Source of the DNA: a virus
Taxonomy: Duplodnaviria > Caudoviricetes
DNA: 31,549 nt
IMG/VR virus record: IMGVR_UViG_3300027581_000027
Location: 1-31,549 of that record
Direction: 5' to 3' (one strand)
Both the position numbers and the translations under genes were made by a program. Below the pieces are notes generated by a model. That model saw only the letters and a list, made by a program, of their open reading frames with translations, ran no database searches and was not told the DNA's origin. The number at the start of each line of letters is the position of its first letter. Positions within the stretch are counted from its first letter, which is position 1. Shown in pieces: positions 1-31,549 of this stretch.

Positions 1-432
1 GATTTCATCGACCTAAACCGCACAAACCGCAAGAACCGTGTTCCGACTATGAAGCGGAACATGAAGGCGATTGCGTCTGCGCCGAACGTCAACAAAGCAG
101 TAGCAATCAAAACAAAACGGGCAGGTGCAGCTAAGGGTGGATGGATCGGAGCCGGTCTAGCAATTGGCGCGAAACAACGCAAAGGATCGCGACTGACTAT
201 CGGCAAGAACGTAGCTGGATACGCCCACAAATTCAAAAGCGGTGGATCCGCGCAGCTCATCGCCTCTCAATGGAACCCGATTGGGAAGATCACCAATAAC
301 ATCCCCTACGTCTCAACCGATTACGTTCTCAAAAAATCCGATGCAACCGACGCGATAAACAACGGCGGTCGAATGACCGTGAAATGGTATGAATCGGCAA
401 TGGCCGCAAAGCTCAAACGAAAAACAAAATGA
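1..432 (+). CDS. Basic neck/tail-completion protein (HK97 gp10-like position), 5'-truncated
   Basis: Frame open from base 1 to TGA 432; Lys/Arg-rich; ATGA overlap with the next gene; directly upstream of tail genes. Confidence 0.5.
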   Translation, partial: DFIDLNRTNRKNRVPTMKRNMKAIASAPNVNKAVAIKTKRAGAAKGGWIGAGLAIGAKQRKGSRLTIGKNVAGYAHKFKSGGSAQLIASQWNPIGKITNNIPYVSTDYVLKKSDATDAINNGGRMTVKWYESAMAAKLKRKTK

Positions 433-851
433 CAACTGACAAACTACTCGACGCATGGAAACGCTGGATTCAACGCGGAACCACCCTGCCGGTGGCTATG
501 CGCGACACCGAGGACACCAAGGCATACCCCGGTGTTTACATCGAGGGTGACAGCGTATCTCGATTTGAATCAGGAGGTGTGCAAGATGGAAACACCTTCA
601 AGATCGAATGGGAAACCAAGCTCGTCACCACGCCCGGCGATGATGCGCAGCAAGCGACCAGCAAGGCTGCACATGATGCTTTGCGGAACGCTCTCGCTGA
701 ATATGTGGAATCGGATCAGGCCGAGGCATGGATGGACGGGCAGATCGGAATCCGTGTTTTTCAGCTACTCGCCAACTCGCCCGAAACGACTGAGGCAGAT
801 GGCTATCGAGTGACGACTTGGAAGGCAACCGCGGTCGCCTGCGCAATTTGA
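429..851 (+). CDS. Tail terminator/completion-like protein
   Basis: 140 aa, YPGVYIEG motif, immediately before the tail tube gene. Confidence 0.5.
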   Translation: MTTDKLLDAWKRWIQRGTTLPVAMRDTEDTKAYPGVYIEGDSVSRFESGGVQDGNTFKIEWETKLVTTPGDDAQQATSKAAHDALRNALAEYVESDQAEAWMDGQIGIRVFQLLANSPETTEADGYRVTTWKATAVACAI

Positions 852-882
852 CTTTCGCCACGGTTGGCGGGAATCTCAATTT
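848..882 (+). promoter_or_regulatory. Putative late leaderless promoter, copy 1
   Basis: TTGACT(848-853)-TTCGCCA..17 bp-GAATCT(871-876)-6 bp-ATG 883; motif occurs 4 times. Confidence 0.65.
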
Positions 883-1308
883 ATGGCCGCACGCAACTTT
901 TCCCTCAGCCGTTTTGGAACCGTCGATGAATCTTCAGCTACCGGAGTTTTTCTTGGTGAAATCACCTATGATTACCAATCTGACAAGGTTGACATCAAGA
1001 ACCACATTAGCTCCACGGTAGGTTTTACGCTTTCCGACCCACGCACTGACATCAAACTTTCCGGCGTTGTGACAACCAAGACGGCAGGATTCACACCTGC
1101 CATTGCATCGGTTCTGACTCTTGCAAACAGTTCAGCCGATACTCTTGGACTCAATACCAAGGGCATCTTCGGAACCGCAGTCGCAAACGCTGGCGTGGTC
1201 GTTTATGCCGCCAGCTTGAAACGCGTCAACAGCGATTTTGAGACAGGCGATTGTTCCGCGATCTTCCACCCAGAAGTTGTGACGAACGCCCCAGTGAGCC
1301 TGACTTAA
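883..1308 (+). CDS. Major tail (tube) protein
   Basis: 141 aa, Ser/Thr/Gly beta-rich; between terminator and chaperone/TMP; own promoter motif. Confidence 0.6.
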   Translation: MAARNFSLSRFGTVDESSATGVFLGEITYDYQSDKVDIKNHISSTVGFTLSDPRTDIKLSGVVTTKTAGFTPAIASVLTLANSSADTLGLNTKGIFGTAVANAGVVVYAASLKRVNSDFETGDCSAIFHPEVVTNAPVSLT

Positions 1309-1326
1309 CGCTTTCCCCTATGAAAT

Positions 1327-1884
1327 ATGACAGCCAACCTTTCCACCCATCGCACGGGTGACATCAACTTTTTCGCCGCGTGCATGAGCATCGGCATAGC
1401 GCCGTGTTTTCCTGAGCCTGCCGAAGTAATCCAGTCCGACGATGGGCATGATTACCTCTCTTTCCGGCTTAACTCATTCTCAGAATGTGGACAATATGAG
1501 ACAAGGGAGATCAACAGGGCATGGACGCACAAGGAGTCTTTCCGCCGCGAGTTTCCGTCTCATCCGTTTGTGATGATCATGGACTTTATTGACCACTCAC
1601 GAGGAGCGAAATCAAAACCTGATTGGGTCGAGAAAGCCGCGTCTTTTCTCGGCATTGCACGGGACAGCATCCGCAAGGACTTAGATCGAGTTTCAGCATT
1701 GGAGCACGAGCTGCCCGAATCACCTCTCACCTACATCTGCTGCTACATCGTCAACCGCTGGGCGGCGATTGACTGGGCGAAAAACGCGATCCCTAAAACC
1801 GTAGTGAACGCTGGGCCATCCATCGTGATGCTCGACGGCAAGCTGCCCATGAAAAAACAGCTACAACTCCTTTCCTACTTATGA
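1327..1884 (+). CDS. Hypothetical protein in tail operon
   Basis: 185 aa ORF, ATGA-coupled to the chaperone gene. Confidence 0.6.
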   Translation: MTANLSTHRTGDINFFAACMSIGIAPCFPEPAEVIQSDDGHDYLSFRLNSFSECGQYETREINRAWTHKESFRREFPSHPFVMIMDFIDHSRGAKSKPDWVEKAASFLGIARDSIRKDLDRVSALEHELPESPLTYICCYIVNRWAAIDWAKNAIPKTVVNAGPSIVMLDGKLPMKKQLQLLSYL

Positions 1885-2264
1885 AATCAGCACCCGCATA
1901 CGCAACACCGCAGACCGTGGCCGGCCACAAGGTCTATCCCTGCGCCTATGGCCACATTCACTGGCTTACTGAGCGCAAGAACCCATTGATGACCCAGAAG
2001 GGCAACGTGGACGATTACAGCCTGGCTGAAATCTGCTTCGCCTTCACAACCGATCCTAAGACCCTCCAGAACGTCAAAGGAGCGCAGGCAAAGGCACGGG
2101 TGACTACTTTCCTCATGGAGTCCACAAGCAGGGTTCTGGTGGCACTCTGGACGCACGCAAGCAAGGAAATCGAGAACTACTTCTCATCGATGACCGTGCC
2201 AAAAAAAGCCCCGGCGCAGGCACTCAAAAAGCGCAAGCCTGCGACCCGTGCGCGGAAGCGGTAA
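1881..2264 (+). CDS. Tail assembly chaperone (lambda gpG analogue)
   Basis: Upstream of TMP; carries the A AAA AAA G slippery site at 2201-2208. Confidence 0.7.
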   Translation: MKSAPAYATPQTVAGHKVYPCAYGHIHWLTERKNPLMTQKGNVDDYSLAEICFAFTTDPKTLQNVKGAQAKARVTTFLMESTSRVLVALWTHASKEIENYFSSMTVPKKAPAQALKKRKPATRARKR

Positions 2265-2473
2265 TCATTTACACTCTCGGAAAATCAAACTTAACCAGCG
2301 ATCAACTCCTTTATGAACTCCCAGCAGCATTCGTCAACCAGCTCATGTCCTGCGCTTGGATCGAGGCTGGGCGCGAGATCGAAGGCATCGAAGCACGCGG
2401 CAAGGTTGCCGAGGACATCACAGCCAAGCTCGCGGCAATAGCGAGACGACCGAAACCTAAATTCAACTTCTAA
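2201..2473 (+). CDS. -1 frameshift extension of the tail chaperone (gpGT analogue)
   Basis: -1 frame open from the slippery site: SPGAGTQK...DQLLYELPAAFVNQLMSCAW...PKFNF*, TAA 2471-2473; fills the gap before TMP. Confidence 0.75.
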   Translation, partial: KKSPGAGTQKAQACDPCAEAVIIYTLGKSNLTSDQLLYELPAAFVNQLMSCAWIEAGREIEGIEARGKVAEDITAKLAAIARRPKPKFNF

Positions 2474-2479
2474 AACATC

Positions 2480-3781
2480 ATGGCCATCTCCACCACATTT
2501 ACCCTCAAATTCGCAGGAGCTGCCGTCGAGCGCGGACTTGCTCGCGTGCAATCGGCTTTTAAGTCACTGGGTGGCGTGGCCATGAAGGTCGGCAAGAGCC
2601 TGCTTTCACCGTTTGCGGCATTGACTGCCCTGCTCGGAACCGGAGCCTTGGCAGCCGGTTTAATGTCTTTCGTAAAAGGATCATCTGCAGCCGCCTCATC
2701 TGTCGAATCACTGACAACACAATTCACAACGCTACTAGGCAGCGCCAGTGCAGCCAAAGATCGGATGGAGGAAATCACTAAATTTGCAGCAAGCACTCCG
2801 TTTGAAATCGCGGAGCTTGCAGCGACTTCAAAACTGCTTGAAGTTATGGGCGGCAAGCTCATTTCTACAGGTGATGGCTTGCGACTTGTTGGTGATGCAG
2901 CAGCAATGGCTGGGCAGCCTATTGAAGAGGTAGGACTACACGTCGGCAGGTTGTTTTCCGCGATCACATCCGGCACAAGCGCGGGCGAATCTGTCAACCG
3001 CTTGCAGGAGCTTGGACTAATCACCGGAGCAACCAAGATCAAGTTTGAGGAACTGGCGGCAGCGCAAAAGAAAGGCACGGCAGCAACGCTAACCGGAGAG
3101 AAAGCATTGAAGCTACTCCAAGGAGTCATGAGCAAAGCACAAGGCGGAATGGCGGCACTTTCCAACACGACTGAAGGAAAACTTTCAAACATGAAAGACA
3201 ACCTAACACAACTCAAGGTTGCGTTCGGAACTGGATTCAATGACGGACTAAAAGTAGCTTTGGATGCGGCAAACACCAAGCTGCCTGAACTTTTGGCAAA
3301 GTTTGCCGAGTTTGGGACGATGATCGGTAAGACGATTTCAGATGCAGTCAACGGCGATAGTCAACGGTTAATCGTGGTTGGAAGCCTTATCGGTGACCTA
3401 ATAAAAGAAGGATTCAAGATATCGCTCAGGGGAATTACAGACATCGCAGGGCAATTCTTTCTTGATTTTATTGAATCCCAGAAATACAACCCCCAAGGCG
3501 TAGTATCCAGAAAACTCGGATTAGCAGAAAAACACAAGATAGGGTCTCAATACCAAATGGAAGGCTCGCTTCGTGAATCAGCCGCTTCAATAAAAGAAAA
3601 ATATGCCGAAGCCCTAGCATTTATTCCACAAAAATCTGGCCCTCATCCAAACATGCCTGGGGTTAGCTATGCACCTGAAGGCTACCCAGGGCGAATGGTG
3701 GACGAAAAGGGACATCGAATCATGTTCGACATCAAGACAGGCATTGATGCACTAAATCAAAAACTCGCACCTCAACCCTAA
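2480..3781 (+). CDS. Tail tape measure protein (short, 433 aa)
   Basis: Ala/Gly-rich helical; FTTLLGSASAAKDRMEEITKFAASTPFEI tape-measure-type motif. Confidence 0.85.
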   Translation: MAISTTFTLKFAGAAVERGLARVQSAFKSLGGVAMKVGKSLLSPFAALTALLGTGALAAGLMSFVKGSSAAASSVESLTTQFTTLLGSASAAKDRMEEITKFAASTPFEIAELAATSKLLEVMGGKLISTGDGLRLVGDAAAMAGQPIEEVGLHVGRLFSAITSGTSAGESVNRLQELGLITGATKIKFEELAAAQKKGTAATLTGEKALKLLQGVMSKAQGGMAALSNTTEGKLSNMKDNLTQLKVAFGTGFNDGLKVALDAANTKLPELLAKFAEFGTMIGKTISDAVNGDSQRLIVVGSLIGDLIKEGFKISLRGITDIAGQFFLDFIESQKYNPQGVVSRKLGLAEKHKIGSQYQMEGSLRESAASIKEKYAEALAFIPQKSGPHPNMPGVSYAPEGYPGRMVDEKGHRIMFDIKTGIDALNQKLAPQP

Positions 3782-3784
3782 GCC

Positions 3785-4627
3785 ATGGCAATCAAACAGT
3801 TTCTCAACTCGTCAATCAAGTGGGTGCCTCAACCCGGCTTCTCGGTAGTCTATACCGAGAACGGCGGCATTGAGGCCTCGCAGGACATTCTGATCCGCAA
3901 TGCTGATATTTCGACCGTAACGGTTTTTAACCGTGGCACGAGATGGGAGATTATTTTTCCCGAAGTTCCCACAATCTATCGCGGCCTGACGATGAAAACT
4001 TTTGACCCGACAGATCGGGGCGATGGTTTTTCAATCCTAAAATGCACCTTCACGGGGTATCAGTTTATCGCCCCCGGATCGAGTGGTGTCGGGGATGAAG
4101 CTGTGCAAGCAACCAGCACGCTTACTGGGCAGCTTACCGCCGAGCCGCTTTCGAGTCATCCAAAGTGGGAACAGCTTAACAATACTGACAAATCATTTTT
4201 AGGACAGCAAATCAATGGAGACATAACCATGAATGCAAATCTCACTTTGTGGGGAACGTATCAAGAAGATGGAATTTCTAGAGTTTTTGTCCCAGTGATT
4301 GATAACGATGGGGAAAATTACCCACCAACTGGAGATGCTCTTACGTTTGCTAGAATCATTGCTCAGGGCGACCAGACATGGGACAGGGGAGGATGGACAT
4401 ACAGCTACCACACCGAGTCAGAAACAGGCTTTACCTCTGCGCAGCTCAACTCACTTGGCAAGATCGTGGCCAACCCTCCTGGCAACCCTCAAGACCCCGG
4501 TGCTGGCTGGACATGGATGCTCGTATCACCCAGCCAAAGCCAATCGGGATTAGATCGGTTCATCAAGACCCTTGATTTCCGACTCATCCAAGACAACGAT
4601 AAAAACCAGTTTCTCTACGACTACTGA
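3785..4627 (+). CDS. Tail tip/distal tail protein
   Basis: 280 aa directly after TMP. Confidence 0.55.
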   Translation: MAIKQFLNSSIKWVPQPGFSVVYTENGGIEASQDILIRNADISTVTVFNRGTRWEIIFPEVPTIYRGLTMKTFDPTDRGDGFSILKCTFTGYQFIAPGSSGVGDEAVQATSTLTGQLTAEPLSSHPKWEQLNNTDKSFLGQQINGDITMNANLTLWGTYQEDGISRVFVPVIDNDGENYPPTGDALTFARIIAQGDQTWDRGGWTYSYHTESETGFTSAQLNSLGKIVANPPGNPQDPGAGWTWMLVSPSQSQSGLDRFIKTLDFRLIQDNDKNQFLYDY

Positions 4628-5139
4628 TGAAATTCAGGCTACAAGGCAGCGTGACGATACCGAAGCGGCCATCCACTGTGGGAGGGCTGATAAGCTGGGC
4701 GCGTGGCGTCAATCGAACATTGCAGGAGCTGCGCGACAGGAAGATTGTTGGAATAATCGCAAAGGGAGCATCTAGCGTGACACCTTACCCATTTCAAGTA
4801 AGTGCTACTCCTGATTTGCTGAAATCGGCTCCAGGTTTGCTTGGCAGCGTCAGTATAGCATCTCAAGAAAAGGAAAACCCCGCAGATGGTAATCACTATC
4901 TGCTCGCAAAAGTCATCATCAACTCCACAACTGGAGCAATTACCAGCTCAACCGTCGAGTGGGTTACTACCATTCCAAGCGATACAACCACAAATTACCA
5001 CCGGACGATTGCTAAGGTTAAGATTTTAGATGGAGCAGTGAGCCTCGACCCGGCTGAAACTGCGCAATATACTTACGGACCGATATCAGTAGTGGTCGGC
5101 GGTGGGTTTAATTCAGTCTGGGCAGTCAGGTTATTATGA
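4627..5139 (+). CDS. Minor tail protein
   Basis: 170 aa, coupled overlaps, tail module. Confidence 0.5.
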   Translation: MKFRLQGSVTIPKRPSTVGGLISWARGVNRTLQELRDRKIVGIIAKGASSVTPYPFQVSATPDLLKSAPGLLGSVSIASQEKENPADGNHYLLAKVIINSTTGAITSSTVEWVTTIPSDTTTNYHRTIAKVKILDGAVSLDPAETAQYTYGPISVVVGGGFNSVWAVRLL

Positions 5140-5909
5140 GTTTACTACCAAGTGTTTACGTTAATAATTTTGCGTCAGTAAAGGCTGCGAAAAAGTCTTT
5201 TGTGGATGATTATGTAAACAACCATCCGCACAGATTGTCATCCATCCGACTTTCTGGTTCGTATAACACAGAGTTTGACGGGCGAGAGGTAGCAGGAACA
5301 GCACTGACAGCATATAAACTCAATGAAGATGTAGATTATGCCACATTGTCTGCGTGGACAAGAGTGTTTGGCGAATTACCAGTCATTGACACTATCGGGC
5401 AGACAGGAGTAGCAGGTGGAGCAGAAGGTCTGAACGAATATGAATTTTATGTTGCCCAAGATCTTTATTATTTTTGGAGATTTTATCTTGTAGTGAGCGA
5501 TTTTCCCGAGCCAGTTAAAGTTGGAGAACTCATGACAACTTTTTATGAAAGAGACTCAGTAGAATCTGAATGGGTTGAAACAAGTATCGAAACAGAAGAT
5601 ATTTTTGAAAATGGATATCCAGCCGTAATTACAACTTCCCCATTTTTCAATGGACTCGGAGGACATCCAGTTTCTGGTGGAAAAGGTGCCGATAATGATG
5701 AAAACTCTGCGTGCTTGTTTTTCATATTCACTGGCTCAGGTTCTCCTTTTTCTTTGGCTTCCGGCATTTACAGACTGCCATGGCAAGATCCTTGGGCTGA
5801 TGAATCATCTGTATATACAGATGCCATGACTGATTGGATTGCAGAAAACAATGATTTTGATGGTGGCGGCTGGACAGGATCGGCAGCCGTGACGCTGGAA
5901 TTCTCTTGA
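5136..5909 (+). CDS. Acidic minor tail/structural protein
   Basis: 257 aa, Asp/Glu/aromatic-rich, AT-richer DNA. Confidence 0.5.
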   Translation: MSLLPSVYVNNFASVKAAKKSFVDDYVNNHPHRLSSIRLSGSYNTEFDGREVAGTALTAYKLNEDVDYATLSAWTRVFGELPVIDTIGQTGVAGGAEGLNEYEFYVAQDLYYFWRFYLVVSDFPEPVKVGELMTTFYERDSVESEWVETSIETEDIFENGYPAVITTSPFFNGLGGHPVSGGKGADNDENSACLFFIFTGSGSPFSLASGIYRLPWQDPWADESSVYTDAMTDWIAENNDFDGGGWTGSAAVTLEFS

Positions 5910-5915
5910 TCGAGT

Positions 5916-5949
5916 TTGACTTTCGCCACCGACCGGAAAAACCTCACTC
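5916..5949 (+). promoter_or_regulatory. Putative late leaderless promoter, copy 2
   Basis: TTGACT(5916-5921)-TTCGCCA..17 bp-AAACCT(5939-5944)-5 bp-ATG 5950. Confidence 0.65.
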
Positions 5950-6813
5950 ATGACTCTTTCCGGCACAGAAGTTCGTTACGGCATGATTGCGACAGCCGAC
6001 CCCGGCGCGGTCAATGTTTCTGGTTCTCAAACAATCGGGACAGCCCTTGCATCTCTCATTTACACTAACGCGCCGACCGTAGCCTATTCGATGGCGATGA
6101 TCATTCAGCCTAGCGGCGTGCTTACCCTGAACACGTCCACCGGCGCAGTCACCGGCACGGCAGCAGGAACCGCCCAGGTCGAGACTGCCACGATTGTAGC
6201 AGCTGCTGGTGCAACCACGGCAGGCGACTTGAACGTGACCGTGACATCGGCACTCGTGACCGGCTCGCCATTGCTTATTCCGGTCGCACTACTTTTGACG
6301 GACAACACCGCCAGCCTAGTCGCTACTAAGGTCAGGGCAGCCCTGAACGCCACCGCCGCGATTACCGCGCATTACACCGTAGGCGGCTCTGGTGCGACCT
6401 ACTCGCTGACGACTAGCGCCATCAACCACGCAGCAAACGATTCCACGCTCAACATGGCACACGCCAACGGAACGTGCGTGGGGATTACTACCGCGGCAAC
6501 CTCGGCTAACACAACCGCAGGAGTCGGCACCACCCGCGCTTACAAATTTAACGGCACGGCATGGAACGCGACCGACAACGAAGGAATCGCACTGCCGACC
6601 ATGACGAAGCTGCATTCGATGCTACTCCGCTCTGCATCGACCAGCGGCTCGGTGGCGGTCGGTGAAGGAACCAACCTGTTGACTATTTCTGCCCCATTCG
6701 TCCACCTGCAAGCATCACAATCCGGTGCGCATCCATTTACAGGCGATTCGGTTACCTTTACGGGCGCAACCGCACCAATCACTTTGATTCTTGACATCCA
6801 CGCAGGAGAATAA
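5950..6813 (+). CDS. Thr/Ala-rich virion structural protein
   Basis: 287 aa beta-rich; own promoter motif. Confidence 0.55.
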   Translation: MTLSGTEVRYGMIATADPGAVNVSGSQTIGTALASLIYTNAPTVAYSMAMIIQPSGVLTLNTSTGAVTGTAAGTAQVETATIVAAAGATTAGDLNVTVTSALVTGSPLLIPVALLLTDNTASLVATKVRAALNATAAITAHYTVGGSGATYSLTTSAINHAANDSTLNMAHANGTCVGITTAATSANTTAGVGTTRAYKFNGTAWNATDNEGIALPTMTKLHSMLLRSASTSGSVAVGEGTNLLTISAPFVHLQASQSGAHPFTGDSVTFTGATAPITLILDIHAGE

Positions 6814-6816
6814 GCC

Positions 6817-7125
6817 ATGGCAGACACGATCTATCTGAAGCGCGGGCAAAACTTGGACATCACAGCCGAGTTCATCGACGAGGACGGCGTGCCGATCACG
6901 TTAGATGGCACATACACCGCAACCTCAGCCATGCGGCTCAAAGGCACTTGCGAGCCGATACTTTTGACCTGCACGATTGTAGCTGGAAAAGTCAAAATCG
7001 TCCAAGCGACTGATGATTTAATTGCTGGAGTTTACGACATCGACATCATTGTCAGCAACAACGCCGGTCGTGACATCACGGATGTATTTTACCTAAACCT
7101 TGGAAAGACGATTACCCCACTATGA
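6817..7125 (+). CDS. Small fibre-adaptor/BppU-N-like protein
   Basis: IYLKRGQ...GVYDIDI pattern, just before the fibre gene. Confidence 0.5.
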   Translation: MADTIYLKRGQNLDITAEFIDEDGVPITLDGTYTATSAMRLKGTCEPILLTCTIVAGKVKIVQATDDLIAGVYDIDIIVSNNAGRDITDVFYLNLGKTITPL

Positions 7126-8312
7126 GCAACGTGACACAAACAGGGGCAGTTGGGGAAGTGGTCGTCACTCAGACGGGACAAGAGGCTGCTGTCACAGTTG
7201 TGACCGCACGCGGAGCAACTGGAGCCACCGGAGCCACGGGAGCCACCGGAGCCACCGGAGCCGCTGGCCCGAACTCGATCACAACTTCGACAACATCGAA
7301 CCTGACTGGCTTTATCGCTGCGAACGGAACGGCAGTCAGCGGAGCAACGGCAGGTGCTACCGCAGCCACCGCAAACACGCTCGCCCTGCGGGATGCCACA
7401 GGCGGATCGAACTTCGCAGCCGTCGGTGCATCATCGGTTACATCGAGCGGGGCGATCAACACGACTGGACTTTTCTCCAATATTTCTACAACTGGAAACT
7501 ACTCATATATTTCCACAAGCGGAGAAAACGCGAGTATCGTCACAAACGGAATCACTGCCCACATCTCCACAGGCGGAGCCAGTGCCTACATTCAGTCTCG
7601 CTCAACCTTTAATCTCTACAACGGCACCAACACCACCACGCTCTCCCACGCCCCGACAGCAAACCGAGCGATTGCGTTCCCCGACAAGTCAGGCACGGTC
7701 GCAATGATTGACTCGGAGACGCACACCGGAGCGCACGCGTTCAGCAGCACCACCCGCCCGACATCAGCAGGCACAGGCACGCCAGCGGCAACGAGCTTGA
7801 TTACGCTTGACGATGCGGATGCACGATACCGGCAGCAATCGTCTCCGATTTTTTATGCAGCCCAACAGGATACAGCGCAAGTTGTCACCAACTCCACGTC
7901 ATACGTTGACAGTGCTGCCCTAGTCAATATCCCTGCTGGAACTTATTTTGTCAGATCATCATCCATAGTTCTCAATTCATCAACTACTGGACTTTCAAAA
8001 ACCAGACTAGCATTTTCTGGCACAGGGGCATCAGCAACACGACCATTTACTTTTCGCGCCTTTTCCACTGCAACAGATGCCGCAAGCCTTAGCCCGCAGT
8101 TGTTTTCTCAAACAAGCACTCTTCACGCTTGGAATCGTGAAGAAGTTAATTTTGGAACCAATCGCGGCATGATGATTATCCGCGAATTCATTTTTACCTG
8201 CACAGGCACTGGAAATCTTTCGGCACAGTTTGCAATGAATGTTGCTAGCGGTGTGTCTGACACAGCGACCATGGTTGCGGGTAGCTTTATTATCGCACAA
8301 CGTATCAGCTAA
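7122..8312 (+). CDS. Tail fibre with collagen-like Gly-X-Y segment
   Basis: RGATGATGATGATGATGAAGP; ANRAIAFPDKSGTVA fibre motif; variable C-terminal domain. Confidence 0.75.
   Translation: MSNVTQTGAVGEVVVTQTGQEAAVTVVTARGATGATGATGATGATGAAGPNSITTSTTSNLTGFIAANGTAVSGATAGATAATANTLALRDATGGSNFAAVGASSVTSSGAINTTGLFSNISTTGNYSYISTSGENASIVTNGITAHISTGGASAYIQSRSTFNLYNGTNTTTLSHAPTANRAIAFPDKSGTVAMIDSETHTGAHAFSSTTRPTSAGTGTPAATSLITLDDADARYRQQSSPIFYAAQQDTAQVVTNSTSYVDSAALVNIPAGTYFVRSSSIVLNSSTTGLSKTRLAFSGTGASATRPFTFRAFSTATDAASLSPQLFSQTSTLHAWNREEVNFGTNRGMMIIREFIFTCTGTGNLSAQFAMNVASGVSDTATMVAGSFIIAQRIS
7212..7270 (+). repeat. 9-bp tandem repeat encoding (Gly-Ala-Thr)n
   Basis: GGAGCCACC-type units in tandem. Confidence 0.8.
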
Positions 8313-8315
8313 ATC

Positions 8316-8636
8316 ATGCCCACACCACACACCACCGCCGCTACCATCGCTGAGATCATCTCCAGCGTGCCTAATTTCGTCGTCTCGCAGATGAAACGAG
8401 CTTATGAGCTGGCCAACACGCCAGACCAGCAACAGGCCATCCTCGACGCAATGCCCGATTTCGGCGTGACCCCTACGCAAGCGCTCACGCTTTACGCAAC
8501 GATGCAGACCGCGCTGGCATCCATTGGACTCGCTGGCAACCTGCCTGTTGCTGACCTGACAATCTTCCAGCCGCAGCCGGATGGCAGCGTGCTTTATGTC
8601 GCACCGCCTGAGCCTGAGCCTACACCTGACCTCTAA
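8316..8636 (+). CDS. Putative fibre assembly chaperone
   Basis: 106 aa after the fibre gene, Pro/Glu tail PPEPEPTPDL. Confidence 0.45.
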   Translation: MPTPHTTAATIAEIISSVPNFVVSQMKRAYELANTPDQQQAILDAMPDFGVTPTQALTLYATMQTALASIGLAGNLPVADLTIFQPQPDGSVLYVAPPEPEPTPDL

Positions 8637-8638
8637 CA

Positions 8639-8842
8639 ATGACGATCCCCACAGAATGGATACTAACGGTGCTGATAGCACTTGCCACCGTCATCAGCAC
8701 GTTGGCTGCAATCATCTACCGACAGCTCGCCGCCGAGATCGCCACCCTGCGAACTATTGTCGCGAAACTTCAGGAGGACGTTGACCGCCTGAGCAAAGGA
8801 TGCGGCATCGGCGCCTGCCTCTACAAAAATCGCAATCGATGA
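8639..8842 (+). CDS. Single-TM plus coiled-coil lysis protein (holin/antiholin/i-spanin-like)
   Basis: WILTVLIALATVISTLAAIIY TM then heptads; upstream of endolysin. Confidence 0.55.
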   Translation: MTIPTEWILTVLIALATVISTLAAIIYRQLAAEIATLRTIVAKLQEDVDRLSKGCGIGACLYKNRNR

Positions 8843-9000
8843 AAACCACAATACTCGGACTGCTTGCAGCCGTCGCCGCCACGATTCAAACAACCGTTCA
8901 AGATGGTCACTCGCTAGACGATTGGAAGACCTGGATCTTGCCGGTATCCCTCGCCGTTCTCGGCTATCTCAGCAACGACCAACCTACAACAAAATCATGA
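8839..9000 (+). CDS. Small two-TM holin candidate
   Basis: MKTTILGLLAAV...WILPVSLAVLGYLS; ATGA overlaps at both ends. Confidence 0.6.
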   Translation: MKTTILGLLAAVAATIQTTVQDGHSLDDWKTWILPVSLAVLGYLSNDQPTTKS

Positions 9001-9173
9001 AAATCATACTCGCTCTCGCCACACTTACCCTCGCTTCCTGCGTCAGCACGATCACAACCACGACCTCACCGGACGGAACCGTCACGGTCGTCGAGCAGCG
9101 CGGAATTGACCAGGCATCCGTAGTCGCTGCGACTGAGATCAGCCGCACGATCCGCGTCAACCCGACAAAATGA
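8997..9173 (+). CDS. Small lipoprotein (o-spanin candidate)
   Basis: MKIILALATLTLAS-C signal peptide with lipobox. Confidence 0.6.
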   Translation: MKIILALATLTLASCVSTITTTTSPDGTVTVVEQRGIDQASVVAATEISRTIRVNPTK

Positions 9174-9733
9174 CTCGAGCCGAGATCATCGCTTTACAGA
9201 CGCGCATCGGCACCACGCCGGATGGCATCTGGGGCGATGTATCGACCGCCGCGTGTCAGCGTCACCTGCGGGCGCTCATGCCCACACCTCACCCATGGCC
9301 GACCGGCGACGACACCAGCGTCATTGCACGGTTCGGCGAGCCCGGTGACGAGGATCAGCTCGTCGGTGCTAACGTGCGCGGCCTCGGCATACTCTACGAT
9401 GGTCAGCCGGTGCGCAACATCCGCTGCCATCACCTCGTTGCTGACAGCTTGGTGACGGCGCTTAACGAGATATACGCCAGCCCAGCGCGGTGGATCCTCG
9501 GCGAATACGCGGGATGCTACAACTACCGCAAGATGCGCGGCGGATACCGGCACTCTAAGCACGCTTGGGGCATCGCTGTTGACTTCGCGCCTACCACCAA
9601 CGGCCTGCGCACCCACTGGCCTCGCGCTGCAAGTATGCCTATCGAGGCGATGGAGTCGTTCGCGCGGCAGGGCTGGCTCTCTGCCGGCGCTTTCTGGAGC
9701 CGCGACGCGATGCACTTCGAGACAACCCACTAA
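9170..9733 (+). CDS. Endolysin, M15 family peptidase with N-terminal PG-binding motif
   Basis: LQTRIGTTPDGIWG; R..SKHAWGIAVD and DAMHFE Zn motifs. Confidence 0.85.
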   Translation: MTRAEIIALQTRIGTTPDGIWGDVSTAACQRHLRALMPTPHPWPTGDDTSVIARFGEPGDEDQLVGANVRGLGILYDGQPVRNIRCHHLVADSLVTALNEIYASPARWILGEYAGCYNYRKMRGGYRHSKHAWGIAVDFAPTTNGLRTHWPRAASMPIEAMESFARQGWLSAGAFWSRDAMHFETTH

Positions 9734-9737
9734 AACC

Positions 9738-10046
9738 ATGCCTGTTAACCCTCCCACAGAGATAAACATCGGAGGGCGCACCATATCGATCCGTATCGAC
9801 CCGAAGCTGGAAGCGTGGGGTGAATATCACGGAGACGATGCTGAAATCGTTCTGGCAGCCCGGACGCTTGCCAAGCAATCCAGCCTGCGCGAGACGCTGC
9901 GCCATGAAATGCTGCACGCAGCGCTCGACATCTCCGGACTGTCCTACCTTGAGCGATTCGAGGAAGAAGCGGTCGTGCGGTGCATTGAGAACATCTTTCA
10001 TCCAGCTTGGGAAAAGGTTAGGAAACAACTGACGATTTTGCAATAA
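9738..10046 (+). CDS. Small zincin-like (HEXXH) protein
   Basis: ETLRHEMLHA...EEEAVV. Confidence 0.7.
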   Translation: MPVNPPTEINIGGRTISIRIDPKLEAWGEYHGDDAEIVLAARTLAKQSSLRETLRHEMLHAALDISGLSYLERFEEEAVVRCIENIFHPAWEKVRKQLTILQ

Positions 10047-10058
10047 CCCTCTAAAACT

Positions 10059-10784
10059 ATGGCATGGGAAAAATCAATCTTTCTTGCAGACACCCACGGC
10101 GACCTCGTCTGCCCGGATGCGGTGAAGGTAGTCAAACGGTTCATTGCCGATTGGCAACCAAAGCACCGCATCCACCTCGGTGATGTCTGGGACTTCCGCT
10201 CGCTTCGCAAAGGCGCCTCCCCCGAGGAGCGCATGGAGGGCATCTCCTACGATTACAGCTGCGGCATGGAGCTACTCGACTGGTATCGCCCAAACTTCCT
10301 GACCATGGGCAACCACGACCATCGGCTGTGGCGTGCCGCTACTGAATCGAGCAACGGCATCCTCGCCGACTTGTGCGCTCTCAAAGCGCAGGAGACTGAG
10401 GACGAGCTGCGGAAGATGAAAATCAAGTGGGTGCCGTGGAAAGTGACCGAGAGGCTCAAGATCGGCAAGCTGACGCTCATTCACGGCTTCCTTAGTTCGA
10501 TGCACCCGGCCAAGGCACACCATGAACGATTCGGGAGTGTAATTTTCGGCCACGTCCATTCGCCTAGCGATTACGAGGCCAGGCATATTGACAACGGCAG
10601 CGCACACGCCGTCGGCACGCTTGCGCAGATTGACAAAATGACTTACGCTGACGCTCACCCAGCCAAGCTCGGCTGGCGGCAAGGCTTCGCTTACGGGATG
10701 CACAACACGAAAACAGGAGACTTCAAAATATGGCAGGTAACAAAAAACGGATTGGACTGGATCAGCCCGATGGGCACACTTTAG
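10059..10784 (+). CDS. Calcineurin-like metallophosphoesterase
   Basis: DTH, GDVWD, GNHD, IHG, GHVH motifs. Confidence 0.9.
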   Translation: MAWEKSIFLADTHGDLVCPDAVKVVKRFIADWQPKHRIHLGDVWDFRSLRKGASPEERMEGISYDYSCGMELLDWYRPNFLTMGNHDHRLWRAATESSNGILADLCALKAQETEDELRKMKIKWVPWKVTERLKIGKLTLIHGFLSSMHPAKAHHERFGSVIFGHVHSPSDYEARHIDNGSAHAVGTLAQIDKMTYADAHPAKLGWRQGFAYGMHNTKTGDFKIWQVTKNGLDWISPMGTL

Positions 10785-11020
10785 GCAAGATTGACGACGT
10801 GCTGGCGTGGCTTGTCGAGGCCGAACAGGACAACTACGTCAAGCCGGATGAGTTCACCGTGGACATGGCCGCGAAAAAAATGGTCGCGGCTGGCCTACAA
10901 GTCAGTGACGCTGCACTTCGCTGCAAGTTAAGCAGGATGGCTAAAAGCGGGCAGCTGACCAGTCGGATGATCCGGCTGAATGGCAAGATCACTAGCGTTT
11001 ACAAGCGGGTCACAGGGTAG
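10730..11020 (+). CDS. Small winged-HTH-like protein (start uncertain)
   Basis: FTVDMAAKKM...LRCKLSRMAKSGQL pattern. Confidence 0.45.
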   Translation: MAGNKKRIGLDQPDGHTLGKIDDVLAWLVEAEQDNYVKPDEFTVDMAAKKMVAAGLQVSDAALRCKLSRMAKSGQLTSRMIRLNGKITSVYKRVTG

Positions 11021-11101
11021 TTGCGTGATTTTTTTTTGTCCGTTTTGCCCTAGTGGAATAAAGGATTTCTAGGAATGCGTAAAAATAAATGAAGAATTAT
11101 C

Positions 11102-11136
11102 TTTTCATCTCGTTCGGCATTGCCTAGTTTGTCCCT
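11102..11136 (+). promoter_or_regulatory. Putative early sigma70-type promoter with GGCATTGCC palindrome
   Basis: AT-rich upstream; TTTTCA(11102-7)-17 bp-TAGTTT(11125-30); GGCATTGCCTAG shared with 28444-28455. Confidence 0.5.
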
Positions 11137-11182
11137 GTTGCCAAGAGCAATGCCAACAACAATACCAACACCAATAACAACA

Positions 11183-11431
11183 ATGACAACGACCAATGCA
11201 GCAAAGAAACTCACAAAGGCAGGTTTTACCCTTAAGGAAACCCGCCCCGGATCATACCACGCATACAGCCCATCGACTGCATATGTGATTGAGTATTTCC
11301 GCAATGGAAGCAGCGACAGCATCACTTGCATCTGCGTCCGCCGTTTTGACGACAAGCACGACAGCCAGTCAGATTATTGTGCAGGGGTTTGGGCAGACAC
11401 AATCACCCGGGCAATCAAACTCACTGCCTAA
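11183..11431 (+). CDS. Early hypothetical protein
   Basis: A/C-rich leader then ATG; DSQSDYCAG motif. Confidence 0.55.
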   Translation: MTTTNAAKKLTKAGFTLKETRPGSYHAYSPSTAYVIEYFRNGSSDSITCICVRRFDDKHDSQSDYCAGVWADTITRAIKLTA

Positions 11432-11442
11432 CTACTCACCCC

Positions 11443-11463
11443 GCCGAGGTTCGATCCCTCGGC
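11443..11463 (+). repeat. T-arm-like hairpin, copy 1
   Basis: GCCGAGG-TTCGATC-CCTCGGC. Confidence 0.7.
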
Positions 11464-11503
11464 AATCCCAACCAACCAACCAAACAAAAACAAACCAAAC
11501 AAC

Positions 11504-11689
11504 ATGGAAACTACAGCACTAAAAATCGAATTGCAACAAACCGACACACGCAGGGTGTATGTTGCTTATTTCAACCGTGAACTCATTGGAGAGTTTCGCG
11601 GTTATGGCAAAACGGAGGATGAGCGCATTGACAGCGCGAGAGAGCAAGCTGTCATGGCCGCCCGCAAAGGACTGGTGTTCAAGCGGTAA
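11504..11689 (+). CDS. Early hypothetical protein
   Basis: 61 aa, A/C-rich leader, flanked by the two hairpin repeats. Confidence 0.6.
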   Translation: METTALKIELQQTDTRRVYVAYFNRELIGEFRGYGKTEDERIDSAREQAVMAARKGLVFKR

Positions 11690-11695
11690 AACACC

Positions 11696-11716
11696 GCCGA
11701 GGTTCGATCCCTCGGT
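11696..11716 (+). repeat. T-arm-like hairpin, copy 2
   Basis: GCCGAGG-TTCGATC-CCTCGGT. Confidence 0.7.
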
Positions 11717-11732
11717 CATCCCTACCCTACCC

Positions 11733-11840
11733 ATGAAACTAACTGACCCTCCGCTCTGGATCTCATTGCCGCTCTGCTGCATAATAGGTGCGTGCATCGT
11801 GCCTGCGCTCGTAATCCTCAAACACATCATCAACCCATGA
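11733..11840 (+). CDS. 35-aa single-TM peptide
   Basis: LWISLPLCCIIGACIVPALVIL; ATGA overlap with the next gene. Confidence 0.5.
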   Translation: MKLTDPPLWISLPLCCIIGACIVPALVILKHIINP

Positions 11841-12052
11841 TCACCACTGTTTACATAACTCGCGAGGTCGAGATCACCGTCGAGGCTCGCTTCATCCCCG
11901 CAGTAGATGCCACATACATGCAGCCGGAGGAACACGCTAACGTCGAAATCATTGGGGCACACGTTAACGGCGATGGAATCGAGTTAACCGAAGCCGAGAT
12001 CGACGAAGTGCGCGAGATGGTGCTGCAAGACCCGCCGCACCGCGATTACTAA
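11837..12052 (+). CDS. Small acidic hypothetical protein
   Basis: ATYMQPEEHANVEI...ELTEAEIDEV. Confidence 0.55.
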   Translation: MITTVYITREVEITVEARFIPAVDATYMQPEEHANVEIIGAHVNGDGIELTEAEIDEVREMVLQDPPHRDY

Positions 12053-12072
12053 CTCTCACCAAAAACAACAAA

Positions 12073-12288
12073 ATGAACACCGACAATAAACCGAAAACAG
12101 ACAACATCAGCGACGAAACCAGCGCAAAGCTGCTGCGGCTTCACATCGAGGATGCCAGCCGCCCTACTCGTCAATCGACCGGCACAGATACTGACTACCA
12201 GCGAGAAGATAATGGCACAGTGCGCAGTTTGCTCCTTGCTCTGCTGATCTTCGCCGCAACCGCAGTCATCATCTGGCTGACTAAATAA
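12073..12288 (+). CDS. Small protein with C-terminal TM helix
   Basis: LLLALLIFAATAVIIWL. Confidence 0.55.
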   Translation: MNTDNKPKTDNISDETSAKLLRLHIEDASRPTRQSTGTDTDYQREDNGTVRSLLLALLIFAATAVIIWLTK

Positions 12289-12324
12289 TCTCCCCCATAA
12301 CAACAAAACAACAAAACAACGACA

Positions 12325-13008
12325 ATGAAACTAAGCGAAAAACGTAATTCAAACTTCACCCCGCACCCTGAAACCGACGGCCCGATCAAGGCGGTGTTGG
12401 TCGATGTTACGGAGTTGAAAAAAAGGATGACCCAGTATGGAGAAAAAGACGAGTTTCGTCTCGTCTTTGAAACCGAGGTCGAAGACACCGAGAACGACCG
12501 CCGATTTTGCATCTGGAGCCGTGGCTACACGCCATCGCTCAACGAGAAGGCAGCCCTACGGAAAGACCTCAAAAAAATGATGGGACGCGAGCTCACCCAG
12601 CTGGAGCTTGACGAGTTCGATCTCGAGGGACTCATAGGGCATGGGGTCAAACTCATTATCCAGCATGAGCACAAGGATGATAAGACCTACGCGAACATCT
12701 CGTTCATCGCCCCCGACAAGGACAAGGCACTCAAGCCATCCGGCAAATACAAGCGCATCCGCGACCGCGACACCGACGCACCTACCGAGCAGACTGAGAC
12801 CAAGGCCGAAGCCTCCGGCTGGGAGTCGGTAGTTGTCCACATCGGCAAATACAAGGGCAACAAGCTCGGATCAGTCGATGAGGCAGGCGCGGCAAAACTC
12901 ATCGAAGGATGGCTGCCAAAAGCCAAAGCCGATGGCAAGGCAGAGGACGCGGCACTTGTGGCTGCGCTGACCGAACTGGCTGACATCCTCAACGGCGAAG
13001 ACTACTGA
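12325..13008 (+). CDS. Putative OB-fold ssDNA-binding/replication protein
   Basis: FTPHPE..AVLVDV..YTPSLNEKAALRKDL..TYANI pattern, acidic C-terminus. Confidence 0.55.
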   Translation: MKLSEKRNSNFTPHPETDGPIKAVLVDVTELKKRMTQYGEKDEFRLVFETEVEDTENDRRFCIWSRGYTPSLNEKAALRKDLKKMMGRELTQLELDEFDLEGLIGHGVKLIIQHEHKDDKTYANISFIAPDKDKALKPSGKYKRIRDRDTDAPTEQTETKAEASGWESVVVHIGKYKGNKLGSVDEAGAAKLIEGWLPKAKADGKAEDAALVAALTELADILNGEDY

Positions 13009-13035
13009 TTTCTGGGACAAGTGCTTGCATGGCAC

Positions 13036-13068
13036 GCCTCCTACTGCGAAAGCGGTAGGAGGTTTTCT
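13036..13068 (+). terminator. Intrinsic terminator-like hairpin
   Basis: GCCTCCTACTGC-GAAA-GCGGTAGGAGGT then TTTCT. Confidence 0.6.
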
Positions 13069-13088
13069 GGGCGAAACTACTAACCGCC

Positions 13089-13565
13089 ATGCCAACCATC
13101 GCCGAAATCATCGCCGCCAAGAAAGCCACAGCCGCTGCACAGCCACCGGCAGCCGCACCACCCGCTGCCCAGCACGACCTAGAGCTGGAGGCCGCCATCG
13201 ACCGCATCGACCCGCCAGCCGCGGGAAAGCGCCGGGCGGGGCTGGTGCTGAGCGCCAAAACCCCGCTGCAACCAGCAGAGGTGGCACAGAAGGCGCACCA
13301 CAAGGAGCTGCGCAGCCTTTCACAGCTGGAGGGGGAGGCAATCCCACTAACCCCGTGCAACGCCTCCAAGGAGGTCGAGACGTGGCACGAAGCGACGAAC
13401 GCATTCGAATCGCAGCTCTGCGTGATGCGCGATCCGCAGGATTCGGACGTGGTCTGGCTGGCGATCCGTGCAGACCGCGAAGGACTGCCGCCGATCCTCA
13501 TCCATCGCCTCCCCTGGACGCTTTGGGACTACCCCGGCAAGGTGACGGCCAACCAGCCGTTCTGA
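13089..13565 (+). CDS. Hypothetical protein
   Basis: 158 aa, phage-typical codon use. Confidence 0.6.
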   Translation: MPTIAEIIAAKKATAAAQPPAAAPPAAQHDLELEAAIDRIDPPAAGKRRAGLVLSAKTPLQPAEVAQKAHHKELRSLSQLEGEAIPLTPCNASKEVETWHEATNAFESQLCVMRDPQDSDVVWLAIRADREGLPPILIHRLPWTLWDYPGKVTANQPF

Positions 13566-13732
13566 GCATCCGGCAGGCGCTCATCGAGAAGGCCGCCAAA
13601 GCCCGCGAGCGCGTCACCCCGCCAAACCACTGCTCGACCTGCCATAAATATTATTGCCGCCTCCTGCTGACCGGCTGCTGCATCTGCACCGGCCACATCA
13701 GCCAAGACGCACCTAGACCATTCTCCAAATAA
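13562..13732 (+). CDS. Possible small Cys-rich Zn-finger protein (start unclear)
   Basis: CSTC..C..CCIC; fills the gap; CTGA overlap with the previous stop. Confidence 0.35.
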   Translation: MSIRQALIEKAAKARERVTPPNHCSTCHKYYCRLLLTGCCICTGHISQDAPRPFSK

Positions 13733-13737
13733 ACAAA

Positions 13738-13911
13738 ATGAAAATACGACTAGAAACAACTAATTCAGACCCGGAATACAGCCACGCCGTCGAGATCACG
13801 GTGGACAATGACCACCTAATTATCCATCAGGTATGGGAGGAGCTTATTGTACCTGCCCTGCTTGGGTATGGATTTTGCCAGGAATCAATCGACCAAATAA
13901 ACCAACCATGA
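13738..13911 (+). CDS. 57-aa hypothetical protein (below ORF-track cutoff)
   Basis: MKIRLETTNSDPEYSHAVEITVDNDHLIIHQVWEELIVPALLGYGF...; A-rich leader; ATGA overlap. Confidence 0.6.
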   Translation: MKIRLETTNSDPEYSHAVEITVDNDHLIIHQVWEELIVPALLGYGFCQESIDQINQP

Positions 13912-14612
13912 ACACCGAACTAATGCCGCTCATACTCGCAGGTGATGGCTACCAATTAACGATCTCCGACGAGGCGATTCAACGCAAAGCCGAGATGCTC
14001 TCGGCGTCATCCACGATCCAGATCGTCGGCGACAATGACGAATCTGCGGTGGCACAGCGACACACCCGCCAGCTCGCTGCCATGCGCATCGAGGTCGAGA
14101 AGAGCCGGAAACTGGTCAAAGAGCCTGTCAATCGCATCGGAAAAATGATCGACCAGGCCGCCTCTGAGTTCCTCGTCGAGATCGCCGCCGAGGAAGGCCG
14201 CATTAAGCAGCTTGTCGGCAAGCACGCCGAGGAGGTGCTACGGATCAAGGCAGAGAAGGAAGCCGCCGAGCGTGCCGCGTTTGAGGCAGCCCGTGCTGCC
14301 CGCGAGGCCGCTGAGGAGGGCGGGATCGCTGCCGTCATCGCTGCCAAGAAGGCCGCTGCCGAGAAGCTGGAGGCATCCGCCGAGGTCGCCACCACTAAGA
14401 TCGCCGAGGGCGTGCGGTTCGCGTGGGACTTCGAGGTGGTGGACTTGCACATGCTCGCTGAAAGAGAGCCAATGCTGGTCAAGATTGAACCACGTCGAGC
14501 TGAGATACTTGCAGAACTCAAGGACATGGAGGAGCACGGCTACAACGTCGAGTCACTTGCCGCAACCTTCGGCATCCGCGCATTCAAAAAACCAATCGTT
14601 TCCAGCCGATGA
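13908..14612 (+). CDS. Coiled-coil phage protein (DUF1351-like)
   Basis: IEVEKSRKLVKEPV helix, Ala/Glu/Lys-rich linker, WDFEVVD C-domain. Confidence 0.55.
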   Translation: MNTELMPLILAGDGYQLTISDEAIQRKAEMLSASSTIQIVGDNDESAVAQRHTRQLAAMRIEVEKSRKLVKEPVNRIGKMIDQAASEFLVEIAAEEGRIKQLVGKHAEEVLRIKAEKEAAERAAFEAARAAREAAEEGGIAAVIAAKKAAAEKLEASAEVATTKIAEGVRFAWDFEVVDLHMLAEREPMLVKIEPRRAEILAELKDMEEHGYNVESLAATFGIRAFKKPIVSSR

Positions 14613-15250
14613 ACACACCCCATTACACATGGGCCGAAAGCCCGATCCACGAACAAATCAGAACCATGAACACTGACACACCTGAGACGGATGCAGCTCT
14701 TTCAACTGCCGAATGCGAAAGTGAGGACGCGGCACATGTGGCTGCGCTGACCGCCGTCACCGAGCAGCTGGACAGCTACAAAGAGCGTTACACTAAACTG
14801 GCTGGCAAATATGCAGTTGAGATACATGAACTCACCGAGCAGCGGGACAGGGCGCTAGAAGATCGTAATAAATACATGAATCTGTATTACGATGAAATTC
14901 ATAGTATTGATCGTCAAGGTATCCGACCGCCCGTCATGAAAACTCACGAATTACAACAAAAGCCTTCGGGCGGTTCGGATAACCGCCTTGTTCGGCTTTC
15001 CGATTCCGTCCGCGCTCTGGACGGCGATCTAGGTAAGCGTGTCCGCGCTCTGGAAATCCAGCTTGAGGCGGCGAAAAACCGCCACTGCTTTTGTCCCGAC
15101 TGCCGAGACAAGGTGCGCGATGAAGAATGCCTTCGCTGTCAAGTCCAGCGACTCACGCGACGACTCCGTAAATATGAGCCGAACGATTTAGCGCAGACAC
15201 CGACGACGGGATCGAGCGCCGATACTCACATCAACCATCAATCAACCTGA
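14609..15250 (+). CDS. Apparent fusion: DTPETDA-type coiled-coil N-part plus cassette-1 ORF (internal start 14936, CxxC protein)
   Basis: ORF crosses attC-like site A; ATG 14936 lies in that site's loop. Confidence 0.55.
   Translation: MNTPHYTWAESPIHEQIRTMNTDTPETDAALSTAECESEDAAHVAALTAVTEQLDSYKERYTKLAGKYAVEIHELTEQRDRALEDRNKYMNLYYDEIHSIDRQGIRPPVMKTHELQQKPSGGSDNRLVRLSDSVRALDGDLGKRVRALEIQLEAAKNRHCFCPDCRDKVRDEECLRCQVQRLTRRLRKYEPNDLAQTPTTGSSADTHINHQST
14906..14996 (-). repeat. attC-like site A
   Basis: Minus strand GCCGAAC-AAGGC-GGTTATCC-GAACCGCCC...GGGCGGTC-GGATACC-TTGAC-G|ATCAAT. Confidence 0.75.
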
Positions 15251-15301
15251 AAACATTGAACTCGGAGCGGTCGTCGGTTGATCTGCCGCGCCTTGTTCGC
15301 C
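15178..15301 (-). repeat. attC-like site B
   Basis: Minus strand GGCGAAC-AAGGC-GCGGCAGA-TCAACCGACGAC...GTCGTCGGTG-TCTGCGC-TAAATC-G|TTCGGC. Confidence 0.8.
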
Positions 15302-15311
15302 TCTTAAAATT

Positions 15312-15587
15312 ATGGACGCACCACAAATGGACCCAGAAAGAACGAAGCAAGTAAAAGAATGGCTGAATGAGCTGCATGGAGCAGTCCAACAGTCATCCGA
15401 AACCTGCCGCCAACTCCGCGACAGGCTCTCGCCTGTTCTCAGGATGGAACCTGCCGAAACATGCGGTAAAGGAGTATGCCCGCAAGCCGACTTAGTGGAA
15501 GTTGCGGCGGCTATTCGAGAAGCCGTTGTAATGATTCAAGGAACGACGGAAAACCACCGCGAAATGATCCGTCTTCTCGAAGTTTGA
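15312..15587 (+). CDS. Cassette 2 ORF, helical hypothetical protein
   Basis: 91 aa between sites B and C. Confidence 0.65.
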   Translation: MDAPQMDPERTKQVKEWLNELHGAVQQSSETCRQLRDRLSPVLRMEPAETCGKGVCPQADLVEVAAAIREAVVMIQGTTENHREMIRLLEV

Positions 15588-15593
15588 AACATC

Positions 15594-15620
15594 GCCGGAG
15601 AGGTTCAATCCCTCTCTGGC
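15594..15620 (+). repeat. T-arm-like hairpin, copy 3
   Basis: GCCGGAGAGG-TTCAATC-CCTCTCTGGC. Confidence 0.65.
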
Positions 15621-15745
15621 TAACGCCACAGCGCAGACACCGCCGGACTCCGGCACGTAAAATCTATGAACCAAGAACCAAACCCCGAGGCGGCGGAAAC
15701 CGTCCAAACTACGAACGTTCCGGCGGTTGCTCCATCCCGCTCGCT
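15618..15745 (-). repeat. Degenerate attC-like site C
   Basis: Plus strand GGCTAAC-GCCACA-GCGCAGACACCGCCGGA...TCCGGCGGTTGCTCCATCCCG; GTT box absent. Confidence 0.55.
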
Positions 15746-15944
15746 GCCGAAATTCACATACGTAAACTGGCACAAGGCCGCGCCGAACTCCTCTCCGAAC
15801 TGCTGGAAGCGATGGTTTAGCATCAGGCGGTATTGGGGCGGGAAGCTGATCTACGTGGAAGTCCGGCACCACTCGTTCCAATTCGACTTCAGGCGGAACT
15901 GGCTCGCGGACTTTCTTGGCGAGAACAAGTCCTCCAATCCCTAA
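15666..15944 (+). CDS. Cassette 3 ORF, Trp/Arg-rich hypothetical protein
   Basis: ATG in loop of site C. Confidence 0.55.
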   Translation: MNQEPNPEAAETVQTTNVPAVAPSRSLPKFTYVNWHKAAPNSSPNCWKRWFSIRRYWGGKLIYVEVRHHSFQFDFRRNWLADFLGENKSSNP

Positions 15945-15957
15945 CCTCGAACGAACT

Positions 15958-16305
15958 ATGAACAACACACCAACACCGAGAAAAGGAGGGCGAATGAAAC
16001 GCAACTGGATAGCTTCTGGCTGGTTGCAGCTCCACGCCTTGTTCTGCTCTTTTAATTTTTGGGAAAAGATGGCGATCATATATGTGTTATTGATACCCCT
16101 CGCATCTCCGAAAAAGTGGTCGCTGATAACGGGTAAATTCCTGAGCCTATGGAAAGAATGTCCATTGGTATTCGGACTCCAGATGGCGGCATTGGTGATT
16201 CTGTCTCATGGACTACTAGCCAGTTATCGGGGACTTCGCGCGGATCGTTCAAATGGCGATACACAATCGGACAACGCCGCTCCGCTACCTCCCAAAACTC
16301 TCTAA
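15958..16305 (+). CDS. Cassette 4 ORF, membrane protein
   Basis: Two hydrophobic segments; reads through attC half-site D (GTTCTGC 16041-16047). Confidence 0.5.
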   Translation: MNNTPTPRKGGRMKRNWIASGWLQLHALFCSFNFWEKMAIIYVLLIPLASPKKWSLITGKFLSLWKECPLVFGLQMAALVILSHGLLASYRGLRADRSNGDTQSDNAAPLPPKTL

Positions 16306-16309
16306 TCAC

Positions 16310-16579
16310 ATGGAAACTTCGACACAAAACGCCCCGCCCGTTGACCTCGACCGACTTGTTCGACGTGGGCAGTTTTGCCCGAAGCAGCAGGAAATAAACC
16401 GACTACGCCGTGTGCTGCATGACATCGCAGACAGCCGCCCCGATCAACACATGGACATTGAGAAGACCCCAGAACTAACGGAGTGGATTTGCGAGACATG
16501 CCGCAAGGCCAGCGTGGGGGCATATCCTTATTCGTCGAACGCCGATGTGGAGTCACCGATGAGAAAGGAACGCCAATGA
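16310..16579 (+). CDS. Cassette 5 ORF, hypothetical protein (CETC)
   Basis: METST...VDLDRLVRR; bounded by GTTCGAC 16358-64 and GTCGAAC 16534-40. Confidence 0.6.
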   Translation: METSTQNAPPVDLDRLVRRGQFCPKQQEINRLRRVLHDIADSRPDQHMDIEKTPELTEWICETCRKASVGAYPYSSNADVESPMRKERQ

Positions 16580-16702
16580 ATACACCTTGTAGAACCGAAG
16601 ATGATTGTCCGACACCAACATGGTGCCGAGGCAAGGACAGATGCCCGAAACGGGACGCCAAAGAACCGCGCAAGATCGGTTGGCTGGCACGCCTTGTTCT
16701 CG
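16534..16702 (-). repeat. attC-like site F
   Basis: Minus strand CGAGAAC-AAGGC-GTGCCAGC-CAACCGAT...ATCGGTG-ACTCCAC-ATCGGC-G|TTCGAC. Confidence 0.65.
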
Positions 16703-16866
16703 GAAGCTGGCATTCAGTGTGGGCGTGTTACCACCTCGAAAGAGTAGGCGACCCCGCGACCTTCACTTGCTCCGATGGATCATGCCACCACGACAACCGC
16801 TACAAACACCACCGCCGCACCCTCAACAAGTTATCCGAGAACGCCTCTGTGGAGGCACGCCAATAA
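16576..16866 (+). CDS. Cassette 6 ORF, Cys/His-rich hypothetical protein
   Basis: ATG in loop of site F; ends ...SENASVEARQ across half-site 16836-16861. Confidence 0.55.
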   Translation: MNTPCRTEDDCPTPTWCRGKDRCPKRDAKEPRKIGWLARLVLGSWHSVWACYHLERVGDPATFTCSDGSCHHDNRYKHHRRTLNKLSENASVEARQ

Positions 16867-16871
16867 CGACT

Positions 16872-17156
16872 ATGAGAGAATCCACCATCGAACAGGCAGT
16901 CTGCGCTTATGCAAAAAGGAGAGGCTGCCTTACACTAAAACTATCTGGGCAAAACCAGAAAGGCCAGCCCGACCGGATGTTCCTCTACCATGGCCGCGTG
17001 CTGTTCGTCGAGTTCAAGGCACCCGGCAAGCGGCCTACCGCGCTGCAAGCTCGATGGCTCGACCGCCTGACCGAGCACACGTTCCATGCAACATCCTGCA
17101 ACGAGATCGAGGCGGGCAAGCGACTGATCGACCTTATTACCATGACCTACCAATGA
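16872..17156 (+). CDS. VRR-NUC domain nuclease
   Basis: MRESTIE..GQPDR..FVEFKAPGKRPTALQ. Confidence 0.9.
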   Translation: MRESTIEQAVCAYAKRRGCLTLKLSGQNQKGQPDRMFLYHGRVLFVEFKAPGKRPTALQARWLDRLTEHTFHATSCNEIEAGKRLIDLITMTYQ

Positions 17157-18526
17157 CCGAAACCTTCGAGCCTTTCAACTATCAAATCCCGATGGTCGAG
17201 CATCTACTCGCCAACGACCGCGCTGCCCTGTTCGTGTCGCCCGGCAAGGGCAAGACCGTGGTGACGCTGACAGCTCTGGACGTGCTCGCCACCTGCGGGC
17301 AGCTACGCGGTGCTCTAATCGTCGCCCCGCTCCGCGTCTGCTCAATCACATGGCCGGCGCAGGTTGCACGGTGGGCGCATACCTCATGGATGCGCGTGGC
17401 GAACCTACGAACCGCCGAAGGGCTGCAAGCATGGCTCGACGGCACTGCCGACATCTACCTGATCAACTCCGAGCTGCTGCCCAACCGTCTGCCGCTGATG
17501 TTCCCCAAGAAAAAGACGTTCGTCTGCCCTGTCGACACGCTGGTGATTGACGAGCTGTCCCTCGCCAAGAACCCTCAGAGCAAACGCTTCAAAGCCCTAC
17601 ACAAGCACTTGGGCGGCATCACCCGCCGCTGGGGGCTGACCGGCACGCCGATCCCGAACAACTACCTCGATTTGTGGATGCAGGTGCGCATGTTGGACGA
17701 TGGCAAACGGCTGGGCGTCAAATACTCAGGCTTCAAAGACGATTGGTTTTATGCTGCGGACTACATGGGCTACACCTACAAGCTCGTCACCGGCGCGAAA
17801 GAGCAGATCGACCGCCGCCTGGCTGACCTCGCGCTGGTCATGGTCGGCGATCCGTCCGACCTGCCTGCCTCATCAATCATCGACATCCCGGCGATCATGC
17901 CGCCCGCCGCCCGCCGCCAATACAAGACGCTGGAGAAGGAGATGCTTGCCGAGATCGCTGATGGCGAGATCACAGCACCCAGCGCCGGCGTGCTGGTCAA
18001 CAAGCTGCTCCAGATTACTTCCGGCGCGGTCTATGATGAAGACCGCAACGTCCTGCCTGTCCACGATGCCAAGCTCGACGCGCTGCGCGGCTTGCTCGAC
18101 AAGCACAAGGGCGAGCCGGTGCTGATCCTGACCGCGTTTAAACACGAATCCGCACGCATCATCGCCGCGATACCTGAGGCACGCATGTTCGACGAGATGC
18201 TTTTAGGTGAGTGGCAGGACGGTCGCATCCCAATCTGGGTCGCGGATCCGCGGTCACTCTCGCACGGCATCGACGGCCTTCAGAAATCCTGCCGGATCGC
18301 TATCTGGTGCTCGCTGACGTATAGCCACGAAACCTACGTCCAGACCAACGCCCGCCTGATCCGCACTGGACAGACCGCCGAAACGATCATTTACCGCATC
18401 ATCGCCCCTGGCACAATCGACGATGCGGTCGCCGAGGCTCTCCGCGACAAATCAGACACCCAGACCGGTATGTTACATGCCGTCCGCGCTCTCCAGCGCA
18501 TGACCCTCTCCAAAATAACAATATGA
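17153..18526 (+). CDS. SNF2-family helicase
   Basis: PGKGKT, IDELS, LTGTP, QTNARLIRTGQ. Confidence 0.9.
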   Translation: MTETFEPFNYQIPMVEHLLANDRAALFVSPGKGKTVVTLTALDVLATCGQLRGALIVAPLRVCSITWPAQVARWAHTSWMRVANLRTAEGLQAWLDGTADIYLINSELLPNRLPLMFPKKKTFVCPVDTLVIDELSLAKNPQSKRFKALHKHLGGITRRWGLTGTPIPNNYLDLWMQVRMLDDGKRLGVKYSGFKDDWFYAADYMGYTYKLVTGAKEQIDRRLADLALVMVGDPSDLPASSIIDIPAIMPPAARRQYKTLEKEMLAEIADGEITAPSAGVLVNKLLQITSGAVYDEDRNVLPVHDAKLDALRGLLDKHKGEPVLILTAFKHESARIIAAIPEARMFDEMLLGEWQDGRIPIWVADPRSLSHGIDGLQKSCRIAIWCSLTYSHETYVQTNARLIRTGQTAETIIYRIIAPGTIDDAVAEALRDKSDTQTGMLHAVRALQRMTLSKITI

Positions 18527-18747
18527 CGAAAAAAGAACTGAACCACATGCCCAAAGCCCTCCGCATCCTCGCAGAGCAGATCCAAGCTCCTGACCACGTC
18601 CCAGCGATGTGCCTGCGGGATGCCGCCTGCATGATCGAGTCACTAGAGCTTGCCATCCGCACGACGATTGACGAGAACCTGCACCTCGCCGATGGCGACA
18701 TCTGCACGCTCAAACGCTTGAAAGACGCGATTGGCTACGATAACTGA
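18523..18747 (+). CDS. Small hypothetical protein
   Basis: 74 aa, ENLHLADGDICTL; ATGA overlap. Confidence 0.6.
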   Translation: MTKKELNHMPKALRILAEQIQAPDHVPAMCLRDAACMIESLELAIRTTIDENLHLADGDICTLKRLKDAIGYDN

Positions 18748-18760
18748 CCCTCTCCAGAAT

Positions 18761-21001
18761 ATGAAAACTAAGACCATGCAACACCCCGAAATCGACTTCT
18801 ACTTATCCGCCACGGCCTCGACCGCCACGGCGACAACTACCCTCTCCGACCTCATCGACGCGATCAGATCCGACGAATTCGCCACCAAGATCGCCCGGCT
18901 GCGCTCGACGCTCGCCGCTGGTGATGATGACGGCTACGCAGTCGCGAAGAAAGACCTCCAAGCGGTCAGCATCTCCGGCACTGCCGAGGGCAAGCGTGCC
19001 AAGGCCATCGAGGAGGGCAGGTTCAGCCACAGCGGGCTGCTCCAGCTCGACTTCGATGCTGCCGACAACGTGGGCTGGACGGTAGAAGAGATCGTCGAGA
19101 TCCTCCAGGCTGAGCCGCGCATCGTCGCAGCCTTCGTCTCGCCCAGCGGTCACGGCGTGAAGGGCATCGCCCGCATACCCGTCTGCAAGACCAAGGACGA
19201 GCATGTGGCAGCCTTCGCCGCCGCCCGCAATCACTTCCGCGCCCACAACCTGACCATAGACGAAGCCTGCAAGGATCCAGTCCGCCTCATGTTCGTTTCC
19301 CACGATCCCGGCGCGTGGCTCGACCTTGACCGCACCGCGGTATTCGAGCCGGTCATTGGCACGCCTGAGCTGCCCAAGGCCGAGAAGCCCAAGAAGTCCA
19401 CAATCAAACTCAAGGCACCGCGCACGGCCTTCCCCGAGCCGCCTCGCTCAGGCATCCACGCGTGGCTCATGCAGGCGACCTGGCACTGCCGGTTCGCCGG
19501 TATGTCAGAATCCGACGCCGCCGCGAAGCTGCAAGGCTACGAGGGCAGCCTGCGCCGGCAATACCAGCCAAACGAAGTCAGGGACGCAATCCGCACGGTC
19601 TATGACTCACCCATGACGGAGCCAACCGCCGACTGGCGCGAGGCTGCCGACATGGTCGCAGCAAAGGCCGCCAGCGGATCCACGATGCAGTCATTCGACC
19701 CCGCCGACATCTTCTACGATGGACCGGCGAACAAATATCTAGTCCGCGTCGGCTCTGCCTACATGACCTACAGCAAGCTCAGCCCGATCATTACCGGAGT
19801 CACCCGACACCTCGCAGACGACTTCGATGAGCCTAAAGAACTCGCCCGCGCAGTCCGGGAGGCCGTCAAAAGCCGCGAGCTGGATGGCGGCGTGCAATGG
19901 CACGGCGGCATCGCCGGACACGCTCAGGGGCTGGCAATGGACACCAACGACCTGCCGATCCTCATCACCTCCGAAGCCAAGACCCCGCACCCAGCTTCAG
20001 GTGATGCACCTACCATCTCCGAGATCGTCGGCGGTGCCTTCGCGGATCCAACCGCAATCATGGTCTTCATGAGCTGGCTGGCCGGTCGCTACAAAGCCGT
20101 GCGATCCCACGTCCACATCCCATCGCCGATGATGGTGCTGGCAGGCGAGATCAACAGTGGCAAGAGCCTGATCGCTTGGATCGTGGCGCAGACACTAGGG
20201 GGGCGCACGGCCAACCCCTACGCATCATGGAGCGGCGGGATGCTCTGGAACGACGACCTAGTCGGATCTGAGCTGCTGCTCGTTGATGACTGCGTCGGCT
20301 CAACCGACATCCGCAGCCGGCGGAACTTCGGCGCCTCATTCAAAGAGGCAATCTATCCGCACGTCATCCAGCTCCGCAAACGCAACTCATCCAGCATCGC
20401 CGTTCGCCCGGTCTGGGCGTGCATTGTCTGTTGTAATGACACGCCGGAGAGCCTTCAGATCATCCCGCCCCTCGACAACGATCTCGCCGACAAGGTGGCT
20501 CTCCTGCACGTCATCGGCGTGAAGCTGCCGGTCGATACCTCTACGCCGGAGGGCAAGCTGGAGCTGCAAGCCATCATCCGCTCCGAGCTACCTGCCTTCG
20601 CCCAGCAGCTTATGGACTGGGTGACGCCGCCTGAGCTGCACGACAGCCGCTCTGGGGTCAAGGCGTGGCGCGACCCGCTGCTTACCGATGCAGTTGACGC
20701 ACACAGCCCGGCACGCCGTCTGGAGGAGCTACTAGAGGCCGCTCTCACCCACATGGGACTCTGGGGCGACCTGCCGCGCGATCTGACCGCCGCCGACATC
20801 GAGGGCAGGCTCAAGGATGTCCACAGCCCAGTATTCGACCAAGCCAAGCAGCTCTGCACATGGCATGGCGCCATGGGCTCAGCCCTCGCGAAACTGGCAC
20901 GATCCGGCAGCGAGTTCGTCACACTCTCACCGAACACGGTGGCAGGCAAACAGCCGCGCTACTGGGTCACTCCGCCAACTTTCAATCGGTCGTTTGAATG
21001 A
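18761..21001 (+). CDS. VirE-N (BT4734-like) primase domain fused to SF3-type helicase
   Basis: SGLLQLDFD, FVSPSGHGVK, CKDPVRLMFVSHDP; Walker A GEINSGKS; LLLVDD. Confidence 0.8.
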   Translation: MKTKTMQHPEIDFYLSATASTATATTTLSDLIDAIRSDEFATKIARLRSTLAAGDDDGYAVAKKDLQAVSISGTAEGKRAKAIEEGRFSHSGLLQLDFDAADNVGWTVEEIVEILQAEPRIVAAFVSPSGHGVKGIARIPVCKTKDEHVAAFAAARNHFRAHNLTIDEACKDPVRLMFVSHDPGAWLDLDRTAVFEPVIGTPELPKAEKPKKSTIKLKAPRTAFPEPPRSGIHAWLMQATWHCRFAGMSESDAAAKLQGYEGSLRRQYQPNEVRDAIRTVYDSPMTEPTADWREAADMVAAKAASGSTMQSFDPADIFYDGPANKYLVRVGSAYMTYSKLSPIITGVTRHLADDFDEPKELARAVREAVKSRELDGGVQWHGGIAGHAQGLAMDTNDLPILITSEAKTPHPASGDAPTISEIVGGAFADPTAIMVFMSWLAGRYKAVRSHVHIPSPMMVLAGEINSGKSLIAWIVAQTLGGRTANPYASWSGGMLWNDDLVGSELLLVDDCVGSTDIRSRRNFGASFKEAIYPHVIQLRKRNSSSIAVRPVWACIVCCNDTPESLQIIPPLDNDLADKVALLHVIGVKLPVDTSTPEGKLELQAIIRSELPAFAQQLMDWVTPPELHDSRSGVKAWRDPLLTDAVDAHSPARRLEELLEAALTHMGLWGDLPRDLTAADIEGRLKDVHSPVFDQAKQLCTWHGAMGSALAKLARSGSEFVTLSPNTVAGKQPRYWVTPPTFNRSFE

Positions 21002-21233
21002 GCGGTGTATTTACAAAAGCAGTTTTTAGCGTATTATGTAGGGTTATGTTTTCCACTCTACAGTTTAAAAAAAACAGTACATATAAGTAAAAAGAGAAAG
21101 AGCAAAAACTGACAGCGTAATAAAAAACCGAAAACCTCAGAACATGACCCCCCACAATCCGCCAGTCCTCTCTCCCTCGATTCACCCCGAAATTAGGCAT
21201 TGAAATCCCCAACCAACCCGATACCATACCCAC

Positions 21234-21431
21234 ATGACCTCCACAAAAAGTCAGACCAGCTTCCGCTCCCGCGTCGAGCATTACTCCGCACGCCACATCA
21301 CCAACGCTATCGGCTGCTCTCTGCCGACCGCCTACGACTGGCGATCAGGCCGACGAGCGCCTCCAGCGTGGATGCAAGACCAGATTATCGCCGACCTCGC
21401 CAACTACCACCCACAGGTCAAGCATCCATGA
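21234..21431 (+). CDS. Cro-like HTH protein
   Basis: SARHITNAIGCSLPTAYDWRSGRRAP. Confidence 0.65.
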   Translation: MTSTKSQTSFRSRVEHYSARHITNAIGCSLPTAYDWRSGRRAPPAWMQDQIIADLANYHPQVKHP

Positions 21432-21448
21432 GCCCCCCCCCCCTCTAA

Positions 21449-21503
21449 GGAGTCTTCTAAACGACCGTTTGACTGTACGCGGTGCCGACTCCGGGGAAAA
21501 CCC
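21449..21503 (+). other. Putative lambda-like cos site (cosQ/cosN)
   Basis: GGAGTCTTC...TGTACG|CGGTGCCGACTCCGGGG, upstream of Nu1/GpA-like terminase genes. Confidence 0.45.
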
Positions 21504-21534
21504 ACAAAAACTGAATTGAAACAAAGTAACGAGC

Positions 21535-21735
21535 GTGAAAGGCTACGAATCAACCCCCACCGTCAAGGACGCGCACAGCCCAGCCGGGCAACCGTTCCAT
21601 GCTCCGAAGTCGTTTGCCGACATGCCGGACTGCCCGTTCTGCCGATACGGAACGCCGGTGGAGTGCAAGGACTACTGGCTGTGCATCGACTGCGGAGCTA
21701 AGATGAGCAAGGCTCAGATCATCCAGAAACCATGA
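21535..21735 (+). CDS. Small zinc-ribbon protein
   Basis: CPFC...CIDC; ATGA overlap with terS. Confidence 0.55.
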   Translation: MKGYESTPTVKDAHSPAGQPFHAPKSFADMPDCPFCRYGTPVECKDYWLCIDCGAKMSKAQIIQKP

Positions 21736-22256
21736 GCGCAAAGAAAGCACCAGTAAAGAAGGCAGGAAAAGACACCGAGACAGTGACAACATCTCGATTG
21801 GCTGAAATCTTTGAAATCAATCGCAAGACGATTGCTCAGTGGCGCAAAGAGGGGAAGAGCGTGCCAGACAAGGTAGGCGGCAAAGAGCCGCTGGCAGAGT
21901 GGCGCCGATGGTTTGAGGCAAACCCTGACGCTGGGCATTTCGATGGGAAGCCGAGCAAGAGTCGGGAGGAGCTACTGGCGGTAAAGGTAGCGGTCGAGAT
22001 CGACCTGCTGGAGATCAAGCGGGACAGGGAACGCGGCAAGCTGCTGCCACGGGCCGAGGTCGATGAGCTGCTGATCAGAATCGCCATGGCCATGCAGTCG
22101 TATCTTCGCCGGTATGAACGCGAGATCCCAGCCTTGTGCCTGGGACTAACACTTTCGCAATCGACGCCGCTTGTCAAAGCCCGCACCCGCGAGCTGCAAG
22201 ACGTGCTTGCCAATACTTCCTCCGATTTCTGGAACGAACACCCTGAGAAAGACTAA
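21732..22256 (+). CDS. terS: Terminase small subunit (Nu1-like)
   Basis: wHTH LAEIFEINRKTIAQWRKEG, coiled coil ending ERGKLLPRAEV; precedes terL. Confidence 0.85.
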   Translation: MSAKKAPVKKAGKDTETVTTSRLAEIFEINRKTIAQWRKEGKSVPDKVGGKEPLAEWRRWFEANPDAGHFDGKPSKSREELLAVKVAVEIDLLEIKRDRERGKLLPRAEVDELLIRIAMAMQSYLRRYEREIPALCLGLTLSQSTPLVKARTRELQDVLANTSSDFWNEHPEKD

Positions 22257-22258
22257 GC

Positions 22259-24004
22259 ATGATCGATACTTTCGCCCGCGCCATGAAAGCACCGTCCGAC
22301 CTTCACCCGGCGGACTGGTGCGCGGAGCATGTCTATGTCGAGAACTCGGAACGCTCCGACAAATTTGACCCGTCACAAACTCGCTGGTGGAGAAAACCGA
22401 TGGGCCATTATGCCGACTATGAGACGCGGCAGATGGTCTGCTTAATGCCGACCGGCACGGGCAAGAGCACGTTCTTTGAGGCGATCAACTGCTGGATCGT
22501 GTCGGAGTCGCCCGGCTCGGTGCTTTACGCATCCATCACTGACCCGAACGCCGAGCTATGGGGAGAGACGCGATTTCTGAAAGCTGCCAAGAAGTGCAAG
22601 CCGCTTGATCACCTTTGGCCGCGCAACGCTCGCAACTCGGTTCGCCGGGATGCGATTATCTGGCCGCACATGTTCATGGTTCTCGGTGGAGCCAACCGTA
22701 GCAACTTTCAAGAAGTATCGATCACGCATGGACACGGCGATGAGGCATGGGAGTGGAAGCATGGCATGGTCCGCGAATGGAATGCTCGGAGCCACAACCG
22801 AGAAAACCGCAAGTTCGTGCTGGTATCTCAAGGCGGCGAGATTGCCAATGAGGATGGACATGGCGTGACAAGCGAGCTGCACGCCGAGCATGACAAATGC
22901 CGCAAATGGGAGTTCGCCTGGCAATGCCCGGAATGCAACCACGCCCAGCCGTTTGCCTTTGAATCGTTGAAATATCCAGAAACAGGAACGAATCAGGATC
23001 GAGCCGATGCTGTCGTCATGGTCTGTGCTGGGTGCCAACATGAATTTCCGGATGACATCGCCACGCGCCGAAAACTGCATGATTCCTGTCAGGAAAATGA
23101 CGGCTATCTTCTGACAAGCGACACCGGACAGCGTGGCTATGAAGGATTTCACGCCGACAGGACGGCAGTGTGGTGGCAACCGTGGGGCGATGACGTGCTG
23201 CGGAAGTTGTCTGCCGACCAGCAAGCGAAGGCCGGTGATTACACCGCGCTCAAACAATGGACGCAGAAAGACCGTGCGCGAGGTTGGACGGACAACCTCC
23301 AAGCATCTGAAATCATCCTGAAGCCAAGCGGCTACACTCGGACCGACTACACCGAAGGGCAGAAGATCGACGGAGAGGTCTTACGGTTCTGCACGATTGA
23401 CGCAGGCGGCGACCACTTTTGGCTTCGCATCCGGGCATGGTGCCAGGGTGGAGAATCGAAAGGTTTATTTTTCGGCTACATCAACAGCGATGCAGAGTGT
23501 GAAGAGATCCGCGCTCGCTACAACGTCGAGCCGAAGCATACCTTCCTCGATGTTGGCTTCGATCAAGAGCGCATGGCCGGCATCATCGTCAAATATGGAT
23601 GGCAAGGCATGAAAGGCGACGGCAACCGGAAGAGCGGCTGGGACTGGCCGGTTAAGGGTGACGATACGAAAAAGGAAGTCAGACTTTACTCAAAACGCTG
23701 GGTGGCACTTTCCAAGGAGAAGAAACCGGCGACTTGCTGGCACATCGCCACCGAGCCGATGCAATACATCCTGCAAAGGCTGATGTCTGGCGATGGCGCC
23801 GCGTGGATGGTCGAGGATGATGCTCCGCCCAGCTACGCAAAGCAGCTGAACGGCGAACGTCTGGAGACGGCAAAGGATGCGAAAGGGCGGGAGATTAAGA
23901 AATGGGTCAGGCATGGAGCAAACCACGGTCGTGACACCGAGGTTTATCAGGTTGCAGCTGCTCTCATGTTCAGAATCTTTACACCACCCAAATCCGATGA
24001 GTAA
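22259..24004 (+). CDS. terL: Terminase large subunit (lambda GpA family)
   Basis: PADWCAEH, PTGTGKST, GDEA, CPEC..CAGC Zn finger, TIDAG, NHGRDTEVY. Confidence 0.9.
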   Translation: MIDTFARAMKAPSDLHPADWCAEHVYVENSERSDKFDPSQTRWWRKPMGHYADYETRQMVCLMPTGTGKSTFFEAINCWIVSESPGSVLYASITDPNAELWGETRFLKAAKKCKPLDHLWPRNARNSVRRDAIIWPHMFMVLGGANRSNFQEVSITHGHGDEAWEWKHGMVREWNARSHNRENRKFVLVSQGGEIANEDGHGVTSELHAEHDKCRKWEFAWQCPECNHAQPFAFESLKYPETGTNQDRADAVVMVCAGCQHEFPDDIATRRKLHDSCQENDGYLLTSDTGQRGYEGFHADRTAVWWQPWGDDVLRKLSADQQAKAGDYTALKQWTQKDRARGWTDNLQASEIILKPSGYTRTDYTEGQKIDGEVLRFCTIDAGGDHFWLRIRAWCQGGESKGLFFGYINSDAECEEIRARYNVEPKHTFLDVGFDQERMAGIIVKYGWQGMKGDGNRKSGWDWPVKGDDTKKEVRLYSKRWVALSKEKKPATCWHIATEPMQYILQRLMSGDGAAWMVEDDAPPSYAKQLNGERLETAKDAKGREIKKWVRHGANHGRDTEVYQVAAALMFRIFTPPKSDE

Positions 24005-24311
24005 AAAACGCGGTGCATATCGAAGCAGGAAGGTTGAAACGAAGAAGCGCGACGATCAGCGACGAAGGGAAAGCGGCATCTACTATGAAGATGAGACGAA
24101 AAAATGGGTCAGTTTGAAGGGGCGAGAATTTAAAGCGGTTCCGCCCAATCGCCGGCTTTACATAAAGACCGAGGACATCGATCCAGAAACTGAGGCAGAG
24201 CTTGGAATGGCTATTGAAGGAAAATCTGACAAATTTGACAAATACGCAGCGGCAAGAATGATTGTCGCTCAGGCGATGTCAAAAGGACTGATCAAAGAAG
24301 GTAACATCTAA
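23997..24311 (+). CDS. Basic hypothetical protein
   Basis: 104 aa, Lys/Arg-rich N-terminus. Confidence 0.55.
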   Translation: MSKKRGAYRSRKVETKKRDDQRRRESGIYYEDETKKWVSLKGREFKAVPPNRRLYIKTEDIDPETEAELGMAIEGKSDKFDKYAAARMIVAQAMSKGLIKEGNI

Positions 24312-24316
24312 CCCGT

Positions 24317-24350
24317 TTGACTTTCGCCAACATGCGGAAAATCCTTCTCC
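24317..24350 (+). promoter_or_regulatory. Putative late leaderless promoter, copy 3
   Basis: TTGACT(24317-22)-TTCGCCA..17 bp-AATCCT(24340-45)-5 bp-ATG 24351. Confidence 0.65.
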
Positions 24351-24626
24351 ATGTCACCGTTTCGTCAAGCTCAAGGCATTTTCCGCGCTATTCGTGGAAA
24401 TTCAACGCTGATTGAAGCACAAAAAGCCGCATATCAGGCTGCCGCAGTTGCTCTGACATCGACGACCGGCGGGATTCAAGTGGAAAGCGCAACCGTCAAC
24501 GGACAATCCTTTTCCGGTAAAGCAACCTCAACGCCAGCCGAGCGTTTTGAGGTTTTGCAAATCCTCATGGGCATGATCGAACGTGATTCTGCCGGAAACC
24601 GAACCACCCGCGCCCGATTCTTATGA
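24351..24626 (+). CDS. Head-tail joining protein (gpW-like)
   Basis: 91 aa between terL and portal; VESATVNGQSFS hairpin motif. Confidence 0.6.
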   Translation: MSPFRQAQGIFRAIRGNSTLIEAQKAAYQAAAVALTSTTGGIQVESATVNGQSFSGKATSTPAERFEVLQILMGMIERDSAGNRTTRARFL

Positions 24627-26086
24627 TACTCGACCAATTCGGAAATGCTGCAACGTCCTATGCGAGCCGCAGGCCATCACGCCACGCTAATTTAGGCGGC
24701 GGCGAGAGGCCAAGCGAGTCGCGCAACCTTCGTGACCTGCAAAAGATCGTCACAAAATACGACAGGCAGACGCTGCAATCAGCAAGCCGGACGTTGTATC
24801 TTAACTCACCGCTGATGGTTGGGGCATCCAACCAAATCGGGATTTACGCCGTTGGCAACGCATGGCTTCCAACCTACAAGGGCAAGGACAAGGAGTTCGG
24901 TGACGCAGCGAAAATGTGGCTAAAAGACGAATGGTATCCGATCTGCAACATCATTGGAGACATCGCCGATTTCACCTCAGACATGTTTATTGATTCCGTT
25001 TCGATGGATCGTGACGGCGAGGTTTTTGAGTATTTCACATCGTCACCAAGCGGTTATCCACAGATCCAACAAATCCCCTCACACCGCATAGACAGCGGCG
25101 GACTGCCTGACGGCATCCAGCTAACAGGCAAATACAAGGGATTTGATCTGTATGACGGAATCGTCTATTTTCCAAACACATCAATTCCAGTTGCCTACTC
25201 ATTGTGCGACATCGACGGAAAACACAAACAGTTCATCGAGAAGAAATTCATCCTTCATGTTTTTGATCGCTACTGGCCGGAACAACGCCGAGGACTTCCG
25301 CTTTTCTGGCACTCGCTGAACAACCTTCGCGACATCATGCAGAGCGAGGAATGGGAACGCATGAACCTGCTTTCCATGTCCTCACTCAATTACACCGTTG
25401 AAAACGAATCTGGTGGGCCAGACATGGAAGAGCCCGGTTATGAACCGGCAACCAACTGCGGTGAGCTTGCTGTTCAATTCTTACAAGGCGGTCGCATCAT
25501 GTATGCCAAGGCGGGATCTGGTGAGAAGATCACGCAACATCAAAACTTCCGCCCTGGCAACCCTTGGCATGAGTTTTACGACATGCAGGCGCGTCAATGT
25601 CTGGTCGGTGCTTGCTTACCGGCAACCCTCTGGAAGCCATCCGGCCAAGGAACAGCGCAGCGCGAGGACATCGGCAAGGCGTGCCGGTTCGTCGAGGATC
25701 GCCAATCGACGCTGGAGAAAATCGGCAAGTGGAGAGTCACCAAGGCAATCGCTTGGGCGATGGAAAACGGACGCGTGCCGATGTCTGACCAATGGTATAA
25801 CTGGGGATTTACCAAGCCACCGAAACTCACGATTGACGATGGCCGCAGCCTCAAGGAAAAGATGGCACTTTACAAAGACGGACTGGTCAACGCCACCTCG
25901 ATCATGGGAGAACTTTCCACAGACTTTGACGAATCCATCGACGAGCGCACTGAGGAAGCTGCCAAGCTCCTCGTCAAGATCGCGGAGAAAAACGCCAAGT
26001 ATGGCGTCGAGATTGACCCACGCAGCGTGCGACTCGTCACATCGAACGAGCAACCGCAACCAGACACATCACCCAATGGCGATTGA
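24623..26086 (+). CDS. Portal protein, lambda family
   Basis: SRTLYLNSP, DRDGEVF, EQRRGLP motifs; synteny. Confidence 0.9.
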   Translation: MILDQFGNAATSYASRRPSRHANLGGGERPSESRNLRDLQKIVTKYDRQTLQSASRTLYLNSPLMVGASNQIGIYAVGNAWLPTYKGKDKEFGDAAKMWLKDEWYPICNIIGDIADFTSDMFIDSVSMDRDGEVFEYFTSSPSGYPQIQQIPSHRIDSGGLPDGIQLTGKYKGFDLYDGIVYFPNTSIPVAYSLCDIDGKHKQFIEKKFILHVFDRYWPEQRRGLPLFWHSLNNLRDIMQSEEWERMNLLSMSSLNYTVENESGGPDMEEPGYEPATNCGELAVQFLQGGRIMYAKAGSGEKITQHQNFRPGNPWHEFYDMQARQCLVGACLPATLWKPSGQGTAQREDIGKACRFVEDRQSTLEKIGKWRVTKAIAWAMENGRVPMSDQWYNWGFTKPPKLTIDDGRSLKEKMALYKDGLVNATSIMGELSTDFDESIDERTEEAAKLLVKIAEKNAKYGVEIDPRSVRLVTSNEQPQPDTSPNGD

Positions 26087-27458
26087 TCTTAAACCAACTG
26101 AGGCTATGGCTGCCGAGGCAAAGCTCGGTCTGGAGTGGCGTGCAGAATTTAATCGCGGCGGCACTGAGGTCGGCGTAGCACGCGCCAGGGACATCAGCAA
26201 CCGGAAGAACCTATCGCCTGACACCATCGGGCGCATGATCAGCTACTTTGCACGGCACGAGATCGACAAACAAGGTCAGGGATTCTCACCCGGCGAGGAC
26301 GGTTATCCGTCTGCCGGTCGGATCGCGTGGGCATTGTGGGGCGGCGATCCCGGCGTATCTTGGGCAAAATCAAAATACAGACAAATCACTAAAGAACCAG
26401 ACAGCATGAACACTATCATTCAAATCGAAAACAAAGGCGGAAAAGTGAAGCTCAACGAAGCTGTTACCGGAGACAGCATCAAGCGCATGATTGACGAGAT
26501 CGGGCGACTGTTCGGCGCGAAAGCATCGGCAGAAGGCGCAAATTTCGGTGAGATCATGAACTCAGCGGAAAATGCCGTTGATGTTCTCGACATCGAAATC
26601 AATTCCCCCGGCGGCAGCGTCTTTGACGGTTACACAATTTATCAAGAAATCAAATCCCTTCGTGATCGTGGAGTGACTGTTAATGTTACCATCACCGGCA
26701 TGGCTGCGTCAATGGCATCGGTGATTGCAATGGCTGCTGATAAAATCTCTATGGTCAAACACGGTCGCATGATGATCCATGATGCATCCAGCGGAGCAGT
26801 CGGAAATGCAGAATCACTTCGCAAGACCGCTGATCTTTTGGAAGCGATCAGTGAGGACATCGCCGTAATTTACAGTGACCGCACCGGAATGGATAAGGAA
26901 GAAGTTCGCGAAATGATGATGCGGGAAACATGGATGAACGCACGCGAGGCCCTAGCCAACGGCTTTGTAGATGAGGTGCTGGGTCAGCAAGTTGACATTC
27001 GCCAAGCATCGGCGGAATCTTCGCATATGAGCTTTCTTAATCGCCTCACAAATCCATCTTCCGCAGAGTCCATCGAGCGCATCGCCGCACTTGAAGCAGA
27101 CATTACCGCGCAGGCCGCAGAATTTCAATCCCGGCTCGACACCGCTGAGCTAGCACTTCAAGAAGCTGCCGAGATCACTGCCCAGAACATCGAGCTTCGT
27201 ATCAAAGCCGAGTTGGTTCCAGTTTTGGAAGCCAAGATCACTGAGCTTGAAGCAGCGAGCGCAATCAATGCTGAGAAGATTGACACCGCAGCCGCGCAAA
27301 AGCTGGCAGCAATGGGACACGGCGAGCCGCTGGATCTAGGCACCAACGCAATCCAACCTAAAAATCATCTTGAAACCTTCCAATCACTTACAGGCAAAGA
27401 GCGCAGCGAATACTACGCCGCGCACTCTGCTGAAATCCGTTTACAACTCTCCAAATAA
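26076..27458 (+). CDS. Head maturation protease (ClpP-type) with extra N-terminal domain and C-terminal scaffold
   Basis: INSPGGSVFDG, GMAASMAS, MMIHDAS, ETWMNAREALANGFVDEV. Confidence 0.85.
   Translation: MAIDLKPTEAMAAEAKLGLEWRAEFNRGGTEVGVARARDISNRKNLSPDTIGRMISYFARHEIDKQGQGFSPGEDGYPSAGRIAWALWGGDPGVSWAKSKYRQITKEPDSMNTIIQIENKGGKVKLNEAVTGDSIKRMIDEIGRLFGAKASAEGANFGEIMNSAENAVDVLDIEINSPGGSVFDGYTIYQEIKSLRDRGVTVNVTITGMAASMASVIAMAADKISMVKHGRMMIHDASSGAVGNAESLRKTADLLEAISEDIAVIYSDRTGMDKEEVREMMMRETWMNAREALANGFVDEVLGQQVDIRQASAESSHMSFLNRLTNPSSAESIERIAALEADITAQAAEFQSRLDTAELALQEAAEITAQNIELRIKAELVPVLEAKITELEAASAINAEKIDTAAAQKLAAMGHGEPLDLGTNAIQPKNHLETFQSLTGKERSEYYAAHSAEIRLQLSK
26992..27026 (+). promoter_or_regulatory. 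Putative late leaderless promoter, copy 4 (intragenic)
   Basis: TTGACA(26992-97)-TTCGCCA..17 bp-GAATCT(27015-20)-6 bp-ATG 27027. Confidence 0.65.
27027..27458 (+). CDS. Nested in-frame scaffolding protein (Nu3 analogue)
   Basis: In-frame ATG behind the promoter motif; Ala/Glu coiled coil, ERSEYYAAH tail. Confidence 0.7.
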   Translation: MSFLNRLTNPSSAESIERIAALEADITAQAAEFQSRLDTAELALQEAAEITAQNIELRIKAELVPVLEAKITELEAASAINAEKIDTAAAQKLAAMGHGEPLDLGTNAIQPKNHLETFQSLTGKERSEYYAAHSAEIRLQLSK

Positions 27459-27467
27459 CTAAATCAA

Positions 27468-28361
27468 ATGGCTACCATTTCATTCAACGATACAATCTTT
27501 GCCGAAGAAGCCCTAAAAGCCTTCACTGCAAAGCTCGCCCCGCTTCGTGCATTCTCGAAATCACTCGATAATCTTACTGCCCGCAAAGGTGATGCGATTC
27601 TTGTGCCTTTCATCTCTGCACTTACGGCTACCACTTTCAATGCCTCAACTGCCAACTACCAAACCAGTGGCGGCGCAGTTACGCATAACACGGTTAACCT
27701 GAATCAGCACAACATTGTCAGCTTCGACATTACTGACCTGCAAAATGCCAACAGCTCTGCTGCTCGTTTCGACGAGATCGCAGCTCAAGCCGGTCGTGCA
27801 TTGGGTCAGAAGGTTTTGGAAAACGTATGGAAGCTGATCACCACCACCAACTTCGGTGCTGCATCGGTTACGACTTCCGAAGCCAACTACGGACTTGAAG
27901 AACTAATTTCACTTCGTGCTGTTCTTGCTGGTCGCAACGTAGATGTTGATCCGGGTGTTTGCTCTTTCATCCACAACACCGTTGTCGGTGCTGCACTTCT
28001 TGGAAACACCAACGTGCTTCAAGCCTACGCAATCGGCGACAACAATGCAGCACGTCAAGGCACGCTCGGCCAGCTTGTCGGTTTCGGAACCTATGAAACC
28101 AACATCCTGCCGACCGCTTCCACTTCGCTGGTTGCATTCGTAGCTCACCCAGATGCAATCATGGTTGCAATGCGCTATCTTGAGCCGCTCGTAACTGGCG
28201 AGTATTTCGCTGCCGAGCGTGTCACTAACGATTCCGGCATGGTGATGGGCTATCGCCGCAGCTACGATCAGGCATCCGGCATCATGTATGGTGCTTTCGA
28301 GTGCCTTTACGGAACCGCTACCGGCCTGACCCTCGGTCTTGCATTCGGCACCAAACCATAA
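27468..28361 (+). CDS. Major capsid protein
   Basis: 297 aa after scaffold; KGDAILVP, LVGFGTYETN, HPDAI, CLYG motifs; followed by a terminator. Confidence 0.85.
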   Translation: MATISFNDTIFAEEALKAFTAKLAPLRAFSKSLDNLTARKGDAILVPFISALTATTFNASTANYQTSGGAVTHNTVNLNQHNIVSFDITDLQNANSSAARFDEIAAQAGRALGQKVLENVWKLITTTNFGAASVTTSEANYGLEELISLRAVLAGRNVDVDPGVCSFIHNTVVGAALLGNTNVLQAYAIGDNNAARQGTLGQLVGFGTYETNILPTASTSLVAFVAHPDAIMVAMRYLEPLVTGEYFAAERVTNDSGMVMGYRRSYDQASGIMYGAFECLYGTATGLTLGLAFGTKP

Positions 28362-28380
28362 TCTCAGCAGGTTGTGTCTC

Positions 28381-28414
28381 AGCCGTCAGCCTCGAAAGGG
28401 GCTGGCGGTTTTTT
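28381..28414 (+). terminator. Rho-independent terminator
   Basis: AGCCGTCAGCCTC-GAAA-GGGGCTGGCGGTT then T-run. Confidence 0.85.
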
Positions 28415-28429
28415 GGTGGGAAAAAGGTC

Positions 28430-28464
28430 TTTACAGGTGGGTGGGCATTGCCTAGGTTCACAGC
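28430..28464 (+). promoter_or_regulatory. Putative sigma70-type leaderless promoter
   Basis: TTTACA(28430-35)-17 bp-TAGGTT(28453-58)-6 bp-ATG 28465. Confidence 0.6.
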
Positions 28465-29175
28465 ATGTCGAGGCCGAAAGCATTCAACACATGGACACCC
28501 GAGCAGCAGGAGGCTTGGAGGGAAAAGAATCGGGAATATTTCCGTAAGTATTACGAAGCCAACTGTGAGAAGGTCACGGAGCATAACCGCAAGTGGGCAG
28601 CGGCTAACCCTGAGAAGCGCGCGGAGAGAAATCGCAAGCGCGCGGAGAGAAATCGCAAGTATCGCGCGGCAAAACGTGAGAAGATTGCGGAGATGCAACG
28701 CAAATATCAAGCAGCCAACCCTGAGAAGATTGCGGAGTATCGCCGCAAGTATCGCGCAGCCAACCCTGAGAAGTTTGCGGAGTATCGCCGCAAGTATGAA
28801 GCAGCCAACGGTAATAAGATCGCGGAGAGACAACGCAAGCGTTACGAAGCCAACGATGAGAAGATTAAGGAGACAAAACGCAAGCGTTACGAAGCCAACC
28901 CTGAAAAGTTTGCGGAGATGCAACGCAAGTATCGCGCAGCCAACCCTGAGAAGATTGCGGAGTATCGCCGCAAGTATGAAGAAGCCAACCGTGATAAAAT
29001 TTTAGAGCAAAACCGCAAGTATTACGAAGCCAACGCTGAGAAGATTGCGGAGAAAGCCCGCAAGTATTACGAAACCGCCCGCCAGCAGGCCGCCGCAGAC
29101 CAGTTCTTCGTGATGGCCGGAGCCGCACAACAGATTTCCAAAGCAATAGGAAAACCAAAACAGAAAACAACATGA
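28465..29175 (+). CDS. Basic tandem-repeat protein (KIAEYRRKYRAANPE units)
   Basis: About a dozen ~15-aa (45-bp) units. Confidence 0.75.
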   Translation: MSRPKAFNTWTPEQQEAWREKNREYFRKYYEANCEKVTEHNRKWAAANPEKRAERNRKRAERNRKYRAAKREKIAEMQRKYQAANPEKIAEYRRKYRAANPEKFAEYRRKYEAANGNKIAERQRKRYEANDEKIKETKRKRYEANPEKFAEMQRKYRAANPEKIAEYRRKYEEANRDKILEQNRKYYEANAEKIAEKARKYYETARQQAAADQFFVMAGAAQQISKAIGKPKQKTT

Positions 29176-29747
29176 CAACAACACTGATAAACCAACAGGC
29201 ACAAATCGACGCATTCATCACTCACTTCCGCCGTGGCGTGGAGGAGTGGATCACCGCAGGGGAAATCCTCGTCCAGATGGTCGAGCAAGACCCCTACGTT
29301 TACGACTACATCATCCAGCAATGCCCGCAGATCAACGCTGGCATCCTCGGACGGTTCGAGCAGATGGGGCGCAAGACGCTACACCCGCAGCTCCTGCTGA
29401 CTGCCTCGCCGGGCTTCGCCAAGCTCCAGAAACTGCCCTTCTCTCTGCAAGAGCGATACATCGAGGAGCCGGTGCCGGTGATCGTCCACACTGCTGACGG
29501 CACGGACGTTCTGCTGGTCAAGGCCAAGGACATGACCAAGGAGCAGGCCGCGCAGGTCTTTGCACCTGGACGTATCCGCACCGAGGGCGAGCAGAAAGCG
29601 TTCCTTGTGCAGCAGGCATCCCACCGCGCCAGCGACAAGAAGGAAGCCGTGGACAGGCCGTGGAAGATTCGCGGACACCGAGCAATCATCAACGGCGTGG
29701 AGTTCACCCGCAAGGAGCTTTACGCAATCCTGAGCCAGATGGAATGA
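29172..29747 (+). CDS. Hypothetical protein
   Basis: 191 aa, ATGA-coupled to the repeat gene. Confidence 0.65.
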   Translation: MTTTLINQQAQIDAFITHFRRGVEEWITAGEILVQMVEQDPYVYDYIIQQCPQINAGILGRFEQMGRKTLHPQLLLTASPGFAKLQKLPFSLQERYIEEPVPVIVHTADGTDVLLVKAKDMTKEQAAQVFAPGRIRTEGEQKAFLVQQASHRASDKKEAVDRPWKIRGHRAIINGVEFTRKELYAILSQME

Positions 29748-29796
29748 TTCCCCTTGCAAGCTCCCCCCCGCTTGCATTACATCGCCCCAAGAAATT

Positions 29797-31446
29797 ATGA
29801 AAAAGAAATTGAGCTTGTGCGTCATCACCGGCAACGCCGAGAACTACATAACCCGCTTCCTCGATCATTTCGAGCCAGTAGCTGACGAGATCATCGTGGT
29901 GCGAGCGTGCGGCAACCAAGAGCCAGACGGCACGCTGGACATCGCCAAAGCTCGCGGCTGCGTCATTGGCGAGTATTTCAACACCCACGACTGGCCGCAC
30001 GTCGATGACTTCGGTGCAGCCCGCAACGCAGCCCTCGACCTTGCGACCGGCGACTGGCTGATGTGGGCGGACACCGACGATGTGATCACGCAGGATTCCA
30101 TTTCACAGATCCGCCGGTTACTTGATGACATCGACGTGAAGGATGTTGACGGGGTGCTTATGCGCTACGTTGTGCCAGAAGATAACATAATCAACTGGCG
30201 GGAGCGGATCTGGCGCAAAGGATCAGCAAGGTGGGAGAATCCGGTGCATGAATGCCTCAAATTTAATGATGGAACGAAACACATGCAATTCGATGGCGCC
30301 GAGATTGTCCATGCCAGCGAAAAACGCAGCGCATCTAGGGATGAGCGCAACCTCCGCATTCTCGAATCCATACCTAAAGAGGAGCGAACAATCAGCCAAC
30401 GATTCCACACGTTCCAATCTCTGATTGCGCTGGATCGTAATGCCGAAGCCATTACCGAAGCCTTGGAATTTGTGCAAACAGATGGAGTCGGCAAAAACGA
30501 GCTTTATGAGGCGTATTTTCAATTAGCTAGGCTAACTGGTGACGAAGCCGTAAAAATGCAGATGCTCACGCAAGCACTCGTGACCGATCCGAGCCGCCGC
30601 GAAGCATACGGCGAGCTGGGGCTTGCTAATACTATTTGTGACCCGTTAGCAGCACTAGGCTGGACTGAGGCCATGCTGGGGCTTTCTATGCCTCACAATC
30701 CGCCTTGGAACCTTCGTCGGCCATATTACGGCGCACTGGGTATCGGGCTGCGAGGAATGGCTCTCAGGGTCAACGAAAGGCGTGCAGAGGCAGATGCGCT
30801 AGAAACTAACCACTTCATTCGTGCGGGAGCTAAAATCAGCCTCCTGCACGCAACCAGAGGCCGACCAGCGCAAGCGTGGCGTTGTCGAATGAACTGGCTC
30901 CGCAGCGCAGCCAATCCTGACGCGGTGGAGCATATCTTTGCCATAGACGAGGATGATTACGCCAGCTTCGCCCTGGCAAACGCTCGCTGCGTAATCAATC
31001 CCGGTGCCGGCCCAGTGGCAGCCTGGAACGAGGCGGCAAAGTTTTCCAAGGGCGAGATCCTCATCCAACTCAGTGACGACTGGCAGCCGCCGATGCACTG
31101 GGACAAACTCATACTGGCTGCGATTGGCGACACGTCGAAGCCTGCGGTGCTTGCAGTCAGCGATGGCCATCGCGAGGACAACCTGCTCTGCATGGCGATC
31201 CTGACCCGCGCCCGCTATAAGGCGCAGGGATACCTCTTCGAACCTGCGTTTTTCAGCATGTTCAGCGACAATCACTTTACCGACCGCGCCTACGCAGACG
31301 GCGTGGTGATCGAGGCGAAGGAGATCGTGATCGAACACCTTCACCCTGCGTTCGGAAAAGCCGAGATGGATGAGACATACGCCCGCAGCAACGCGCCGGC
31401 TAACTACGAGGCAGGGCTGGCGACCTACGAAAAACTCAAGCCATGA
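29797..31446 (+). CDS. Glycosyltransferase: GT2 + TPR + second GT-A domain
   Basis: LSLCVITGN, DFGAARNAAL..WADTDD, PVHE; DPSRREAY TPR; SLLHATRGRP..IQLSDDW. Confidence 0.85.
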   Translation: MKKKLSLCVITGNAENYITRFLDHFEPVADEIIVVRACGNQEPDGTLDIAKARGCVIGEYFNTHDWPHVDDFGAARNAALDLATGDWLMWADTDDVITQDSISQIRRLLDDIDVKDVDGVLMRYVVPEDNIINWRERIWRKGSARWENPVHECLKFNDGTKHMQFDGAEIVHASEKRSASRDERNLRILESIPKEERTISQRFHTFQSLIALDRNAEAITEALEFVQTDGVGKNELYEAYFQLARLTGDEAVKMQMLTQALVTDPSRREAYGELGLANTICDPLAALGWTEAMLGLSMPHNPPWNLRRPYYGALGIGLRGMALRVNERRAEADALETNHFIRAGAKISLLHATRGRPAQAWRCRMNWLRSAANPDAVEHIFAIDEDDYASFALANARCVINPGAGPVAAWNEAAKFSKGEILIQLSDDWQPPMHWDKLILAAIGDTSKPAVLAVSDGHREDNLLCMAILTRARYKAQGYLFEPAFFSMFSDNHFTDRAYADGVVIEAKEIVIEHLHPAFGKAEMDETYARSNAPANYEAGLATYEKLKP

Positions 31447-31549
31447 GTCACAAAGGCGACTGGCACCGGCTGGGCGATGCACCGGCATACCGCAACAACT
31501 ACGACGCAATTTTTAGAAAAAACAAAAGCAATGATCCTATCCATACTGA
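31443..31549 (+). CDS. Tiny phage protein (YRNNYDAIF), runs off the window end
   Basis: ATGA overlap; MSHKGDWHR..AYRNNYDAIFRK. Confidence 0.4.
   Translation, partial: MSHKGDWHRLGDAPAYRNNYDAIFRKNKSNDPIHT

Follow-up and report, generated by a model that had tools for sequence, protein, structure and literature searches.

The window analysed here, a stretch of 31,549 nt covering IMG/VR virus record IMGVR_UViG_3300027581_000027 from positions 1 to 31,549, contains six small open reading frames (ORFs) interspersed with potential attC sites, and raises the question of whether a phage can carry genuine integron cassettes turned backwards relative to their recombination sites and, if so, which integrase moves them. 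Based on Pfam and PHROGs, the window is a tailed phage whose recognisable genes are all on the plus strand, encoding a tape measure protein, endolysin, VRR-NUC nuclease, SNF2 helicase, primase, terminase, portal, protease and capsid. No terminal repeat was found in the window, which may therefore be slightly incomplete. The sequencing runs with the best coverage of the array were freshwater metagenomes.

To search for attC sites, we used a covariance model (CM) built only from 20 bacterial chromosomal sites (14 from an Akkermansiaceae-level family and six from other Verrucomicrobiota, chosen by a custom structural detector). With its filters disabled and applied to the entire window, and with E-values that are to be read as rough, the model returned eight matches at E≤5, of which the top five were all located in the array and all on the minus strand. 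Sites B (43.6 bits), A (41.4 bits) and F (20.1 bits), with a best E-value of ~1e-6, were found at exactly the coordinates of the three minus-strand attC sites proposed by an earlier, sequence-only reading of the locus, and the other two array matches corresponded to partial sites (E, 13.8 bits; D, 13.7 bits with an E-value of 0.22). The remaining three matches lay outside the array (E 1.8–2.9), and three relatives with an empty locus gave no match at E≤1. Among the array sites, the structural detector called B alone (score 14). The attC anatomy, here taken as an R'' box ending in AAC, a 5-nt spacer, an 8-nt L'' box with an extra base, a 7-nt L' box, a 5–6-nt spacer and an R' box with the cut in G/TT (the slash marking the cut), was complete in B, had one L-box mismatch in F and the exception G/AT in A, and was partial in C, D, E and G. 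The arm motif CTTGTTC has five copies on the plus strand of the 31.5-kb window, all within 14987–16693.

The earlier reading had suggested folding of the plus strand as a check, and this gave mixed results. The hairpin of site A was more stable than expected (z −3.2), as was that of an intact copy of A in locus L121 (z −4.5). On the other hand, site B paired correctly with a z of only −1.4 (20 of 200 shuffles were equally good), site C gave no attC-like fold, and the lowest-energy fold of site F in the context of the array differed from the full attC stem. According to the available text of PMC5027507, the extra-helical base is found in the arm opposite to the cut AAC of the recombining strand. 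Read on the plus strand, the sites have the cut AAC in their left arm and the 8-nt L box in the right one, which fits this rule and points to the plus strand as the recombining one, in agreement with the observed cuts.

Site A (14906–14996, minus strand) is whole, with R'' at 14996–14990, the spacer AAGGC, L'' at 14984–14977 and L' at 14924–14918. Its R' box reads G/AT, cut between 14912 and 14911, where relatives have the canonical G/TT; all six relatives shown have AAC and differ from the window just left of it. The G/AT is likely a secondary-site junction of the GWT type, or may else be a point change from G/TT, and a search for an empty G/AT target of the left edge of the array gave no matches. 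Cassette A (14912–15183, plus strand) harbors an ORF (14936–15250) for 104 residues with CxxC pairs, which starts in site A and stops in site B. Upstream and in frame with it lies the beginning of a gene from a common phage family (14609–14911, plus strand), resulting in a fused ORF spanning 14609–15250. Site B (15178–15301, minus strand, cut between 15184 and 15183) is likewise whole, and its family was also found in L055, L129, L131 and L133. The ORF of cassette B (15184–15623, plus strand) covers 15312–15587, encodes 91 residues and starts just past the R'' box; none of 16 candidates in viral_contigs was a relative of this cassette, and diverged pieces of it were found in runs X5–X7.

The central part of the array is degraded. 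Site C (15618–15732, minus strand) has kept the R' box, L' box and loop of the site B family, with L'' and R'' replaced, and shows 89% identity with L059 across 114 nt, as far as 15732. ORF C (15666–15944, plus strand, 92 residues) starts in the loop of site C and terminates within a junction sequence shared by these phages. Only the half comprising R'' and L'' is left of site D (15982–16047, minus strand), and the sequence left of 15982 differs in contigs of three of four runs. ORF D (15958–16305, plus strand, 115 residues) contains a further in-frame ATG within site D (15994) and has its stop codon in site E. A search for the original end of cassette D gave 24 matches, for which the only similarity to the window listed was an unrelated 25-nt stretch, and was set aside. 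Site E (16268–16364, minus strand) retains its loop, L'' and R'' and has lost the R'/L' arm; whole copies of its family are present in L110, L114, L121 and L129, and a loose contig end was seen at 16268 in run X3. ORF E (16310–16579, plus strand, 89 residues) extends from a start codon in site E to a stop codon in site F.

Site F (16534–16702, minus strand, cut between 16540 and 16539) is whole and long (169 nt), and identity of the window to L142 starts at its AAC box. As the earlier reading had noted, the two ends of this site match each other at only 4/7 positions. The ORF of cassette F (16540–16841, plus strand) covers 16576–16866, encodes 96 residues and starts in site F. It is followed by half-site G (16835–16874, minus strand, cut between 16842 and 16841), which consists of R' and L' and whose internal ATG is the start of the VRR-NUC gene (16872–17156, plus strand). 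As far as the ATG, half-site G has 97% identity with an attC arm of L143. The right outer boundary of the array is thus a start-codon fusion and not an integrase product. The partial arms described earlier were recovered for D, E and G; site C is homologous to its attC family as far as 15732 and not to 15745.

If the units are cassettes, complementarity is expected between the boxes at the two ends of a unit instead of those of a single site. The four pairs with this property reported by the sequence-only reading, differing between units, were all found at the positions given there, with 8/8 (A), 6/7 (B), 8/8 (E, boxes 16358/16533) and 9/9 (F) complementary bases. The comparison was extended to a source set of 104 viral and metagenome loci, in which the metagenome contigs are putatively viral and L109–L111 and the duplicate L063 were left out, giving 51 non-redundant pairs of neighbouring sites from 21 loci; these were gathered through window-related queries and are not a random phage sample. 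At the four variable bases of the R box, 34 of the 51 pairs matched cassette-wise and five within a site, and 5000 permutations gave a mean of 3.3 matches and a maximum of 11.

In usual integron cassettes the ORF is on the attC top strand and is read from the promoter Pc at attI, which is a habit rather than a strict rule. None of the six ORFs in the window has this polarity; all are on the plus strand, antisense to the attC top strand, five have their start codon in a site, whole or broken, and for four (A, D, E and F) the stop codon falls inside the next site. The coding strand is also the predicted recombining strand. For the longest ORF in each of the 51 pairs, 37 were inverted, three canonical and 11 unassigned, and 23 of the 37 inverted ORFs started in their own site. 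The attC loops were A/C-rich on the gene strand in all 63 viral sites and on average near neutral in host sites. This composition and the resemblance of the loops to the leaders of the other genes of this phage suggest that the loops serve as translation starts. The presence of an ATG inside the site was considered as a discriminator between phage and host sites, proved weak (53/75 phage vs 22/45 host sites) and was dropped as support. Differences at third codon positions made up 50 of 80 in the cassette A ORF and 27 of 48 in the cassette F ORF, and the minus-strand frames opposite these two ORFs are each interrupted by a stop codon.

No cassette protein could be named with Pfam or PHROGs, a DarP match to the fused ORF being sub-threshold. 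PADLOC, run on nine proteins, gave one weak JetA match (E 0.002, ORF B), and the body of cassette A had no match above 0.85 in the Atlas. Because of these weak or absent matches, no function is claimed for the cassette genes. DNA methyltransferases are frequent in related arrays. Rfam gave three matches in the window, all at chance level and outside the array, and a promoter and terminator scan gave chance-level results only.

The claim that no integrase is encoded in cis held. None of the 49 ORFs in the window matched an integrase family in Pfam, PHROGs gave just a weak excisionase-family match on the small terminase, tblastn with an integron integrase found nothing in the window at E≤0.01, and the window has no attI. 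With A, B and F within 1.8 kb and no integrase, the window can be classed as a CALIN, defined as at least two attC sites within ~3 kb with no integron integrase nearby. A complete integron, with intI and attI beside the array, was found in locus L013, where intI, attI and an inverted array are located directly before the VRR-NUC gene, at the position of the array in the window; intI ends at the VRR-NUC start. This array has eight attC sites by CM, and the R box of its attI matches the first cassette. While intI, attI and attC are in the classical relation to each other, the ORFs are turned toward intI. The L013 integrase, a tyrosine recombinase, scored 281 bits with TIGR02249 (cut-off 265), and its closest solved structure is 2a3v, aligned over residues 10–313, which includes the stretch that we take to be the IntI-specific insertion. 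The L013 record shares its helicase (83% identity), primase (67%) and VRR-NUC nuclease (63%) with the window, and has no match to the window terminase.

Such integrases were found in nine viral loci. A quick phylogenetic tree was constructed from 63 proteins (out of 76 loci, 12 were dropped as short or broken and one as a duplicate), in which eight viral integrases and three from metagenome-assembled genome (MAG) contigs formed one cluster (SH-aLRT 96), separate from 24 family-level host integrases. A sister to this phage-type group was the integrase of L086, located on a contig of a Verrucomicrobiaceae MAG and followed downstream by primase, terminase and portal genes. A close relative of the phage-type integrase was present in one of 301 host-family genomes, which was the seed genome, and a search of 50,697 GenBank phage records gave nine integrase matches, all less than 42% identical. 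The phage-type attI flanks these arrays both with and without intI; in L144/L145 it adjoins cassette F, in a complete genome without intI. Given that the units are cassettes, the integrases of this group are somewhat more likely than not the main source of the enzyme.

A different source had been proposed by the sequence-only reading, namely a host IntI acting in trans. The part of that proposal placing the enzyme outside the window stood, but the host as its source was not established, as a phage-associated IntI group exists. The host itself is presumably a member of an Akkermansiaceae-level family, as suggested by the shared attC style and the MAG placement of phage-type integrases. A reading in which the cassettes and the mechanism are the same, while a chromosomal host IntI does most of the cutting and joining, is a tentative second choice. 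IntI was detected above the cut-off in 122 of 301 Akkermansiaceae-family genomes, and together with the same attC style and similar attI ends this means that a host enzyme could do the work. In a host sample of 151 attC sites (20 regions in 15 genomes, with 88 of the 151 sites from two genomes), 146 began with AAC-AAG, as do the phage sites; the host sites have the same length range, and an arm of site B matches host sites. Furthermore, none of eight other array-bearing phage records has intI, four of them being at least 90% complete, and it is also absent from the partial records of L011 and L048. Five of six tested phage attC sites were recombined with attI1 by IntI1, and the recombined sites include virulent-phage attC, according to the available text of PMC9892861. 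Against the host enzyme speaks that the assignment of the host is indirect, that none of the 301 host-family genomes has a match to the window helicase and no prophage of this phage was found, and that no window cassette protein matched the small sample of host loci. The separate grouping of the phage integrases and the phage-type attI flanking arrays, in one case beside cassette F, also favour the phage-type integrase.

If an integrase of the phage-type group or any other integron integrase is at work, related phages should differ by whole units ending at the cut, and this was observed for cassette A (L112 and X7), cassette F (L142 and L144) and two units in L110. In L112 (98%), cassette A is bounded on both sides by the predicted cuts, and in record 26 of run X7 it spans 14912–15184 with unlike sequence on both sides; at its right end, six of seven loci change at most four bases past AAC, and the match of L116 ends at AAC. 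To the right of cassette F, L110, L143 and L144 have other neighbours, starting at the cut, and L142 has neighbours of similar families. L110 and L111, which may be two assemblies of one data set, match the window over 14514–16845 (four mismatches in 2347 bases when extended to 16860) and again from 16839, and have two additional cassettes, each with a whole attC, at the cut point of site G. The switch occurs within the seven shared bases 16839–16845, which contain the cut. Pieces matching this longer form were present in three of four runs, and the joint expected from it in all four. The predicted cassettes with a cut at AA/C were thus borne out by the ends of cassette A, the neighbours of cassette F and the L110 units. 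As two units have other neighbours in related phages, changing at the cut, a borrowed integron enzyme likely moves them.

The same comparison bears on an improbable reading, in which the hairpins are integron relics that now function only as translation-start modules, with genes swapped by homologous or short-homology recombination between the arms. In favour of it, four of the seven sites are broken and the array ends on the right in an ATG fusion, and the breakpoints in relatives agreed only in part with the AA/C position predicted by the earlier reading: they were at AA/C in L112, L144 and L110, but L114, L129 and L143 switch partners away from the cut, at the R'' box or in the loop, which suggests that attC families are also reused with different genes. 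In L110 the flanking arms are alike in 18 of 22 bases, and a short-homology deletion could also explain that event. However, L112 and L144 change right at AA/C with no similarity beyond, the box complementarity is cassette-wise in two-thirds of the scored pairs, and complete integrons with the inverted layout exist in phages. The homologous or short-homology route probably explains the broken junctions and not the array.

The position before the VRR-NUC gene is an insertion hotspot in related phages. We found 51 related viral loci through the window helicase, 34 of which had both flanks; seven of these were empty (the stop codon of the upstream gene overlapping the VRR-NUC start), 23 had inserts lacking attC and four had attC sites or arms. 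The frequent filling of the hotspot by genes lacking attC, including the family of the 14609–14911 gene, is a further point for the relic reading. The array had no match in 50,697 GenBank phage records. That the array consists of chance matches or an assembly artefact is scarcely credible, since the CM matches reach E ~1e-6, 14514–16845 is identical in L110/L111 and at least 93% of the sampled words of the array occur in four public runs (one possibly the source), even if the direct F-to-G junction of the short form was seen only in L109, apparently the record of the window itself.

From these comparisons, the array in the window very probably represents real integron-type cassettes, inverted and partly decayed. 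The explanation that best accounts for the observations jointly, which we judge somewhat better than even, is that the inverted cassettes are moved at G/TT by an outside integrase, most likely of the related-phage kind. The plus strand would fold into a hairpin cut by this integrase, as is known for attC bottom strands, and units would be cut and joined at G/TT. The attC loop of each cassette would provide it with a start codon and an A/C-rich leader, and the stop codon would often come from the next site, so that the cassette could be read from the plus-strand replication-gene transcript of the phage wherever it is inserted. The copy in the window is a decayed derivative, with A, B and F as the only sites that could still function whole. 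Ordinary recombination or slippage is the probable cause of the damage to C, D, E and G, and most units in this array can no longer leave singly. The proposal that about six genes can be shuffled was overstated, as whole sites are limited to A, B and F and the right edge is a start-codon fusion. In a wider sense, it is only slightly favoured that Verrucomicrobiota phages run an integron system of their own, with a phage IntI lineage, its own attI and a shared pool of backwards cassettes in which translation of each gene starts in the attC loop, from which integrase-less phages would gain and lose whole cassettes during co-infection.

Integrons are viewed as bacterial devices, in which genes are inserted so as to face the Pc promoter owing to the features of attC. 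In these phages, sites of the same kind carry reversed genes with start codons in the hairpin, an arrangement suited to a one-directional phage transcript. If confirmed, part of the mosaicism of phages in small genes of the early or replication region would result from site-specific recombination, beyond homologous and illegitimate exchange. The pieces that can be tested are named: a phage IntI with its attI, host IntIs with the same attC style, and a phage pair differing by two cassettes. The system also bears on the origin of cassettes and on the mixing of phage and host pools, between which the small host sample revealed no common cassette protein.

Phage CALINs are already known. The available text of Qi et al. 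2023 (PMC9892861) gives 17 CALINs in 10,705 phage genomes, among them TJE1, PH101 and P12002L, which like the window have an attC cluster without integrase. In TJE1, checked here, the sites are on the ORF strand as in canonical cassettes, whereas the ORFs of the window are antisense and start inside the sites; the window also differs from the published phage CALINs in that whole-cassette differences are visible between near-identical phages. The complete integrons in the available part of the same study are class 1 or host-like and belong to temperate phages, while the integrases described here group apart from those of the host. The G/AT of site A, at the outer end of the array and inside a non-cassette gene, fits the GWT consensus for attG secondary-site insertion by integron integrases, as given in the available text of bioRxiv 10.1101/2022.09.11.507474. 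In our literature search, with most subscription journals outside reach, we found neither uniformly inverted cassettes in phages nor a phage lineage of IntI described. In the 'reverse integrons' of the Treponema type, the ORFs have normal polarity relative to attC and intI is turned. As in L013, intI and the cassette genes point the same way, but in L013 it is the ORFs that are turned, the relation among intI, attI and attC being the classical one. The sedentary chromosomal integrons of the Akkermansiaceae-level family resemble the phage arrays in attC style (AAC-AAG, ~80–126 nt), in their attI ends and in the cassette-wise box match (116 of 127 pairs). In contrast, their ORFs in the 127 pairs are mostly canonical (85, with 12 inverted and 30 unassigned), the reverse of the phage arrays with three canonical and 37 inverted ORFs.

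Inside the array of the window, positions 15927-15985 form a stop-leader-start junction with many recurrences across related phages, mostly without attC, and this sequence is probably a handle for swaps of small genes by homologous exchange.

At the same hotspot, directly before the VRR-NUC gene, several arrays from the compared loci are closed by an attI-like site, and the gene that comes next is a short one rather than intI (L011:5634, L047:3744 and L048:5344). The last of these loci also carries several cassettes with opposite-strand genes and long non-coding stretches (L048:1580-5705); these cassettes may be regulatory and bring promoters of their own. Sites of the same attC style were found at other hotspots in close relatives (L009:1230-4324 and L040:1367-1709), located between the VRR-NUC and helicase genes and downstream of the helicase gene.

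Elsewhere in the window, a short hairpin is present in two copies in the early region (11442-11463 and 11695-11716), each 3' of small ORFs; the loop of both resembles that of a tRNA T-arm, and ARAGORN found no tRNA. The head module ends with a glycosyltransferase gene (29797-31446).

The GenBank phage record Virus Rctr41k (KX853513; 4680-10097) encodes an IntI-like protein annotated as xerD, with four or five attC-like sites downstream of the gene, for which the strand call differs between the structural detector and the covariance model built from 20 bacterial chromosomal attC sites. A Gammaproteobacteria MAG contig (L096:6442-8948) has a phage-like attI-intI layout, and its integrase did not fall within the phage integrase group in a quick tree.

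Among the host attC sites of L171 and L175, some loops combine A/C-rich sequence with an ATG, both on the top strand, the mirror image of the phage layout, where the start codon and A/C-rich leader in the loop belong to ORFs antisense to the attC top strand.

Follow-up and report, generated by a model that had tools for sequence, protein, structure and literature searches.

Genes and attC-type sites of the array

The window (the whole stretch of DNA that was analyzed, 31,549 nucleotides) is a contig of a tailed phage, in which a terminase, a lysin, a VRR-NUC nuclease, an SNF2 helicase, and a BT4734-like protein were recognized. Every long frame of the window is on the plus strand. No terminal overlap was seen in the contig, which may be incomplete; the runs in which its sequence occurs are freshwater metagenomes. 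After a gene that ends at 14612 and before the VRR-NUC gene at 16872 there is an array of small genes, with attC-type arms located at 14.9 to 16.9 kb. The genes and sites are as follows.

14609..14935, plus: native phage gene, with a TPETDA-type start at 14666, running in frame into orfA
14910..14992, minus: site A, attC-like, with paired L boxes and stem; ATG 14936 in its loop
14936..15250, plus: orfA, 104 aa with two CxxC pairs; site A supplies its leader and site B its tail
15182..15297, minus: site B, the only intact attC; the stop of orfA lies in its loop
15312..15587, plus: orfB, 91 aa; its start follows the arm of site B by 17 nt and its stop precedes site C by 35 nt
15622..15746, minus: site C, hybrid and damaged, with a B-type left L box and an unmatched right L box; ATG 15666 in its loop
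15666..15944, plus: orfC, 92 aa; its end crosses the AAC at 15924
15924..15960, plus: left side of "site D", where cassette body C ends and a native gene-end/gene-start module is attached
15958..16305, plus: orfD, 115 aa; runs through an isolated right arm (about 16014-16043), in a different frame
16268..16360, minus: site E, loop and right arm only; ATG 16310 in a loop of the full-length type
16310..16579, plus: orfE, 89 aa; its leader is supplied by site E and its tail by site F
16538..16698, minus: site F, imperfect or hybrid, L box 5/7 paired, 169 nt; the orfE stop overlaps ATG 16576
16576..16866, plus: orfF, 96 aa; body at 16689-16845
16840..16874, minus: site G, left arm and loop only; at its ATG it becomes the VRR-NUC gene
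16872..17156, plus: VRR-NUC nuclease, flanking core gene
17153..18526, plus: SNF2-type helicase, flanking core gene

The coordinates of the ATGs (14936, 15666, 16310, and 16576) and stops (15250, 16579, with an ATGA overlap with 16576, and 16866) that a previous sequence-only reading had given are all correct, as are the peptides NRLVR, DRLVR, and ARLVL and, at the other end of the proteins, EPNDLAQTP, SSNADVESP, and SENASVEAR. The native upstream gene, for which there are cassette-free relatives (L005, L008, L009, and L036), arrives at site A one frame off and fuses to orfA. The resulting open frame (14609-15250) has 213 codons, and a fusion protein of 194 to 213 aa is possible. Pfam, PHROGs, and Atlas provided no function for the cassette proteins (best Atlas score 0.88, with low recognition). 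Incidentally, methyltransferases occur in such cassettes of relatives.

The array did not match any of 50,697 GenBank phages, and promoter and terminator scans of the window gave no signal above chance. No integron integrase (by tblastn) or attI was found in the window either. Its attC content is one intact and five partial sites in 2 kb, with no intI; a CALIN is defined by at least two attC sites within a few kb and the absence of intI. A complete integron, with intI and attI adjoining the array, is found in two of the relatives described below (L013 and L056) and not in the window.

Polarity of the sites and comparison with host integrons

The attC box order, R''-5 nt-L''(8)...L'(7)-6 nt-R' with AAC/GTT cores, is complete in site B only. 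Read on the minus strand, the right arms are made up of AAC, 5 nt, an 8-nt L'' with one extra base, and then a stem with an extra A, and the left arms of a 7-nt L', 6 nt, and GTT. The 5-nt spacer, the 8-nt L'' box, and both unpaired bases share one arm, which indicates that minus is the top strand. According to the accessible text of Nivina et al. 2016 (PMC5027507), the extrahelical bases of attC sit on the R''-L'' arm and the inner one is a T on the bottom strand. Here, the extra base is at L'' position 3-4 and the extra stem A is on the top strand; where a G would be usual for the L'' extra base on the bottom strand, it is mostly C, as it is in host sites. An unpaired L'' base that would tell phage from host sites had been suggested by 10 distant host sites and was refuted by those of Verrucomicrobiales. 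Applied to the arms, the rules in that text make minus the top strand and the coding strand the recombined bottom strand. In host chromosomes, the same site type beside intI has the same polarity, with the genes on the top strand. In the window, however, the genes are on the plus strand, pass over the crossover triplet in the frame that makes it an Asn codon, and have their stops in the site that follows; those with homologues are on the bottom strand instead of lying on the top strand and ending near R''. Box spacing, L'' length, unpaired bases, and the host sites beside intI thus agree with the antisense polarity claimed from the sequence alone.

The same reading had spoken of attC loops at sites A, C, and F and of an arm E, and this has to be amended. 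Site B is intact, A has an ATC core, C is coreless, E is a half-site, F is paired at 5/7, and D is no attC site. The degenerate R' core of site A (ATC for AAC) corresponds to G|AT on the top strand, and insertion at a secondary site is likely here. With a 5-nt spacer, the frame-0 stop from 14910 is a TGA overlapping ATG 14936. The site A pattern matched no other viral contig. Site B is 96% identical over 128 nt in L052 and L105, with other genes around; in L052 it is joined at AAC to a native gene end, supplies its tail, and precedes a different gene. The R'' (GTT) core of site C is gone by in-frame loss, and two homologues have CSRLFRWLR (P0002) and GSRLFRWLR (P0003) at that place. As an attC opening, 15924 was ruled out, since it belongs to a native junction module present in 13 other contexts of related phages. 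Site E is 86% identical to an intact site in L112 and has lost its left arm in the window; the full left arm of the E type is present as a loose end in runs X3 and X4. The AAC at 16273 was discarded as that left arm because comparison with L112 places it in loop sequence. Site G is 100% identical over 37-39 nt to intact sites in L106/L112, L109, and L114/L117. With only one of the seven named sites intact, most of the array cannot recombine now.

Chance palindromes or terminators in a variable phage region, with no integron link, would be in keeping with the folding energy, which is unremarkable for B, C, D, and E (z of -1.4, -0.5, -0.7, and +1.2) and significant for A alone (-3.5), and with an Rfam search of the window that returned nothing. 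However, the right-arm motif GMCTTGTTC is in clear excess, with six copies, all within 14985-16699 and five of them on plus, against 0.73 expected per window (none of 100 shuffles reached six), and the box geometry also speaks against chance. So does the pairing across sites: the bases following GTT pair with those preceding the AAC of the next site over 5 nt for A-B, 5 nt for E-F, and 6 nt for F-G (only 3/4 for B-C; C and D are not scorable), which is the mark of units that were once circular, as cassettes are. Given, in addition, the same site type beside intI in hosts and an IntI at the same locus in L013, we consider a chance origin negligible.

To put the window in context, we scanned 23 phage-type loci (three of them phage-like MAG contigs) and found 46 intact sites in 21 of them (none in L047 and L104), L009:3883 being excluded from the counts as atypical. 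Ten matches had the opposite polarity, nine of which were the same sites at a lower score. As a host control, 12 of 20 Verrucomicrobiales regions gave 48 sites of the same type, leaving out nine opposite-polarity matches. It should be noted that the sites within each set are not independent, since 8 G-type sites came from one pattern search and 24 of the 48 host sites from two loci, and P values computed on them are inflated. Perfect (4/4) cross-pairing was found in 16 of 20 phage neighbors versus 1/20 for pairing within the same site (20,000 shuffles gave a mean of 1.65 and a maximum of 8) and in 31/33 host neighbors. At 35 of the 46 phage-type sites a plus-strand ORF (at least 40 codons) reaches the AAC, in 31 of these 35 cases in frame 0, and at 29 sites the stop of the incoming ORF comes before the right arm ends. 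In hosts, incoming plus-strand ORFs were seen at 10/48 sites, with frames distributed 4/4/2. A frame-0 stop before the right arm is present in 41/46 phage sites, versus 24 and 18 in the other frames (31/21/15 after collapsing to 35 site types), while the host values are 39/38/32 of 48. Minus-strand ORFs ending at the site show the reverse situation, 10/46 phage-type versus 38/48 host sites, and L048, L056, and L066 do hold cassettes with genes on the canonical strand.

The sites had also been proposed to double as translation start modules, with proteins that start in the loops and translate the arm itself. A loop ATG open into the body is present in 25/46 phage-type versus 7/48 host sites, a comparison that speaks for the proposal; of the other 21 phage-type sites, 15 have a start within 45 nt behind the arm and 6 have neither. 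The ATGs in the loops were correctly placed in the window, but 14936 is internal to the 213-codon frame and orfB starts behind the arm. Likewise, the arm peptides are right, but the protein of site C lacks RLV and RLV is a minority frame: loop starts fall in the three frames at GTT in proportions 5/15/5, with RLV in 5/25 and a Cys-Ser frame in 15/25, which ruled out RLV as a general N-terminal mark.

These figures bear on a second alternative, in which the cassettes are real and the starts in the loops incidental, with translation beginning behind the arm or in fusions and the leaders and tails as neutral by-products. ATGs 14936, 16310, and 16576 are all internal to longer frames, leader sequences are unconserved, the starts of the homologues are gene-caller output, and the 15/46 sites with a start behind the arm point in the same direction. 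Nevertheless, no ATG belonging to body A lies between the arm and the conserved core, yet in its homologues the leader stays open through RLV in a single frame. In 18/25 loop-start sites, the stop either overlaps the loop ATG, by up to 4 nt, or precedes it by up to 11 nt, and the A content of the loops is higher in phages (0.36) than in hosts (0.26). On this evidence, incidental starts appear quite improbable.

Exchange of protein ends and relatives at the locus

Protein-database homologue searches covered orfA, orfC, and orfE. Among the 21 homologues of orfA, the core (RLV...KYEPN) is conserved and the ends vary; their leaders are of several types, the crossover Asn is kept in 16/21, and the tail found in the window in 0/21. 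For orfC there are three homologues, one of which (P0002) has a different leader and a different tail after the Asn. The 32 other homologues of orfE keep the Asn in 21/32, again with varied tails. Leaders are swapped too, with an E-type leader on body A (P0012 and P0013), an F-type leader end on body E (P0029 and P0034), and an A-type leader on another body (P0024). Body F is found in L115 with a different tail and flanked by two other sites; the match, 98% identical over 157 nt, runs from the spacer of the right arm as far as AACGCC. The eight G-type sites lead into seven different bodies, and their identity ends just after GTT. From these comparisons, both the N and C termini appear to be exchanged at the arms in the homologues, and the earlier claim that C termini depend on the neighboring cassette has stood. 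Crossover at AA|C is what integrases ordinarily catalyze, whereas G|TT lies outside this chemistry; exchange there could come from a top-strand crossover or from short-homology recombination.

Lake assemblies hold two forms of the phage that part at one crossover box. In four lake runs, one form has body F and site G separated by other DNA, and a contig (depths 907, 620, 357, and 418) consists of an E-type right arm, unknown letters, and site G. Body F runs on into an E-like left arm in X1, X2, and X3. In X2, the depths of the direct F-G form (411.7; a 53-nt contig, below the 31-letter bridging rule) and of the other branch (751.6) add up to that of body F (1164.9), and in X4 the direct form accounts for 210.9 of 580.3; one of the runs with these population forms may itself be the source of the window. 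The two forms share sequence up to 16845 and rejoin at 16839, i.e., at the crossover box. The places where homology ends, the cross-site pairing, and these population forms bear indirectly on a putative IntI recombination at AA|C.

Of the 51 loci recovered with the helicase, 34 include both flanks; an insert is absent from 7 of these, 24 have an armless one of 194-895 nt, and 3 have arms. One relative is L013, whose helicase is 83% identical and whose locus stops short of the left flank. It has an array of the same layout, an attI-like stretch, and an integrase of 322 aa directly before VRR-NUC (TIGR02249, 281 bits versus a cut-off of 265). L056 has the same layout. The IntI proteins of the relatives are intact, with catalytic motifs, and lie beside attI-like sites; in 9/11 such loci (two nearly identical) an AAC-AGY-stop in frame, an attI-like core, precedes the integrase gene. 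As in any integron, intI points away from the attC polarity, and this is why the phage intI is co-directional with the cassette genes. In a FastTree phylogeny, eight viral and three MAG-borne integrases stood apart from the host ones sampled (support 0.978), a separation that is partly a product of sampling. Among 251 Verrucomicrobiales genomes, 104 had an IntI over the cut-off. In Rctr41k there is an IntI-like gene but, by our own scan, no attC sites.

A third alternative is that the arms derive from attC but are now only short shared linkers, swapped by single-strand annealing or short homology with no integrase acting today. The window indeed has no integrase. Breakpoints in C, E, F, and G lie inside stems, in loops, or at the ATG, none of which IntI makes; a second junction module, not of attC type, recurs in the phage family; and the right-arm exchanges fall in the conserved GCCTTGTT stretch. 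On the other hand, homology ends on 3-base cores and not on the longest shared stretches (the F-G joint is G-type right after AACGC), the cassette-circle pairing is kept in 16/20 neighbors, and relatives have intact IntI beside attI-like sites. We regard the linker reading as unlikely, though less so than incidental starts.

A reversed cassette array and the known integron systems

The reading we prefer, and consider probable, is that of a partly decayed attC cassette array within a phage operon, with the genes antisense to their sites, likely built, and likely still changed, by an integron integrase supplied from outside the phage genome. Each cassette would consist of one site followed by a gene body, and the integrase would cut the folded bottom strand, here the coding one, at AA|C. 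Most genes meet the AAC as an Asn codon, and most sites stop that frame in the arm or loop, a frame rule under which whatever site follows could terminate a given gene. The next start would likely come from the A-rich loop or from the first bases past the arm, often overlapping the stop. Deletions and loop exchanges would later have disabled most sites while the frames were kept open.

As for expression, the cassettes would have no promoter of their own, and the array is probably read as part of the early operon from an upstream phage promoter, towards the place that attI and intI occupy in relatives. A Pc promoter, which reads from attI into an array, could not express genes that point towards attI as these do. 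In one RNA run (X12), contigs cover 13901-14098, 14759-15006, and 15236-15683; the data are unstranded and of low depth, and the gaps are uninformative. Reversal would allow cassettes to sit in a one-way operon without a promoter. Inverse insertion by top-strand recombination was rejected as the cause of the polarity, since it inverts gene and site together. The integrase would likely come from a host IntI (Verrucomicrobiales, a host deduced from the site type and the integrase neighbors) or from a co-infecting relative. Swapped N termini might reflect a second, rarer exchange at the other arm, through a top-strand crossover or short-homology recombination.

A more ambitious version is that the lineage has its own mirror-image integron that acts as a shuffler of protein ends, in which both attC strands cross over, sites and bodies move independently under a shared frame rule, and integrase-less phages gain and lose cassettes in lakes through the integrase of the host. 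We see this as possible, although we lean against it.

If the preferred reading is true, a named site-specific enzyme, and not random illegitimate recombination, would account for some of the mosaic pattern of small genes in phage early regions. In normal polarity, attC has effects on translation; usually deemed non-coding and an obstacle to translation, here it would double as coding sequence, and a cassette swap would alter protein ends with the operon unbroken. The finding of the same body with different sites, and of the same site with different bodies, bears on how cassettes acquire attC. Cassette finders that assume co-oriented genes will mis-assign such units. The window itself is a direct target for experiments, with a polymorphic crossover box, an integrase-bearing relative at the locus, and a host control of the same site type.

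Clusters of attC and integrons in phages have already been published (Qi et al. 2023, PMC9892861). The phage CALINs described there resemble the window in being attC clusters without an integrase in tailed phages, with small genes of unknown function, and DNA methyltransferases are common to them and to the relatives of the window. Since published phage attC sites were recombined with IntI1 (PMC9892861), the action of IntI in trans is plausible here. TJE1, the phage of that study whose gene strand we checked, has a canonical array on its genome, with genes on the top strand ending at R''. In contrast, the window has its genes on the bottom strand, with starts in or behind one site and ends in the following one. 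The complete phage integrons in PMC9892861 are captured bacterial ones, while the integrases of the relatives of the window stand apart from the host ones sampled. In the literature searched, where subscription journals were thinly covered, we came across no account of antisense genes whose starts and stops lie within attC.

There is also a likeness with the chromosomal integrons of Verrucomicrobiales. They share with the phage sites the motif NNNG-AAC-AAGGC, with G at L'' position 4 of the top strand (46/48), the same polarity with respect to intI, and the same cross-site pairing. Unlike in the phages, their genes are co-oriented with the top strand (38/48) and follow no frame rule, and intI diverges from the cassette genes, while the two are co-directional in the phages.

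Two further processes deserve comparison. Insertion at secondary attG sites, with a GWT consensus, was shown for bacterial chromosomes under laboratory conditions in the accessible part of 10.1101/2022.09.11.507474. The left end of the array, G|AT on the top strand, fits this consensus as given there, a 3-base match that is weak by itself, and the joint of the site B AAC to a native gene end in L052 resembles such an insertion. Recombination of the attC top strand is, in the accessible text of Nivina et al. 2016 (PMC5027507), rare and leads to inverted insertion at attI. A top-strand crossover at R'' would break at the right-arm G|TT, where leaders and bodies change partners here. A gene would not become antisense to its own site in this way, and a role in re-pairing sites and genes is our own suggestion. 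Set beside these systems, the reversed layout is real, an unusual variant of integron cassettes, and the array in the window is a largely fossil example of it.

The attI-like site and cassettes of the phage arrays

In 9 of 11 loci, the attI-like site upstream of the phage integron integrase gene (intI) reads AAC-AGY followed immediately by an in-frame stop, which gives the final cassette gene an Asn-Ser-stop ending (L-numbers denote loci in related phages, or in phage-type or MAG contigs, used for comparison).

attI-like site with in-frame stop: L013, 4073-4118
The same, upstream of intI: L056, L057, L063-L065, L067-L069

Some phage-array cassettes contain short genes that lie on the other strand, the canonical one, and are preceded by AT-rich DNA; a long plus-strand open frame spans the entire length of these same cassettes.

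Cassettes with canonical-strand short genes: L048, 2248-2834 and 4850-5350; L056, 5680-6285; L066, 6523-6965

Related phages also have lone attC sites of the same polarity at other places, after the VRR-NUC nuclease gene and after a primase-like gene.

Single attC sites away from the array locus, same polarity: L009, 1230-1309 and 4234-4322; L040

A second junction system

A gene-end/gene-start module, CTCCAATCCCTAAC followed by ATG, separates unrelated small genes in this phage family, and N-termini of the TPETDA/TPRTD type recur likewise. Both occur in several copies per genome and lack attC features. Together they make up a second repeated junction system of the family.

Window: 15932-15960 and 14666-14695
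Other loci: L008, L015, L017, L024, L029, L030, L032, L033, L037, L111, L117

Other features of the window

A 46-nt direct repeat (83% identity) lies at the end of one gene (12325-13008) and in the native gene preceding the attC-like site A. Upstream of the likely helicase start (17153), the reading frame stays open for another 126 codons and overlaps the entire VRR-NUC gene and site G (the left arm and loop joined to it). Behind the capsid-type gene, a 236-aa ORF built from tandem ANPEK-like peptide repeats is inserted, for which a Pfam search returned no family.

Direct repeat copies: 12928-12973 and 14708-14753
Helicase frame: 16775-18526, plus strand
ANPEK-like repeat ORF: 28465-29175

Integrase homologues and transposable phages

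Genes for Mu-like transposition ATPases adjoin close integrase homologues (downstream of intI in L054 and L057; L068, 142-1314), which suggests that integrons are also found in transposable phages.
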